From Acidimicrobiia bacterium (GTDB lineage: Bacteria > Actinomycetota > Acidimicrobiia > Spongiisociales > UBA11373), in NCBI GenBank assembly GCA_029263095.1, contig JAJCYA010000043.1, positions 2,470 through 66,469 on the forward strand: a DNA stretch of 64,000 nucleotides. The letters run 5' to 3'. Positions 1-64,000 of the stretch are shown here, one piece after another. The position numbers were made by a program, and so were the translations under genes. A model generated the notes under the pieces. It was not told the origin of the DNA. It worked only from the letters and a program-made list of their open reading frames with translations, and did no database searches. Positions within the stretch are counted from its first letter, which is position 1. Each line of letters opens with the position of its first letter.

Positions 1-206
1 ATCGCCTCCTCCTCTCCCTCGGCAACCAGAGAAGCATCTGGTGCACCCCTAAAAGACTTGAGCGAAGCCAGGTAGCCGATTGCCTCAAGGACCGAGGTCT
101 TACCGGTGCCGTTGTCTCCAATGAGAACGTTGACTCCTCTCCCCGGTTCGAAGCGGAGAGATCCGTACGCGCGGAACGCTCCCAGTTCGAGCCAGAGCAG
201 TCTCAT
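1..206 (-). CDS. recF: DNA replication and repair protein RecF, N-terminal fragment (gene continues beyond window start)
   Basis: Reverse-strand translation from ATG at 206: MRLLWLELGAFRAYGSLRFEPGEGVNVLIGDNGTGKTSVLEAIGYLASLKSFRG, with the RecF-type Walker A motif GDNGTGKT. Immediately downstream of dnaN, as in the conserved dnaA-dnaN-recF order. Not in the ORF track because it runs off the edge. Confidence 0.8.
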   Translation of the reverse strand, partial: MRLLWLELGAFRAYGSLRFEPGRGVNVLIGDNGTGKTSVLEAIGYLASLKSFRGAPDASLVAEGEEEA

Positions 207-213
207 GTCTCTT

Positions 214-1293
214 CTACAGGCGCACGGGCATCAGCAGATAGAGGAAGTCCTCTCCCTCACCGCCGCGAATGACACCCGGCTTCAGTGGATCGAGGACATC
301 GAGAACGACCTTCTCCTCTTCAACTGCGTTGACGCCATCGTTGAGGTACCGGCTGTTGAAGGCGATTGTCATCTCTTCGCCGTTGTATTCACCCTGCACG
401 TGCTCGGTCTCACCCCCGACGTCCTGGCGTGACACGCTCAACTCGACTCCTCCCGAAGAGAGGGTCATACGGATCGGTATGTGATCCTCGGCGACGAGAG
501 AAGCGCGATCTATAGCCTCCAGCAGCGAATCACGCCCAACCAGTAGTCGGCTCGGATAGGACTCGGGGATGAGCTGGCGGTAGTTGGGGAACGATCCCTC
601 GATGACCCGCGCCGCCAGAGTGCCGCGACTCGACGCGAATGCTGCCTCACGGCCCCCCACCGCAACTTGTAGCTCTGACGCACCAACACTGCGACCCAAT
701 TCCTTGAGTGCCCTGACCGGAACGAGACCCGAGAGGTCGGCGTCGACCGCCGGTACATCACGAACGGCCAGGCGATAGGAGTCGGTCGCAACCAGGCGAA
801 GCTTGCCCTCTTCATGCTCGAAGAAGACTCCCGTGAGAATCGGACGAGCGTCGTCGGTGCTCGCAGCGACCATCACCTGACCGAGGGCAGCCGCAAAGGC
901 ATCTCCATCGACACCCACAGCCTCGCTCAGGTCAGGCTCATCGAGCTTCGGAAACTCGTCGATCGAGAGCTCTCGGAAACGGAAGCGGGGACCGCCACCT
1001 GTGATCTCGATCTCTCCTTCCTTTGCCTCGAGGACCACAGCGCCCGGGGGGAGTTTTCGCACGGCTTCGGTGGCCAACCGCGAGGGCACGACCGTCTTGC
1101 CTTCCTCGATCGTTTCGACCTCGAGATCGGTTCTCACCGTCACCTCGAGATCGGTCCCGGTCACTCTCATCGTCTTGCCCGCCACTTCCAGCAAGACGCC
1201 TTGGAGGATCGGCAGCGGTGACCGGGTCCCTACTGCGCGGCCTGCTCGGCTCAAGACATCGGCGAGATCGTCTCGCTCAGCTCGGATACGCAC
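214..1293 (-). CDS. dnaN: DNA polymerase III beta subunit (sliding clamp)
   Basis: Track ORF 214..1380. Body matches the beta-clamp family (VRIRAERDDLADVL... LLMPVRL). The first 29 aa (MLSTPQSTTPTTTT...) lie over an AT-rich DnaA-box region, so the start is trimmed to the in-frame GTG at 1293 preceded by GAAGGGA. Confidence 0.9.
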   Translation of the reverse strand: MRIRAERDDLADVLSRAGRAVGTRSPLPILQGVLLEVAGKTMRVTGTDLEVTVRTDLEVETIEEGKTVVPSRLATEAVRKLPPGAVVLEAKEGEIEITGGGPRFRFRELSIDEFPKLDEPDLSEAVGVDGDAFAAALGQVMVAASTDDARPILTGVFFEHEEGKLRLVATDSYRLAVRDVPAVDADLSGLVPVRALKELGRSVGASELQVAVGGREAAFASSRGTLAARVIEGSFPNYRQLIPESYPSRLLVGRDSLLEAIDRASLVAEDHIPIRMTLSSGGVELSVSRQDVGGETEHVQGEYNGEEMTIAFNSRYLNDGVNAVEEEKVVLDVLDPLKPGVIRGGEGEDFLYLLMPVRL

Positions 1294-1491
1294 AGATGGT
1301 CCCTTCTCTTCTAACTGCTCTGTAATTGAAATAGATTGAGTAGTGGTAGTAGGGGTTGTGGATTGTGGAGTACTCAGCAAACCCCCTGGTCAGAGGGGGG
1401 GTGGAGGATTCACACCCTGTGGAGGGAACAACCCGGTTCTCCACATGGGGAGAGGAGAGTTGGGGGAAGTGGGGAGAAGTGATGGAGTTGT
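1294..1491. promoter_or_regulatory. putative oriC core: DnaA-box cluster plus AT-rich stretch in the dnaA-dnaN intergenic region
   Basis: AT-rich segment ctgtaattgaaatagattgagtag (~1318-1345). DnaA-box-like 9-mers: TGTGGATTG (1358-1366), TGTGGAGTA (1365-1373), CCCTCCACA (1418-1426 region), TTCTCCACA (1437-1445), TTGTTCACG (~1489-1497). All are 7-8/9 matches to TT(A/G)TCCACA. This is the canonical oriC position in Actinobacteria. Confidence 0.55.
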
Positions 1492-2859
1492 TCACGGGGT
1501 TCTCCTCAGACCCTGCATGAGGGCTGTGACACGATCGAACAGCATTTCGTCCTCGGTCATGAGGCGGCCGACCGTGTTGATACCGTGGAGAACAGTTGTG
1601 TGATCGCGGCCTCCAAAGATCGTTCCAATCTTGGGCAATGAAAGGTCGGTCATCTCCCTCACGATGTACATGGCGATCTGGCGGGCACGAGCCAGGGGCT
1701 GGTGGCGCCGCGGTCCCTCAAGGTCAGAAATGGAGAGACTGAAAGCCTCCGCGGTCGCGGCCAGAATCCGCCCGGGGCTCACCGGCGCCATGCTGTGAGC
1801 CGGACCGAGATCCTGAAGCACGTCCTCGGCCATCTCGAGATCGATGGGCTGATGAGTTAGTGCTGCGTATGCCGTCACCCGAGTGAGAGCACCCTCCAGT
1901 TCCCGGATGTTGTCCACGACTCGGGTGGCGATGAATTCGAGAACGGGCTCGGGTATTGGCTGGGGCGCAAATGCTGCATTGCGGCGGAGGATCGCAAGAC
2001 GGGTCTCGACGTCGGGCGGCTGGATATCGGTTGTGAGTCCCCACTCGAAACGGCTACGGATCCGCGCTTCGAGGTTGGTAAGACTCTTTGGCGGGCGGTC
2101 TGCCGAAAAGACGAGCTGCTTACCTGCCTCGTAGAGAGAGTTGAACGTGTGGAAGAATTCCTCCAGGATCTGTTCCTTCCCCTCGAGGAATTGAACATCG
2201 TCGAGAAGGAAGAGGTCAACGGTCCGATAGTGAGCCTTGAACTCGTCCATCCTCTTCTTGCGGATGGAGTCGATGAAGTTGTTGAAGAACTCCTCGGATG
2301 ACACGTAGGAGATCTCGAGGTGAGGGTGGAGCAGTGCCGAATGCTGGGCTACGGCGTGGAGGAGATGGGTCTTTCCTAGACCCGAGCCACCGTATACGAA
2401 CAAAGGGTTGTAGTTCCCGCCGGGCTGTTCGGCAATGGCCATGGCAGCAGCATGGGCAAAGCGATTGGAGGGACCCACGACAAAGTTTTCGAACGAGTAC
2501 TTGGGGACGAACCGCTGTTCGGTCGGGGAGCTTTCTACCTGCTGCGGCGCCGAACCGATCGGTTCTGGCTCCGAGTCCTCCTCGATGAGGGGCTCATAGG
2601 CCGGCTCATCCGGAGCCGATAGCTCGACGGAGAGGCCGGAACCAAAGGCTATTCCGACGGCATCTTCGACGAGGGGACGGAACTTTTCGTTGACCCAACG
2701 TAGATGGAACTCACTCGGTGCGGTTATGTGGATGACGTCGTCGGCTATCGATTCCGGACGGAGCCCATCAAGCCATGTCCTCCAGGTGACCGGCGTGACC
2801 CGTCCACGGAGCGTTTGCCGGAACTGTTCCCAGCTCTCGGCAGCCGGATTCGCTTCCAC
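1492..2859 (-). CDS. dnaA: chromosomal replication initiator protein DnaA
   Basis: 455 aa, AAA+ Walker A GGSGLGKTHLLHAV and a C-terminal DNA-binding domain. GTG start at 2859 (V-E-A-N-P...). Confidence 0.95.
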   Translation of the reverse strand: MEANPAAESWEQFRQTLRGRVTPVTWRTWLDGLRPESIADDVIHITAPSEFHLRWVNEKFRPLVEDAVGIAFGSGLSVELSAPDEPAYEPLIEEDSEPEPIGSAPQQVESSPTEQRFVPKYSFENFVVGPSNRFAHAAAMAIAEQPGGNYNPLFVYGGSGLGKTHLLHAVAQHSALLHPHLEISYVSSEEFFNNFIDSIRKKRMDEFKAHYRTVDLFLLDDVQFLEGKEQILEEFFHTFNSLYEAGKQLVFSADRPPKSLTNLEARIRSRFEWGLTTDIQPPDVETRLAILRRNAAFAPQPIPEPVLEFIATRVVDNIRELEGALTRVTAYAALTHQPIDLEMAEDVLQDLGPAHSMAPVSPGRILAATAEAFSLSISDLEGPRRHQPLARARQIAMYIVREMTDLSLPKIGTIFGGRDHTTVLHGINTVGRLMTEDEMLFDRVTALMQGLRRTP

Positions 2860-2892
2860 GTCTTGCCTCGCAGTGCCCTCGAACTACTACTT

Positions 2893-2930
2893 CTCTTCTC
2901 CACAGGGGTATCCACACCTGTGGAAAAACC
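2893..2930. promoter_or_regulatory. DnaA-box cluster immediately upstream of dnaA (autoregulatory or second origin module)
   Basis: ttctcTTCTCCACAggggTATCCACAcCTGTGGAAAAa contains three DnaA-box-like 9-mers: TTCTCCACA, GTATCCACA, and TTTTCCACA on the opposite strand. The latter two form an inverted pair, CCACAGG...CCTGTGG. Confidence 0.5.
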
Positions 2931-3251
2931 CCACGTTCCCCATCGGGACCCTCAGTTGGGCCAACCAGATCCCCGTCCGCTCGATGTGGGAAGTAGACAG
3001 CGGATCAACCCGGTAGCAGACGAGTATATGGAGCGCCTGCCGCGGCCTTCAAGTACGGCAAATCCGGACTTAGCTCCGACTCACATTGACGGATCAGAGC
3101 TATGGAACCCTTAAGAAGTAAGGGCTATCTCGGGTCTCGACCAGAGCGGATGCGGTGCTGGAGAGGCAGATTTGTGTGCGGTTGGCCTTGACCTATCTTT
3201 CGCGACTCAAATCCTTTTCTCGCGATTAGCCGTAACGAGGGCTTCTTCCTT

Positions 3252-3280
3252 TGACAAGCCCCACGACCCTCCGTAACCTC
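3252..3280 (+). promoter_or_regulatory. candidate rpmH promoter (-35 TTGACA, 17 bp spacer, -10 TAACCT)
   Basis: TTGACAagccccacgaccctccgTAACCT about 40 bp upstream of the rpmH ATG. Spacing is canonical. No experimental support. Confidence 0.3.
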
Positions 3281-3320
3281 CCGCTCCGACGCACTCCCCC
3301 TCTCTTCGGGACGTCTCTTC

Positions 3321-3455
3321 ATGAAACGCACGTATCAGCCGAATGTTCGACGCCGCAAGCGCAAGCACGGCTTTCGGGCCCGAATGCGGACCCGAGCCGG
3401 TCGCGACCTGCTCAAACGTCGTCGTCGCAAAGGCCGTCGCCGCGTCTCGGCGTAG
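3321..3455 (+). CDS. rpmH: 50S ribosomal protein L34
   Basis: Hand translation: [44 protein letters not shown] (44 aa), the textbook L34 sequence. Absent from the ORF track because it is under 60 aa. Confidence 0.92.
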
Positions 3456-3777
3456 GGGTCGCCCCTACGCGTCCCTGCGGAGTCGGTCCGACATCGGGAG
3501 GGTGCGCCGGGTTGGAATCCGACATCGGGTTGGCGGTATCACCGTTTTCGCCGCAGCCGGTGTGTCGGGGAGGTGTCGCGCCGCTTTCGTCGCAGGACGG
3601 GCGGTGGGGCCGGCGGTGCAGCGCAATCGCGCTAAGCGTCGCCTGCGTGAGGCACTCGCCTGTGTTCCCACCCGGGTCGGCCGAGACTATTTGGTGATCG
3701 CCACTTCGGCGGTCACAGAGGCTCCCTTTGGGGATCTCGTCGGTTGGCTGACTCGAGCCGTGACCGAGGAGGAGTGA
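3343..3777 (+). CDS. rnpA: ribonuclease P protein component RnpA (true start probably downstream of the rpmH stop)
   Basis: Contains the RnpA signature ...[14 protein letters not shown]...[14 protein letters not shown] (RNR-KRRLRE motif). The only in-frame ATG (3343) lies inside rpmH. The conserved region begins ~3460, so a non-ATG start between 3457 and 3500 is likely. Confidence 0.7.
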
Positions 3778-3779
3778 GC

Positions 3780-4067
3780 GTGGCAGAGGAGAAGAGGACC
3801 CTGAGGCCCTACCAACCGGGTTGGTGGCTGCAGCGGCTCATCCTCGCCTACCGGACTTTGGTCTCCCCCATCTTGGGTCGTCGTTGTATCTACTTGCCGA
3901 CCTGTTCGGAGTATGCATTCGACGCCATAGGGGAATGGGGGGCACCTCGTGGCACGTGGATGGCCGTAAAGCGGGTCGGCCGATGCAATCCGCTAAGGGA
4001 AGGTGGACTAGATCCGGTACCCAAACGCACCGGTGAAGCCACGAACGTCGAGGTGGAGGCACACTGA
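3780..4067 (+). CDS. yidD: membrane protein insertion efficiency factor YidD
   Basis: LRPYQPGWWLQRLILAYRTLVSPILGRRCIYLPTCSEYAFDAIGEWGAPRGTWMAVKRVGRCNPL, with the YidD C-x-YxPTCSxY motif. GTG at 3780 preceded by GAGGAGGAG, 3 nt after the rnpA stop. Confidence 0.8.
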   Translation: MAEEKRTLRPYQPGWWLQRLILAYRTLVSPILGRRCIYLPTCSEYAFDAIGEWGAPRGTWMAVKRVGRCNPLREGGLDPVPKRTGEATNVEVEAH

Positions 4068-5017
4068 TGTCTGCGATCTGGAATGGGATCCAGGAGGTTC
4101 TCGGCGGAATCCTGTCGTTCTTCTATGGGCTCATACCAAATTTTGGTATAGCAATCATTCTGTTGACTGTGACGATTGGGCTGTTGCTCTTTCGGCTCAC
4201 TCTCAAACAGACCCGTTCGATGAAGGCGATGCAGGAGATTCAGCCTGAGATCAAGCGGATCCAACGCGAACTCAAACAGGATAAGCAGGCCCAGCAGGCC
4301 GCGATGATGGAGCTCTACAAGGAGAAGGGCGTTAACCCGGCTGCCGGGTGCCTGCCGCTCCTGATGCAGATGCCCATCTGGTTCGCCTTGTTCAGCGTGT
4401 TGAGGTCCTTTGGGAACTCTCAATTGGCGGAGCGCCTGAAGTGGGTGACATCGGGAAGTGAACTCGAGGCGGCCGTCCGTGCCCACAGCGCGACGACCCC
4501 CACGTTGGACTTCCTCGGAATGGATCTCACCCGAACACCGAGCGCCGTCGGTTTCGGCGAGACGGTCGATGGCGCACAGATCGCCGGCGACTTTGTGGCG
4601 GCAATCCCCTACTTCATAACGATTCTCATCGTGATGGGTACGGCCTACTACCAGCAGAAGCAGACGATGTCCCGCAGTAACAGCCAGAATCAAGCACCAC
4701 AGCCGGGGCAAGCCGTAATGAAGATTTTTCCATTCTTCTTCGGCTTTATCTCCTTCAACATGCCGGCCGGTCTGGTGATGTACTTCGCAGCCAGCCAGAT
4801 CTTCCGGATTGGACAACAGGCCCTGATTATCAGCCTCGACGAGAAACACGCCGCAGAGGCGGTCGTCGAGGCAAAGGAAGCCAAGAAGGTCAAGCCAGCA
4901 GCTGAACCGATCAAAGAGGGAGATGACGTTGCCGGAGGATCCACCGCGGGTTCCGGTCCCAAGCGACGCCCCCAAGGGTCGAAGAAGAAGCGCGGCAAGA
5001 AGCGGAGGAGAAGGTAA
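4067..5017 (+). CDS. yidC: membrane protein insertase YidC (short actinobacterial form)
   Basis: 316 aa, multiple TM helices and a Lys/Arg-rich C-terminal tail. ATG overlaps the yidD stop (TGATG). Conserved position in the rpmH-rnpA-yidD-yidC-jag cluster. Confidence 0.85.
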   Translation: MSAIWNGIQEVLGGILSFFYGLIPNFGIAIILLTVTIGLLLFRLTLKQTRSMKAMQEIQPEIKRIQRELKQDKQAQQAAMMELYKEKGVNPAAGCLPLLMQMPIWFALFSVLRSFGNSQLAERLKWVTSGSELEAAVRAHSATTPTLDFLGMDLTRTPSAVGFGETVDGAQIAGDFVAAIPYFITILIVMGTAYYQQKQTMSRSNSQNQAPQPGQAVMKIFPFFFGFISFNMPAGLVMYFAASQIFRIGQQALIISLDEKHAAEAVVEAKEAKKVKPAAEPIKEGDDVAGGSTAGSGPKRRPQGSKKKRGKKRRRR

Positions 5018-5908
5018 GTGTCGCCAGTCGAATGGGTTGAGGTTAGGGGCAAGGACATCGAGGTTGCCGTTGCCGCTGCGCTGGAGGAGCTTGGGTTGGC
5101 CAATGCCGAGGCCGCCGAAGTGGAGGTGCTGCAGGAGCCTGAGAAGGGATTCCTCGGAATGGGTGGCAGGGACGCAATCGTCAGGGTCAAGCCGAGGAAG
5201 ACGGCCGGCAAGAGACGTCGGCGAGGCGGTCGGGGGCGTAGCAACGGAGGAGGCTCCGGTTCCAAGGGGGAACCGAAGAAGACCCCGCCCGCGGCAGGTG
5301 CTGGAGCGAGGAAGGCGGCTCAGAAGGGCCAGAAGGCTCAGAAGGCCCAGAAGGAGCAGCCACGCCAACAGCAGCGTCCTCCGCGACAGCCGAGGCACCG
5401 CAACACCGAAGCAGGGAAACAGAAGGAGCAGAAGGTGGAAGTCGAAGTCGATCGGGGCGAACAGGCCGAGATGGTCAAGGACTTCCTCACGGGACTCCTC
5501 GACGCATTCGGTCTCGAGGGCAATGTGGAGTGCACGGTCGAGGACGACATCGTTCTGGCCAATGTGACTGGAGAACAGACCGAAGCCCTGGTGGGACCAA
5601 AGGGAGCCATCCTCCAGGCCACTCTGGAGTTGTCTCGAACCATTGTGCAACGCAAGTCCCAGGCTGGTGCCCGCATCAGGCTCGATATCGGTGGCTATAC
5701 CGAACGGCGCCGGGAGGCTCTCCGGATCTATACCGGCCGATTGGTCGAGAAGGTCACCGCGGAGGGCGGCGAGGTAATGCTGGAACCGATGAACGCGGCC
5801 GATCGCAAGGTTGTTCACGACGCTGCTGCCGATCTGGGGGGAGTACGGACCTTCTCAGAGGGAGAGGAACCGCGCCGATCTGTTGTGATCGCCCGCCTCG
5901 ACTCCTAG
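5018..5908 (+). CDS. jag: Jag/KhpB-family RNA-binding protein (Jag-N, KH and R3H domains)
   Basis: N-terminal Jag_N-like segment, a basic low-complexity linker, and a C-terminal KH/R3H region (GPKGAILQATLELSR...RKVVHDAAADLGGV). Conserved position after yidC. Confidence 0.8.
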   Translation: MSPVEWVEVRGKDIEVAVAAALEELGLANAEAAEVEVLQEPEKGFLGMGGRDAIVRVKPRKTAGKRRRRGGRGRSNGGGSGSKGEPKKTPPAAGAGARKAAQKGQKAQKAQKEQPRQQQRPPRQPRHRNTEAGKQKEQKVEVEVDRGEQAEMVKDFLTGLLDAFGLEGNVECTVEDDIVLANVTGEQTEALVGPKGAILQATLELSRTIVQRKSQAGARIRLDIGGYTERRREALRIYTGRLVEKVTAEGGEVMLEPMNAADRKVVHDAAADLGGVRTFSEGEEPRRSVVIARLDS

Positions 5909-5935
5909 CACCGAAGGCACAAACTTTCGCAAGTC

Positions 5936-5983
5936 GAAGGGGCCCGCAAGGGCCCCTTCGTCGTGTTTCACGTGAAACACGAC
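5936..5983 (+). terminator. two tandem hairpins downstream of jag (GC-rich stem-loop plus a perfect 24-bp palindrome)
   Basis: 5936-5959: GAAGGGGCCC-GCAA-GGGCCCCTTC, a perfect 10-bp stem with a GNRA-like loop. 5960-5983: GTCGTGTTTCACGTGAAACACGAC, a perfect 24-bp palindrome with some T-content. Confidence 0.5.
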
Positions 5984-6172
5984 AGGGTCTACGAGAGGAG
6001 CAAACCGGATAGGGGCGGCCGGATCGGTCTGGAACGGTGGCGGGTTGCGGCTACTCCGGTGCCTATCACCTCCATCGCCACACCCGCTCCCCTCGTATAG
6101 GAGAGGGGGGTGCTATTCGCCCAACGTATCTCAATCCCGCTCGATAGAACACACCTGAGGCATAATCGGCTC

Positions 6173-6820
6173 ATGGATTCGGTCGACATGGCACGACGAG
6201 CAGCCGATTGGGCGGGCTACCCCCTCACCGAAGGAGCCGCAGAGGTATTGGAGATATACGCCCTGTGGTTGGAGGCCGAAGCCATCCCTGCCGGCGGCCT
6301 GGGACCGAGGGAAGGAGATCGGATCTGGTCTAGGCACGTAGCCGACAGCATCCTGTTTGCCGCTGGTTGGCCCGATGGTGCTCCCAAGGAGGTTCTCGAT
6401 GTGGGAAGCGGAGTGGGGCTCCCCGGAATCCCGCTGGGAGTCTTGTGGCCAGACGCAGAGATCACGCTCCTCGATCGCGGCGGACGCCGGATACGCCTAC
6501 TGCAACGGATTGTCCGGGTACTGGGGCTCAGCAACGTCCATGTCTTCCAAGGAGACGCCTTCGATGTAGCAGACGAGTGGTCCGGGGTGGTCTATAGGGG
6601 TTCGGTAAAGCCTCCGGAATCGGTCGGTTTGAGTGCTCGCTTGCTAGATACCCCCGGAACAGCGGTCCTTGGCCTCAGTAGGAAGTCGCAGCCTCCCGAC
6701 CGAACTCGTGACCTCGTTTCGGTCGCCCAAGCGATGGGTCTCGACACCGAAATAGTGGGGGTCCCATCGACAATCCTTGACGCACCCGCCTGGTTACTTA
6801 TCATGCGCGCTGGTGAGTAA
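6173..6820 (+). CDS. rsmG: 16S rRNA (guanine527-N7)-methyltransferase RsmG (GidB)
   Basis: SAM-binding motif LDVGSGVGLPGIPLG. Track ORF begins at 6110. The ATG at 6173 (MDSVDMARRA...) gives a typical length and sits 8 bp after a CATAAT -10-like hexamer, consistent with a leaderless mRNA. Confidence 0.85.
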   Translation: MDSVDMARRAADWAGYPLTEGAAEVLEIYALWLEAEAIPAGGLGPREGDRIWSRHVADSILFAAGWPDGAPKEVLDVGSGVGLPGIPLGVLWPDAEITLLDRGGRRIRLLQRIVRVLGLSNVHVFQGDAFDVADEWSGVVYRGSVKPPESVGLSARLLDTPGTAVLGLSRKSQPPDRTRDLVSVAQAMGLDTEIVGVPSTILDAPAWLLIMRAGE

Positions 6821-7601
6821 GTCTTCAGACCGCGTAGTTGTCGCGGTCGCCAACCAAAAGGGTGGCGTGGGCAAGTCCACGACCACAATCAACATGGGTG
6901 CCGCGCTGGCCGCGATGGGTGAGCGGGTACTCATCGTGGATGGAGACCCCCAGTCCAACGCCACCTCGGGGCTGGGGGTGGACCGGCACGATGTGGCGGT
7001 CAACACCTACGACCTCATCCTTGGCCAGGGAGACATAGACGATGGGATTGAGCCGACCAGTGTAAAGGACCTGTTCGTCGTGGCCTCGTCGATTGATCTT
7101 GCGGCCGCTGAGATAGAACTCGTCGCCAGGATGTCGCGCGAGCACCTGCTGCGGCAGGCAGTCGACTCGATGGAGACCGACTTTGATGTCGTGTTGGTCG
7201 ACTGTCCCCCCAGCCTCGGTCTAATCACGGTCAATGCGTTGACCGCTGCCGACGAGGTACTCATTCCGATTCAGACCGAATACTACGCATTGGAGGGGCT
7301 GACGCAGCTGTTGCGGTCGATCGAAGCGATCCAATCACACCTAAACCCTCGACTACGAATCGAAGGAGCGGTGCTCACGATGTACGATCGGCGTACCACG
7401 CTGGCCGCTGAGGTGAGCGCGCAGGTTCGGGAGCACTTCGGGGATGTCACATATCGAACGGTCATCCCACGGACGGTACGACTCGCCGAGGCGCCCTCCT
7501 ATGGAGAACCGATCGAGTCATTCGATCCTAAGAGCAGAGGAGCGGTTGCCTATAGATCGCTCGCTACCGAATGGAGGAAGAGACATGGCCGCAGCACGTA
7601 A
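6813..7601 (+). CDS. parA: chromosome partitioning ATPase ParA/Soj
   Basis: Deviant Walker A VVVAVANQKGGVGKSTTT. GTG at 6813 overlaps the rsmG stop. A TTG at 6777 is an alternative start. Confidence 0.9.
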   Translation: MSKSSDRVVVAVANQKGGVGKSTTTINMGAALAAMGERVLIVDGDPQSNATSGLGVDRHDVAVNTYDLILGQGDIDDGIEPTSVKDLFVVASSIDLAAAEIELVARMSREHLLRQAVDSMETDFDVVLVDCPPSLGLITVNALTAADEVLIPIQTEYYALEGLTQLLRSIEAIQSHLNPRLRIEGAVLTMYDRRTTLAAEVSAQVREHFGDVTYRTVIPRTVRLAEAPSYGEPIESFDPKSRGAVAYRSLATEWRKRHGRST

Positions 7602-8460
7602 GTCCGGCTTGGGCCGCGGACTCGACGCTCTGCTGGCGGTTCAGAAGACCGAAGGCGGCGTCGGGACAATCCCGGTCGACCACATCGATCCGAATCCCCG
7701 TCAGCCTCGTTCCCGCTTTGACGAGGAGGCCCTCGAGGCTCTTGCGGCATCGATTCGCGAGGTGGGGGTGTTGCAGCCGATTGTCGTCGGACCCGCCGAC
7801 CCGGACGGACGCCACATGTTGGTCGCCGGTGAGCGGCGACTCCGAGCGAGCAGGCTCGCCGGGCTCGACGAGATCCCGGCCGTCGTTCGTGAGAGCGACG
7901 AGGCAACTCAGCTCGCAGAAGCACTCATCGAGAACATTCAGCGTGAGGATCTTGGTCCGCTGGAAGAGGCCGAAGCCTTTAGTGCCCTTATGGAAGATTT
8001 TGACATGAGGCATGAGGACGTCGCCCAGCGAGTAGGCAAGAGCAGATCGGCAATCACCAATGCGGTCAGGTTGCTCAACCTGCCGGGTCAAATACAAGGA
8101 CTCCTTGCCGAGGGTCTGCTCTCTGCCGGAGCGGGCAGAGCGCTACTCGGGCTGGAGGACGTCTCCTATGCGGTGGCAGTGGCGGAGAGGGCAGCAGCCG
8201 AGGAATGGTCGGTGCGCCAGGTAGAAGAAGCCGTGCGGGAAAGGCGCGACGCGCGGGAGGCTCCTGAGGCAGCGTCGAAAGAGCGGCGCTCCGAAAAGGA
8301 GAGGCCGGCGCAGATCATCGCCCTCGAGGAGCGTATGGCAGAAACATTGGGGACCAATGTCCAGATCAGATACGGATCTCGCGGCGGCGGCAAGATGGTC
8401 ATCAGGTTCGGATCACTCGATGATCTCGAACGTATCTACCGCGGCTTGATGGGGGAGTAG
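7585..8460 (+). CDS. parB: chromosome partitioning protein ParB/Spo0J
   Basis: Box motifs GLGRGLDALL and VLQPIVV, an HTH, and a C-terminal dimerisation domain. ATG at 7585 is preceded by GGAGGAAGAG and overlaps the parA 3' end by 17 nt. Confidence 0.9.
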   Translation: MAAARKSGLGRGLDALLAVQKTEGGVGTIPVDHIDPNPRQPRSRFDEEALEALAASIREVGVLQPIVVGPADPDGRHMLVAGERRLRASRLAGLDEIPAVVRESDEATQLAEALIENIQREDLGPLEEAEAFSALMEDFDMRHEDVAQRVGKSRSAITNAVRLLNLPGQIQGLLAEGLLSAGAGRALLGLEDVSYAVAVAERAAAEEWSVRQVEEAVRERRDAREAPEAASKERRSEKERPAQIIALEERMAETLGTNVQIRYGSRGGGKMVIRFGSLDDLERIYRGLMGE

Positions 8461-8515
8461 GGGTCGGCGACTGCGCGATCTCCCAACAAATGGCAAGACG
8501 AGGTGAGTTGATCGC

Positions 8516-9493
8516 CTAACGTCGTGCTCTTTCGGCGGCTTGGGAGCCCAACCAGCGTTCCAGCGAGTCGATGGCGAGTCTGCCCAATTCGGCGTCCAGA
8601 GGGGTGGTGGCGATGACGACGGCCGGTGCTCGCGTCTCGCGCAGGATCGGCATGACCCTCCCCTGCGGTTCGAGACCAAGGGCGGAGGAGAGACCTCTGG
8701 CAATAGCCAGCCCGGCAGCGCTGTGGCTTAGGGGAGATGAAAACGAATAGATCCCCGGCGTGTCCGTGGCAGGGGATGCGAGGGCAACGACGATGTCAAC
8801 AGCGCTTTCGTTGGCATGGAGGGCTCGAAGCCGCTCGGCAGGACGGGTGTCCGATGATCGTGATGTGATCGGATGGGCTCCAAGGTCGCGTAGACGGGAG
8901 GCGGCGGCCACCCCGGCTATCCACGCCGTCTGGGCTTCGTCGACAGATCGGCAGAAGGGGTCGATGAAGATGCGATGACCGGCCAGCGTGGAGGGAAGGG
9001 AGGCCAACCAGGCACGTTCTCTAATCTCGTGACGTCCCATCTTCGAGGTCTCGCGAGACATGAGGCTCAACTCGCCGATTACCGCTGGTCCTGAGATACC
9101 GTCCTCAGCCATCTGGCGGTTGTGCTGGAAGTCGAGCAGCGCACGGAGAGTATCGGGTCCGAAGATCCCGTCGACGTCACCGGCATCGAATCCGATGGCA
9201 TTCAGATTCCGTTGCAGCTCAGCAACATCGTCGCCGTGAAGCATCGGCATTCGGTAGTAGAGCTGACGGTCTCCGAGCACGAAGCCGGCATCTACGAGGG
9301 TCCTCCAGGTCTCCCGTCCGATGAGTCCATCGGAGGCGAGCCGCTGAGCCTCTTGAAACTGCCTCACCGCCGCCTCGGTGGCCGGTCCGAACTCGCCGGA
9401 TGCGTCGGGGTCGGTGCCAAAACCCAACGCTGAGAGCCGGTCCTGGATGTCCCGGACCGGCTCTCCCTGATCTCCACGTCGATAGAGCGCCAT
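8516..9493 (-). CDS. cwlM: CwlM-like protein: two N-terminal peptidoglycan-binding (PG_binding_1) repeats plus an amidase_3-like C-terminal domain
   Basis: The repeated LYRRGDQGEPVRDIQDRLSALGF... / LHGDDVAELQRNLNAIGF... motif is the PG-binding domain. Position between parB and trxA-trxB matches M. tuberculosis cwlM (Rv3915). The C-terminal catalytic motif looks partly degenerate. Confidence 0.6.
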   Translation of the reverse strand: MALYRRGDQGEPVRDIQDRLSALGFGTDPDASGEFGPATEAAVRQFQEAQRLASDGLIGRETWRTLVDAGFVLGDRQLYYRMPMLHGDDVAELQRNLNAIGFDAGDVDGIFGPDTLRALLDFQHNRQMAEDGISGPAVIGELSLMSRETSKMGRHEIRERAWLASLPSTLAGHRIFIDPFCRSVDEAQTAWIAGVAAASRLRDLGAHPITSRSSDTRPAERLRALHANESAVDIVVALASPATDTPGIYSFSSPLSHSAAGLAIARGLSSALGLEPQGRVMPILRETRAPAVVIATTPLDAELGRLAIDSLERWLGSQAAERARR

Positions 9494-9522
9494 GATCGGC
9501 GTCTATCGTCGCACAGCTCGAC

Positions 9523-9849
9523 TCAGTTGATGAACTCGTCGATCTCTGCGAGAAGTGCGTGCTTGGGGCGTGCCCCGACGATGCGCTTCTTTTCGACGCC
9601 GTCCTTGTAGACGATCAGCGTCGGAATACTCATGACGTCGTACTCCATAGCCGTCTGCGGATTCTCGTCGACGTTGAGCTTTGCGACGCTCATCTTTGAG
9701 GCGTACTCGCCGGCTATCTCGTCGACGATGGGCTCGACCATGCGGCACGGTCCGCACCATTCGGCCCAGAAGTCGACCAATACGGGCTTGTCGCCGTTGA
9801 TGAGGTCGTTGAATGCCGCATCCGTTGCGGTGACGGTGTTCTCAGCCAT
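9523..9849 (-). CDS. trxA: thioredoxin
   Basis: 108 aa with the WCGPC active site (VLVDFWAEWCGPCRM). Confidence 0.92.
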   Translation of the reverse strand: MAENTVTATDAAFNDLINGDKPVLVDFWAEWCGPCRMVEPIVDEIAGEYASKMSVAKLNVDENPQTAMEYDVMSIPTLIVYKDGVEKKRIVGARPKHALLAEIDEFIN

Positions 9850-9925
9850 TGTGGTCCGGCCGCCTAGCGGCCTTCACCTCCTCAGTACTCAATTCCAACC
9901 GGTATGAACCCACTGGGGTCGTCCT

Positions 9926-10843
9926 TCATTCCTGCGATTCGAGCCAGCGCTCGGCATCCAACGCCGCCTGGCATCCCATCCCCGCAGCGGTTATCGCCTG
10001 GCGATAGGTGAAGTCCACAACATCGCCGGCCCCAAAGACGCCGGTGATCGATGTAGAAGTGTTCTCGTAGGTCTCGAGGTAGCCCTTGTCATTGAGGGCG
10101 AGTTGACCATCGAAGATGGCGGTATTGGGAGTGTGTCCGATGGCGATGAACACACCCTCGGCGGCAAGCTCCTCGGTCTCATCGGTTTCGACGTTTCGCA
10201 GCAGCACACCGGTAACCGCGTCATCGCCGAGCACTTCTGCGACGACGCTATTCCAGCGGACCTCGATCTTGTCGTGGGCCAGAGCGCGTTCGGCCATGAT
10301 CTTCGAGGCTCGGAATTCGTCACGACGGTGGATGAGAGTCACCTTGGACGCAAACCTGGTGAGGAACAGTGCTTCTTCGAGGGCGGAGTCACCTCCACCG
10401 ACCACCACGATCTCGCGATCACGGAAGAAGAACCCATCACAAGTGGCACACGCCGACACGCCGTGTCCGCGCAGGTTCTCCTCGCCGGGCACACCGAGCC
10501 AACGTGCCGAGGCGCCTGTGGACACGATGACCGCTTCGGCTTCGTGAAGCTCGTCTCCCACCCAGACCTTGAACGGCCGCTCGGAGAGGTCGACCTTGCT
10601 CACGTCCGAACGAACGATGCGGGTTCCGAAACGTTCGGCCTGCTTGCGGAATAGGCCCATCATTTCGGGACCCATGATCCCGTCCGGGAATCCTGGAAAG
10701 TTCTCGACATCGGTGGTGAGCATCAACTGCCCACCAGCCTCCATTCCTTCGATCATCAGCGGCTCGAGCCCTGCCCGCGCCGCGTAGATGGCTGCGGTGA
10801 GCCCCGCGGGTCCTGATCCGACGATGATTACTCGTTCTGTCAT
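9926..10843 (-). CDS. trxB: thioredoxin-disulfide reductase
   Basis: 305 aa, FAD motif IIVGSGPAG, redox-active CATCDG, and the NADPH motif. Confidence 0.95.
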
Positions 10844-11154
10844 GCTTTGTCCTCGGTCTTGGTGCGGGTACGTCGCGACCAGAGCAACGCCCCTACCAGC
10901 ACGAATAATCCCCCGACGGCTCCGTAGGAGATCTCCATCGCTTGGGAACAGTCACATGCCTTGAACACCAGTTCCTCGAGGATCCGGAACAGCCCGAGCA
11001 TGAGGAAAATGAAGGCAACAACTACCAGCACCGCCGATACCAGGCCGAGGGCCACGAACATGATGACCCGAGCGACGCGATCGACGGTCAGCGCTCGGAT
11101 CCGAGTTGCCACCGACTCCAGGAAGTCGGCGACGCGTGTCGGGAATTCTTCCAC
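10840..11154 (-). CDS. small membrane protein (2 TM), translationally coupled to trxB (ATGA overlap)
   Basis: 104 aa with two hydrophobic helices ([27 protein letters not shown] ; [15 protein letters not shown]). Its stop overlaps the trxB start. Confidence 0.5.
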
Positions 11155-11192
11155 GACCTGAGGTTAGCGAGCGCTCGCCGGACCTTCCCTCA

Positions 11193-12119
11193 TCATGGAA
11201 TCACGATCAGATCTGCGCAGTCTGGAACACCCCAGACCTGGAATGGACCGACCTCGCCCCCGGTCAACTCGAAGTACACAACTACGGTGAGCTCGCCGTT
11301 CTCGTACTCGAAGAAGAAGCGCTGTGGTGGGGGATCGGAGCGGATCTCGGTGTCCTCGATCCAACAAGAGGTCTCTTCGATCGCATCCGCGGCCCTCGCA
11401 TTCACGGCTGCGGCGTCGCTCCTGATCACAGAAAGTTCGGCAGACAGTTGCGCAACCTGCTCCTCGCCTGTTGCCGAGGCAATCGATGTTGTGGTCGAGT
11501 CCTCCGCAGCTGCCTGCGTTGTCGTGGGGGCCGCCGCCGGTGCGGTCGTTGTGGTGGGACGTAGTGTCGTAGAGGAACCAAAGGCAGCTGCTTGGTCGGA
11601 ACCATCTCCACCTGGGATGAGGGCGTCGTCCGCATCCGCGCCGGCGACTGCCATGGATTCGACTTCAGGAGCCTCATCAGCTGTTGCGGCCCGTTGCTCG
11701 ACGGCCGCGGCGGCTGCAGTGGTCGTCGCTTCGGCCGGCAGTTCGATGGCCGCTGTGGCGTTGTCTCCATCGGTAGACAGGAGGCCGACGACCGGGACAA
11801 TGGCAACTAGACCCAGCAAGGCTGCGGCGGCAATACCGAGAGAGCCCCACGGGACACGGCGAACGGGCTGGGCTGTGCCCGGCTCAGGAGCCGCGACTCC
11901 GAGCGCGTCAGCCACCGCGGCTCGAAGTGTGGAACGTTCCTCAACCGAAAGCTCTGGCCGGGGAGCCCCCGACAATGCATCGAGAGCGATTCGATGTGCG
12001 GCGAGTTCAGCGGCAGCGATTGGGTCTGCTGCGATTTCGCGTTCGAGCGCTGCGGCTTCATCGGGATCGAGTCGTCCCTCGGCCAGCGCTGCGATTGCGT
12101 CACGGTCGTGTCTAGGCAT
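11193..12119 (-). CDS. anti-sigma factor (cytoplasmic N-domain, one TM, Ala/Thr-rich extracytoplasmic region); RsmA-like by position
   Basis: ATG at 12119 (MPRHDRDAIAALAEGRLDPDEAAALEREIA...) overlaps the sigma-gene stop by 8 nt (ATGCCTAG). Single TM LGIAAAALLGLVAIVPVVGLL. Same position as the anti-SigM gene of M. tuberculosis. Confidence 0.65.
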   Translation of the reverse strand: MPRHDRDAIAALAEGRLDPDEAAALEREIAADPIAAAELAAHRIALDALSGAPRPELSVEERSTLRAAVADALGVAAPEPGTAQPVRRVPWGSLGIAAAALLGLVAIVPVVGLLSTDGDNATAAIELPAEATTTAAAAAVEQRAATADEAPEVESMAVAGADADDALIPGGDGSDQAAAFGSSTTLRPTTTTAPAAAPTTTQAAAEDSTTTSIASATGEEQVAQLSAELSVIRSDAAAVNARAADAIEETSCWIEDTEIRSDPPPQRFFFEYENGELTVVVYFELTGGEVGPFQVWGVPDCADLIVIP

Positions 12120-12693
12120 TTGTCTCTTCACTCTGACTCTTGTGGTCACCTCTCAGGTTCCCGAGACTGTCGGCCAGGAGACGTCTCCCCCTGAACACCC
12201 TGGACTTGACGGTGCCGATCGGGACCCCGAGAGCGTCCGAAACCGTTTCCAGTGACAGGCCCTCGAGGTCGGACAAGATCACCGCCGCTTTGAACTCCGC
12301 CGGCAGAGAATCGAGTGCTTCCTCAATCTCTGGTCGGACCTCTGCGGACTCGAATTCGTCGCCGGCAGTGGGATCAGTCGGATCGATTCCCTCCGGCAGC
12401 GGATCTGTCTTCCTGCGCTGCGTACGGCGAGCAACGTCATAGCAAGTGTTCACCGCAACTCGGTACAGCCAAGTACTAAACGCCGACCTTCCGGCGAACC
12501 GATCGGCCTTGCGGAATACGGCGATGAATGTCTCCTGCGTCGCGTCGAGCGCGGCCTCGCGGTCACGCAACATCCTGAGACAGATTGAGAACACTCGATC
12601 CTCGTGGGCTCGCATGAGGGAGTCGAATGCATCGACATCGCCGGCAAGGTACTGCTCGATGAGGGCCGCATCGTCGGCGGCACGGTCGGTCAC
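12112..12693 (-). CDS. ECF RNA polymerase sigma factor (SigM-like by synteny)
   Basis: Sigma-70 region 2 (LIEQYLAGDVDAFDSLMRAHEDRVFSICLRML...FSTWLYRVAVNT) and region 4 (LSDLEGLSLETVSDALGVPIGTVKSRVFRGRRLL). The track ORF starts at a TTG at 12900. GTG at 12693 (VTDRAADDAAL...) gives a canonical ~190-aa ECF sigma. Confidence 0.8.
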   Translation of the reverse strand: MTDRAADDAALIEQYLAGDVDAFDSLMRAHEDRVFSICLRMLRDREAALDATQETFIAVFRKADRFAGRSAFSTWLYRVAVNTCYDVARRTQRRKTDPLPEGIDPTDPTAGDEFESAEVRPEIEEALDSLPAEFKAAVILSDLEGLSLETVSDALGVPIGTVKSRVFRGRRLLADSLGNLRGDHKSQSEETNA

Positions 12694-12736
12694 CGAAGGG
12701 ACGGTACCGGCTTGGAGAGGGGTCGGCGAGGTCGTT

Positions 12737-12858
12737 GGCCTCGCTGTCTCTCGGCTGCGATTGGTAAGAGGGCCGTCGGCTGCGTCGTCTCCTGCGATGG
12801 CCTCGCTGTCGCTCGGCTGCAAGGGTCGTCGGCTGTCGCCGTCTCCCGCAATTCGCAA
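12737..12858. repeat. imperfect ~60-bp tandem duplication upstream of the ECF sigma gene
   Basis: Unit 1 (12737-12798): ggcctcgctgtctctcggctgcgattggtaagagggccgtcggctgcgtcgtctcctgcgat. Unit 2 (12799-~12858): ggcctcgctgtcgctcggctgcaagggtcgtcggctgtcgccgtctcccgcaat. About 85% identical. A 62-bp unit is not a multiple of three, so it is unlikely to be coding. Confidence 0.6.
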
Positions 12859-12889
12859 GATGCACAGCAGTACGCGTTGAGGTCTCCTG

Positions 12890-12917
12890 CCAATTGCCAA
12901 TTGCCAATTGCTAATTG
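12890..12917. repeat. tandem heptamer array (CCAATTG)x3 + CTAATTG between the degV stop and the ECF sigma gene
   Basis: Read directly: ccaattgccaattgccaattgctaattg. Each unit carries the palindromic core CAATTG. The last unit overlaps the degV stop codon. Confidence 0.8.
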
Positions 12918-13744
12918 CCTTCTCTGTACACCACTCCGATTACACCGGGGCCGGCGTGCGTGCCGACCACCGGTCCAAGTCTGGCGACGATTGGATCGCT
13001 GTGACCCCGTTCGTTGAGCGCCTCGAGGAATTCGTCGAGATCGGGAGCATCGCTGTGGACCACTCCAACTTCAGTGAGAGATTCGAGGGAGTCGAGATGA
13101 TCGAGCACGGCTCTGATCGCTTTGCGTCGTGTCCTCACCCGGCCGCCGGCGCTCACGATCCCGTCTGCGAATGTAATGAGGGGCTTTACGTCGAGAAGGT
13201 TGCCGAAGAAGGCTGCAGCCCCTCCGATTCGACCGCCGCGCTTGAGGAATTCGAGAGTGTCGAGAGAGGCGAACAGATTGGATGAGTCGACGGCTCGGCG
13301 CGCTGCTTCCTCTACCTCATCGATCGTGCCTCCCGCCTGGGCAGCCCTGGCAGCTGCCAGGACGCAGAGCCCGAGTGCCGCCGAGACGAGGCCACTATCG
13401 ATCACCCGGACTGGGATTCCCGATGTCAGTTGCTCCGCGGCCAGCGTGGCGGACTGGTGTGTTGCGCTGATACCGGCTGAGATCATGACTGCCACGATGC
13501 CGTCGGCTCCCGCATTGGACAGGTCGCGGTAGGCCCTCTGGAAGCGTCCGACCGACGGGGCTGCCGTCTCGGGGAGTTCCTCCGAAGTGGTGAGGCGGGC
13601 CCAGAAATCGTCGACGGACAACTCTTGCCTGTCGACGAAATCGTCGTCACCGAAACGGATGGTCAGAGGCACAACGGTGATGCGGTGACTCTCGAGGATC
13701 TCGTCGGGCAGATCACACGATGAATCGGTGACGATGCGGATCAT
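12911..13744 (-). CDS. DegV-family fatty-acid-binding protein
   Basis: 277 aa. MIRIVTDSSCDLPDEIL..., the internal GISATHQSA, and ...FLKRGGRIGGAAAF are typical DegV/DUF194 features. Confidence 0.85.
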   Translation of the reverse strand: MIRIVTDSSCDLPDEILESHRITVVPLTIRFGDDDFVDRQELSVDDFWARLTTSEELPETAAPSVGRFQRAYRDLSNAGADGIVAVMISAGISATHQSATLAAEQLTSGIPVRVIDSGLVSAALGLCVLAAARAAQAGGTIDEVEEAARRAVDSSNLFASLDTLEFLKRGGRIGGAAAFFGNLLDVKPLITFADGIVSAGGRVRTRRKAIRAVLDHLDSLESLTEVGVVHSDAPDLDEFLEALNERGHSDPIVARLGPVVGTHAGPGVIGVVYREGN

Positions 13745-13857
13745 GGATTCCCTCCCGGCAGGGAGCCTACCGGTCGACTCTCATGGGTCCGCGGCAGGCT
13801 CCGATCCAGCATCGGGGCCGAGCCACCTCGGCTCACCGTGGTACAGACCGTCTCTGG

Positions 13858-14478
13858 TCAGGAAGCCCGGCTGAGAACGGCGAGCGGCTCCTCGAGTAGG
13901 CCGAAGCCTTCCGACTCATAGAGGCCGATGGCCGAAGCATTGTCGGCCTGGGTGTTGAGCATGAGGGCACCCGCCCCCGCCTTCTTGGCCCAGCGCCCTG
14001 ATGTGCGCACCAATGAGCGCCCAATCCCTTGAGCCTGCCACCGGGGGTCGACTGCCAATCGCTGCAGATAGGCGACCGTCTGGCCTGCGCCAGTTACTGC
14101 GAACCCAGCCAGTCCCCCTTCGGGGTTTCTGACAACGTGGAGGACAGACGACGCCGTGGCGGCCATCGCCTCATCGAGTGCCCGACCATCGAACCGCCAG
14201 AACTCGTCGAAGGCAGCCGAATCGATCCGGAGCGCCTCTGGGATGTCGCTCGAATCACCTGTGAGCACCAGATGGCTGGGAGGTGGGATCCGGTGGAGAG
14301 AACGACGCATCAGGGTGAGATCTGCACACAGGTCGAACCCGGCTGCCTCCCAGGCGATGCGCGCCGACCGGGGCAGAGGAGGCGACAGCACGGCTGAGAT
14401 GCCCAGATCTAGGAGAGTTTCGGAGCAGTCGCCGATGAATGAGGACCCGCCGCCTCGCAAGAGGCGGAGATGGGCCAT
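13858..14478 (-). CDS. GNAT family N-acetyltransferase (start uncertain; may extend to ~14577)
   Basis: C-terminal 206 aa of track ORF 13858..15303 carries GNAT motif A (LQRLAVDPRWQAQGIGRSLV). Its upstream portion is antisense to the HDAC gene and so cannot be coding. Confidence 0.7.
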   Translation of the reverse strand: MAHLRLLRGGGSSFIGDCSETLLDLGISAVLSPPLPRSARIAWEAAGFDLCADLTLMRRSLHRIPPPSHLVLTGDSSDIPEALRIDSAAFDEFWRFDGRALDEAMAATASSVLHVVRNPEGGLAGFAVTGAGQTVAYLQRLAVDPRWQAQGIGRSLVRTSGRWAKKAGAGALMLNTQADNASAIGLYESEGFGLLEEPLAVLSRAS

Positions 14479-14694
14479 CGGGACGACGTCGTTCCACGGT
14501 CGAGATTCGGCGCGGGCCCAGCCGCGGCGGAGTACCACCTGCCCGGGCCACGACCCATCCAATCGAACCTTTGCCATGGCGGCGATGGTATCGGTGTCTT
14601 GGAAGGCGCCAGCCGCCGGCCACTTTTGGAGAGCTGTTGCCGTCCGGGACCGGTCGGCACCCATCATCCGGCGCCTCCTGCCAAAGTGGTTCCA

Positions 14695-15711
14695 ATGCGC
14701 GCCTTGCTCTACAGCCACGACGCCTGTCTGCTTCATGACAACGGCGCTGGACACCCCGAGCGGGCGGAGCGGATCCCTGCCGCCATCGCCGGCGTTCTTG
14801 GTTGCGGTGCCGAAATCGAGAGACGCGAGGCACCGGTCATCGACACCGAATCGATCTACTCGGTGCACGACCCTGCCTACGTCAACTCGATCGAGCAGGC
14901 CTGCGCTTTGGGGGCGCAGTCTCTCGACGCTGACACCGCGGTGGTCGAGGCCTCCTGGGAGGCCGCTCTTCGGTCGGCTGGGGCAGGTATCGCGGCAGTT
15001 GAGGCCCTTCGGGCTGGCGAGGCCGATTTCGCCTTCCTGGCCGTTCGCCCGCCTGGGCATCATGCTCTCCACTCTCGGGCCATGGGATTCTGTCTCTTCA
15101 ACAACATCGCTATCGCGGCCGAGGTGCTGACGGCGAGTGGAGAATCGGTGGCCGTTCTCGACTGGGACGTCCACCACGGCAACGGAACTCAGGAGGCCTT
15201 CTACGCCCGCGAGGACGTTCTCTATGTCTCTCTTCATCAGTTCCCGTTCTATCCCGGTACCGGCTGGGTCGACGAAGCAGGTACCGGCGCCGGGGTGGGA
15301 CACACCGTGAATATTCCCCTACCGGCTGGGAGTGGCGGCGATGAGATCCGACTCGCCGTCGAGTCCATCGTCGAACCCGTGCTCCGGGAGTTCGCACCCG
15401 GCTGGCTCCTGGTGAGTGCCGGCTACGACGGGCATGCGGCGGACCCGTTGGCTGAACTGCAATATGAGGCTGGCGATTTTGGGTGGCTGGGACAGCGGAT
15501 CGTCTCGCAGTACCCCGGTCGGTCCATCCTGTTCTTGGAGGGCGGCTACAACACCGACGCCATTGAGGATTCGGTTCAGGCCACATTGCGCGGTTGTGGC
15601 GGCGAGATCTTTGCCCCGTCGTCCGGATCGCGTTCTGCGGGTTCGACGCGGATGATTCAAATGGCAGCAGAGAGCGCCTCGAGGCATTGGATGGGGGTTC
15701 AAGGGGGCTGA
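14695..15711 (+). CDS. histone deacetylase-family (AcuC/acetoin-utilisation/acetylpolyamine amidohydrolase-like) Zn-dependent deacetylase
   Basis: ATG at 14695 (MRALLYSHDACLLHDNGAGHPERAERI...). HDAC signatures PPGHHA and DWDVHHGNGTQ, and a Gly-rich loop. Divergent from the GNAT gene. Confidence 0.85.
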   Translation: MRALLYSHDACLLHDNGAGHPERAERIPAAIAGVLGCGAEIERREAPVIDTESIYSVHDPAYVNSIEQACALGAQSLDADTAVVEASWEAALRSAGAGIAAVEALRAGEADFAFLAVRPPGHHALHSRAMGFCLFNNIAIAAEVLTASGESVAVLDWDVHHGNGTQEAFYAREDVLYVSLHQFPFYPGTGWVDEAGTGAGVGHTVNIPLPAGSGGDEIRLAVESIVEPVLREFAPGWLLVSAGYDGHAADPLAELQYEAGDFGWLGQRIVSQYPGRSILFLEGGYNTDAIEDSVQATLRGCGGEIFAPSSGSRSAGSTRMIQMAAESASRHWMGVQGG

Positions 15712-15749
15712 CAACACTGCCGATAGGTCCGGAGTCGACAAGGGACCCC

Positions 15750-16844
15750 GTGACCTCCAACCCTCCAACCTTTGAAGCGCTTCTTGGTGACGTTGTGACC
15801 AAGGGAGCATCCGATCTACATCTGAAGCCGGGGGCGGCTCCGATGCTGCGCATCGACGGGAACCTTCTTCCCATCGATGAACCAGCTCTCGACGACACCG
15901 ACGTCGAGCGCTACCTCGAAGAGATCATCCCTGACCGGCTCCGAGTGGAGTTCAAGGAGCACCACGAGGCAGACTTTGCATATGGTCTTCACTCAGGTGA
16001 GAGGTTTCGGATCAACGCCTTCCAGCAGCGGGGACGAGTCACGATTGCGATCCGGGCACTTCAAAAGCCCGATGGAGACATGGACTTGCTCGGTCTGCCT
16101 CCTGTAGTAGAACGCCTTGCCAGCGAGATGCGCGGATTGCTCCTCGTGACCGGACCAACCGGCTCGGGCAAGTCGACGACCCTGGCGGCGATCATCGATC
16201 TGATCAACAGGTCTCGCCGGGTGAACATCATGACGATCGAGGATCCAGTCGAGTTCGTCCACGAGGACAACCTCGCTCTTGTGAGCCAGCGCGAAGTCGG
16301 GGTCGATACCGCAGGTTTCGGCGAAGCGATGCGACGTGTTCTACGCCAGGATCCCGATGTGATCTTGGTGGGGGAGATGCGGGACGCTGAAACCATTGAT
16401 GCCGCTCTCAAGGCGGCAGAGACGGGTCATCTTGTGCTCTCGACGCTACACACGCTCGACGCCGCCGAGACGGTCAATCGTGTCCTCGAATTCTTCTCGG
16501 GGTCACGCCAAGCACAGGTCAGGCGGATGCTTGCCGGTACGTTGCGGGGGATAGTCAGCCAGCGGTTGCTGCCTCGTGCCACCGGGACCGGTCGGGTTCC
16601 TGCGGTTGAGGTTCTCGTCAACACGGATCGAATATCGGAAAGGATCGCCGACCCGACGTTGACTCATGAACTGAATGAGGTCATCTCCGAGGGTGCCTAC
16701 TACGGCATGGAGACCTTCGATCAATCACTTCTTCGACTGGCGGGAGCCGGCGTGGTGACATTCGCAGAGGCGATGCGCCATGCCACCAAGCCGTCGGATC
16801 TCAAACTGCGAGCCCAGCAGTTGGGAGTCGTGGCTACCACGTAG
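15750..16844 (+). CDS. pilT: type IV pilus twitching-motility ATPase PilT (orphan; no other pilus genes nearby)
   Basis: Walker A GPTGSGKSTTLAAII, Asp box ILVGEMRD, His box GHLVLSTLHT. GTG at 15750 (VTSNPPTFEALLGDVVTKGASDLHL) lies 39 nt after the HDAC stop. Track ORF begins at 15594, overlapping the HDAC gene. Confidence 0.85.
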   Translation: MTSNPPTFEALLGDVVTKGASDLHLKPGAAPMLRIDGNLLPIDEPALDDTDVERYLEEIIPDRLRVEFKEHHEADFAYGLHSGERFRINAFQQRGRVTIAIRALQKPDGDMDLLGLPPVVERLASEMRGLLLVTGPTGSGKSTTLAAIIDLINRSRRVNIMTIEDPVEFVHEDNLALVSQREVGVDTAGFGEAMRRVLRQDPDVILVGEMRDAETIDAALKAAETGHLVLSTLHTLDAAETVNRVLEFFSGSRQAQVRRMLAGTLRGIVSQRLLPRATGTGRVPAVEVLVNTDRISERIADPTLTHELNEVISEGAYYGMETFDQSLLRLAGAGVVTFAEAMRHATKPSDLKLRAQQLGVVATT

Positions 16845-16945
16845 CGACGAAGTCCTCAGCCTTCACTCTCCGTCTCCCAGTTACGAATGCTCAGCCGTTT
16901 CCGTTGGTGACTGGCGGCTGGTGATAGGCGACTTACCATCTGGGC

Positions 16946-18328
16946 ATGATCCCTCCTCGCCTTGAACGGCTGCTTGATGCGGACGGCGTCCCGATGCGGG
17001 TCGCTGTCGCCTTCGCCGATGCCGGTCACGATGTGTTCCTCGTCGGGGGGAGTGTTCGGGACGCTCTCATGGACTGGGAGAGGGATACCCCCGATTACGA
17101 CTTTGCGACTGCAGCGTCGCCCGATGAGATCGAATCGACTCTGGGTGGCATTGCCACATCGGTCGTCACAATCGGCAAGGAGTTCGGGACGATCGGCTGT
17201 TTGGTGGAGGGCGTTCCGGTCGAGATCACAACGTTCCGCAGCGAGGTGTATCGCGATGAGAGTCGCAAGCCTGCGGTGGAGTTCTCTACGAGCCTCGAGG
17301 AGGATCTGTCACGTCGCGATTTCTCGGTCAACGCCATGGCACTGCGGCTCCTACCGGAGCCCGAGATCATCGATCCATACGGCGGCCTCGTCGACCTGGG
17401 GGCCGGAGTGCTGCGGACCCCGCTTGCTGCAGAGGTCTCGTTCGGTGACGACCCATTGCGAATGCTTCGACTCTTCCGGTTTGCTTCCACACTCGGCTTC
17501 TCTCTGGACGCCGGCGCCCTAAAGGCCGCGGCGTTGATGAGTGACCGCCTGGCGATCATCAGTGCCGAGCGGATCCGAGACGAACTAGACCGGTTGCTGG
17601 TGGGGGAAGGGGTTGCGGCGGCTCTCGAAGGAATCGTCTCATCCGGACTCGCCGAAGTCTTCCTTCCCGAGCTACCGAGATTGGCGGTCGAGCAGGATCC
17701 AATCCATCGCCACAAGGATGTACTCGCCCACACGTTTGCAGTTGTGGCGCAATGCCCCAGGGACAGAATCACCCGATTGGCAGCCCTCTTTCATGATGTC
17801 GGCAAGCCAGCCACCCGTGAGTTCGGCTCAGACGGTGTGTCCTTCCATCATCACGAGGTCGTCGGGTCGCGGATGACCAAGACGAGGATGCGCGAGCTGC
17901 GCTACTCCAAGGATGATGTGGCGGCGGTGTCCCGGCTCGTGTTTCTCCATATGCGACCCCATACCTTCAAGATGGGATGGACCGATCGTGCCGTCCGTCG
18001 CTATGTCAGGGATGCCGGTGATCTCCTCCAGCGCCTCAACGACCTGGTGCGGAGTGACGTCACAACCCGCAACGAGAAGAGAGCCCGGCAGATTCAGCGC
18101 CGCATCGACGAACTCGAGGAGCGGATTGTGGATCTACGCCAGCGAGAGGAACTCGACGCGATTCGCCCCCCGATCGACGGTAATCGCGTCATGGAGCTTC
18201 TCGACCTTGCACCGGGGCCCAAGATCGGCGAAGCGATGGACTTCCTGCTCGAACACCGGCTCGACCACGGCCCTTACAGCGAAGAGGAGGCGGAGGTGCT
18301 GCTACGAGAGTGGGCCGAGGACCAGTAG
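16946..18328 (+). CDS. cca: CCA tRNA nucleotidyltransferase with HD domain
   Basis: 460 aa. Pol-beta nucleotidyltransferase head (FLVGGSVRDALM) and an HD domain (HRHKDVLAHTFAV...LAALFHDVGKP). Syntenic with mycobacterial pcnA. Confidence 0.85.
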   Translation: MIPPRLERLLDADGVPMRVAVAFADAGHDVFLVGGSVRDALMDWERDTPDYDFATAASPDEIESTLGGIATSVVTIGKEFGTIGCLVEGVPVEITTFRSEVYRDESRKPAVEFSTSLEEDLSRRDFSVNAMALRLLPEPEIIDPYGGLVDLGAGVLRTPLAAEVSFGDDPLRMLRLFRFASTLGFSLDAGALKAAALMSDRLAIISAERIRDELDRLLVGEGVAAALEGIVSSGLAEVFLPELPRLAVEQDPIHRHKDVLAHTFAVVAQCPRDRITRLAALFHDVGKPATREFGSDGVSFHHHEVVGSRMTKTRMRELRYSKDDVAAVSRLVFLHMRPHTFKMGWTDRAVRRYVRDAGDLLQRLNDLVRSDVTTRNEKRARQIQRRIDELEERIVDLRQREELDAIRPPIDGNRVMELLDLAPGPKIGEAMDFLLEHRLDHGPYSEEEAEVLLREWAEDQ

Positions 18329-18403
18329 CCCCGGTACTCGGATTCGTCTTCTTCCTCGTCTCGCACTGACGGCCGAACACGGACGAGGGACAGCTACGCT
18401 CTA

Positions 18404-18425
18404 CTCGCATATGCGCATAACTTCT
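18404..18425. promoter_or_regulatory. candidate ARG-box-like operator (overlapping palindromes) just upstream of argR
   Basis: ctCGCATATGCGCATAAct contains the perfect 10-bp palindrome CGCATATGCG, overlapping the 8-bp palindrome ATGCGCAT. It ends 6 bp before the argR ATG, suggesting autoregulation. Confidence 0.4.
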
Positions 18426-18430
18426 AGAAC

Positions 18431-18868
18431 ATGACGGCGGCGGGACGTAGGTCCGCCCTGCATCGAATCATTGAACAGAACCGCGTAGTGAGTCAGATTC
18501 AGGCAGCGTCGCTGCTGACTGCCGCTGGCTACCCGGTGACGCAGGCAACGGTGTCGCGCGACCTTGCCGCCATCGGTGCGACGAAGAGTCGCGACGAGCT
18601 GGGGAACGTGTACCGCATCAGCAGTGCACCGCCAGGGGAGCTCGGACCGACTCTTGATCAGTTCGTCCTCGATGTGGTGCCGTCGGACAATCTCGTTGTG
18701 GTGAAGACACCGCCCGCCGCCGCTCACTATGTGGCAAGCACGTTGGATGGAGCCGGACTTCCCGAGATAGCCGGTACCGTCGCCGGAGACGACACATTGC
18801 TCGTGGTTGCCGCTCCGGGTCATACCGGTCGGGAGGTGGCTGAGATGCTCACAGGAGGCACAGTATGA
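18431..18868 (+). CDS. argR: arginine repressor ArgR
   Basis: 145 aa. N-terminal winged-helix ([29 protein letters not shown]) and a C-terminal oligomerisation/arginine-binding domain ([12 protein letters not shown]). Confidence 0.85.
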
Positions 18869-20070
18869 AGAAGGTCGTACTCGCCTACTCGGGCGGTCTC
18901 GACACATCCATCATCCTCAAGTGGATAAAGGACGAGTACGACGCCGAGGTGATCGCATACACGGCCGATGTCGGACAGGGGGAGGAGGTGGAGGAGGCGC
19001 GGGTCAAGGCGCTCGAGACCGGAGCGGTGGAGGCGATTGCCGAGGACCTCACCCCCGAGTTTGTCGCCGATTACGTGTTTCCCGCATTGCGAGCGAATGC
19101 GATCTATGAGGGCTACTACCTGCTGGGGACGTCGCTGGCACGTCCGGTCATCTCAAAGGGTTTGGTCCGAGTAGCAGAGGAGACCGGTGCCGACGCCATC
19201 GCCCATGGAGCGACCGGCAAGGGCAACGACCAGGTTCGATTCGAACTGTCTGCCTATGCGCTCAAGCCCGACATCGAGGTGATAGCTCCCTGGAGAGAGT
19301 GGGAGTTCAAGGGTCGGGCCGATCTCCTGACCTACGCCGAGCAGCACGGAATAGACGTTCCGGTAACTACCGAATTCCCATATTCGACGGACGCCAATCT
19401 GCTCCACATCTCGTACGAGGGAGGCGTGTTGGAGGATCCGTGGGAGGCACCGCCCGCCGGGATGTTTCGGATGACCACCGATCCGCAGGCCGCCCCCGAC
19501 CAGGCCGAGGAGGTGACGGTCTCCTTTGAGTCGGGTACCCCGGTGGCGATCAACGGAGAACACCTCGATCCGGTCGCCCTGCTGACCAAGGCCAACCAGA
19601 TCGCGGGGGTCCACGGAGTGGGCCGCGTCGACATAGTGGAGAATCGGTTCATCGGGATGAAGAGCCGAGGCGTCTACGAGACCCCAGGTGGCACGCTGCT
19701 CTATCACGCTCACCGGGCGGTCGAGTCGATAACCCTCGATCGCGAGGTACAGCATCTGCGCGACGAGTTGGTGCCGCGTTACGCCGAGATGGTCTACAAC
19801 GGGTTCTGGTTCTCACCCGAGCGCGAAGCACTCCAGGCATTCATGGACGATGTGCAGCGCAGGGTCAACGGTGAGGCCAGGATCATGCTGTACAAGGGCT
19901 CGTCGACGGTTGTCGGCAGACGGAGTGACGGTCATGCCCTCTACGACCAGGCGACCGTCACCTTTGAGGCCGACGATGTCTACGACCAGGCCGATGCTGC
20001 CGGGTTTATCCGGTTGCAGGCGCTCAGGTTGCGGATGCTGGCGGAGAAGCGACTGGGAGAGGGCGAGTGA
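18865..20070 (+). CDS. argG: argininosuccinate synthase
   Basis: 401 aa. [11 protein letters not shown]-loop and a full-length match to the ArgG family. ATGA overlap with the argR stop. Confidence 0.95.
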
Positions 20071-21428
20071 CACTCTGGGGTGGACGATTTGGCGACGATC
20101 CGGATGCTTCCGTGTGGGCCTTTACGGCCTCTCCTACGGATCGCCGTTTGCTGGCGGTCGATGTGGCCGGTTCGATCGCCCACGCAACGGCGTTGGGCTC
20201 GGCAGGGATTCTTCCACCCGACGAGGTCGGTGAGATCCTGGCGGGGTTGGATTCGATTGTCACCGAGGTCCAGTCGGGTGAATTCGATTTCAACGAGACC
20301 GACGAGGATGTCCACACGGCAGTGGAGCGCAGGCTCGGTGAGCTGATCGGGCCTGTCGCCGGCAAGCTACATACGGGCCGGTCCCGCAACGATCAGATCG
20401 CTCTGGATATTCGGTTGTACCTCCTCGAATCGGTCGCCCGATTGGAGGCCGGAATCACTGGCTTCGCCGGTGTACTGGTAGATGTCGCCGAACGGGTGGG
20501 CGAGATGATCGTTCCGTCGTACACCCACCTCCAACAAGCCCAGGCGGTCCCGTTTGCGCACCACCTACTGGCTCACGCTTGGACCGTGTTGCGCGACCTC
20601 CAGCGATTCGGAGACCTGCGCACTCGGCTCGCGGTGTCGCCGCTGGGGGCCAGCGCTGGCGGCGGATCCCGGTTGCCGCTGCAACCGGCCGCTGCGGCAG
20701 CGGAATTGGGGTTGCAGGCCGTCTTTGTCAACTCGCTCGACGCGGTGTCGTCGCGAGATCAGGCGACCGAGTACGCCTGGTGTTGCACCCAGACGTTTGT
20801 GGACCTCTCGCGGCTGGCTGAGGAGATCGTCCTGTGGTCGTCGTCGGAGTTCGGTTGGATCACGCTCGCCGACAGGCACTCCACTGGATCGTCGGCTCTT
20901 CCCCACAAGAAGAACCCGGATCCGGCAGAACTGACTCGGGGCAAGGCGGCTTCTGCGGTTGGCAGACTTGCTGCACTGCTTTCGATGATGAAGGGGCTGC
21001 CCCTGTCCTACAACCGCGACATGCAGGAGGACAAGGAGCATCTGTTCTCACTCGGCGACGACCTGGAGGGAGCATTGGGTGCGATGTCGGCCTTGGTCGA
21101 GGGTGCCGAGTTCCATCCGATGGCGCCGGCGGGGAATGTCACCGCCTTGGATCTGGCAGAGGTGCTGGTGGAGAGAGGAGTCCCATTCCGCGAGGCCCAC
21201 GAGGCGGTCGGCCGGCTGGTGGCGGCGCGCCATGGTCAAGGCGCCACCCTGCTGGGAGTCGATTTGGATGATCTCACTGCGGTTCACGATGCCTTCCAAG
21301 CAGGCGATGAGTCGCTGACAGACCCGGTGGAATCGGTCCGGGCCCGACGCTCCCCAGGTGGGGGATCGTTTGAGAGTACGAATGAACAGATCGCGCATTT
21401 GCGTGAGGAGCTACGGGGGCGGCCCTAG
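20067..21428 (+). CDS. argH: argininosuccinate lyase
   Basis: 453 aa. N-terminal LWGGRF, the fumarate-lyase signature [12 protein letters not shown], and the ArgH family C-terminus. GTGA overlap with argG. Confidence 0.95.
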
Positions 21429-21522
21429 CCGGCGGGTCCGAGCAATCGTGACCATCCCGGTGATCAGAAGCGGCTTGTGTCCTCCTGTGATCCTTCTCGG
21501 CTGCGCCGACGAGGAGCCGGTC

Positions 21523-23364
21523 TCAGCTCCAGTCTGACTCGGCTCCACCCTTGCGGTTCGTCAGCTCGGTCTCGCCGTACTCGACCAGATTGCGGGCGCA
21601 GGATTTGCGCCATCCGGCGCTCTGGAGAGAGACGACCATGCTCTCCGAGTGATCGGCAAAGCCGCGCACGACCTCGTTCCAGGAGGGCAAGAGCGCACGA
21701 TTGATACCTTCCTCGAGCAGGGGATGGCGCGTGTGTAGCGGGCGGCCTCGCTGGCCCTTGAGACCGAATGAAGCGAGCAAGCCGGTGCGGAACGCCTCCC
21801 TGCGGTACTGGGGGACGTCGAGCAGCCGCTCAATCCGACGCAGCGCTGGTGTGGCCTCATCGGGTGAGGTGGACCAATCGGTCACCTCAGTCTTGATCGC
21901 CTTCGCCATGTTGGTGGCCGAGGTCTTGTAGTCGAGGACCGTGGCCTTCTGGAGTTCGATCTTGACCATCTCCTGATACTCGGCCTCGGTAGCGGCCAGT
22001 AGCTCGCTCCACCTCTCACGTTCGTCCTCGTCGAATCCTGCCCGTTGTGGCAGACCATCCCAAAGCGCCTGCATTACCGCCAGTCCGTCCAGGCAGCCCT
22101 TGGTCGTGCCCGCCACCTGTGAGAGGCGGTTGATCACGTATCGCGGGCTGAGTCCCGTCATGCCCTCATCGGGGTTCTCGTTGCGGGTTTTCTCGGCATC
22201 CTCCACCCCGCCGTGGGTGCCGTAGCGTCGGTCATAGAGGTGGAGCTTGCGGAGCAGGCCCTTTTGTCCGCCACCCGGGTGGATCAGGCGGGTGAGGACG
22301 GCGAAGGTTGCTGCGGTCTTGAGTGCTAGTTGGGAGACATCGCGTCGCCCGAGATCGGCTCCTGACAGCATCTTCTCGTAGATGCGAACCTCGTCGCGTA
22401 CCGACAACACGAAGGGGACCTTGATGACGACCAGCCGGTCGGCCATCGCCACCGCCTTGGGATTCTCGATGAGTTCCTCGTACTCGGCCAGGTTGCTCTG
22501 GGCAACGATCGCCTGATCCGAGTACATGGTCCCTGGGCCGCTTGTCTTTACCATTTGCTCCTGGCTGAGGCTGAGCAGTACAGCAAGGAACCGTTCGTCC
22601 ATCTTGAAGATTTCCAGAAGATCAGACATACCGCGGTGTGCTGCGTTGAGTTCTCCGTCGAATCGAAAACCCCGTCGGGCGGAACCGGGATCGTCGGCGT
22701 CTAGGGCGCTGACATCGACATCTCCCACCAGCCGCCGTAGGTCTTCAGAGCGAGGATCGGTGGCGACGAAGGTGCCGAATCCGCGGCCCTCGGCGACGCT
22801 GTAGAAGATTCGCTCGACGGGGACGCTCGCAACATCGTCCTTGTAGACGTGCTCCAGGAGCCAGCGTGCTTCGGGGTTGAGGTCGCCTTCGATGTGAACA
22901 CCGAGTTCACCTCGCATGTCCTCGGGAATCATGCGGAGCGGGTCCTCGTGCATCTGTGTGCCCTTTATGGCAAAGACCCGGCCGGCGTCGGTGTGGGTGT
23001 AGTCCTGGAGTCCCTGTTTGAGGGTGTTCACCAGGGTCGATTTGCCGGTTCCCGGCGGTCCGACCAGCAACAGGACTCGCTTGCGGACATCGAGTCTGCG
23101 CCCGGCGGCGCGGAAGTAGTCGGCGACCTGCTTGATGACGTGGTCGTGTCCGAAGAGTTCACCCGCAAACAGGTCGAAGATTTCCTCCCCGTCCGGGCCG
23201 GTGGATGTCCCGGCCGCTTCGATCGTGTCGGAGATGAGCGCGTGCGAGAGGCGAGCGAGAGAGGGGTCCTCCTGGACCATTCCGAGGTAATCGGCAAACG
23301 TCGTCTCTTCCGACACCTCACCTCGGCGCGACTTGATCCGTGCGAGGAGGTCTTTCGGGTCCAT
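21523..23364 (-). CDS. prkA: PrkA-family serine protein kinase (AAA+ ATPase N-domain + PrkA C-domain)
   Basis: 613 aa. Walker A LLVGPPGTGKST and the conserved PrkA/YeaG architecture. Confidence 0.85.
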   Translation of the reverse strand: MDPKDLLARIKSRRGEVSEETTFADYLGMVQEDPSLARLSHALISDTIEAAGTSTGPDGEEIFDLFAGELFGHDHVIKQVADYFRAAGRRLDVRKRVLLLVGPPGTGKSTLVNTLKQGLQDYTHTDAGRVFAIKGTQMHEDPLRMIPEDMRGELGVHIEGDLNPEARWLLEHVYKDDVASVPVERIFYSVAEGRGFGTFVATDPRSEDLRRLVGDVDVSALDADDPGSARRGFRFDGELNAAHRGMSDLLEIFKMDERFLAVLLSLSQEQMVKTSGPGTMYSDQAIVAQSNLAEYEELIENPKAVAMADRLVVIKVPFVLSVRDEVRIYEKMLSGADLGRRDVSQLALKTAATFAVLTRLIHPGGGQKGLLRKLHLYDRRYGTHGGVEDAEKTRNENPDEGMTGLSPRYVINRLSQVAGTTKGCLDGLAVMQALWDGLPQRAGFDEDERERWSELLAATEAEYQEMVKIELQKATVLDYKTSATNMAKAIKTEVTDWSTSPDEATPALRRIERLLDVPQYRREAFRTGLLASFGLKGQRGRPLHTRHPLLEEGINRALLPSWNEVVRGFADHSESMVVSLQSAGWRKSCARNLVEYGETELTNRKGGAESDWS

Positions 23365-23423
23365 GGTGCTCCCGGTGGTTTGTCTAAGCGTAGATAGGGG
23401 TTCGATCGTGTTGCTCTGGATGA

Positions 23424-23453
23424 GATGGGAGGCCGGCTACCCGGCCTCCCATC
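23424..23453. terminator. perfect 13-bp stem hairpin downstream of the membrane-protein gene and upstream of prkA
   Basis: GATGGGAGGCCGG-CTAC-CCGGCCTCCCATC followed by TACTTCGCTTCGG. Confidence 0.4.
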
Positions 23454-23476
23454 TACTTCGCTTCGGTGTCCAGTGG

Positions 23477-23986
23477 CTAGATGGGGAGGATTGAACCGCC
23501 AATGCTCTCGGCAAAGCCGAGGTATGCGATAAAGGCGCCTCCGATGAGCGTTACCCATCCCACCAGAGCCCGGAAGCCCTTGTTCGAGGGCACCAAGGCC
23601 GCGGAGATGAAGTGTGCGAAGAGCACGACCGCGAGGACGAGTGCGCCTAGGCCATAGTCCGTCAGTTCACCAAAGGCCTCGTTGTCGGCGGCGACGCCCA
23701 AAAGTGCGGACACCGAGAAGAACAGAGAGAACAGGCCGTAGGTACGGTCCTCCGTCGCCTCGTTCCACGCATTTGCCGTTGCCAGGACTCCGAACATGGC
23801 TCCGATAGCAAACAGCGACCATGCCGGCACTGCCGCCGGATTGAATGCGGCCCAAAGGCCGAGAATGATCGAGCCGGTCCCCATTGCGTACGCCGAGGTG
23901 CGTGCTTCGGTCACGCCGCCCCAATACCAGCCGTACGTCACGAGGATCGCTCCGAGAATTACGAATGCGAGTTCCAAAGTGCCCAA
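23477..23986 (-). CDS. hypothetical integral membrane protein (5-6 TM)
   Basis: 169 aa, predominantly hydrophobic helices. No family confidently recognised. Confidence 0.55.
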   Translation of the reverse strand: MGTLELAFVILGAILVTYGWYWGGVTEARTSAYAMGTGSIILGLWAAFNPAAVPAWSLFAIGAMFGVLATANAWNEATEDRTYGLFSLFFSVSALLGVAADNEAFGELTDYGLGALVLAVVLFAHFISAALVPSNKGFRALVGWVTLIGGAFIAYLGFAESIGGSILPI

Positions 23987-24129
23987 CCTCCTATTGGTTG
24001 CGTGGTCGTTCCCTTACATGTATTGGACCCAGAAAACGTAGATGTGGTGACACTCCAAGAACGCGAAATCTAAGCCTGTGGATAAGTCACCAACGAGACG
24101 ACACCCTGCCGAGCGATCCTCGCTGGTCG

Positions 24130-25563
24130 CTAGGAGCAGGTGTAGTCGCGCTCCTCAGCAGTGGCGGCTATCCGACAGGCCATGCGGGGGAAGATGGCTC
24201 GGTGTACCGGGAGCATGACCCACCAGTAGAGGCGACCCGACAACCCGCGGGGACGGAACCATGCCGACTGCACGAGATCGGAACCGTCGCCGGTCTGTAG
24301 TGCCTCCCACTCGATCCAGGCCTCGCCTGGGAGCTTGATTTCGGCCCGGAGGCGGAGAACCTTGCCGGGCTCTACCGATTCGACTCGCCAGAAGTCGATC
24401 GCCTCACCGGCCCGTACGTCCGTCGGGTGGCGCCGCCCGCGACGTAGTCCAACACCTCCGACGAGTTGGTCGGTGAAGCCGCGAATTCGCCACGCCCAAT
24501 CGAGCCAGTAGTAGCCGTTGTTGCCACCAATCCGGCTGAACGCCCAGAAGAGGTGGGAGGCGTCGGCTTCGGTAGGAATGACCTGCCGATCCAGATAGGT
24601 GGTCCTTCCGTTCTGGCGTGGGTCGGTGACGGGAGGTTCGGTACTCGGAGCTCCGGCATCCGACCACCTCGTTGTGACGCCGGCCGGGAGTCGTTCGAGC
24701 GCCTTGCGCACGGCGACCCGAAATGGTGTCGGTCCGACCCGCTGATCGGGGGACCGGACGACGATCTCGTTTCGGAGGCCCTCGACCAGCGGTCGTACCG
24801 CGGACGTGGGAAGAGGTGTGACCAGCCCGATCCACGTCGAGGAGAGTCGCGGAGTCAGGAAGGGGACGCCGACGACCCGCCTCCGCCTCAGACCCGCCTC
24901 CTCGGCGTAGATATGCATCATCTCTTCGTAGGAGTAGATATCGGGACCGCCGAGATCGATGATGCGGCCACCGTCGTGCTCGAGGGCGTCAACGAGAGCG
25001 TCGAGGACATCGGTTACGGCGACCGGCTGACAGGCGGTGCGTACCCACTTGGGTGTGGTCATCACCGGTAGGGCCTCGGTGAGGCCACGCAGCATCTCGA
25101 AAGAGAGAGAGCCGGACCCGATGATGATGCCCGCTCGCAATTCAGTTACCGGAGTTAGGCCCGATGCGAGGATCCGACCAACTTCGTGTCGGCTGGCGAG
25201 ATGCTTGGACCGCGCCGATGCCGGCTCTCCGAGCGTGCCCAGATAGACAATCCTTGCGGCACCTCCGTCTGAGGCGGCTTCGCTGAAGATGGCTGCAGCC
25301 GCCCGATCACGCTCGTCGTAATCCTTGCCGCTTGCCATCGAGTGGACGAGGTAATAGGCAGCGTCACAACCAGCAGCAGCTTCCTTGACCGATGCCGCGT
25401 CGAGCACATCGCCCGTGGTGACTTCGACCTGGTGACGCCACGGCTGAAGATCGAGGTTCTCGGGTGAGCGCGCCAAGCATCGGACCTCGTGCCTGGCCTC
25501 CAGCAGACGGGGTACAAGCCGACCTCCGATGTAACCGGTAGCCCCGGTGACGAGGATTCGCAT
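24130..25563 (-). CDS. NAD(P)-binding NmrA/SDR-like domain fused to a DUF2867-type C-terminal domain
   Basis: N-terminal Rossmann motif ILVTGATGYIGGRLVPRLL. ~480 aa, two-domain architecture typical of this family. Confidence 0.7.
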   Translation of the reverse strand: MRILVTGATGYIGGRLVPRLLEARHEVRCLARSPENLDLQPWRHQVEVTTGDVLDAASVKEAAAGCDAAYYLVHSMASGKDYDERDRAAAAIFSEAASDGGAARIVYLGTLGEPASARSKHLASRHEVGRILASGLTPVTELRAGIIIGSGSLSFEMLRGLTEALPVMTTPKWVRTACQPVAVTDVLDALVDALEHDGGRIIDLGGPDIYSYEEMMHIYAEEAGLRRRRVVGVPFLTPRLSSTWIGLVTPLPTSAVRPLVEGLRNEIVVRSPDQRVGPTPFRVAVRKALERLPAGVTTRWSDAGAPSTEPPVTDPRQNGRTTYLDRQVIPTEADASHLFWAFSRIGGNNGYYWLDWAWRIRGFTDQLVGGVGLRRGRRHPTDVRAGEAIDFWRVESVEPGKVLRLRAEIKLPGEAWIEWEALQTGDGSDLVQSAWFRPRGLSGRLYWWVMLPVHRAIFPRMACRIAATAEERDYTCS

Positions 25564-25701
25564 GCGTGGCGCGAGGCTAGGCCGGGAATGATTGTTACGG
25601 GTCGGCGCCGTCTGCCGGAACAGGAGGACATTGGTGTTCTCGCCTACTGCCTTCCTACGACCGACCTTCAGCGCTCAGGTACAAGTGCCGATGATCGCTC
25701 C

Positions 25702-26826
25702 GTGAGCAGTGACCAGAGCCCCATTCGGGTAACCCACCTCATCCACGATCTTGGACCCGGAGGGGCGGAACATGTCCTGATGGACTTGGCGAGCGTCGCC
25801 GCAGATGCCGGGATCGCAATGTCGGTGGTCTCGATGCTCCCGTTGACCTCGTCTGGATACGTCGGCCGACTGCGCGACGCAGGGGTGCGAGTCGAGAGCC
25901 TCTGTCTCACCGCCTGGTGGGATCCCCGCGGTGCCCGGCGGTTGCGTCGGATGCTCCCCGACCTGCGACCCGAGGTGCTCCACTCACACCTCAAGCATGC
26001 CGACGTTGTCGGCGGACGAGTAGCGGTTGCCGCATCGATTCCCCATGTCTCAACCCTTCATGTGATCGAGGACTCGGTGGGCCTACTGGCGGCTCGCAAG
26101 CGGAACCTTGCCACGAGGTCTCGTCTCCGAACTGCCGGGCGGACGGTCGCCGTGTCCGATGCCCTACGCGATTGGTACCTGGATGTTTCGGGTGCAGATC
26201 CGAACACCGTCGTGACCATTCGCAACGGGGTACCCGACCCGGGCAGCTTTGACTCGAACGAATTGGCTGCTGTGCGGTCCGAGTTCGGCATCGCTCCGGA
26301 CGCAGTACTGGCGGTCATGGTTGCGGTGATGCGCCCCGGTAAGGGCCACGACGTGCTGCTCGATGCCCTGCAACATCTGGAGGATCATCGCGTCGTGTTC
26401 CTGCTGGTTGGGGACGGAATCGACTACCCGCGTCTGCGGGAACGTGCGAGCGAAACCCATCGCGTGGTGTTCGCCGGGTTCCGCGACGATGTCGGTCGGA
26501 TACTTGCCGCGGCCGATCTAGTCGTGCATCCCAGCCTCGGCGATGCGCTCCCCACGGCATTGGCGCAAGCCTTGGCCGCGGGTCGGCCGATCATCGCTTC
26601 GGCGGTGGGTGGGATCCCCGAGATGGTCCCACCTGACGTGGGCCAGCTGGTGGACCCAGGAGATCCAGCTGCATTAGCGGCCGCCATCGATCGCCTCGCT
26701 GCCGACGACGACGGCCGCAGCCGGATGGGCGAGATGGCTCGCCGGCAGTATGACGAGGAGTTCTCAGCGACGATGTGGGCCCAGCGGCTCCGCTCCCTCT
26801 ACCGGGAGTTGCCCAATCAGAGGTGA
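25702..26826 (+). CDS. glycosyltransferase family 4 (GT-B fold)
   Basis: N-terminal IRVTHLIHDLGPGGAEHVL. C-terminal GT1/GT4 domain with the E-x7-E-like region GFRDDVGRILAAADLVVHPSLGDALPTALAQALAAGRPIIAS. GTG at 25702 chosen. An ATG at 25588 is the alternative. Confidence 0.8.
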   Translation: MSSDQSPIRVTHLIHDLGPGGAEHVLMDLASVAADAGIAMSVVSMLPLTSSGYVGRLRDAGVRVESLCLTAWWDPRGARRLRRMLPDLRPEVLHSHLKHADVVGGRVAVAASIPHVSTLHVIEDSVGLLAARKRNLATRSRLRTAGRTVAVSDALRDWYLDVSGADPNTVVTIRNGVPDPGSFDSNELAAVRSEFGIAPDAVLAVMVAVMRPGKGHDVLLDALQHLEDHRVVFLLVGDGIDYPRLRERASETHRVVFAGFRDDVGRILAAADLVVHPSLGDALPTALAQALAAGRPIIASAVGGIPEMVPPDVGQLVDPGDPAALAAAIDRLAADDDGRSRMGEMARRQYDEEFSATMWAQRLRSLYRELPNQR

Positions 26827-26865
26827 CGAGGGCTAACGTCGAATGCAGTCAACCGGCGAGGACTG

Positions 26866-27213
26866 GTGGCCGCCAACGTCACGATCGCACCCATAGGAAA
26901 CGGCAAGGTCGATGAATGGCGTGCCTTTGTCTCCGATCTCGCCGGAGCCCGACGGATCGAGTGGGCACAGTCGCAGCGCCGCCGCGGGATAACTCGTCAG
27001 GTGATCACACTGGCCGAGGGCGATCCGGCGCTGGCCGTCGTCTATACGGAAGCTGGCGATGTGGAGGCGGCTGCCGACCGGTTGGTCGAGTCCAATGATC
27101 CTTTCGACGCCTGGTACCGGGAGCAAATGGTCGAACTCCACGACGAGCCGATGGACACCGAAGTCGTGTTCGACTCGGCTCCGCGACCCGGCCCTTGGCG
27201 AGGGTGGCGCTGA
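26866..27213 (+). CDS. small hypothetical protein (115 aa), second gene of the GT4-lipoprotein-uppS operon
   Basis: GTG start. Its 3' end overlaps the lipoprotein gene by 19 nt. No recognisable domain. Confidence 0.45.
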   Translation: MAANVTIAPIGNGKVDEWRAFVSDLAGARRIEWAQSQRRRGITRQVITLAEGDPALAVVYTEAGDVEAAADRLVESNDPFDAWYREQMVELHDEPMDTEVVFDSAPRPGPWRGWR

Positions 27214-28871
27214 TGCGGCGGTTGGCACTGATCGCTGTGGTGCTGAGTCTGGTGATCGCGGCATGTGGTGACGACGACGCGGTGTCGATCTTCACCTCGA
27301 CTTCGAACGGGTCCAGCTCTTTCGCGACGACGGGCGATATTGAGCCCTATCCCGCTCCCGTTGTTGAAGAGTACGTGACTGGATGCGCCGGAGAAGCCGA
27401 CGAGGGTCTGTGTCGCTGCACTATCGCCGAGTTCCAGCAGCGACTTACCTTGATCGAGTTCCTCGAATTGGTCGATACCGATCTCGATACCAGCCCCGTA
27501 GTGCAGGACGTGATACAGCTTTGCCTCACAGATGGATTCAGCGATTCGACGACCACCACGGTCGTCGCCGCCTCGACCACCACCATGGTCGTCGCTGCCT
27601 CGACCACAACGACCGCTCCCGAGTTTGAAGCGATCACCGACATCGAGACGATCACCCGCCTGACGATTGACGACCTGGAACAGTGGTGGTCGGCCGAGCT
27701 GCCGACGGTGTTTGGCACTGAGTACGAATCGGTGAGCGAATTCGGCCCCTACTTCATCTCGCAGGGTGATATTCCATTCTGCGGCGGTCCGCTCAAGCGA
27801 GACCAGTTCGAGGGCAACGCGTTCTACTGCTGGATCGACGACACGGTGCAGTGGGACGCCGAGGGCCTCATGGCGCCACTGTTTCAGGAATTTGGCGATT
27901 TTACCGTCGCTCTCGTACTCGCCCACGAGTGGGGGCATGCCGTCCAGGCCAGGTTCGGTTTTGACGACGTCAACCAGCCGACGATCGTGAGTGAACTCCA
28001 GGCGGACTGCTTGGCCGGCTCATGGACCGGCCGGATCGCTCGCGAGGAGAGTGACCTTCTACGCCTGGAGACCGGCGATCTTGAGGAGGCGATGGCCGGC
28101 TTCCTGCTGATAGGTGACGAGATCGGTACCGCCCCCGGAGGGGCCAACGCCCACGGTGGTTCATTCGATCGTCTCAACGCGTTCTTCGAGGGTTTCAACG
28201 AGGGCACCCCCGAGTGTGCAACTTATGAGGATTCGCCTCCGGACATCGTGTTCATCCCAGTCCTGATCAGCGAGGACCCGAACGAGAACCTCCTCGATCT
28301 TCCGCTCGCCACTGTGGCGCCGCAGCTTGTTGAGGCTCTCGAGGTGTTTTGGGCGATCGTCTATCCCGAGGTCTTCAGCTCCCCTTGGATTCCCGTGTCC
28401 GACACGATTCCGTATAGGCCGTCGGCGGGAGCGTTTCCGTCGTGTGGAGGATCCACCTTCGACCAGGCGTTCTATGAGGGCAATGCCTTCTACTGCTCGG
28501 CCGACGACTACGTGGCTTGGGATGACGAGGGGCTGTTCCCCGATCTCTACGGCGAGATCGGTGACTTTGCCATCGGGTTGGTGCTCGCCAACGAGTGGGG
28601 TCGGGCCGTCCAAAACCGAGCAGGGCTCCCGATCGAAACCGTGGCCGCCCAGCTCCAGGTGGACTGCCTCACAGGGGTGTGGACTGCCGCGCTCATCCCA
28701 GACGACAACCCCACAGCCATCCGCTTGTCGGCGGGTGATCTGGAGGAGGGAATCGCCGGCTTCCTGACCCTGCCGGCGAATCCGGGCGAGGGTGGCTACG
28801 TGTCGGCGTTCGACCGCTTTGAATCGTTCAAGGAAGGCTTCTTCCTCGGCACAGACGCGTGTGAACTCTGA
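27195..28871 (+). CDS. lipoprotein with two tandem YpfJ-like putative neutral Zn-metallopeptidase domains (first HEWGH intact, second NEWGR degenerate)
   Basis: Signal peptide plus lipobox (LVIAAC). Domain 1: AFYCWIDDTV...GDFTVALVLAHEWGHAVQ...ELQADCLAGSW...GDLEEA...IGDE...HG-S-DR. Domain 2 is the same pattern but reads LANEWGRAVQ. Thr-rich linker between the lipobox and domain 1. Confidence 0.75.
   Translation: MARVALMRRLALIAVVLSLVIAACGDDDAVSIFTSTSNGSSSFATTGDIEPYPAPVVEEYVTGCAGEADEGLCRCTIAEFQQRLTLIEFLELVDTDLDTSPVVQDVIQLCLTDGFSDSTTTTVVAASTTTMVVAASTTTTAPEFEAITDIETITRLTIDDLEQWWSAELPTVFGTEYESVSEFGPYFISQGDIPFCGGPLKRDQFEGNAFYCWIDDTVQWDAEGLMAPLFQEFGDFTVALVLAHEWGHAVQARFGFDDVNQPTIVSELQADCLAGSWTGRIAREESDLLRLETGDLEEAMAGFLLIGDEIGTAPGGANAHGGSFDRLNAFFEGFNEGTPECATYEDSPPDIVFIPVLISEDPNENLLDLPLATVAPQLVEALEVFWAIVYPEVFSSPWIPVSDTIPYRPSAGAFPSCGGSTFDQAFYEGNAFYCSADDYVAWDDEGLFPDLYGEIGDFAIGLVLANEWGRAVQNRAGLPIETVAAQLQVDCLTGVWTAALIPDDNPTAIRLSAGDLEEGIAGFLTLPANPGEGGYVSAFDRFESFKEGFFLGTDACEL
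27561..27614 (+). repeat. 27-bp in-frame tandem duplication inside the lipoprotein linker (VVAASTTT x2)
   Basis: gtcgtcgccgcctcgaccaccaccatg / gtcgtcgctgcctcgaccacaacgacc. Confidence 0.7.
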
Positions 28872-29641
28872 TGAATGCTCGTGACCTCATCCGCCGGCCG
28901 CTGTATCGGGTGTATGAGCAGCGTCTCCTTCGATCTCTGGATCGAATGCCCCACCACATCGGGGTGATTCATGATGGGCATCGTCGGTTTGCGAGAGAAT
29001 CCGGGCTTCCCGACTATGAAGCCTCCTATCGGGCGGGGATGGACAAGTTCGTGGAGTTCCTCGGCTGGTGCAAGGACTTCGAGATCCCGGCCGTGACTTG
29101 CTGGCTCTTGTCGCAGGAGAACCTCAACCGACCGGATGACGAGCTCAAGCCGTACTACCGGGTACTCATGGAGCTCTTCGACCGGCTGCCCGGCGATGTT
29201 CCCGACGCCCGAATCCGCGTCGTTGGAAGCCTCCACCTACTACCGGAGGATCTTCGCCAATCGGCGGAGCAGCTCGTCGAGCGATGCGGGTCGGGTTCAC
29301 GGCGGATCACGATCGCGCTCGCATACGGTGGACGCCAAGAGATTGTGGATGCGGTACGCGATCTGGTCGGCAAGCTGCGGGCGGAAGGGCTGGACGGTGC
29401 CGACCTCACTTCGGGAATCGATGCCGATACTCTCTCGGCTCACCTCTACACCGCAGACCTGCCGGATCCGGATCTGGTAATCCGAACCAGCGGCGAGAGC
29501 CGGTTGTCGGGGTTCCTGCTGTGGCAGGCGGCGTATGCCGAATACTCGTTCGTCGATGTCTTTTGGCCCGAGTTCCGTCGGGTCGACTTCCTGCGGGCAC
29601 TACGCGAATACACCCTGCGCGAACGCCGCTTCGGCCGCTAA
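28871..29641 (+). CDS. uppS: isoprenyl transferase (undecaprenyl/decaprenyl diphosphate synthase family, cis-prenyltransferase)
   Basis: 256 aa. Signature PHHIGVIHDGHRRFA (DGNRRWA-type) and ...RTSGESRLSGFLLWQAAYAEYSF. Start overlaps the lipoprotein stop. Confidence 0.9.
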   Translation: MNARDLIRRPLYRVYEQRLLRSLDRMPHHIGVIHDGHRRFARESGLPDYEASYRAGMDKFVEFLGWCKDFEIPAVTCWLLSQENLNRPDDELKPYYRVLMELFDRLPGDVPDARIRVVGSLHLLPEDLRQSAEQLVERCGSGSRRITIALAYGGRQEIVDAVRDLVGKLRAEGLDGADLTSGIDADTLSAHLYTADLPDPDLVIRTSGESRLSGFLLWQAAYAEYSFVDVFWPEFRRVDFLRALREYTLRERRFGR

Positions 29642-29825
29642 AGAAGTATCACTCCCCCCGGTCTTGACACCAATGGGGAGTAGTTCAGATCGGACAACTC
29701 TCCCCTTTGGGGGGAGTCAAACACCGCAGGTGTTTGGTGGGGGGTGCGACCCGTGCGGCGGAGTCGCGTCACCGACGCTATTCGTGGTGGTGGTGGCCCG
29801 GACCCGGGCCATCGTTAGCTCCCCG

Positions 29826-29975
29826 TCAACAGCCGGGTTCACCGTGGTTGCCGCAGCAGGTCGAACCGGTCCGGAGCTTTCTCCAATTGTTCTTGACCGA
29901 CTTGGTGACCTTGGTGACGGTTGGATCCTCGGATTGGCGCCAGTTGGCGAAGAAGCTGATGTCTTTGAAACCCAT
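29826..29975 (-). CDS. candidate small protein (49 aa) with Cys-rich C-terminus, absent from the ORF track
   Basis: Reverse-strand ATG..TGA: MGFKDISFFANWRQSEDPTVTKVTKSVKNNWRKLRTGSTCCGNHGEPGC. Third-codon-position GC is strongly elevated, as in the neighbouring genes. Lies 70 nt downstream of the histidine-phosphatase stop. No SD, but a TAGTCT -10-like hexamer sits 6 nt upstream, compatible with a leaderless mRNA. Confidence 0.35.
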   Translation of the reverse strand: MGFKDISFFANWRQSEDPTVTKVTKSVKNNWRKLRTGSTCCGNHGEPGC

Positions 29976-30044
29976 GTTGGGAGACTAGGGAATAGGCAGG
30001 CATCTCCTCCGCAATGGCGAGAGGGGTCGGATGGCTGCCACTAC

Positions 30045-30719
30045 CTATCTCGTCAGGTAGGCCGGCGCCAGATGGGCGACGCTGTTTGCTTCCCACAGAC
30101 TCATGACGTGCTCGCCCGCGAGAGGTGTCGTTTGGAGTCGGATGATCCCCCCATGATTGGACACGAACCGTTCCCATTCCCACGGGGTTGGGTCAAGACC
30201 GAGCATATGTCCCAGGATGACAGCGTTGGTCCCGCCGTGAGCGACGATGACAATCCGGTGGTGGGTTCCGACGTCGTGCCAAAGGTGCTGGGTGGAGAGC
30301 CGCTGCACTCCGCGGTGGCGAAGTAGGGCTTCGATTGCCTCAGTCACACGCACGTGGAAGTCGCGGAATGACTCCCCACCTGCGATCCCATCCCACCACT
30401 CGCTGAGCGGACGGTCTCGTGCCTCGCGAAAGGTGCGCTCCACAACGTGGCTCGGTGTGTCGTCAAAGGGAACCCGGATCTCGACGAGATCGGCAATGGT
30501 GATGGCGGTCTTGCCGATGGAGTGCTCCAGTGGCTCGGCCGTTTCCACCGCGCGCCGTGCCGGAGAAACCAGAATGTCGTCGATACCGTCGAGCGCCGCC
30601 AACCTCGCCGCCACCGCGCGCGCTTGTGCAACGCCCAGAGGTGTCAGGCTCGGATCAGGAAGGGTTCTCCCGTCATCGATCCATGCGGGCTCACCGTGCC
30701 GAACAAGAATGATCTCCAT
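30045..30719 (-). CDS. histidine phosphatase (phosphoglycerate-mutase-like) family protein
   Basis: N-terminal ILVRHGEP catalytic motif. ATG at 30719 (MEIILVRHGE...). Track start 30728 is a TTG. Confidence 0.8.
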   Translation of the reverse strand: MEIILVRHGEPAWIDDGRTLPDPSLTPLGVAQARAVAARLAALDGIDDILVSPARRAVETAEPLEHSIGKTAITIADLVEIRVPFDDTPSHVVERTFREARDRPLSEWWDGIAGGESFRDFHVRVTEAIEALLRHRGVQRLSTQHLWHDVGTHHRIVIVAHGGTNAVILGHMLGLDPTPWEWERFVSNHGGIIRLQTTPLAGEHVMSLWEANSVAHLAPAYLTR

Positions 30720-30943
30720 GTCAGCCAATCGACTCGATACGGCGGATTATGGAAACAATCGTAGAGGTCCGCGCACGAGCGAGCGGCCAGCCCGCAGGTT
30801 GGCCGCCCGTCTCGAGGGAGGAAACGCCGTCTTCGACGACACTACGAACATCGTCATCTGGCGAGATCGCTTGAGCGTTTCTGGAGTGCCGCCGACGGAT
30901 CAGTTCGCCTCCTGGTCCGGCTTCTGCAATACAGTGTCTTTCC

Positions 30944-31558
30944 GTGAACATCACTGTGTCCCGATCTCCGTTGCGTCTGTTGACATTTGCACTGCTCGCG
31001 GTACCGGCGGTTCTGCTTGCGGTGGATATGACGGTCTCGCACCGGTGGATCCGCGCCCCTGAGTCGTCGGAGGTCGTTGTCGGGCAGACGTCGGACGAAT
31101 CGGGGGAGATGGTCGACCTGACCAAGGACGTACTCACCGACGTTGGACGGGCCGAACGTCGCCGTGACCTCCTCTTCGGCGGTGCTCTGTTCGTTGGTGG
31201 CGCGGCAGCGATGGCTTGGGCTCTCAAGGAACTCGCACGGCCGACGAGATTCCTGATCGCGGATGATGATGGGCTGCTCATCAAGGTCGATGGGGTTCGC
31301 CGCGCGCCGCGCCGCATTGCCTGGTCCGGTATCGCGGAAGTACGGTCTGGCCTGATCGAGGACGACGGTGTCGAGACACCCGTTCTGTCGATTCGCCTCG
31401 TCGATCCTGAAGCGGTTCCCCGCCTCCCGGCAGGAGGTCTCTCCGACCCGCCTTGGCTGCATCTGTTCTCCGACGAATGGGACAAGCCGGCTCATCGTGT
31501 CGCTGCGCTGCTGGAGCACCAGGTCGGAAAGGGCCAACCTGTCGGGGAGCCGGAGTGA
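30944..31558 (+). CDS. membrane protein with two TM helices followed by a bacterial PH (bPH_2-like) domain
   Basis: TM1 [16 protein letters not shown] and TM2 [19 protein letters not shown], then a ~100-aa soluble domain. GTG start. Stop overlaps the nfo GTG (GTGA). Confidence 0.5.
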
Positions 31559-32325
31559 GGATTGGCGCTCACGTTTCGAGTGAGGCGCCTCTTGAAGAGG
31601 CAGCGGCGCGCCAAGCAGATCTGATTCAGATCTTTCTGTCGAGCCCACAATCGTGGAAGAAGCCACTACCTCGTGACGACGCAGACCAGCTGATCGAAGC
31701 CGATACGCCAATCTACGTCCATGCGTCGTACCTGGTGAACGTCGGCTCGTCCAACAATCGAATTCGGATCCCGAGCCGCAAGATCATCGGGGACACCCTT
31801 ACGGCAGCGGCGGCGGTGGGGGCTGCCGGGGTGATTGTTCACGGTGGTCACGTCGATGACGATGAGGACCTGGAGGTCGGGTTCGAACGCTGGCGTAAGG
31901 CGCTTGACAGCGTGGATCTGGTCGTTCCTCTTCTCATCGAGAACACGGCTGGCGGTGGCAATGCCATCGTCCGCCAACTCGACAACTACGGACGGCTCTG
32001 GGAGAGGATCGGCGAGTACGGGGTTGGGGTCTGTTTGGACACATGCCACGCTTGGGCGGCCGACGAGGACCTGGCCACCGTTGTCGAACGGATCACGGAG
32101 ATGACCGGTGGTATCGACCTGGTCCACTGCAACGACTCACGTGATCCGCTCGGGAGCAACCGCGACCGGCACGCCAACCTGGGGGCTGGTGAGATTCCGC
32201 TCGATCTGTTGGTCGATCTCGTTCGCTCTGCCGGTGCCCCGGTCGTTGTCGAGACACCCGGAGGTGTCGAAGACCAGACCGCCGACATCGCACTACTACG
32301 ACAACGGCTGGCGACGAGCAAATAG
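31555..32325 (+). CDS. nfo: deoxyribonuclease IV / endonuclease IV-like (xylose-isomerase-like TIM barrel) AP endonuclease
   Basis: VRIGAHVSS...[13 protein letters not shown]...IVHGGH...[14 protein letters not shown]...IDLVHCNDS. The His/Asp/Glu metal ligands of the Nfo family are present. GTG at 31555. Confidence 0.75.
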
Positions 32326-32384
32326 CGACCGGCGATCAGCGACCGGCAGGGATCACTAACGGGTCATAGGGGTCTGCGGGCTTC

Positions 32385-32945
32385 TCAACACACGCCGCTC
32401 AGCAGGGCTGCCGCCCACTCTCTGGCATCGTCGCTGTCGAGGCCGGACATGGTCGCGGTGTAGGTCCGACCCTGAGCGTCGGAATGTGCCTCCATGATGA
32501 GGACCGCGTCTTGGATCTCGGTGTAGAACCCGGCATCGCACAGCGCGATGTCGGTAGACCCGCTGACGACACCAGCTCCGCTCATGCTCGCCTCGAAGCC
32601 GGTCCGGTCACCGGTACGCCAGGCGAGGGCTATTCCGTTGGTCGTGCCGAAGTAGGTGCAAGCGCTGCGGTCGTTGTTTGCCGCAAGGAAGGTATACGCA
32701 TTCCCCGCAATGGCCTGAACCGCGGCCTCGGGCCATATTTCCAAGCAATCGGTCGGTCCGGCGGCTGAGGTTGCAGGGACGGTCGAGCTGGTCGTCGGAC
32801 TGGTCGGGACTGTGGTGTTGCCTCCGCTCTGAGCGGTCGAGTCCCCAGGTGTTTCGAGGGTGGGAGGAACCAAGTCGGTCGTGTTGTCATCTCCGCAGGC
32901 GCCGATCACCAATAGGAGAGCCAGCAGGATCCAGAAGCGATACAT
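32385..32945 (-). CDS. hypothetical lipoprotein
   Basis: Signal peptide plus lipobox (LLVIGAC), a Thr/Ser-rich linker, and a C-terminal globular part with four Cys. Confidence 0.55.
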   Translation of the reverse strand: MYRFWILLALLLVIGACGDDNTTDLVPPTLETPGDSTAQSGGNTTVPTSPTTSSTVPATSAAGPTDCLEIWPEAAVQAIAGNAYTFLAANNDRSACTYFGTTNGIALAWRTGDRTGFEASMSGAGVVSGSTDIALCDAGFYTEIQDAVLIMEAHSDAQGRTYTATMSGLDSDDAREWAAALLSGVC

Positions 32946-33068
32946 CGTGTCAGTACCCCCTATCGGAAGGAGCGAGAAGCGTATCAGGCCCTTCCCGGCG
33001 CTGGCAGGGCCGGCGACCGGCTTGAGACCGATCTCACCTGAGACGACAGAGGGTGAGTGAGTCTCTGG

Positions 33069-34178
33069 CTACAGGCCGAGATACTCCGCAAGGGCTTCAT
33101 CGGTGCGATCCTCGCCGGCTGCGAACGCCTCGACGAACTCGTGAGCGTCGCCGTCACGGAATTGGACCGGTGGGCTCTTCATGAAGTATGACGAGGGGGC
33201 CAGCAGCGGGCCGCCGATCCCGTTGTCGAGTGCGATCTTCACGCAGCGAACCGCATCGATGACCACTCCCGCCGAGTTGGGGGAATCCCACACCTCGAGC
33301 TTGAGTTCGGCGTTCAGCGGCACATCGCCGAACGACTTGCCCTCGAGACGGATGTAGGCCCATTTGCGGTCGGTCAGCCACGCTACGTAGTCCGAGGGGC
33401 CGATGTGGACGTCATCCTCACCGATGCCATTATCGAGCTGTGAGGTGACCGACTGCGTTTTCGAGATCTTCTTGGACTCGAGACGCTCCCGTTCGAGCAT
33501 GTTCTTGAAGTCCATGTTTCCGCCGACGTTGAGCTGATAGGTGCGCTCCAACTCGACTCCGCGGTCCTCAAAGAGCCGCGCCAGCAGCCGATGGATAATC
33601 GTGGCACCCACCTGTGACTTGATGTCATCACCGACGATCGGCACCCCGGCGTCATAGAACCGACGAGCCCATTCGGGGTTGGAGGCGATAAACACCGGGA
33701 TGGCATTGATGAAGCCGACACCGGCTTCGAGCGCTGCCTCGGCGTAGAAGCGAATTGCATCTTCAGAACCCACGGGGAGGTAGGCGACGAGAACATCGGC
33801 CTTGCTCTCCTTGAGGGTGGCGACGACGTCTACCGGTTCGGCGGCAGATTCCTCGACGGTGAGTCGGTAGTACTTGCCGAGCCCATCGTGTGTCGGACCT
33901 CGCAACACTTGGACTCCGAGGTCGGGCACGTCACAAAACTCGTAGGTGTTGTTGACGCCGGCCCACATGGCCTTGCTGAGGTCTTGGCCGACCTTGGCCG
34001 CATCCACGTCGAAGGCAGCGACGAACTCGATATCACGGATGTGGTAGCCGCCGAGATCCACGTGCATGAGGCCAGGTACTGAGGTGCCCGGCTCGGCGTC
34101 GTCGTAGTAGTGGATGCCTTGGATGAGTGAGTTGGCGCAGTTGCCGACCCCGGCGATTGCTACTCGTACTTTGCTCAT
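33069..34178 (-). CDS. ino1: myo-inositol-1-phosphate synthase
   Basis: 369 aa. N-terminal Rossmann [18 protein letters not shown]. Matches the actinobacterial/archaeal INO1 family throughout. Confidence 0.9.
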
Positions 34179-34190
34179 TGTCTTCCCTCT

Positions 34191-34709
34191 CTATGAAGCC
34201 TTGGCGCCGTTGGCGTCGTCCCGCTCGGACTCGATGAGTTCGTCCAACCAGGCCACATCGGCCTCGGCGGAGCGGACCCCGTGCTGCATGAGCGACGAGG
34301 TGTACCGGTCGACCCGATCGGCGGTCTTGCGGATCGAGCTACGGGTGTTGGTGATCCGTTCCCTGAGGACCGCCTTACGCCGTTCCAGGAAGCCGATCCG
34401 AGTGTTCGGCTCCATGTACTTGAAGAACGCGAGTCGGACTCGGAAGGCGGTGGTGTTCTCGACTTCCGATGACTCGTCTTCAAGGATCTCCTGGAAGTAC
34501 TCCTTGCCCTCCGCGGTGATCATGTACTCCTTGCGTCGACCCGAACCGGGCCGTACCTCGATGTGACCTGCTTTCTCCAAGCGGCGCAGCGCCGGGTACA
34601 CCGACCCGAACGAGATACGCCAGAAACCGAAGTCGAGGAGTCGCTGTCGCAACTCGTATCCGTGCATCGGTCCTTCGCGGAGCAGTCCAAGAATGGCCAT
34701 GTCGAGCAT
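34191..34709 (-). CDS. PadR-family transcriptional regulator (upstream of ino1, as Rv0047c-Rv0046c in M. tuberculosis)
   Basis: MLDMAILGLLREGPMHGYELRQRL...SVYPALRRLEKAGHIE is the PadR winged helix. ATG at 34709 chosen. Track ORF extends to 34784. Confidence 0.8.
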   Translation of the reverse strand: MLDMAILGLLREGPMHGYELRQRLLDFGFWRISFGSVYPALRRLEKAGHIEVRPGSGRRKEYMITAEGKEYFQEILEDESSEVENTTAFRVRLAFFKYMEPNTRIGFLERRKAVLRERITNTRSSIRKTADRVDRYTSSLMQHGVRSAEADVAWLDELIESERDDANGAKAS

Positions 34710-34776
34710 ATGAAGGTTCGTTATAGCGGATCGATATATCGAAACGCAAGTAGAAGCCAGCATTTCTTTCGCGTTC

Positions 34777-34974
34777 TGTCTCACTCCCCCCTTGTGGGTT
34801 AGTCAATCGGCGGAGCCGATTGGTGGGGGGTGAGACAGGCGCGGCGTAGCCGGGTGGCACGTGTTGTGGGGGAGTGATATTCCTATCCGATCCTTCCCCC
34901 CTTGTGGGGGAAGTCCGTGAGGAGCGCAGCGACGAGGGGGATGGGGGGTCTCTTCAGCTTCCCACCATCCCCCC
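34777..34974. repeat. cluster of three C6/G6-type hairpins in the PadR-ino1 leader, including a nested 19-bp palindrome
   Basis: H1 34777-34836: GTCTCACTCCCCCC...GGGGGGTGAGAC, enclosing CAATCGGC-GGA-GCCGATTG (34804-34822). H2 34893-34913: CTTCCCCC-cttgt-GGGGGAAG. H3 34936-34974: GGGGGATGGGGGG...CCCACCATCCCCCC. The 13-mer CCCCCCTTGTGGG occurs twice. Confidence 0.5.
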
Positions 34975-35023
34975 AGTCTTGGTATCAGGGGAGTTGCCTA
35001 CAAGGTGCCGAGCGTCTGGTGCC

Positions 35024-35509
35024 TCAGTACGCCCCGCCCAACTTGGTGTGGTCCCAGGAGGTGATGCGTTCCGGCTCGACGACCACGGCGGTGTTCTTGG
35101 GGGCAAACCGACCAAAGGCCTGTTCGAGTGCGTCGGGGTCCATCTCGATCGGTGCGGGGCCGACCATCGGGTATCTGCCCGCCAGCCTGCCGTAGAGGGC
35201 GAGTAGGTACTCGGGGTCGTCGTCACCGTCGATGAGCCGTGCGGTGCCCCTGATCATCACCGCTTGCAGTTGGGCGTAGGCGACACCCCGTTCGACGAGC
35301 ACGGTGATGCGGGGGTCACGCGCCAGATTGACGATCTTTTGACTCTTGGTGAACGAGCGGAAGACGATCTTGCCGTCCTCCATCACGTACCACATAGGTG
35401 CGGTGTGAGGATGGCCGTCACTGCCGATCGTGGTGATGATGAGGGTCATCTCCTCGGCGAGGAATGAATCCATCTCCTCGGATGTGAATGAGATGTCTTT
35501 GCGGGCCAC
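35024..35509 (-). CDS. pyridoxamine 5'-phosphate oxidase-like / F420-dependent PPOX-class flavin-binding protein
   Basis: 161 aa with a split-barrel FMN-binding fold pattern (LIITTIGSDGHPHTAPMWYV...RITVLV). Confidence 0.7.
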   Translation of the reverse strand: MARKDISFTSEEMDSFLAEEMTLIITTIGSDGHPHTAPMWYVMEDGKIVFRSFTKSQKIVNLARDPRITVLVERGVAYAQLQAVMIRGTARLIDGDDDPEYLLALYGRLAGRYPMVGPAPIEMDPDALEQAFGRFAPKNTAVVVEPERITSWDHTKLGGAY

Positions 35510-35603
35510 TGGGCTCCTTCCGGGCGCCGTCGACAGTAGCCATCAGGACGTTCGCGAGATCGAGCCGACCCGCTCTACACTCTGCGCAACCCGGAAAGAC
35601 ACT

Positions 35604-35642
35604 CATGAGCGCAGGCAAGGATCGACGGCTTGAGACCCGTTG
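35604..35642 (+). CDS. candidate 12-aa leader peptide (MSAGKDRRLETR) upstream of the pyr-operon attenuator
   Basis: ATG at 35604, 6 nt after GGAAAG. Stop at 35640-35642, 25 nt before the terminator hairpin. Purely sequence-based. Confidence 0.2.
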
Positions 35643-35667
35643 AGCGCCCCGTTGCTCGTTGCCTCTT

Positions 35668-35696
35668 GGCCCCCCTCGTGGGGGCCCTTCTTTTTG
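35668..35696 (+). terminator. intrinsic terminator/attenuator hairpin 5 nt upstream of the pyrC start
   Basis: GGCCCCC-CTCGT-GGGGGCC followed by CTTCTTTTTG, a classic rho-independent structure. Located in the 5' leader of the pyr operon, not after a gene. Confidence 0.55.
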
Positions 35697-35700
35697 CCTC

Positions 35701-36771
35701 ATGACGACTATTCGCCTCCCCGGACTTGTCGACATCCACGTCCACATGCGTCAGCCGGGGGCGGAACACAAGGAGACGTGGGAGACGGGCACGGCTGCCG
35801 CTCTCGCGGGTGGCTTTGCGACGGTGTTCGCCATGCCCAATACCTCGCCCGCCGTCGTAGACGAGAGAACACTCGATCTGGCGCTCGAGACCGCAAGTAG
35901 CGGAGCGCGCTGCGACTACGCCCATTTCCTCGGAGCCGGTCTCGGCAACGTCGATTCTGTCGCCAAGTCGGCCGGCCGTGCTGCCGGCCTCAAGATGTAC
36001 CTCGGTGAGACCTTTGGTGATCTCCGTCTGGACGATCCCGGGCTCTGGGCGGCTCACTTGGAGCGGTGGCCGGATGACGGCGTGGTGGCGGTTCACGCCG
36101 AGGGGCCGTCCCTGGAAACCGTTGTTGGCCTTGCGGAATCGATGGAGCGGGCCATTCATGTCTGCCACGTGGCCGGCGCCGCCGACATCTCTCTGATTGC
36201 CGGCGCCAAGGAGCGAGGCGTTGCCGTCACATGTGAAGCCAGTCCGCATCACCTGTTCCTCGATCGGACCTCAGATCTCTCGTTCGGGCGTGCCGAGGTG
36301 CGACCCCGTCTGGGCACCCCCGAGGACCGACGAGCACTGTGGGATCACCTCGATGTGATCGACTGCTTTGCGACGGACCACGCACCTCACACACTCGCCG
36401 AGAAGGACGGAGCCAATCCTCCCCCCGGATTCCCCGGCCTGGAGACGGCGCTCCCACTGCTGCTCACCGCGGTTCACGAAGGGCAACTCACCCTTGACGA
36501 TGTGATCGAACGCCTGCACCTACGTCCGATCGAGATCTTCGGACTGCCGGTGGATCCCGACACGTGGGTCGAGGTCGATGTCGACGAGGAGTTCGAGATT
36601 GCCGCCTCCGGGATGAGCCGTTGTGGGTGGACGCCGTTCGCAGGCGCCCCGGTGCGGGGGATGGTCAACACCGTGGTGATCCGTGGGGCGACTGCATACG
36701 AGAAGGACCTGACTGTCGCGGCTGCCGGAACGGGCCGTGATCTACGATCGGAAGAGAGAAGGACCGAATGA
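35701..36771 (+). CDS. pyrC: dihydroorotase (or DHOase-like amidohydrolase) of the pyr operon
   Basis: ATG at 35701 ([20 protein letters not shown]...). Metal-ligand motifs DIHVH and DHAPH, and a Gly-rich region. Overlaps the pyrB start (ATGA). Confidence 0.8.
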
Positions 36772-37760
36772 CGATGACGCAGGAGGAGGAGAAGGTGAGG
36801 GCGACACACATACCCTTCGGGGATCAGCGGGATGCGCCCTTCTACGGGAGGGACATCGTCTCGGTGCGGCAATTCACCGACGACGACTTGACCTACATCT
36901 TCGATGTCGCCCATGAGATGCAACAGATGGTGGCGCGGATCGGCGCATTCGACCTTCTCAAGGGCAAGCTGCTCGCAAACCTCTTCTACGAACCCTCGAC
37001 GCGGACGTCCTCGTCGTTTACCGCTGCCATGGAACGGCTTGGTGGCAGTGTGATACCGATCAATGAGGTGACGTACTCCTCTGTGTCGAAGGGCGAATCA
37101 CTTCCAGACACTGTTCGGTCACTAGAGGCATATGCCGACGTCATCGTGTTGCGTCATCCCGAGAAGGGAGCCACCGCCCTCGCCGCTCAGTACACGAAGA
37201 AGCCGATCATCAATGCCGGCGACGGAGTGGGCGAGCATCCGACGCAGGCATTGCTCGACCTCTTCACGATCCTCGAGGAGTTGGGTGAAGTAGACGGCCT
37301 CACCGTCACCATGGTCGGGGATCTCAAATACGGCCGGACGGTGCACTCACTGGCGCGCCTCCTGTCGCGCTACGACGTGACTCTCAACTACGTCTCACCC
37401 GACATTCTCAGAATGCCGGAGTCGATCGTGGCCGAGATCGAGAACGGCGGAACCCCACAGATCGTCCACACCAACCTCGACGACGTCATTGCCGACAGCG
37501 ACGTGGTGTACGTGACGAGGGTCCAAAAGGAGCGGTTCGAGAATCCGGCCGACTACGACGCCGTTTCCGGCGCCTACGTCATCACACCCGAGACCATGAA
37601 GGTGGCCAAGGATCGGATGGCGCTCCTACACCCCTTGCCGCGAGTCAATGAGATCAGCATTGACGTAGACGACGATCCTCGTGCCGCCTACTTTCGTCAG
37701 ATGGAGTACGGCATGTATGTCCGGATGGCACTGCTGGCGTTGGTGCTCGGCAAGGCGTGA
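36768..37760 (+). CDS. pyrB: aspartate carbamoyltransferase catalytic subunit
   Basis: STRTS ([12 protein letters not shown]), HPTQALLD and HPLP motifs, 330 aa. An ornithine carbamoyltransferase is less likely given the pyr context. Confidence 0.85.
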
Positions 37761-39133
37761 CCACACCCTTCTTCCATCAGCTCGCGGAGCGGGTGACGGC
37801 GACCGGATCGCTGCTGTGCGTTGGTCTCGATCCTAGGGTTGAGACGCCTCGTCAGGCACTCGACCACTGCAAAGCCATCATCGCGGCGACGGCGCCACAG
37901 ATCGCCGTCTTCAAGCCCAACAGCGCCTTCTTCGAAGCCTTGGGGTCGCCCGGAATCGAGGCACTGGTGGAGGTCATCGCCGCCGTGCCCGAAGAGATTC
38001 CGGTGCTGCTCGATGCCAAGCGGGGCGACATCTCCTCGACCGCAGCCGCCTATGCCACGGCGGTGTTTGATCGTCTCGGCGCCGGCGCGGTGACGGTGAG
38101 CCCTTATCTCGGCAGGGACTCGATCGAGCCGTTTCTGGAGCATGAGGGCCGCGGGGTGTTCGTGTTGTGTCGGACCTCGAATCCGGGCGGCCGCGATCTA
38201 CAAGAGAAGGAACTCGGATCGGGCGAACCCGTATATGTGGAGGTAGCCCGAATCGCCGCCGGATGGGCGGGGGCGGACCGCCTGGGATTGGTGGTCGGTG
38301 CCACTGTCCCCGATGCCGTTGCCCGGGTCCGCAGTGTTGCTCCCGACCACTGGATTCTGGCCCCGGGCGTCGGTGCCCAGGGCGGTTCACTGGAGGAAAC
38401 CGTGGCCGCTGGGTTGCGGGAAGATGGGGCAGGCCTGCTGTTGCCGGTGTCGCGCTCTGTCGCCGCCGCCTCAGATCCGGCGGTCGCGGTGGCAGATCTG
38501 AACGCCGCCGTCGGGCAAGCCGGCAGGACCGTGAGTCGTACCGGGGCCGCGCCGGAGACGAGCCTTGCAGTAGAACTGTTCGATGCCGGATGTGTCCGTC
38601 TTGGCGACTTCGAGTTGAAGTCTGGAACACGGTCGCCGATCTACCTCGACCTGCGGACGCTGGCGGGTCATCCCCGCCTGTTGCGGAGGATTGCCGCTTG
38701 TTACATCCCTCTGCTCGGCGAGTCGGACCGCATCGCAGGTGTCCCGCTCGCCGGACTGCCGATAGCGACCGCAGTATCGCTGGAGTCGGAGATCCCGCTG
38801 GTGTACCCCCGCCCCGAGGCGAAGGCCCACGGCACCCGTTCGACAGTGGAGGGACCCTTCAGTACCGGTGACAGCGTGGTGGCCGTGGACGATGTTGCTA
38901 CCAGTGGAGTAAGCGTTCTCGAGGCGGCAGCACAATTGCGCGACGCCGGGCTCGTTCTCGAAGCAGCGGTGGTGCTCATCGACCGCCAGGGCGGTGCCGG
39001 AGCTGCATTGGAGAAGGAGGGCATCGAGCTGCGAGCGGTGATGAGCCTGATCGATATGGTGGGATTGCTGTTGGAGGCAGATCGCATCAGCGACTCCGAA
39101 GCTGCCCGGGTGTACGAGTTCCTTGGGGCCTGA
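37757..39133 (+). CDS. pyrF: bifunctional orotidine-5'-phosphate decarboxylase (type 2) / orotate phosphoribosyltransferase fusion
   Basis: N-terminal ~270 aa: LLCVGLDPR...[13 protein letters not shown]...LLDAKRGDI (type 2 PyrF). C-terminal ~180 aa: [17 protein letters not shown]...[13 protein letters not shown] (PRPP-binding motif of PyrE). Confidence 0.85.
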
Positions 39134-39135
39134 GG

Positions 39136-40122
39136 GTGTACCGAACCCTGCGCAGCATCGCGTTCCGCTTTGATCCCGAGCGGGTTCACACGGCCGCGAT
39201 CCAGTCCTATCGCTTGCCTCGACCATGGCAGAGACGATCGCCCGGCCACTCTCAGGTGCTGATGGGACTCGAGTTCCCCAACGTGGTCGGTCTGGCGGCT
39301 GGCTACGACAAGGATGCCCGCGCATGGCGGGGGCTGGCGGCGCTCGGCTTCGGCCACATCGAGGTGGGCACGGTCACCCTGCAGCCGCAGGCGGGCAACC
39401 CGCGTCCCCGTATCTTCCGTTTACCGGCCGACAGGGCCCTCATCAACCGGATGGGCTTTCCCAGCGAGGGGGCAGAAGCGGTGGCGGCAAGGCTCGCCGG
39501 TCGGCGCCCCGGCGGTCTGGTGCTCGGCGTCTCGATCGGTCCCAACGGGTTTGGTGAAGCGGAGCAGGCGGCTCGGGACTACGAGCAGTTGATCGACCGA
39601 TTCGCGCCACTTGCCGACTACCTGGCGATCAATGTGAGTTCGCCCAATACTCCCGGCCTACGCACGCTCGAAACGGGTGCCGATCTGAAGGAGCTGCTGC
39701 AACGAATCGTGGCGAGAAGAGATAGGCAGGCTGCGGCAACCGGTGCGCCTACCCCTCTGGTGGTCAAGCTGTCACCCGACATCGGTTCCGACGATCTGAC
39801 CACCACGATCGACTCGATAGAGTCGGCGGGAATCGATGGGATCGTCGTCACCAACACGACGACGGATCGGCCTGGTGTGACGACTACGGAGAGCGGTGGG
39901 CTGAGCGGTGCACCGCTGACGCCGCTCAGCCTGCGTGTACTCCAAGAAGTCAGGGATCTGACGGCCCTCCCTCTCATCGCATCCGGCGGGATCATGTCGA
40001 TGACCGATGCCCGAGTGCGACTCGAAGCCGGAGCTGCCCTGGTTCAGATCTACACCGGCTTTGTGTATCAGGGCCCGACTCTCGTCAGGTCGATCGCAGC
40101 CTTGTCGCCGGTTGACGCCTGA
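39136..40122 (+). CDS. pyrD: dihydroorotate dehydrogenase (quinone), class 2
   Basis: GLEFPNVVGLAAGYDKD...GFGHIEVGTVT...LAINVSSPNTPGLR...ASGGI. 328 aa with GTG start. Confidence 0.9.
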   Translation: MYRTLRSIAFRFDPERVHTAAIQSYRLPRPWQRRSPGHSQVLMGLEFPNVVGLAAGYDKDARAWRGLAALGFGHIEVGTVTLQPQAGNPRPRIFRLPADRALINRMGFPSEGAEAVAARLAGRRPGGLVLGVSIGPNGFGEAEQAARDYEQLIDRFAPLADYLAINVSSPNTPGLRTLETGADLKELLQRIVARRDRQAAATGAPTPLVVKLSPDIGSDDLTTTIDSIESAGIDGIVVTNTTTDRPGVTTTESGGLSGAPLTPLSLRVLQEVRDLTALPLIASGGIMSMTDARVRLEAGAALVQIYTGFVYQGPTLVRSIAALSPVDA

Positions 40123-40166
40123 CCCACGCCACCTCGGTGGGCCACCCCGACGGGTAGCCTCCGCGG

Positions 40167-42134
40167 ATGCCTCGGCTTCTGCTCTTTGGCGTTCTTGTTG
40201 TGGTTGTGAGCGCTTGCACCGGCGCAGAGTCGGTCTCGACCACCACCACTGTGGCGCCGCCGGAGACGACAACGACATCGACCATTCCCACGCCTTCGCG
40301 CCAGGGGATGGTTCCGGCACCCGACCTCGTCCGCAGTGCTGCCGCCGCTCGTGAGATCACCCAATTCGAGGCCGACCTGTACCTGTCGCTGGCCATGTTC
40401 TCGGTCCCAGACGCGATTCCCTTTGAGTATCTGGTACCTATCGCAGAGGCGGGCGCGGCGCAGTGGGATCACTCGGCGACGACGCGGCTCATCGAGCGAT
40501 GGGACGAACTCGACAGCGGTAGTCAGGAGGAGCTGTTGGATGCGGTTGATGGGTTGGCCGACCTGATCGAAGGCGACGCTCAGGGTTGTATCCCAATCAC
40601 ATCAGTGGATGCGGTGATCTGCGTGGGAGAAAGCATCTCGCACGACCAAGCCTTGGATCTTCCGCTGGGAGATGCTGCGGCGATCGTTCGTCCCTGGGTG
40701 CGGGAGGCGATGGAGGATTCCTGGCCCATGTTCGAGTCATTGTTCGGAGCTGAGCCCCAAGTGGTCGAGGTCTTTCTGTCCGATCTGACGGCGACGGGTG
40801 GGTACACCTTTGGGGCGGAGACCGGCGTGTGTCATCTATACGTGGATGTGTTGGCTCTCGAGGCGACCGACGACGGCCTGGTACACGCGGGTGATTCGAA
40901 CATCCCCGATGGTGTTCCCCTCCGTGCCCAGGTGCATGCGGCAGTCGCTCACCAGTTGTTCCACTGCTTCCAACGGGTAGCCCTGGCCGACTTCGACACG
41001 GCTCTGTGGGAGGGGACCGCGGTTTGGGCCGAGCACCACATCTACCCGACATCCAACACTGAGCTTCCCTGGATGGAAACCTGGATTTCGGATCCCGATA
41101 CGGCGTTCTCTGATCGCCTGTATGACGCGTCGTTCGTCTTCCTATATGCCGATCTCATGGGGGACGGAGAAGGTGCGGTGGCGGAAGTTCTCGAGGGCAA
41201 CGCGATCGCCCGACTCGATGCGGGATTCGAGGAGTTCTGGCATGAGATATCGGTCGCGGCGTGGAATCAGGGTCCGGTGGGCGCGTTGGTCGATGATGGC
41301 GGTGCTGCGCTCACCGCGACCGTCGGCGACCTCGATTCTGCGCCGATCGCGCCCGAGATCCAGGGAGAGATGAAGTTCTCGCTACCGCTCTACAGCCGTG
41401 ACACTCAGGCATTCGAATTCTTGAGCCCAGCCGATATGGAAGCCGCAGATCTGACCCGTCTGTGGCTCGACCTGTCGCGAGTGCCGAGTGATGTAAAGGT
41501 GTCGGCGATCGCCGAGACCGCTGAAGGCTGGTTGGATCCGGTTCTGCTGACCGGCGCCGAATGGGAGTTTTGCTGGGCGGCGATAGGTGCCTGTAGTGAT
41601 GTCGAACCGACGACGGTGCACACCTTTGCCCGAATAGTTCTGATCGCCACCAACGTCGACAACGGCGTTGAGACCTTCTCTATCCCGTGGCACACCTTCA
41701 ACCCGCACTTGACCGGAACTTGGGTGAGGGTGCAGGGGCCGATCTCTACGGTCGGCACCTCCCCGTTCTGGGTGATTGGAACCGAGCTCGGATTCGACGA
41801 GACGGCGCGGCTGATGACCGAAACCACCAGTGATTGGTCGCTTGCCAACGCCGAGACGGGTTGGGAGTGCACCCTTGCGGGTGAGTACTCGATCGGCGCC
41901 GACCCGGAGTACGGCGCTCCCGAATTGGGCAACGTGAGCGGCACGATCACTGTTGTCGGTCCCAGTGCGGGGGAGACGTTCACCAACGACTGCCTGCTCG
42001 GTGGCGTTGCGGCGAGCGGGGTTCATACTCCGATCGCTGAGGGCGGTGAGACGGTCGGATTCGAGATTCGCGATTACGACACCCTGTGGGTGTACGCCTT
42101 CGAGCGTTTCTACGTGTACGAACGGATCAGCTGA
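40167..42134 (+). CDS. large hypothetical lipoprotein (655 aa)
   Basis: Signal peptide plus lipobox (VVVVSAC), a Thr-rich linker, and no recognisable catalytic motif. One HQLFH segment is not a convincing HExxH. Confidence 0.55.
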   Translation: MPRLLLFGVLVVVVSACTGAESVSTTTTVAPPETTTTSTIPTPSRQGMVPAPDLVRSAAAAREITQFEADLYLSLAMFSVPDAIPFEYLVPIAEAGAAQWDHSATTRLIERWDELDSGSQEELLDAVDGLADLIEGDAQGCIPITSVDAVICVGESISHDQALDLPLGDAAAIVRPWVREAMEDSWPMFESLFGAEPQVVEVFLSDLTATGGYTFGAETGVCHLYVDVLALEATDDGLVHAGDSNIPDGVPLRAQVHAAVAHQLFHCFQRVALADFDTALWEGTAVWAEHHIYPTSNTELPWMETWISDPDTAFSDRLYDASFVFLYADLMGDGEGAVAEVLEGNAIARLDAGFEEFWHEISVAAWNQGPVGALVDDGGAALTATVGDLDSAPIAPEIQGEMKFSLPLYSRDTQAFEFLSPADMEAADLTRLWLDLSRVPSDVKVSAIAETAEGWLDPVLLTGAEWEFCWAAIGACSDVEPTTVHTFARIVLIATNVDNGVETFSIPWHTFNPHLTGTWVRVQGPISTVGTSPFWVIGTELGFDETARLMTETTSDWSLANAETGWECTLAGEYSIGADPEYGAPELGNVSGTITVVGPSAGETFTNDCLLGGVAASGVHTPIAEGGETVGFEIRDYDTLWVYAFERFYVYERIS

Positions 42135-42296
42135 CGGCCCGAGCAGTCCGTTCAGGCCGCCCTAGACTCGTGGACAACTCGTCGGACCGCCGACTATGCG
42201 GCGGATCCCACATGCGGGTCGTAGAAGCAACGCATATGTGTCGCATATGTATGAAGTCCCCCAACCCATCGTGGTGGGGAGAAAGAGAGATTCACA

Positions 42297-43135
42297 TGCG
42301 CGATCAGATGACTGCCCCCAAGGTGCGCGCTGCCAAGGGTGGTCCCAAGCTCCGGATGATCACCGCCTACGACGCCCCTTCGGCTCGGATCGTCGATGCC
42401 GCCGGGGCCGACATCATCCTGGTGGGGGATTCCCTCTCCAATGTGGTGCTGGGTCGAGAGACCACTCTCGACGTGGGCATGGATGAGATGGTTCACCACA
42501 CCAAGGCCGTTGCCGCCACCAATCCCAGTGCCTTTGTCGTCGGAGATATGCCGTGGCTCTCGTATCACGTGACCATCGAGGACACGGTGCGCAACGCCGG
42601 GAGATTCATTCGAGAGGGTGGAGCGGGTTCGGTCAAGTTGGAGGGGGGCCGCAAGCGCCTCCCGATGATCGACGCCGTGATCGATGCCGAAATCCCGGTC
42701 ATGGGGCACCTCGGATTGACCCCGCAATCCGTCCACGCGATGGGTGGATATCAGGTGCAGGGCAAGCAGGTCGATGCAGCCCGCGAGTTGCTGGACGACG
42801 CCAAGGCGCTGGACGAGGCGGGTGTGTTCTCCATTGTTCTGGAGGGAGTGCCCGACGTGCTTGCTGAACTCATCACCAAAGAGGTCTCGGCACCGACCAT
42901 CGGAATCGGGGCCGGACCGAAGTGTGACGGGCAAGTGATCGTCTTTCACGACCTGCTGGGACTCACCAGTGGCCACGTTGCCAAATTCGTGCGCCAATAT
43001 GCGGACCTCAACAAGGTGGCGACCGAGGCCGTTGCCGCCTGGTTCGGCGACGTACAGAAGGGTGACTTCCCATCGGACGACGAGACCTATCACATGCCGG
43101 AGGAGGCCGTGCGCGCATTGCTGTCCGAGGGCTGA
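42297..43135 (+). CDS. panB: 3-methyl-2-oxobutanoate hydroxymethyltransferase (ketopantoate hydroxymethyltransferase)
   Basis: ATG at 42297 after GGGGAGAAAGAGAG. ITAYDAPSARIVDAAGADIILVGDSL...MPWLSY...KLEGG...GHLGLTPQS are PanB signatures. Track ORF begins earlier at 42086. Confidence 0.9.
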
Positions 43136-43149
43136 TCGTTCTGGCGATC

Positions 43150-43647
43150 GTGGTGCTCGCGGCGTGTGGTGGCGAGACGTCGGTGACCGAAGGCCAGACG
43201 ACTTCGCCCACTACGACCCCTAGGGGTTCCACGGCGGCGCCAGAGTCGCCGAATGGTTTGGCGGACTTTCCACGCTTCGACATGCTTGTGGCCGGCCAAC
43301 CGTGGACGGTCGCCGTTGCCGATACGCCTCTGCTTCGATCGCGGGGCCTCATGGGAGTAACCGATCTCGGCGCTGTGGATGGAATGCTCTTCGTCTTCGT
43401 CGGCGAGTCAGTCACCGATCCGGTGCACGTTGCGTTCCACATGCAAGACACGCTCATCCCACTCGACATCTGGTACTTCGACTACGACGGCAAATTGGTA
43501 GATATGCTCACGATGGAGCCGTGCGAGGAGATTCCGTGCCCGACCTATCTGGCGAGCGATCCCTTCCATTACGCCCTGGAGACCGAAGTAGGGAGGATCG
43601 ATCCGACCGGTGTGGTCGAGATGGACTTCTACGGATTCGAGGACTGA
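43150..43647 (+). CDS. DUF192 (COG1430) domain protein with lipoprotein-like N-terminus
   Basis: LAACGG lipobox-like motif then TVAVADTPLLRSRGLMGV... characteristic of DUF192. GTG at 43150. The hydrophobic signal region extends upstream in-frame without a canonical start, so the start is uncertain. Confidence 0.6.
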   Translation: MVLAACGGETSVTEGQTTSPTTTPRGSTAAPESPNGLADFPRFDMLVAGQPWTVAVADTPLLRSRGLMGVTDLGAVDGMLFVFVGESVTDPVHVAFHMQDTLIPLDIWYFDYDGKLVDMLTMEPCEEIPCPTYLASDPFHYALETEVGRIDPTGVVEMDFYGFED

Positions 43648-43779
43648 GGTCCTCGGGTAGTCATCTCTAAGCCCGACTTCCGCGACTCGCACTCTTCGCG
43701 ATACACTTCCGTCCTTCCCCGACTGCCCCCCACGGGGCCTCTCGCCAGATGCGAGTGTCCAAAGGAGGTGGAGCGCCTT

Positions 43780-44064
43780 ATGCGCGCCTACGAACTGATG
43801 ACGATCTTTCGGCCTGAGATGGCCGAGGCGGACGTGAAGAAAGAGGTGGACCGGGTCGAGAAGGCCCTCACCGATCGCGGCGCCGAGATCACCCTGTCCG
43901 ACTTCTGGGGCAAGCGTCGTTTTGCCTATGAGATCAACCATCTCAACGAGGGCTACTACGCCGTAACCCAATTCAACGCCGAGCCCGAGGCTCTCACCGA
44001 CGTCGACCGGGCCTTGGGCCTGTCCGACCAGGTGATCCGCCACAAGTTCGTTCGGCCCGAGTAG
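43780..44064 (+). CDS. rpsF: 30S ribosomal protein S6
   Basis: ATG at 43780 preceded by AAAGGAGGTGG. MRAYELMTIFRPEM... is the canonical S6 N-terminus. Confidence 0.9.
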   Translation: MRAYELMTIFRPEMAEADVKKEVDRVEKALTDRGAEITLSDFWGKRRFAYEINHLNEGYYAVTQFNAEPEALTDVDRALGLSDQVIRHKFVRPE

Positions 44065-44123
44065 ATCCGTGTCACACCCCACCCTCAACATGTGTGTCAT
44101 CAACCGAAAGAAGTGATTGAGCG

Positions 44124-44573
44124 ATGCCTGCCAATTCAGTGACCCTCATCGGCAATCTGGTCGACGACCCCGAGCTTCGGTTTACGCCGTCGGGTGTTGC
44201 CCTGGCCAAGGTCCGTTTCGCCGTCAACCGGCGGTATCAGGATCGCAGCGGCGAATGGCAAGAGGACACCAGCTTCTTCGGCGGCACGTTGTGGCGTGAT
44301 GCCGCTGAGAACTGTGCCGAGTCGCTTACAAAGGGCACTCGCGTGATCGTGACCGGGCGCCTCGAGCAGCGTTCCTGGGAGACCCAGGATGGCGACAAGC
44401 GCTCGGTGGTCGAGGTGGCGATCGATGAGATTGGCCCCTCGCTGCGATGGGCAACAGCGGCCGTGACTCGCTCGCCCCGCTCCGGCGATTCGTTTGGTGG
44501 AGGTTCGCAGCCGAGCACGCCCGCCGCCCCGGTGGCGCGCGATGACTTCGGTCCCGACGAGGCACCCTTCTAG
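44124..44573 (+). CDS. ssb: single-stranded DNA-binding protein
   Basis: OB-fold N-domain (VTLIGNLVDDPELRFTPSGVALAKVRFAVNRR...), a Gly-rich tail, and the acidic C-terminal DFGPDEAPF. Confidence 0.92.
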   Translation: MPANSVTLIGNLVDDPELRFTPSGVALAKVRFAVNRRYQDRSGEWQEDTSFFGGTLWRDAAENCAESLTKGTRVIVTGRLEQRSWETQDGDKRSVVEVAIDEIGPSLRWATAAVTRSPRSGDSFGGGSQPSTPAAPVARDDFGPDEAPF

Positions 44574-44606
44574 ATACTTTCCCGACTTCCCCGAGAGGAC
44601 TGTCAA

Positions 44607-44888
44607 ATGTCTCCAAGACGCAAGAACAAGAAGCCAAGGGCAGGGACCCGACGGCGCGCTCCCGAGCGCGGCCGGCGGAGACCCAAGAAGAAGACCTGCT
44701 ACTTCTGCGATCAGAATCAGAACTATGTCGACTACAAGGACGTGGGCCAGCTTCGGAAGTTCATGTCGGATCGCGCCAAGATCCGCTCTTCGCGGGTCAC
44801 GGGCAATTGCCCGCAGTGCCAGCGAAAGGTGGCGACGGCCATCAAGAACGCCCGCGAGATGGCGCTCCTGCCGTACATCAAACGATGA
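44607..44888 (+). CDS. rpsR: 30S ribosomal protein S18
   Basis: [15 protein letters not shown]...[41 protein letters not shown]. Confidence 0.92.
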
Positions 44889-45331
44889 AGATCATCCTTA
44901 CCACCGATGTCGACGGGCTGGGTCACAAGGGTGATGTCGTCGAAGTCGCCGACGGCTACGCCCGCAACTACCTGGTTCCGCATTCGAAGGCGATCAAGGC
45001 GACGCGCGGCGCGCTCAAGGAGGCGGAGGCCATGCGCCGGTCCCGTGAGGAAGCCGAGCGGGTGGCAAAGGCCGCCGCCAGTCAGATCGCCGAAGCACTC
45101 GCCGACAGCCGCGTAGTGGTGGCAGCTCGTTCCGCTGACGAGGGCAAGCTCTTTGGATCGATTGGTGCCCGCAACGTCGCCGAGGCGATTGCCTCATATA
45201 CGGGCGTACAGGTCGAGCCACAGGTCGTCCTACTGACGGGTCCGATCAAAGAGATTGGGCTGCACCAGGTAACGCTCAAACCGCATCCGGAAGTCGAGTT
45301 CCAGCTCACGCTGGACGTGATTCCTGGCTGA
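44885..45331 (+). CDS. rplI: 50S ribosomal protein L9
   Basis: ATG at 44885 overlapping the rpsR stop (ATGA). [32 protein letters not shown] is the canonical L9 N-domain. Track ORF starts earlier at 44807. Confidence 0.9.
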
Positions 45332-45365
45332 GGGAGCCTGCTGGATTATTGACTCCTAGGAGGAC

Positions 45366-46724
45366 ATGACAACTCAACTCGAGGGCCCGAGGACCATCCC
45401 CTCTGGGGTGCCACCACACAACGTGGAGGCCGAGGAGAGCGTTCTCGGCGCGGTCATGTTGTCTGCCGACGCGGCAGCCGTAGCTCTCGAGCAGCTTCGC
45501 CCAGAGGACTTCTACCGACCGCCGCACCAGTCGGTCTTCGAGGCGATCACGGCACTCTTTGACGGCAATCAGGCGATCGATGCGATCACTGTTAGTGATT
45601 GGCTGCGGCGCAACGACGACCTCGAGCGGGTGGGCGGGATTTCCTTCCTCAACCACCTCATGGACACGGTGCCCGCCACGTCGAACGTCGGCTACTACGT
45701 GGACATCGTGGACGAGACGGCGTCGCGTCGCCGGCTGATGAGAGCAGGTTCGACGGTGGCGCAGATCGCAATGCAGAGCGAGCGTGCGATCGATGAGGTA
45801 CTCGATTCGGCTGAAGCGGAAGTCTTTGCCGTTGCAGACCGTCATGTCGGAGAGGGTCTCTCTCGCCTCGGCCCGATCCTGCAGGACACCCTCGAGAAGA
45901 TCGAGGAGATCGGCACCCGTGGGGGAGACATCACCGGCGTCCCCACCGGCTTCAAGGATCTCGACAAGAAGCTCGCAGGGCTGCATCCCGCCAACCTGGT
46001 GGTGATCGCGGCTCGACCCTCGATGGGGAAGAGCGCGCTGGCGCTCAATATCGCCCAAAACGTCGCTGAGATCGGCAAGCCCATTGCCGTCTTCACATTG
46101 GAAATGAGCCGCGAGGAGGTGGTCCAGAGGCTGCTGTCTTCGATGGCCTCAGTTGACTCGCACAAACTCCGGACCGGTCAACTCGGACCCGAGATGTGGC
46201 AGAAGCTTGCCAGGGAATCCTCTCGCCTTTATGAGATGCCTTTCTACGTGGATGACTCACCGGATCTGACGGTCACTGCGATTCGCGCCAAGTGCCGTCG
46301 GTTGAAGCGCAAGTCGGATCTCGGTCTCGTGGTCGTTGACTACCTGCAGCTCATGCAGGGTCCGACCCGCAGCGATAACCGTCAGCAGGAGATTGCTGAG
46401 ATCAGCCGTTCCCTGAAGAACCTCGCTCGCGAGCTTCATGTGCCGGTGATTGCCGTGTCACAGTTGAACAGGCAGTTGGAGCAGAGGGAGAACAAGCGTC
46501 CCCGGCTCGGCGACCTGAGGGAATCGGGCGCCATCGAGCAGGACGCCGACATTGTGATGTTCATCTACCGAGATGAGTACTACAACGCGGAGAATCCAGA
46601 GACCCGCGGTATTGCCGAGGTCAGTGTCGCCAAGCACCGCGCCGGAGCCACCGGGACCGTCATGATGACGTTTGCGGCGGAGTTCACCCGGTTCCGCAAC
46701 TTCACCCGTTCGGACCCGATCTAG
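45366..46724 (+). CDS. dnaB: replicative DNA helicase DnaB (no intein)
   Basis: 452 aa. N-terminal domain, Walker A ARPSMGKSALAL, and RecA-like C-domain motifs. Length excludes an intein insertion. Confidence 0.95.
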   Translation: MTTQLEGPRTIPSGVPPHNVEAEESVLGAVMLSADAAAVALEQLRPEDFYRPPHQSVFEAITALFDGNQAIDAITVSDWLRRNDDLERVGGISFLNHLMDTVPATSNVGYYVDIVDETASRRRLMRAGSTVAQIAMQSERAIDEVLDSAEAEVFAVADRHVGEGLSRLGPILQDTLEKIEEIGTRGGDITGVPTGFKDLDKKLAGLHPANLVVIAARPSMGKSALALNIAQNVAEIGKPIAVFTLEMSREEVVQRLLSSMASVDSHKLRTGQLGPEMWQKLARESSRLYEMPFYVDDSPDLTVTAIRAKCRRLKRKSDLGLVVVDYLQLMQGPTRSDNRQQEIAEISRSLKNLARELHVPVIAVSQLNRQLEQRENKRPRLGDLRESGAIEQDADIVMFIYRDEYYNAENPETRGIAEVSVAKHRAGATGTVMMTFAAEFTRFRNFTRSDPI

Positions 46725-46872
46725 AGAGTCGGCCTATTTGGGGATGGGATTCTTCTGGGGACCCGCTCGCAGCTGCACCAGAGCCAAGTAGACGTCGTTC
46801 GGGGGACTACGTATCTCGTTAGGGGCCGTTTGGCCCCTGCCTCGAACCCGGTCCGATCCGTACTGTCGCAAC

Positions 46873-47343
46873 ATGACGACCCGAGCCATGGCCATTCGGT
46901 CCCTCGAAGAGCGCCCCGACGCGGCGGGGAGGCTGGCTGAATGGTTCGTGGCTGAGTGGCCCGACTACCACCGCGGTAGGTCGCTACCCGATGTTGCCTC
47001 GCGCTTTCGACTCGTACCCGATGTACAACAGACGCTCATCGCTGAGATCGACGGGGAGGTCGTCGGCACGGTCGCCCTGCGCGGGCCATGGGAGGTCGTT
47101 CCCGACATCCCGCCGCCCTGGATTGGGGGCTTGTACGTCGTTCCGCAACATCGCGGTGCGGGCATAGGAATGGCTCTCGTGGAAGCGGCCATTGCCGAGG
47201 CGGCCGGTGAAGGGCATGCCGATGTCCACATCTCGGTTCGGGTGGACCCTGCGTCGTACGTCCTGAGGGGTTGGCGGATAGTCGGAACCGTGTTCGCCGG
47301 CGATGAGAACGTGACGGTTCTGCGGATCGAGACCGGCATCTGA
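46873..47343 (+). CDS. GNAT family N-acetyltransferase
   Basis: 156 aa. Motif A VVPQHRGAGIGMALVEAAI. Confidence 0.7.
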   Translation: MTTRAMAIRSLEERPDAAGRLAEWFVAEWPDYHRGRSLPDVASRFRLVPDVQQTLIAEIDGEVVGTVALRGPWEVVPDIPPPWIGGLYVVPQHRGAGIGMALVEAAIAEAAGEGHADVHISVRVDPASYVLRGWRIVGTVFAGDENVTVLRIETGI

Positions 47344-47364
47344 ACCCGAAACGGCCGGAACCGA

Positions 47365-48366
47365 CTATTGAACGAGGCTGATCCGAGCGGCCAGCTCCTC
47401 GACCGCATCCTGGGAGGCGCGGCCGACGTCGTTGTCGGCCCGGGATCGGTAGCCGCGCTCCATCACCAACTTCTCGGCCAGGGTGACCAGGCCCACGAAG
47501 ACGATCCCGAGCAGAGCAGAGATGATGATCGATGCGTACAACTTCTCGGGTCCGCTGACGTAGTAGTAGGAGAACGTGAGCAGCGAACGACCCAGGCCGT
47601 CTCCGAGTCCGGCGGGCAGCTCTCCGATGATGGCGCCGATGACGCTGGCCGTCGCTGAGATCTTGAGTGCAGTGAATACGTACGGCAGAGAGGCAGGGAT
47701 TCGGAGTTTGGTGAGGATCTGAGTCTCGCTCGCCGCGTACGACCGCATCAACTCGACCGCCTTCGGGTCGGGTGAGCGAAGTCCTCGCAGCGAGTTGATT
47801 GTGACCGGGAAGAAGGTCAGGTACGCCGAAATGACCGCCACCGAGAACCCGATGTTGTCCAGGAAGAAGGCATTCACCAGGAAAGGAGGCCATGCTCCCG
47901 ATCCGCCCCAGATGACGATCATCGGCGCCAACGCGATCAGAGGAATCGTTTGCGAAGCCACTACGAAAGGCATCAACCCGCGCTCCACCAGGCGGGATCG
48001 GGCAAACAGTGCTCCTAATCCGAAGCCGGCCGTCGAGCCGAGAAGGAAGCCGACTGCGGCGCGATGCCAGGTGATGAGCGCGTTCTTGAGCAGCAGCACG
48101 ACCAGCAGGTCTGCGTTGCGGGCGGTGCTCACCGGACGGAAGAGCGACGACACGATGTCGGCGACGTGAGGCATCGAGGTGTCATCGGTCCGTACCGGGA
48201 GTCCGAAGTCGGTAAACGGGATCGTTCCTCCGGTTGCCTCGCCGATTGCCTTGTAGGCCTCCCACAGCAGAACGAGACCAAACAGGATTCCGCCGAAGAC
48301 GAGCGATTTGATAATCCAGCGGGGTAGTCGGCGCGGTGGGAGGAGGATGGGGGCGGCGACCGTCAC
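47365..48366 (-). CDS. ABC transporter permease, NitT/TauT (SsuC/ThiP-like) family; orphan, with no adjacent ATPase or binding protein
   Basis: 333 aa, 6 TM, with the EAA-type binding-protein-dependent transport motif region (LRGLRSPDPKAVELMRSYAASETQILTKLRIPASLPYVF). Confidence 0.8.
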   Translation of the reverse strand: MTVAAPILLPPRRLPRWIIKSLVFGGILFGLVLLWEAYKAIGEATGGTIPFTDFGLPVRTDDTSMPHVADIVSSLFRPVSTARNADLLVVLLLKNALITWHRAAVGFLLGSTAGFGLGALFARSRLVERGLMPFVVASQTIPLIALAPMIVIWGGSGAWPPFLVNAFFLDNIGFSVAVISAYLTFFPVTINSLRGLRSPDPKAVELMRSYAASETQILTKLRIPASLPYVFTALKISATASVIGAIIGELPAGLGDGLGRSLLTFSYYYVSGPEKLYASIIISALLGIVFVGLVTLAEKLVMERGYRSRADNDVGRASQDAVEELAARISLVQ

Positions 48367-48650
48367 GGCGGGGATGCTAGATGTGGCGGACGGCGCTCGC
48401 AGGGGTTGCTACCCATAGTGTGTCCAATTGGCGCCGGAGAGAGATTCGGCACCCTGTCCGACACCTGGTGATGCTCGGTGGCGACTCGCAGGAATGCCAA
48501 AGCATCGTTCCAGTCGGCGGTGGTACGGAAGGGAATCAGGAGGCGGTCGATGACCATCGCTATCGCGTTGAAGGTGCCCCACAGGTTGTCGATGGCTGTT
48601 GCCCACATCTGGTGATCGAACGTGGGCCAACCACGAGCGTCGAAGAGCAA
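48363..48650 (-). pseudogene. possible gene remnant / frameshifted ORF fragment upstream of the orphan permease
   Basis: All three minus-strand frames carry 73-95-aa ORF fragments across 48363-48814. The fragment MLFDARGWPTFDHQMWATAIDNLWGTFNAIAMVIDRLLIPFRTTADWNDALAFLRVATEHHQ has high third-position GC for ~60 codons, which then decays. Its stop overlaps the permease start. Confidence 0.3.
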
Positions 48651-48850
48651 CGGCCGGGTCGCCCCATCATTGAGGTCCCCACCAGGCGGAGGAAGTAGGT
48701 GGTGGCTGCCTTTGTCCCGGTGCCAGTGTTGGCACGAGCGTGGACTATTCCGTCGTCGACCCAGACGGTGACAGCTCTGGTGAGAATGGCACTACTTGGT
48801 GCTGCCATCGCCAAGCGGTGTCACACGGCCCGGCGGATCGACGTCAAGGG

Positions 48851-51379
48851 TTAGTCGCGGATCCTACCCCTGATGACCAGGACGACCTCAAGCGGCGTTC
48901 CACCCCTTGGATCGGTTGGGTGGAACTCGATGGTGATGTCACCAGCCTCGAATTCGGCAATCGTGAAGGTCGTCGTCACATTGGCACTCCAGGAGTCGTA
49001 CCGGTGATCGTCGTACGCGATGCACCCCGGACTCGCCGACCTGTCCCTCTGCCTGGCATGGAAGGAGACGGTCACGGTGACCTCCTCACCCCACATGTCC
49101 GTTGCGGTCCGAGTGTGCGCTCCCGGTCCGGGCCCGATGGTGTCTGGGAGGCAGCGTGTCCTCTCCTGCATCTCGAAGTCCACACCGTTGATCCCGACGG
49201 TATACCGATCCACCGAGGAGCCCAAGCCACCTGCCGTCCACACTGTGTAGGCCACGTCGTGTCCATCGGTCCACCCGGTGCCACGGAAGTAGGTGGCGCC
49301 GGGGTGCTCGGGGAGTCCCGGCGCCACGTCGGCGAAGGCGGCGCTATTGCCCGCTTCGTCCTCGACTTCGAGGACCACCGAGTACCGAGTCAGCAGGCAC
49401 AACCCGTCCAGCCGGAAGGAGTAGGTCTGCCTGAATCCTCCCGAGGCAAAACTCGGATCAGCGCCAGAGAGGCACGGCTCTCCCAGCAGGGACGCGGCCA
49501 GGCGGACGGGTCGGTCGAATTCGGCTGTGACTCGGAGCCCATCTTGCCCGTCGGCGTCAACGCCACTGGTGAGAGTGTCGATCCTGATCTGCGACGGAAG
49601 TCCTTCGGCCTCCTCAGGGAGCGGCTCAAACACGATGGGGGTTCCGGTTTGCCACCGGTCGCCGCCCCTGTCCGAGCCTTCCACGAAGAAGGCATGGACT
49701 ATCAGCAGCGGTCCCTGCTCGGCTTCCGTGGAGAGATTCACCTCGAAGGTCTGAAAGCCACGAGGCGAGGTTGGATCAAGGGAAAGAGCGAACTCACCTC
49801 GGTCGCCTCCAGGGGTGACGAAGGATCCGGTGGTGGGAATCCGAATCTGTCTGCCGCCGTAGTCGCACAGGGTGGGGTCGCCAGGCACGGCTAGAAACTC
49901 CCGAATGGTCATGTCGCTGGGCGGGATGGTCAGGCTGCGCAACTCCGATGCACATGACAGTCGGACCGTGTAGGAATCCGCCGCGAGGGCTCTGCCGGAG
50001 AGATTCTGGACGGCTTTGGCGGTGACGATTGCAGTAAGGCGGTTTGGCGTGGTGATCCACCGGCGCTCGCGCTCCACCACGACCGACCCGTCGAACGACC
50101 GGTCGGCAGATTCGAGCCACCAGATGCATACGAGGTAGGTCGAACCCTCCTCCAGGTCGATGACGTTGATGATCCGTTGCCGGTTGTACGCCGGATCGTA
50201 TGGCCACGACGGACTCGCCTCGTCGTAGGCGGTCTCGGAACCCCAGTCGAGCAGAATCCCGCTCTCTTCGGCGGGGAGCACCTCTCCGAAGCGGCCGTCC
50301 GCTTCAACCTCGGCACACGTCGTGGGGTCGCTGTGGTGGACGAGGCTGAGAGTCGCTGCCTGGGTGGCCTTTACCGGGATGAATGCTCGGATGGCGTTGT
50401 CGTCGAGCGGGTTCAACACCACCGGTGGCCGCGGCCCTTCTCTGATGTCGACGTTGTAGGTCTTCGAGGCAGTGACACCGGCGAAGCTGGTGGCATCCAC
50501 TTCGACGGCATATTGAGTCCAGGGGCCATCGGAGGGCACCAGGATGAAGCACTCTCGTGGCCACGGACTGGTGGCGAGCCGGCTCTCGGCCGCGTTGTCG
50601 GCGAACCGGAGGAACTCGGGGTGGTCGAAGTCGGCGTTGGAGACGGTCAGGGTGGTGGGAGGGCCGGCCCGGCTCGGAACCGGGTGGTACGTGATCTCGA
50701 ACTCGGCCGGGTGGTTTGCCCACAGGAACAGCGGTCGATCGCCCTCACCTGGCGTTCCGCAGGCCGATCCAGTCCCGGAGGCGTCCTTCAGTGTTGCGCC
50801 CAGCCGGAAATCGCCGAGCGATTCGAGGCCGCCGCCGAGCGGGGCCAGCACCGTACCTCCGACCCCGGCCGGACAGCCGGGTAGACCTGTGTCGTCGGCG
50901 CAGAAGTCGAGGAACCGAAATTGGGGGAATTCGAGGAACTCGAAGAAGAGATCTCCGGTAAAGAGTCCCTCGAATAGGGGATCGATCTCGACCGGCGCAA
51001 ACGGGTCCTCGCGCAGCGGAGCGACCGTCAGTTCGGTGCTGTCGCCAGAGCTGGCATCAGTGGTGCCATCACCGCCCTCCGTGGTTCCGCCACCGCTACT
51101 ACCTCTGGCAGCACCGCTGGCGACAAAGCTGCCGGAGTCGACCGGCACGTACCCGGCCTGAGCGGACTCGGGTGGCTGCACGAGATCGACCGGTGCATCT
51201 GAGTCGGTATCGGTGATCGGACTGGCGGCGAAGACCTCAATGGGGTCCCCCAGGGCTCCGGGAAGCCGTGGCTCTCCTCCGCCCTGATCGGTAAAGGAGT
51301 CGGCGGCGACGAGCCCGATCACCAGACTGGCGACAAACACCAGACCGGAGGTAAAACCGAGGAGCGTGTTGCGGTTCAT
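48851..51379 (-). CDS. large hypothetical secreted/membrane-anchored protein (~843 aa)
   Basis: N-terminal signal anchor LLGFTSGLVFVASLVIGLVAA. No recognisable catalytic motifs. The ATG at 51379 gives an ATGA overlap with the upstream gene's stop. Track start 51388 is the alternative. Confidence 0.6.
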   Translation of the reverse strand: MNRNTLLGFTSGLVFVASLVIGLVAADSFTDQGGGEPRLPGALGDPIEVFAASPITDTDSDAPVDLVQPPESAQAGYVPVDSGSFVASGAARGSSGGGTTEGGDGTTDASSGDSTELTVAPLREDPFAPVEIDPLFEGLFTGDLFFEFLEFPQFRFLDFCADDTGLPGCPAGVGGTVLAPLGGGLESLGDFRLGATLKDASGTGSACGTPGEGDRPLFLWANHPAEFEITYHPVPSRAGPPTTLTVSNADFDHPEFLRFADNAAESRLATSPWPRECFILVPSDGPWTQYAVEVDATSFAGVTASKTYNVDIREGPRPPVVLNPLDDNAIRAFIPVKATQAATLSLVHHSDPTTCAEVEADGRFGEVLPAEESGILLDWGSETAYDEASPSWPYDPAYNRQRIINVIDLEEGSTYLVCIWWLESADRSFDGSVVVERERRWITTPNRLTAIVTAKAVQNLSGRALAADSYTVRLSCASELRSLTIPPSDMTIREFLAVPGDPTLCDYGGRQIRIPTTGSFVTPGGDRGEFALSLDPTSPRGFQTFEVNLSTEAEQGPLLIVHAFFVEGSDRGGDRWQTGTPIVFEPLPEEAEGLPSQIRIDTLTSGVDADGQDGLRVTAEFDRPVRLAASLLGEPCLSGADPSFASGGFRQTYSFRLDGLCLLTRYSVVLEVEDEAGNSAAFADVAPGLPEHPGATYFRGTGWTDGHDVAYTVWTAGGLGSSVDRYTVGINGVDFEMQERTRCLPDTIGPGPGAHTRTATDMWGEEVTVTVSFHARQRDRSASPGCIAYDDHRYDSWSANVTTTFTIAEFEAGDITIEFHPTDPRGGTPLEVVLVIRGRIRD

Positions 51380-52305
51380 CCGAAACACTCTCCGATCTCG
51401 ATGGCCGTGACGTTGACCGCCACCGACGACTCGTTGCCCGAGGTGTCACGGGCCGTCATGGTCACCGTGAAGGTGTGATCGAACGGCGCCACCGAAACCG
51501 CTTCCCAAGTATCTGCCGGGTAGGGGCCCACCGTGGCCGTGTAGGTGTTGCCGCCGGCAGCCATTCCCACGTTGTGGGTTCCGAGGGCGTCGGTCCAACT
51601 GGCGGTGACGCTGGCGATGCCACCGTCGTCTGTGACGACGGCCAAGACGGTCGACTGGCGCGGCTCGGGCGGCGAGCAAGTGATGTTGAAGGCTCCACCG
51701 TCCAACTCCCAGATCGTCCCCGGACTGGCCTGCTGTTGCCCGATCGAGGGCGGGGTGGTGTCGGCGGCGACCGTGGTATTGGTGGGTGGCGGAGCCTGGG
51801 TGGTGGCTGTGGTCTCGGTCGTGGTCGGTGCTTCAGTGGTCACCGTTGTCTCGGGCGCTTCGGTGGTAGCGGTCGTCTCGGGTGTCGCGGTGGTGACGGT
51901 TGTCACTGCGGCGGCGACGGCTTCGACCGGAACGTTGCAGGCGAAGACCGGCAGATCGGTGGTGTCGCCGTCGGGGAGCACCTGGTGCGCTCGCATCCAC
52001 ACCCGAGTATTGGGAGCGTTCGGCGATCGGATCTCGGCCCAATCCCCCGATGCATCGCGCCCGGTGATGAAAACGCGATCACCCCGGGTAACCGTTCCTA
52101 GAGCGTCCCCGTCGGGGCAGTCGAAATAGGAGGCGACCGCCGCGTCGGCGAGAACGGCGGGCTCACCGACCAGGCTCGCCGCCCCGGTGAGACCGAGAAG
52201 TGCGCCGACGATCAGTCCGGCGATGACGGAGCCTCCCAGCAGGGTGGCGATGAGGTTCGCCGCGGCACCGCGTTCACTCACTTGTTCCCTCTCATGTCGA
52301 TTCAC
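51376..52305 (-). CDS. membrane-anchored protein with a bacterial SH3-like domain, Thr-rich linker and a C-terminal Ig-like region
   Basis: Cytoplasmic N-terminus, TM LIATLLGGSVIAGLIVGALLGLTG, then ASYFDCPDGDALGTVTRGDRVFITGRDASGDWAEIRSP...VWM resembling SH3b. TTVTTATPETTATTEAPETTVTTEAPTTTETTATT linker. Confidence 0.55.
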   Translation of the reverse strand: MNRHEREQVSERGAAANLIATLLGGSVIAGLIVGALLGLTGAASLVGEPAVLADAAVASYFDCPDGDALGTVTRGDRVFITGRDASGDWAEIRSPNAPNTRVWMRAHQVLPDGDTTDLPVFACNVPVEAVAAAVTTVTTATPETTATTEAPETTVTTEAPTTTETTATTQAPPPTNTTVAADTTPPSIGQQQASPGTIWELDGGAFNITCSPPEPRQSTVLAVVTDDGGIASVTASWTDALGTHNVGMAAGGNTYTATVGPYPADTWEAVSVAPFDHTFTVTMTARDTSGNESSVAVNVTAIEIGECFG

Positions 52306-52423
52306 CCGGTCGATGCATGAGCACGTCCAGATGGTTGACAGGTTCGACGAGTATCGCAGAACCGCCCTGATCGTGTAGGTGGCCCGGTCTCTGTTGGTTC
52401 TCCCCGTGGTCTAGGTTCATCCG

Positions 52424-53347
52424 ATGCGATTTGCGCTTCAGGCCGGCGGCGGAACGTACGCCGAGATACTCGACTGGGCCAGATTGGCCGAGGCCCACGG
52501 TCTGTCGGGTTTCGCCATCCCGGACCACTACGTTCGCGGTGGCGCCTACAACCTCGACAGTGAGGAGTCCGCGCTGGACGCCCTCGCCGTCATGTCCGGC
52601 TTGGCTCGCGACACCGAGTCGATAGAACTCTTCTTGTTGGTTTCCCCTGTTACTTGGCGCCATCCGGCCGTTCTCGCCAAAACCTATGCCACCATCGACG
52701 ACATGTCCGGTGGGCGGTTCACGCTTGGAGTGGGGACCGGCTGGCTCGAGAGGGAGCACCGGCTGTTTGGTCTCCCATTCCCTGAGACCGGGACGAGGTT
52801 CGCGATGCTCGAGGAGGCACTCCAGTATCTCCGCGCCGCCTTCTCCGATCCGCCTCAGTCGTTCCACGGTGAGCACTACGCCTTCGAGGCATTCGACATG
52901 AATCCGCGTCCCGACCTCAAGATCCTGGTGGGAGGAACCGGAGCAGTGAGGACACCCACTCTCGCCGGGCGCTACTGCAACGAACTCAACGCCTATCCGG
53001 CATCCGAAGAGGACTACGCAGCGAAGGTGCAAATCGCCCGGGACGCGGCGGCGGATGCAGGTCGCGACCCCGACGCTCTTCTCATCTCATCATCGGGGGT
53101 GCTCATTGCCGGTGATACAGATGAGGAGTACCGGGAACGCCTGGAGCGTTTTGCCGAGTCGATCGGGTCGCCGATGGAGGAGGTGGAGGAGGGGCTTCGG
53201 TTGCGCAATTCACCCCGGGGGACCTGGACGGAGGTGCGCGAGATACTCGCGGGCATGGAACGAGCCGGAATGGACCGGTTCTGGATCCAAGCCTGGGGCG
53301 ACAAGCCGGCCGACATCGGACGGGCACTCGATCGTCTCCGGCAGTAG
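52424..53347 (+). CDS. LLM-class (luciferase-like) flavin/F420-dependent oxidoreductase
   Basis: 307 aa with TIM-barrel LLM signatures (GFAIPDHY...LGVGTGW). Confidence 0.8.
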   Translation: MRFALQAGGGTYAEILDWARLAEAHGLSGFAIPDHYVRGGAYNLDSEESALDALAVMSGLARDTESIELFLLVSPVTWRHPAVLAKTYATIDDMSGGRFTLGVGTGWLEREHRLFGLPFPETGTRFAMLEEALQYLRAAFSDPPQSFHGEHYAFEAFDMNPRPDLKILVGGTGAVRTPTLAGRYCNELNAYPASEEDYAAKVQIARDAAADAGRDPDALLISSSGVLIAGDTDEEYRERLERFAESIGSPMEEVEEGLRLRNSPRGTWTEVREILAGMERAGMDRFWIQAWGDKPADIGRALDRLRQ

Positions 53348-53370
53348 CCGGGGCTGAGTGGCTACCTAAG

Positions 53371-53405
53371 CCACCTTGAGTGGCTGAAGTAGCCACTCAA
53401 GGTGG
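53371..53405 (+). other. perfect 15-bp-stem hairpin immediately after the LLM gene (no U-tract)
   Basis: CCACCTTGAGTGGCT-GAAGT-AGCCACTCAAGGTGG. Preceded by a partial copy, TGAGTGGCTACCTAAGCCACC, allowing alternative pairing. Confidence 0.5.
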
Positions 53406-53516
53406 TCGTTCCTGTTGCCGATAACGATTTCAGTTAGGGCGACCGCACGTCCCACTCCACTGGAACTGGAGGCACCCCTTCCTCCTACTCCTCCTACGGC
53501 GGTCATCCGGACTACA

Positions 53517-53558
53517 GCAGCCCCCGCCACGCACCCGGCGGGGGCTGCCTATTTCTCC
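53517..53558 (+). terminator. rho-independent terminator on the plus strand ~170 bp after the LLM stop
   Basis: GCAGCCCCCGCC-acgcaccc-GGCGGGGGCTGC followed by CTATTTCTCC. Confidence 0.5.
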
Positions 53559-53609
53559 AGCGGACGACTGGCCGTGGGTCGACGCTCGGCGTGGCCGAAT
53601 GGCACCTGG

Positions 53610-54479
53610 TTACGCGCCGCTGGCCGCCCGGTCGGCCAACGCCACCGCACCCATGAGTCCCGCCTCCTGGCCGAAACGGGGGAGAACCACCGCGGGGGTC
53701 TCCACGTAGCCACCGAGCACCTCGTCGAGGCGGGCTGCGACTCGATCAAAGAGGCCGGTCCGTTCCAGGACGCCGCCGCCGATGGCGATTACCTCCGGCG
53801 AGAGGACCGTCGTGATTTCGGCGAGTCCGTGGGCGAGGTAGTGGGTCTCGAGATCCCAAGCGGGGTCGTCGTCACCCAATTGGTCCGCAGGCTTGCCTGC
53901 CCGGCTACTGATCGCCGGCCCCGACGCCAGTCCTTCGAGACAGTCTGCGTGATGGGGGCAGGTGCTGCGGAGATCGTCATCGGGATGACGCGGTACCGAG
54001 ATATGGCCCATCTCGGGGTGACCTAGGCCGTGAAGTGGGGCACCGTCGATGATCACTCCGCCTCCGATCCCGGTGCCCACCGTCACATAGAGAGAGACCC
54101 GCGCCCCACGACCGGCACCCCAGCGCCACTCGCCGAGAGCCGCGCCGTTTACATCGGTGTCGAAGGCGGTCGGAGGGGGTGCGTCGAACTGGGCCGTTAG
54201 GTCCCCGCGGATATCAATACCGCTCCAACCCGGCTTGGGGGTGTCTCTGATCGACCCGGCAGCGAGGTCGAGTGGTCCAAAGGTGGCAATCCCCAAACCC
54301 TCCAACTCGTGTTGTGCAAGCCACTCAGCGATCGGTTGCAGCGCTTCGGCTGGACTGCCGGTGGTGGCGACGCGGAACCGGTCGAGAATCTGGGGCGCTC
54401 CACTGCCTGAGCAGCGCGCCACTGCTGCCAAGAACTTCGTTCCGCCGCCTTCCACTCCTCCCAGGAGTCGGTCCGTCAT
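53610..54479 (-). CDS. ROK-family sugar kinase (glucokinase/fructokinase-like)
   Basis: N-terminal ATP motif LLGGVEGGGTKF and the Zn-binding CxHxxCLE (CPHHADCLE). Confidence 0.85.
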   Translation of the reverse strand: MTDRLLGGVEGGGTKFLAAVARCSGSGAPQILDRFRVATTGSPAEALQPIAEWLAQHELEGLGIATFGPLDLAAGSIRDTPKPGWSGIDIRGDLTAQFDAPPPTAFDTDVNGAALGEWRWGAGRGARVSLYVTVGTGIGGGVIIDGAPLHGLGHPEMGHISVPRHPDDDLRSTCPHHADCLEGLASGPAISSRAGKPADQLGDDDPAWDLETHYLAHGLAEITTVLSPEVIAIGGGVLERTGLFDRVAARLDEVLGGYVETPAVVLPRFGQEAGLMGAVALADRAASGA

Positions 54480-54528
54480 TCGATCATCTTCTCATGTGTG
54501 AGGGTCGTCGAGACCGCGGCCTACGCTC

Positions 54529-55260
54529 TTGGTCATGATCGAGATCACACCGCGCATTCATCGACTCGGAACGAGCCACCACAACTTCTACATCTTTGTC
54601 GAAGGGGGGAAGGCGACCGTGATAGATGCCGGGTGCTCGAAGGAGTGGCCCAAGCTGATCGCAGGACTGGCGTCGATCGGACTCGGCTCGGAGGACGTCG
54701 AAGCGATCTTGGTCACCCACGCTCATGCCGACCACATCGGGTTTGGCCGCCAAGCTCAGAAGAACGGTGTGAGAGTCGAAGTCCACGGCGACGAAGAGTC
54801 GCGCGCTCTCGGCACCTACGAGGGCAAGGCCGCGATCAGCCCCACCGAACTACCACTGTGGAGGCCGGGCACCTGGAGTTTCCTCATCGCTCTCATGAGG
54901 GTCGGCGTTGCCAAGCAGCCACGGCTCAAATCGGTAGAAACATTCGGGGATGGAGAGGTGCTGGATCTGCCGGGCAAGCCGCGTGTGGTCCACACACCGG
55001 GTCACACCGAGGGACACAGTGCGTTCTTCTTCCCGGAGGCCCGGGTGGTCTTCACCGGTGATGCCCTCGCCACTCGCGATTTGCTTGGCAAGAGCCGCCT
55101 GGAGCTTCAGGTCATGCCGGACGCATTCCACAATGACCCCGCCCGCAATCGGGAGTCGCTCGGTCGACTCACCTCGCTCCGAGCCGATCTGGTACTCCCC
55201 GGCCACGGGCACCCCTTCGAGGGCACACCTGCCAAAGCGGTGGCGCAAGCTCTGGCTTGA
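54529..55260 (+). CDS. MBL-fold metallo-hydrolase
   Basis: HxHxDH motif (THAHADHIG) and downstream His/Asp ligands (HTPGHTEGH). Confidence 0.8.
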   Translation: MVMIEITPRIHRLGTSHHNFYIFVEGGKATVIDAGCSKEWPKLIAGLASIGLGSEDVEAILVTHAHADHIGFGRQAQKNGVRVEVHGDEESRALGTYEGKAAISPTELPLWRPGTWSFLIALMRVGVAKQPRLKSVETFGDGEVLDLPGKPRVVHTPGHTEGHSAFFFPEARVVFTGDALATRDLLGKSRLELQVMPDAFHNDPARNRESLGRLTSLRADLVLPGHGHPFEGTPAKAVAQALA

Positions 55261-55285
55261 GCCTTTGGTTCTGAGTCCGAACGCG

Positions 55286-55316
55286 TTCGGGGCGCCCCCT
55301 CATGGGGCGCCCCGAA
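55286..55316. terminator. perfect 13-bp-stem GC hairpin between the convergent MBL-hydrolase and ABC substrate-binding genes
   Basis: TTCGGGGCGCCCC-CTCAT-GGGGCGCCCCGAA. T-containing tract follows on the plus strand. Confidence 0.5.
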
Positions 55317-55337
55317 TCATTGCGCGATTTGTGTTGG

Positions 55338-56435
55338 CTAGTTGCCGCCCTCGTTGAGGGTGATCGCCGTCGGTACGTAACTGTTGCCCGTGGTGTCGAG
55401 GCCCTCATCGTTGAGCGTGTTCACCGCCCGTCCGGCGAGGTCGGTGCGAAACGCCCCGCTTCCCGGATCTGCTGTGATCACTCCCTCACTGGTGGCAACG
55501 TCGACCGTCTGATCCCACAGATCCTGATCGACCACACCAATACCGGCCGGCGATGGCCAGATCAGCTTGTTGATCTCGTTGAGCTGCCACGCCTGATGGC
55601 TGGCTCCCAAAGCGGGACCGTTGGCGAGGACGATGTCCACGCACTCCTGGAAGTTGTCACGACAGAAGATCCAGCCACGGAACGACGCGCGGAGGAATGC
55701 CCTGGCTGTGTCCTCATTGCCGTCCTCGGCCAGCCAGACGGCACTGACCCATATGGCGTCCTGAAGCATTGCCGTGCCGACGTCGTTGAAGTCGATGACG
55801 TTGAGATCACTCGGCTGGTACAGCGCACCCGTGTCCGGGTTTACCGCCTCGAGCACCTGGGCGTACTCGTTGTACGTCATCGCCTGCGCTGCATCGACCT
55901 CACGGTTGAGCAGCAGCGACATGTCGAATGGCTGCTGGATGAGGTTCACGTCTGCGACATCGAATCGATTGATGGCAGCCGTGAGCTCGAACTCGTTGCC
56001 AAAGCCCCAAGTTCCTACGGTCTTGCCGGCCCAATCACCCGGTGCCGAGATGCCCGAATCGGCCCATGAGACCTCGAGCGTGCCCGATCGCTGGAACACC
56101 TGGCCGATGTTCACCAGGCCGGCGCCTTCCTCGTTCGACACGAGTGCCTTTGGTACCCAGGCAAGGCCGAATTGGGCCTGACCGGAGGCGACCACCTGCT
56201 GTGGCACGATGTCAACGGCGCCTTCGAGAATCGTGACATCCAGTCCCTCATCCTCGTAGAAGCCCTGATCGACGGCTGCAAAGTACCCAGCGAACTGGGA
56301 CTGTGTCACCCACTGCAGCTGCAGGTTTATGGGCGTGAGTTCTCCCCCTCCAGCGTCATCGTCACCACATGCAGTAGCTACGAGCGCCAGAGCGGCCAAC
56401 ATTGCTACCAGCGTCCTAAAACGCGTTCCCTTCAC
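55338..56435 (-). CDS. ABC transporter substrate-binding lipoprotein, NMT1/THI5-like (ThiY/HMP-binding-like) family
   Basis: Signal peptide plus lipobox (LALVATAC), 365 aa, with an overall NMT1/SsuA-like periplasmic-binding pattern. Confidence 0.75.
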   Translation of the reverse strand: MKGTRFRTLVAMLAALALVATACGDDDAGGGELTPINLQLQWVTQSQFAGYFAAVDQGFYEDEGLDVTILEGAVDIVPQQVVASGQAQFGLAWVPKALVSNEEGAGLVNIGQVFQRSGTLEVSWADSGISAPGDWAGKTVGTWGFGNEFELTAAINRFDVADVNLIQQPFDMSLLLNREVDAAQAMTYNEYAQVLEAVNPDTGALYQPSDLNVIDFNDVGTAMLQDAIWVSAVWLAEDGNEDTARAFLRASFRGWIFCRDNFQECVDIVLANGPALGASHQAWQLNEINKLIWPSPAGIGVVDQDLWDQTVDVATSEGVITADPGSGAFRTDLAGRAVNTLNDEGLDTTGNSYVPTAITLNEGGN

Positions 56436-56519
56436 GATTTGCTCTCCCTCTCTGTCGAGCCGGTCCGGCTTGTGAGCAGGGAGAGTAAAGGACCGAGAGG
56501 AACCGTGCTGAGTGGGGGC

Positions 56520-57332
56520 CTAGGTGCCTGCGACGTTACGGATCGATGAATGCCAGGGCATTACCGCCCGCTCGATGAGAGTGACGATGAGATAGAAGAT
56601 GATCCCGCTGAAGGAGGCAACCAGGATCGCCGCCCAAGCTTCGGCAAAGTGAAACAGCGCCGCCTGCTGCGATATGTAGATCCCCAGCGCGTCGCGCGAT
56701 CCCCCGAAATACTCGCTCACGATGGCGGCGATCACGCTCAGGCTGGTTCCAACCTTTAGCGCACTAAACAGATACGGCAGAGCGTTGGGAACTCTCACTT
56801 TGAGCAACAGCTCGCGGGGGGTCGATGCATACGACCGCATCAACTCCAGCTGCCGGGTGTCGATCTCTGTGAGCCCGCGCACCATGTTGATCATCACAGG
56901 GAAGAACACGATGACGGCCACGATGGCCATCTTCGCCATCGGGTTGGTGATACCGAACCAGTTGTTCATGATTGGCGCCAAGGCGATGATCGGCGTCGCA
57001 TTCACGGCAATGGCGAAGGGCATGAGGCCGTCCTTGACGACGGTCCAGCGGGCGGTGGTTAGGGCGATGAGCACTCCGGCGACTGCACCGATGACGAACC
57101 CACCCACCGCTTCCTTCATGGTGAACCATCCGGCGGGGACCACCACCGAGAACTCCTCTACGAATGTAGATGCGATCCGACTCGGCTTGGGCAGCAGGAA
57201 ACCCTGGATGTCGAAGACGATCACGATCAGCTCCCACAGAGCGATTCCGCCGAGGAAGATGAGCGTGGCGGGGAGGTAGCGACGGGCTGCGATCCTCAGG
57301 GCGCTCGGCGGCCTTGCAGCCGCAGTTGTCAT
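56520..57332 (-). CDS. ABC transporter permease, NitT/TauT family
   Basis: 270 aa, 6 TM. Closely resembles the permease at 47365..48366. Confidence 0.85.
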   Translation of the reverse strand: MTTAAARPPSALRIAARRYLPATLIFLGGIALWELIVIVFDIQGFLLPKPSRIASTFVEEFSVVVPAGWFTMKEAVGGFVIGAVAGVLIALTTARWTVVKDGLMPFAIAVNATPIIALAPIMNNWFGITNPMAKMAIVAVIVFFPVMINMVRGLTEIDTRQLELMRSYASTPRELLLKVRVPNALPYLFSALKVGTSLSVIAAIVSEYFGGSRDALGIYISQQAALFHFAEAWAAILVASFSGIIFYLIVTLIERAVMPWHSSIRNVAGT

Positions 57333-58105
57333 TGCCCTTCGACCCCGCGCAACGCCTCGCGCACTTCGGTGAGCTTCTCGTAGAAGCGGTCCGATTCCCT
57401 TGTGTCCTCATCACGGGGTTGGGGGAGATCGATATCGATGACGTCGGCGATTCGCCCCGGTCGCGGTGACATGACCACGACTCTTGTGCTGATAAACACG
57501 GCCTCGGGGATCGAGTGGGTGACGAATACGATCGTGGTACCGGTCTGCGACCAGATGTCGAGCACCTCGGCCTGCATTCGCTCCCGGGTCATCTCATCGA
57601 GCGCGCCAAAGGGCTCATCCATGAGCAGGATCGAAGGCTCGAACGAAAGCGCCCGCGCGATGGCAACCCGTTGCTGCATTCCTCCGGACAACTGCCACGG
57701 ATAGTGGCTCTTGAATTCGGAGAGGCCAACCAGATCGAGCATGGCGTCAGCTCGATCCTCCCTCTCCGTCTTGCTGCGACCCATGACCTCGAGCGGAAGC
57801 TGGACGTTCTTGGCTACGGAGCGCCACTCGTACAGCGTGGCCTGTTGGAACACCATCCCGTACTCGCGATCGAGTCTGGCCTGGTGGGCCGGCTTGTCGG
57901 CGACCGTCACCTTGCCACCGGACGGTTCGAGGAGATCACCGATGAGACGCAGCAGCGTGCTCTTGCCACATCCGGACGGGCCGATGAGTGAGAGGAACTC
58001 GCCGGGTTCGATGTGAAGGTCGATCCCTTGCAGCGCATCGACCTGATCGGAGGAGCCCTCATTGAAGATCTTGGCGACACCCTCTATGGCAACGGCAGTG
58101 CTCAT
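57329..58105 (-). CDS. ABC transporter ATP-binding protein, NitT/TauT (SsuB/ThiZ-like) family
   Basis: Walker A GPSGCGKST, signature LSGGMQQRVAIARAL, Walker B LLMDEPFGALD. Confidence 0.9.
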   Translation of the reverse strand: MSTAVAIEGVAKIFNEGSSDQVDALQGIDLHIEPGEFLSLIGPSGCGKSTLLRLIGDLLEPSGGKVTVADKPAHQARLDREYGMVFQQATLYEWRSVAKNVQLPLEVMGRSKTEREDRADAMLDLVGLSEFKSHYPWQLSGGMQQRVAIARALSFEPSILLMDEPFGALDEMTRERMQAEVLDIWSQTGTTIVFVTHSIPEAVFISTRVVVMSPRPGRIADVIDIDLPQPRDEDTRESDRFYEKLTEVREALRGVEGQ

Positions 58106-58161
58106 TGGTGGGGGAGATTACCCCGGAGGCCCTTGCGACGCTCCCAGGCGAGAGATCGGGC

Positions 58162-58584
58162 TCACTCGTCTGGAACAAGGCGCCTGCCGAGGCTCACGAC
58201 GTCGTCGCGGGAGAACCCGACCTGCTCGTAGAAGGCTATGGCATCCTCGTTGGAACCCCTCACCTGAGTATTGATCTTGGGGCATCCGAGCCGAGCTAGG
58301 CGCTCCTCGGCTGCCTGCATCATTGTCCGGCCGATTCCGTCTCCCCGGAGATCGGGGTGGACGGCCAGGTAGTTGACCCACCCTCGGTGGCCGTCATACC
58401 CGGCCATTGCCACAGCCACGATCCGACCATCGACCTCTCCGATCAGGAACCCGTCTGGATCGTGGGAAGCCTTACGGTCGATGTCGCGGTCGGGATCGTT
58501 CCAAGGTCGCAGCAGATCGCACGCCTGCCACAGCGCGACAACTTCGTGACGGTCGGCTTCATCGAAGGTCCGAACTTGAAGCAT
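58162..58584 (-). CDS. GNAT family N-acetyltransferase
   Basis: 140 aa. Motif A VHPDLRGDGIGRTMMQAAEERL. Confidence 0.75.
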   Translation of the reverse strand: MLQVRTFDEADRHEVVALWQACDLLRPWNDPDRDIDRKASHDPDGFLIGEVDGRIVAVAMAGYDGHRGWVNYLAVHPDLRGDGIGRTMMQAAEERLARLGCPKINTQVRGSNEDAIAFYEQVGFSRDDVVSLGRRLVPDE

Positions 58585-58586
58585 CG

Positions 58587-58877
58587 TTAGAGCCCTTTTC
58601 CAAGGGTCAACTCACTTCCGCCGTCGTCGCCTCGTGCCGGCTGCGACCGCTTCCAGCGGCCCTTGCTAAAACCCTGGTGGTACTCGAGCCGGGCGTTGAC
58701 GAACTCGTGCCCCGAATGGAGACGGTTCGATCGCTTCACCATGTGGACAAGGACTCCGAGTGTGATCGCGCCGAGGATGAACCCGCTCACGACGGTGGTT
58801 GCAGGACCCTTTTGTGCAAAGAGCCACCACGCCCATCCTGCGGCGAGCCCCCATGTGAAGACGATGAACCGGATCAC
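58587..58877 (-). CDS. small membrane protein (2 TM, Trp-rich; PLD-N/cardiolipin-synthase-N-terminal-like)
   Basis: VIRFIVFTWGLAAGWAWWLFAQKGPATTVVSGFILGAITLGVLVHMVKRSNRL... GTG start chosen after GGCGAGG. Stop abuts the GNAT start. Confidence 0.4.
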   Translation of the reverse strand: MIRFIVFTWGLAAGWAWWLFAQKGPATTVVSGFILGAITLGVLVHMVKRSNRLHSGHEFVNARLEYHQGFSKGRWKRSQPARGDDGGSELTLGKGL

Positions 58878-58950
58878 GATGCGAGCCTCGCCTGATTCAG
58901 TTGGATGGACGAATCGGTCGGCACTGTCCAGAGTTTGACCACCGGATCGG

Positions 58951-59544
58951 CTACTCCTCGCTGCTCGCCTGGAGCGCAAACACATTAAGTGCCACGGTGA
59001 AGAGGTCCTCGTCGGTGAACTGGCTGATCGCCCCATCGAGCCACAATGTTGCCAACCCGTGGACCGTCGCCCAAGCGCCAATGGCGAGGTGCAACGGATC
59101 CGGGTTCTCATACGCAGACAGGTCCATATCATCGACCGCTCTCATGAGCACACCGAACGCTCCATGGCTTGTTTCGTGCAGTTCGGGATCGGTGCTGTCG
59201 TGGAGTTCGGCTCGGAACATCACTTCGAAGTAAGCCCGGTGTTCTAGGGCGAAGCGGAGGTATTCGATGCCGATGGCGTCGAACCCTGGACGCCCTTGTC
59301 CCGCCTCGTCGAGTGCGGTTTGCATGCCGCTGCCGAACAGTTCGAAACCCCGCTCGGCGAAGGCGGTGAGTAGACCGAGCTTGTCTCCGAAGTGGTGTCC
59401 CGGTGCGCTGTGTGACACTCCCGCCCGTCGAGCGGCTTCCCGGAGGCTCACCGCCCCCACGCCCTTTTCGTCGATGATGGCGCCGACCGCATCGAGTAGG
59501 GCGTTCCTCAGGTCTCCGTGGTGATACGTGTCGCTTGAAGACAT
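58951..59544 (-). CDS. TetR/AcrR-family transcriptional regulator
   Basis: N-terminal HTH (YHHGDLRNALLDAVGAIIDEKGVGAVSLREAARRAGVSHSAPGHHF). Divergent from the MMPL gene. Confidence 0.8.
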   Translation of the reverse strand: MSSSDTYHHGDLRNALLDAVGAIIDEKGVGAVSLREAARRAGVSHSAPGHHFGDKLGLLTAFAERGFELFGSGMQTALDEAGQGRPGFDAIGIEYLRFALEHRAYFEVMFRAELHDSTDPELHETSHGAFGVLMRAVDDMDLSAYENPDPLHLAIGAWATVHGLATLWLDGAISQFTDEDLFTVALNVFALQASSEE

Positions 59545-59556
59545 ACAGACCATCAT

Positions 59557-59629
59557 AACTTGACAACGTCAACATTGCCGGGCATCATCTTGTCACTGTC
59601 AACTAGTCAGTGTCAAGACTGGAGCTTCA
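59557..59629. promoter_or_regulatory. divergent TetR/MMPL promoter region with repeated GTCAA-containing operator-like motifs
   Basis: TTGACAACGTCAA has inverted arms TTGAC/GTCAA. Direct repeat GTCACTGTCAA-cta-GTCAGTGTCAA. Repeated CATCAT(A/C).CTTG(A/T)CA. Confidence 0.4.
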
Positions 59630-62311
59630 ATGGACACCACGGATCGAGCGGGACGACTGACGGGATGGATCGCACAGCGTTCGACTCTCGTCATCGGCAT
59701 GAGCATCGTCATCACCGGACTGTTTGCGATCCCCTTTCTGGCGATGGAGCCCGATGATGCGGCCTCGCAGGAGCCGAGTGGCGTGGTCTTTGAGGCCCGC
59801 GACAAGATCGAAGACGAATTCGGCTCATCCGTCTTCACGACATTCCTCATTGTTGAGGATCGTCAAGGCGATCTCTTGCGAGCGGGCCCGTTGCGGGCGC
59901 TGCTTGCGGCCGAGGCAGACCTACGGGTCGATCCGGAGGTCGGACCGACCCTGTTCACGTATTTCGACAACGATGAGCGCACCGATGTCGTTGGGATCCA
60001 GTCGATTGCAGACCTGATTGATGCCCGGGTTCCCGGCGGTTTGGTCGCTGCCTCCGATGCTGATGTGAAACGGGTGGCGGCCCAACTAGTCGCCGAACGC
60101 GGGCCGACCGAATTAGGCCTGTCAGCTCAAACGACGACCGATCCCGACGGAATGCTGGTCTCCCCGGCGGCCCTCGTGCCCGTGATATCGGACGACACGA
60201 TTCTCGGATTCGGGGGAGGAGGGGTGCGTCTCGGGACCGACACCGCCTCCGAGGAGTACAGCCGCGATGTGCTCGAGGTGATCCGCACCGGTGAAACCGA
60301 GTACCGGGCCTGGGGGGTGGCGATCGACGTCAATCTCACTTCCTCCGAGCAGGGTGAGGTGGCGGGACCCTTCATCGGGTTCACAATCCTCGCCGTTCTG
60401 CTCATCGTCGGACTCACGTTCCGCAGCTATTGGGTTCTGGCAGTCACTGGTGCCGCCCTGTCGGCGCTCATCATCTGGCTCCAGGGAATCACGAACCTCC
60501 TCGGATTGAAGGACAGCTTGATCCTGTCGCTCATAGTCCCGATCGCGATGATTTCGTTCGGGGTGGACTTCGCGTTTCACGCCCTGGGGAGATACCGGGA
60601 ATCCAGAATGGAGGGCAGGCCACCGCGTGCGTCGTTCACAGTTGGCATCGCGGCCGTGCTGGGCGCCCTCACCCTGGCGTTGGCGTCCGACAGCGCCGCA
60701 TTCCTGTCGAATACTTCTGCCGGTATCGAGTCAATCGTCCAGTTCGGGATTGGGGCCGCAATTGCTCTCGTGGCTGCGTTTCTCCTGCTCGGGATTGTGA
60801 CTCCACTGGTGGTCATGAGAATCGAGGAGAAGGTGGGCTCGCCTGTGAAGAGCCGCGGACGACGGATCCTGTCGCTCAATGGCGCCGGTTTCGCCGCAGG
60901 CTTTGCGATGACGTCGGTCCTGCTCAGTGTGTTCATCCTCCCCGCTGGCGGTGTTGTGGCATTGGCCGTCTACATCGTTCTGTTCCTGGCGCTTCCGTAC
61001 CGCCTCGCCAAGCCGGGAGTTGGCAATAGGGCCACCGCCGGCCGGGAGCCGGGACGACCGACCCTCCTGATCGGCAGAATCATCACGAGGATCGTTTCGG
61101 TCCGTCGCTTCGTGCTTCCCGTGATTGCGGTTGTGACAATCCTTGCCATGACCCTGATGGTTCGGGTGCCCAGCGAATTCGACGTGAAGGACTTCTTTGC
61201 GGCCGACACCGACTTTGTTGTGAGCCTCGACAAGCTCGATGAGCATGGGGGGGAACAGGCCGGCGAACGTGCGGACATCCTGATCGAGGCCGATATGTCC
61301 GATCCCACGGCCTTGGCGGCCGTCGATCGATTCGCTGAGGAGGTACGCAGTCTCGATACACGACGATTCGGCCGAACCGACGACGGCGAAATCAACCTAC
61401 GCCCGGGGGTCCTCGAAGTGATCGATGAGGTGTGGGCCAGTCCTGTTGCTCAAGGAGCGGTTGCTCAGGTGACGGGTCTGACACTCACCGATACCGATGG
61501 CGATGGTCTGCCTGACGATTCAGAGCAACTCGATGCTCTCTACGGGTTCGTGTTGGAGGCAGGTGTCCCCTTCGACTTGCAGAACCTGGTGCTCACCCCG
61601 GACGACGTTCATGGTCGGTTGTCGGAGCAGTTCGACACCAGGATGCAGCTCGGGATCCCCGGTTCTCGCGAGGTCGACAACATCGTGGCCGCCCGCGAGG
61701 ACCTCCAGCCACTGATCGACGACCTCGTGGCGGAGCTACGAGACGTTGCTCCCGATGCCGCTGTGACGCTCACGGGCGGTCCGATTGCCCGCCAGGAGTC
61801 ACTCGACGCGATTCAGAGAACGCTCCAGATCAGCCTCCCGATCTCTGTTCTGCTTTGTCTGCTCATTGCCGGTCTGTTCATGAGATCGTTCCGGTATGGG
61901 TTGGCGTCGATCATTCCGATCCTGATCGTTGTCTCGTGGCTGTACGCCTTCATGTATCTGTTCGGATACGCGATCAACATGGTGACGGCAACGATTGGCG
62001 CGATCTCGATTGGCATCGGAATCGACTTCGCCATCCACTTCGCGATGCGATACCGGGAGGAACTCGCCCGAACCGGGAGTAGAGATGCAGCCGTTCGTGC
62101 CGCCGGTGAAGGCACCGGCGTGGCGCTGGTGGCGTCGGCGGCCTCGTCGATCGTTGGATTCGCCATCTTGGCGCTGGCGCCGATGCCGCTGTTTGCCTCG
62201 TACGGGCTTCTCACGGCCGTGATGATCGCGATGGCGCTTACGGCGTCGTTGCTGGTGCTGCCTTCGGTGTTGGTGATCATGACGCGAGACGGTGAGCCCG
62301 CGGCCGGCTGA
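59630..62311 (+). CDS. MMPL-family (RND superfamily) membrane transporter
   Basis: 893 aa. Two bundles of ~6 TM, each followed by a large soluble domain. Typical MmpL topology, paired with the divergent TetR. Confidence 0.85.
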   Translation: MDTTDRAGRLTGWIAQRSTLVIGMSIVITGLFAIPFLAMEPDDAASQEPSGVVFEARDKIEDEFGSSVFTTFLIVEDRQGDLLRAGPLRALLAAEADLRVDPEVGPTLFTYFDNDERTDVVGIQSIADLIDARVPGGLVAASDADVKRVAAQLVAERGPTELGLSAQTTTDPDGMLVSPAALVPVISDDTILGFGGGGVRLGTDTASEEYSRDVLEVIRTGETEYRAWGVAIDVNLTSSEQGEVAGPFIGFTILAVLLIVGLTFRSYWVLAVTGAALSALIIWLQGITNLLGLKDSLILSLIVPIAMISFGVDFAFHALGRYRESRMEGRPPRASFTVGIAAVLGALTLALASDSAAFLSNTSAGIESIVQFGIGAAIALVAAFLLLGIVTPLVVMRIEEKVGSPVKSRGRRILSLNGAGFAAGFAMTSVLLSVFILPAGGVVALAVYIVLFLALPYRLAKPGVGNRATAGREPGRPTLLIGRIITRIVSVRRFVLPVIAVVTILAMTLMVRVPSEFDVKDFFAADTDFVVSLDKLDEHGGEQAGERADILIEADMSDPTALAAVDRFAEEVRSLDTRRFGRTDDGEINLRPGVLEVIDEVWASPVAQGAVAQVTGLTLTDTDGDGLPDDSEQLDALYGFVLEAGVPFDLQNLVLTPDDVHGRLSEQFDTRMQLGIPGSREVDNIVAAREDLQPLIDDLVAELRDVAPDAAVTLTGGPIARQESLDAIQRTLQISLPISVLLCLLIAGLFMRSFRYGLASIIPILIVVSWLYAFMYLFGYAINMVTATIGAISIGIGIDFAIHFAMRYREELARTGSRDAAVRAAGEGTGVALVASAASSIVGFAILALAPMPLFASYGLLTAVMIAMALTASLLVLPSVLVIMTRDGEPAAG

Positions 62312-62459
62312 TCCGGATCCGTAGCTCCAACGCCGGGAGCTACGGGCTGTGGACTTCAGGTTCGAGTCGCAAGATTCCGAAGAAACCGATAAACCTTTCA
62401 TTGGCTTCGAGCGAGTTACCTTCGAGATGACCCTTCAACCCAAGAGGGAACGCAGATCG

Positions 62460-62993
62460 ATGGTGCGGAGCGACACGGAGAGGGCCAGGGGTCCTCGGCC
62501 GGTTCGGGCCGTGCCTGATTTCGAGTCGTTCTATAGAGGTGAGTACCGCGCCGTTGTCGGCTTGGCTTATGCCCTCTCTGGTAGTCGGATCGCAGCCGAG
62601 GACATCACCCAGGACGCATTCCTCGCTGCCCACAAGGAGTGGGACCGGGTTGCCTCCTACGACAGACCCGAGGCGTGGGTACGGCGGGTGGTGTCGAATC
62701 TGTCCGTGTCCTTCATGAGGACCAAGACGCGCGAGGCAGGAGCCATCATTCGGCTCAAATCGCGTGATGCCTACCTGCCGGTGATGCCCGAGGAGGATGC
62801 TCACTTCTGGAAGGCGGTTCGTGGTCTCCCCAGACGGCAGGCTCAGGTGATCGCTCTTCACTATCTGGAGGATCGGCCAGTAGCCGACATCGCCCTCATC
62901 CTCGGCTGTGCCGAGAACACGGTGAAAGTGCATCTCCATAAGGGGCGCCAGCGGCTGGCGCGCAAACTGGATGAGAGGGAGGAACGGTCATGA
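62460..62993 (+). CDS. ECF RNA polymerase sigma factor
   Basis: Region 2 (FESFYRGEYRAVVGLAYALSGSRIAAEDITQDAFLAAHKEWDRV...PEAWVRRVVSN) and region 4 (LPRRQAQVIALHYLEDRPVADIALILGCAENTVKVHLHKGRQRL). ATG at 62460 chosen. Track ORF starts at 62349. Confidence 0.8.
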   Translation: MVRSDTERARGPRPVRAVPDFESFYRGEYRAVVGLAYALSGSRIAAEDITQDAFLAAHKEWDRVASYDRPEAWVRRVVSNLSVSFMRTKTREAGAIIRLKSRDAYLPVMPEEDAHFWKAVRGLPRRQAQVIALHYLEDRPVADIALILGCAENTVKVHLHKGRQRLARKLDEREERS

Positions 62994-64000
62994 GCCTCGA
63001 ATCGCGCGCTGCTAGAGCATCACGATCCCTACGACGGACCGTCTCCGATCTCGCACCCGTCGGAATGCCTGCCGTGGTCCGTCGTCAGCGTCTCTCGACG
63101 TTCGCGAGCCTTGCTGCAGCTGCCGCCATGGTGCTTGTCTTTGCCGGCATCGCCTCGGCGATGCCGAGCTTCTTTGAACCCGAGCAGGTGGCCGCCACCG
63201 ATCCCTCGCTCCCTGAGCCGGACGGGAGTCCCACAGTCATCGAACCGGACGATCAGGAATCGAACGGCGAGCTCGTGGAGATGGAACAGAACTTCGACGT
63301 CGTTCCGGTGCGGCAGATGGTCTCCGAGTCCGATCTTCCCTCTCCGTGGACCAAGTTCTACGGAGATGCCTTGCCCGGAACCACGGTGATCGCGGTGTCC
63401 GATTGGGGAAGCGCCGATCTGGTGGTCGATGAACGAGGAGAGTTCTCGCTCAAGCTCGAGTTCGAACCGCTCCCCCCGGCCGGCCTCGAGTTCCCGATTC
63501 TGCTGACCGTCGGCAGCGCGGCCTACGAGTTCCACTTCACGTCTCTGTGGGATCCCGGCAACGTCGACATCACTGCTCATCAGTTGTACGGGATCAGTGA
63601 CGACATAGAGGCATACGAGAAGTTCTTTGGCACTGCACCTCCGGGGCTCGTGATCAGCGCCGAGTCGCCCTATGGCTCCGCAACGACCACATCAGGGGAT
63701 TCCGGCAAATGGAACCTCAAGCTGTGGTTTGACGATCTCCCGATAGGTGAGCCATTCGACGTGATTGTTCGCATCGCAGATGAAGTCTTCACCTTTGGTT
63801 TCGTGTCTGTCTACGAACCACCGCCGCTGCCGATATCGGTTTCTCAGGCCAACAGCACCTCCGACTCCTCGAGTCCGTGGGTGAAGTTCATTGTTGATGG
63901 TCCGGTGGGGACTGTTGTTGATATTTCGAGTTCGTATGGGTCGGTGAGTCGGACGATGACGGGTACCAATGAGTACGTGAAGTTGTGGTTCTCGTCGTTG
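62990..64000 (+). CDS. anti-sigma factor with one TM and repeated extracytoplasmic ~75-aa modules (partial, runs off window end)
   Basis: Hand translation from ATG 62990 (ATGA overlap with the sigma stop): MSLESRAARASRSLRRTVSDLAPVGMPAVVRRQRLSTFASLAAAAAMVLVFAGIASA... Followed by repeats of the pattern SPW-KF...PGT-V...GS...LKL-F. Not in the ORF track because no stop falls inside the window. Confidence 0.6.
   Translation, partial: MSLESRAARASRSLRRTVSDLAPVGMPAVVRRQRLSTFASLAAAAAMVLVFAGIASAMPSFFEPEQVAATDPSLPEPDGSPTVIEPDDQESNGELVEMEQNFDVVPVRQMVSESDLPSPWTKFYGDALPGTTVIAVSDWGSADLVVDERGEFSLKLEFEPLPPAGLEFPILLTVGSAAYEFHFTSLWDPGNVDITAHQLYGISDDIEAYEKFFGTAPPGLVISAESPYGSATTTSGDSGKWNLKLWFDDLPIGEPFDVIVRIADEVFTFGFVSVYEPPPLPISVSQANSTSDSSSPWVKFIVDGPVGTVVDISSSYGSVSRTMTGTNEYVKLWFSSL

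Follow-up and report, generated by a model that had tools for sequence, protein, structure and literature searches.

The pyrBI operon of Escherichia coli is the textbook case of attenuation in which the speed of RNA polymerase, set by UTP, is read out by the ribosome that trails behind it. To our knowledge, this mechanism has been treated as an enterobacterial peculiarity, with Gram-positive bacteria being said to use PyrR. Pyrimidine supply is also coupled to translation that reaches or crosses a terminator ahead of a pyr gene at rph-pyrE of E. coli, where a complete gene takes the place of a short leader ORF, and in Thermus ZO5, where a pyr leader peptide is combined with PyrR. The attenuator of pyrBI, known from E. 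coli and Salmonella, is crossed by pyrL, which in E. coli is an ORF of 44 codons and serves here for comparison, and termination is suppressed by a closely following ribosome (PMC5021804, PMC4824070). That is, tight ribosome-polymerase coupling across pyrL prevents the terminator from forming (PMC5021804). In mycobacteria, leaderless Cys-rich uORFs serve as attenuators that sense an amino acid through their codon content (bioRxiv 10.1101/834739).

The leader analysed here precedes a pyrC-pyrB-pyrFE-pyrD operon within a 64-kb stretch of DNA, hereafter the window. Judging from its sequence, it is probably a ribosome-mediated attenuator of the pyrBI/pyrL type, non-homologous to PyrL and combined with translational coupling into pyrC. 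As in pyrBI, the terminator stands directly before the first pyrimidine gene, is of similar folding energy, is preceded by pyrimidine-rich sequence, and is accompanied by no conserved antiterminator and, within the window and the flanks of related loci, by no recognizable PyrR. Furthermore, a predicted leader ORF crossing the terminator (ORF2) reads it in the same register as pyrL: G-A-F-F over GGGGC(U/C)UUUUUU is common to pyrBI and leaders of the window clade, where the QPLNRGAFF of pyrL corresponds to APVVGAFF in the window's close relatives and to APLVGALLF in its own ORF2. In contrast to pyrBI, this leader belongs to an Acidimicrobiia-like actinobacterium and stands in front of pyrC; its ORF starts on TTG, is 24 codons long and is preceded by an overlapping 12-codon uORF (ORF1). 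Moreover, pyrL stops 3 nt short of pyrB and contains the Shine-Dalgarno (SD) sequence of that gene, whereas the ORF2 stop overlaps a pyrC start that has no SD, and the U-run pause cluster of pyrBI is missing from the window. The two ORFs show no sequence homology: the pyrL family model PF08052 gave no match at E ≤ 10 to the window ORF2 or to three leader peptides from Anaerolineae, and 117 bits (3e-34) with E. coli pyrL as positive control.

The attenuation exerted by PyrR in Bacillus and many Gram-positives (RF00515) resembles the proposed system in having a terminator in the pyr leader and premature termination as output, but in the window the PyrR box and the anti-antiterminator/antiterminator pair are both missing, and no pyrR gene was found nearby. 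Similarly, the regulatory codons and the antiterminator alternative of trp/his-type attenuators are both missing from the window leader. The mycobacterial uORFs are comparable to the ORFs described here in that they, too, are short regulatory frames which annotation has passed over and which open actinobacterial operons, and their leaderless start recalls the Anaerolineae leaders discussed below, but in the window leader codon content carries no signal. A leader of this kind in Chloroflexi or Acidimicrobiia was absent from Rfam, Pfam and the literature searched.

The pyr operon and the terminator in its leader

The region 35510-35700 is intergenic and separates a PPOX gene of the F420 type (35024-35509, minus strand) from the divergent, plus-strand pyr operon. 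The latter consists of pyrC (35701-36771), encoding a short dihydroorotase of 356 aa, pyrB (36768-37760), which overlaps pyrC through ATGA, a pyrF-pyrE fusion (37757-39133; NF004034, TIGR02127 and TIGR00336), which overlaps pyrB through GTGA, and a quinone-dependent pyrD (39136-40122). The pyrC start at 35701 is supported by 18 aligned homologues, all of which have the N-terminus M-x-x-(I/L)-(R/K)-L-P-G-L. PyrC falls short of the curated cut-off in all NCBIfam dihydroorotase models (with TIGR00857, 239 bits where 279 are required), and it is without the ~45 N-terminal residues that are present in longer forms of the enzyme.

The nearest named relatives of PyrC come from Anaerolineae (55-62% identity), whereas DnaA, encoded at 1492-2859, has identities of 62-74% with proteins assigned by name to Acidimicrobiia or Actinomycetota. 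The most likely host is therefore an actinobacterium of the class Acidimicrobiia with a pyr operon similar to that of Anaerolineae. A transfer of this operon, leader included, between phyla may have taken place. Both dnaA (1492-2859, minus strand) and dnaB (45366-46724, plus strand) lie in the window, which places it near the chromosomal origin. On the divergent side, the block at 33069-35509 (minus strand) comprises ino1 (myo-inositol-1-phosphate synthase), a PadR regulator and the PPOX gene, the GTG start of which is preceded by a conserved TACTGT box and the SD GGAAGGAG. This block is syntenic in one related locus (L161) and also in another (L168), where a VapBC toxin-antitoxin pair is inserted. 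In three further loci (L169 1-1324, L170 1-1200 and L175 1-1337) the gene upstream of the leader is instead an inosine-uridine nucleoside hydrolase (PF01156) in the same orientation, so that a pyrimidine salvage gene adjoins the de novo operon.

Folding and conservation identify a putative attenuator hairpin, GGCCCCC-CUCGU-GGGGGCC (35668-35686, plus strand), with a 7-bp all-GC stem, followed by the U-tract CUUCUUUUUG (35687-35696; as DNA, CTTCTTTTTG), at which termination would be expected around 35692-35697. The energy of the hairpin is -15.8 kcal/mol (z = -2.5 against shuffled sequences), compared with -16.4 kcal/mol for the E. coli pyrBI attenuator folded in the same way. Since the upstream PPOX gene is divergent, the hairpin sits in a 5′ leader and not 3′ of a gene. 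The first-pass annotation had recognized a textbook intrinsic terminator in the pyrC leader, and was right in this; it had placed the end of the terminator 5 nt before the pyrC ATG, where the gap between T-tract and ATG in fact amounts to four bases (CCTC). Two circumstances that it named as potentially fatal to a role in attenuation are disfavoured. A leaderless pyrC transcript starting 3′ of the hairpin was rejected because there is neither a -10 box nor room for such a start, and the hairpin is no candidate terminator for an antisense transcript, as on the minus strand it is followed by AAGAGGCAACG rather than by a U-run. A search of both strands of the 64-kb window under strict criteria (stem of at least 6 pairs, at least 4 GC pairs, at least 6 T in 9) yielded two terminator-like sites, at 4102-4117 and 35668-35686; canonical intrinsic terminators are very scarce in this DNA.

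Conserved leader signals and two overlapping ORFs

The window leader was compared with its orthologues, as the first-pass annotation had recommended, in a set of 14 distinct leaders (window, L161, L081, L168, L001, L172, L169, L170, L164, L082, L165, L086, L174 and L175) that precede PyrC proteins, those of the relatives being 62-80% identical to the window PyrC. The terminator is conserved in all 14, as are ORF1 and the spacing between the two; the hairpin has 92.9% of cells paired, and a T-rich tail is present in every relative. Moreover, the outer pairs of the stem covary, GC being replaced by AU or UA through compensatory changes. One of these leaders, which matches the window-clade pattern almost base for base and precedes a PyrC of 71% identity, comes from a metagenome-assembled genome labelled Acidobacteria (L001, JACZWZ010000050.1), probably as a result of wrong binning or labelling.

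No sigma-70 consensus promoter was found by a consensus scan of 33000-38000, and the leader promoter, which is deduced from conserved boxes, would thus be a non-consensus one. A -10-like box, TACACT (35576-35581, plus strand), occupies a single column of the 12-leader alignment A2 as TACACT, TAGACT or TACAGT; only L082, which is cut by the contig end, is without it, and TACACT is also found in L174 and L175. From this box to the end of the terminator the distance is 116-126 nt, or 121-126 nt in all leaders except L086. A putative -35-like box, (G)TTCGCG (35551-35556), lies 18-19 nt further upstream and recurs at identical spacing in seven leaders (window, L161, L081, L168, L001, L169 and L165). 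The predicted transcription start would be at ~35588-35589 (AA).

Two short ORFs follow. ORF1 (35605-35643, plus strand; peptide MSAGKDRRLETR) has 12 codons, from an ATG at 35605 to a TGA at 35641-35643, lies in the frame of pyrC and is preceded at 6 nt by an SD-like box, GGAAAG (35593-35598). An ATG-initiated ORF1 of 8-12 codons is kept in 14 of 14 leaders, with a purine-rich box 5-11 nt before the ATG in all relatives. The ORF that the first-pass annotation had described, 12 codons with a plausible ribosome-binding site, therefore stands as such; its distance to the hairpin is 24 nt, however, and not 25.

ORF2 had been missed and is a new finding, a predicted ORF that is unannotated and conserved. 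It consists of 24 codons (35630-35704, plus strand; M/L plus 23 residues), overlaps ORF1, starts on TTG, a weak start codon, and reads across the spacer and the whole terminator to a TGA (35702-35704) that overlaps the pyrC ATG. Its putative SD, AAGGA (35617-35621), is located inside ORF1, 8 nt upstream of the TTG; 12 of the 14 leaders have AGGA, AGGAA or GAGGA at 7-9 nt ahead of the ORF2 start, L170 has GAGAA and L086 a weak match, and the SD columns are nearly invariant in alignment A2. The start itself falls in one alignment column in all 14 leaders, as TTG in eight, GTG in four and ATG in two, and never as CTG. The ORF1 stop lies 0-12 nt downstream of this start among the relatives, including one TTGA overlap (L164). 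The ORF2 frame is free of stops in 14 of 14 cases, whereas its two alternatives are so in 4 and 0 of 14. Because stop codons are rare in DNA this rich in GC, open frames are cheap, with a probability of ~0.4-0.7 per sequence for one of 24 codons, and the case for ORF2 therefore rests on the joint pattern across relatives.

Part of this pattern is the overlap of the ORF2 stop with the pyrC start, which is found in all 14 leaders (ATGA, and GTGA once) although ORF2 falls into seven length classes (75, 81, 84, 90, 96, 135 and 222 nt). Whatever was inserted between the terminator and pyrC has thus left the reading frame intact. The longest version belongs to L170, where ~150 nt of GCTGTCG-like short repeats (1352-1500) separate the terminator from pyrC; despite these repeats the leader ORF stays open for 73 codons and still ends in an ATGA overlap. 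Codon-level purifying selection on ORF2 left no signal, as amino-acid conservation was no better than in another frame and there was no excess of third-position changes. This is to be expected if the sequence of the peptide does not matter, but it does mean that one line of proof is lost. Neither ORF1 nor ORF2 contains codon runs that could serve as regulatory codons.

The pyrC start has no SD, as had been noted before, whereas the neighbouring PPOX gene does have one. The first-pass annotation had supposed that translation of pyrC may depend on an antitermination-linked structure; the ATGA at 35701-35704, in which the pyrC ATG and the ORF2 TGA overlap, fits more simply, and termination-reinitiation from ORF2 into pyrC would be the simpler explanation for a start of this kind. 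The second codon of pyrC begins with A throughout the clade (ACN, AGC, AGA or ATH), also when the residue is Ser (AGC) or Arg (AGA).

Between the ORF1 stop and the stem lies a pyrimidine-rich spacer (35644-35667, plus strand) of 24 nt, of which 18 are C or U (75% pyrimidine) and none is A, a candidate region for NTP-sensitive slowing or pausing of the polymerase. The spacer is 24-25 nt long in 12 of the 14 leaders and 62-84% pyrimidine by hand count; the 30 nt before the stem are on average 66% pyrimidine. The window spacer has no U-run, and the T content of the window clade is 0.23 against a background of 0.19. The window clade thus lacks a clear U-run pause element such as E. coli and the Anaerolineae have, and the sensing step is the weakest link in the proposed mechanism.

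Alternative folding of the leader, another check recommended earlier, disclosed no conserved antiterminator: RNAalifold on the related leaders gave the terminator and otherwise only a 4-bp helix, and no mutually exclusive antiterminator/anti-antiterminator helices appeared in their folds. Single-sequence folds likewise contained only the terminator and a modest leader hairpin. The latter forms between ORF1 sequence and the first part of the spacer, with 76-83% of cells paired and some compensatory changes among the relatives, and in the window it is no more stable than shuffled sequences (z = -0.9). Upstream of the terminator, neither RNAalifold nor Rfam pointed to a conserved aptamer-like fold, and the window clade has no conserved unpaired motif except the ORF signals.

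Leaders of pyr operons in Anaerolineae

A leader terminator before a pyrC-pyrB-pyrFE-pyrD operon was also found in ~45 of 80 genome loci, the leaders from Anaerolineae being those among L002-L080 (examples are L010 3836-4000, L045 3836-4003 and L007 3830-4003). The Anaerolineae leaders have a near-consensus promoter, TTGACA-N16-TAnAAT, and the ATG of the leader ORF follows the -10 box by only 7-12 nt, which argues that the ORF is leaderless. A single ORF is present, mostly of ~24-60 codons, often ending in an ATGA overlap with pyrC. It reaches the leader terminator in 33 of 36 loci, compared with 31 of 72 for control frames; in 21 of the 36 it passes through the terminator in a conserved register (..REPxxGSLFL..), and in 12 its stop codon falls within the stem or at its foot. 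Many of the leaders contain an upstream hairpin followed by U7, the fraction of U before the stem is 0.34 against 0.22 locus-wide, and T-runs of at least 4 occur in 36 of 66. The terminator stem, AGAGAGCC/GGCUCUCU, is conserved as sequence and does not drift by compensatory change.

The Anaerolineae leaders resemble that of the window in operon order, in a terminator that is crossed or abutted by a leader ORF and, frequently, in the ATGA overlap with pyrC. They differ from it in their near-consensus promoter, the single leaderless ORF, the additional hairpin with U7 and the sequence-conserved stem. The Anaerolineae design is an independent parallel to that of the window clade and speaks in favour of the pyrBI-type reading.

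A proposed pyrBI-like mechanism and its alternatives

In the mechanism that we propose, transcription would begin at ~35588, directed by the promoter-like pair TTCGCG/TACACT, and by default RNA polymerase would not get past the hairpin with its U-tract (35668-35696) and would terminate shortly before reaching pyrC. If, however, the first ribosome on ORF2 followed the polymerase closely, it would cover the 5′ arm of the hairpin, so that the hairpin could not form and the polymerase would read through into pyrC-pyrB-pyrFE-pyrD. The signal would be the supply of pyrimidine NTPs, i.e. UTP and possibly CTP. With scarce UTP, the polymerase would be slow in the C/U-rich spacer and the U-tract and the ribosome would catch up, whereas with plentiful UTP the polymerase would outrun the ribosome and terminate. 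The same ribosome would then end ORF2 on the UGA of the AUGA and reinitiate on the SD-less pyrC AUG; given such a hand-over, pyrC would be translated only from read-through transcripts with a translated leader.

A simple attenuation model of this kind leaves the retention of ORF1 unexplained. ORF1 overlaps the SD and the start of ORF2, and its stop lies 9 nt past the TTG, from where it could deliver ribosomes to that codon. We therefore suggest that ORF1 probably acts as a relay, by which the leader hairpin would be opened and the weak TTG supplied with ribosomes; a part as decoy would be another possibility. Two other links to the downstream frames were rejected, namely read-through of the ORF1 UGA into the same-frame pyrC, since L161 and L168 have extra in-frame stops, and a +1 frameshift from ORF1 into ORF2, since there is no slippery context.

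All alternative readings that were considered rank below the pyrBI/pyrL-type attenuator. It seems unlikely that the terminator is a constitutive dampener, with ORF2 serving only to couple the SD-less pyrC, or to tie pyr expression to general translation, and with no sensing of pyrimidines. Such a reading would fit the missing U-run pause element of the window clade, the failure of Rfam and RNAalifold to reveal a ligand- or protein-binding element, and the continuation of ATGA-type overlaps at pyrC/pyrB and pyrB/pyrFE, which makes coupling look like a general habit of the pyr operon. However, two phyla keep a strong terminator right ahead of their pyr operons, and an ORF crosses it in every case, which matches the known design for UTP sensing; furthermore, the Anaerolineae versions do have the hairpin with U7 and U-rich tracts, and a constitutive terminator ahead of an essential pathway would be costly. 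Control of termination or of pyrC translation by a trans-acting RNA-binding protein encoded elsewhere, PyrR-like or new, is given a low probability. Most actinobacteria use PyrR, only 64 kb of the genome is visible here, and the sequence-conserved Anaerolineae stem AGAGAGCC recalls the AGAGAG core of the PyrR box. Against this, Rfam searches returned only chance-level matches and no PyrR element, both at the gathering threshold over the whole window and 15 related loci and, for RF00515, at E ≤ 10 in the window leader and two Anaerolineae leaders; the window clade, as described above, offers no unpaired motif beyond the ORF signals. In addition, tblastn searches of the window and of the flanks of 170+ related loci with a B. 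subtilis PyrR query found no homologue, as no match reached E ≤ 1e-3 and those up to E ≤ 50 were noise. The earlier observation that pyrR and a PyrR-binding loop are missing thus holds within the window and these flanks, and the PyrR-type control that the first-pass annotation had entertained as an option is disfavoured on the same evidence.

UTP-sensitive, translation-coupled attenuation reminiscent of pyrBI had been its other option, with ORF1 as the acting ORF. The comparative evidence supports the core of this idea, a leader attenuator that would work by translation coupling as in pyrBI and without PyrR, but not the part assigned to ORF1. We regard it as improbable that ORF1 is a sensor of the trp type, in which the position of its ribosome would choose between alternative leader structures, even though ORF1 and its SD-like box are present in all 14 leaders and the hairpin between ORF1 and the spacer shows partial conservation and some compensation. 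With no conserved antiterminator, and a C/U-rich spacer that is unable to pair with the GGCCCCC arm, there is nothing for an ORF1 ribosome to control; the hairpin in question has a z of only -0.9 in the window, and ORF1 has no codons that would report pyrimidine status. The conservation of the ORF1 3′ end is better explained by the ORF2 frame, P-A-E/D being kept where the T-R-stop of ORF1 becomes A-C-stop. Furthermore, the repression that a ribosome standing on a stop codon exerts on a terminator drops strongly once the gap reaches ~18 nt; it is largely lost by ~18-30 nt and gone beyond ~27-30 nt (PMC4824070). At 24 nt from the stem, about where repression fades, a ribosome on the ORF1 stop would thus be too far off to block the hairpin, which argues that ORF2, and not ORF1, is the ORF able to act on it if translated. 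Least probable of all, and very much so, is a riboswitch or reiterative transcription at the start site. Controls of this kind are known for nucleotide genes, e.g. at pyrG and in pyrBI initiation (PMC7039003), but the leader has no conserved aptamer-like fold and no Rfam match, and the predicted initial transcript, AACCCGG, was judged to be without a homopolymer run at its start.

On the pyrBI/pyrL-type reading, a wider proposal can be put forward tentatively, one that we consider possible rather than probable. It would be a three-step relay from ORF1 to ORF2 to pyrC, in which one pioneer ribosome sets both read-through and pyrC translation. Together with the Anaerolineae version, this relay would represent an old family of protein-free, NTP-sensing attenuators spread across Actinomycetota and Chloroflexota, which would have arisen independently of the enterobacterial pyrL and might read CTP, in addition to UTP, through the C-rich spacer.

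If the leaders work as proposed, the logic of pyrBI would now be found in an Acidimicrobiia-like actinobacterium and across the Anaerolineae, with peptides that are not homologous to PyrL, with a start that is either leaderless or relayed by a uORF, and with the first enzyme gene coupled directly by a stop/start overlap. This suggests that protein-free, kinetic sensing of NTPs is a recurrent solution in the control of pyrimidine synthesis. It would also make sense of a first gene that lacks an SD, and it adds a conserved, unannotated class of small ORFs to these genomes. Finally, such leaders would be small natural systems in which transcription-translation coupling could be examined in phyla that have received little attention in this respect.
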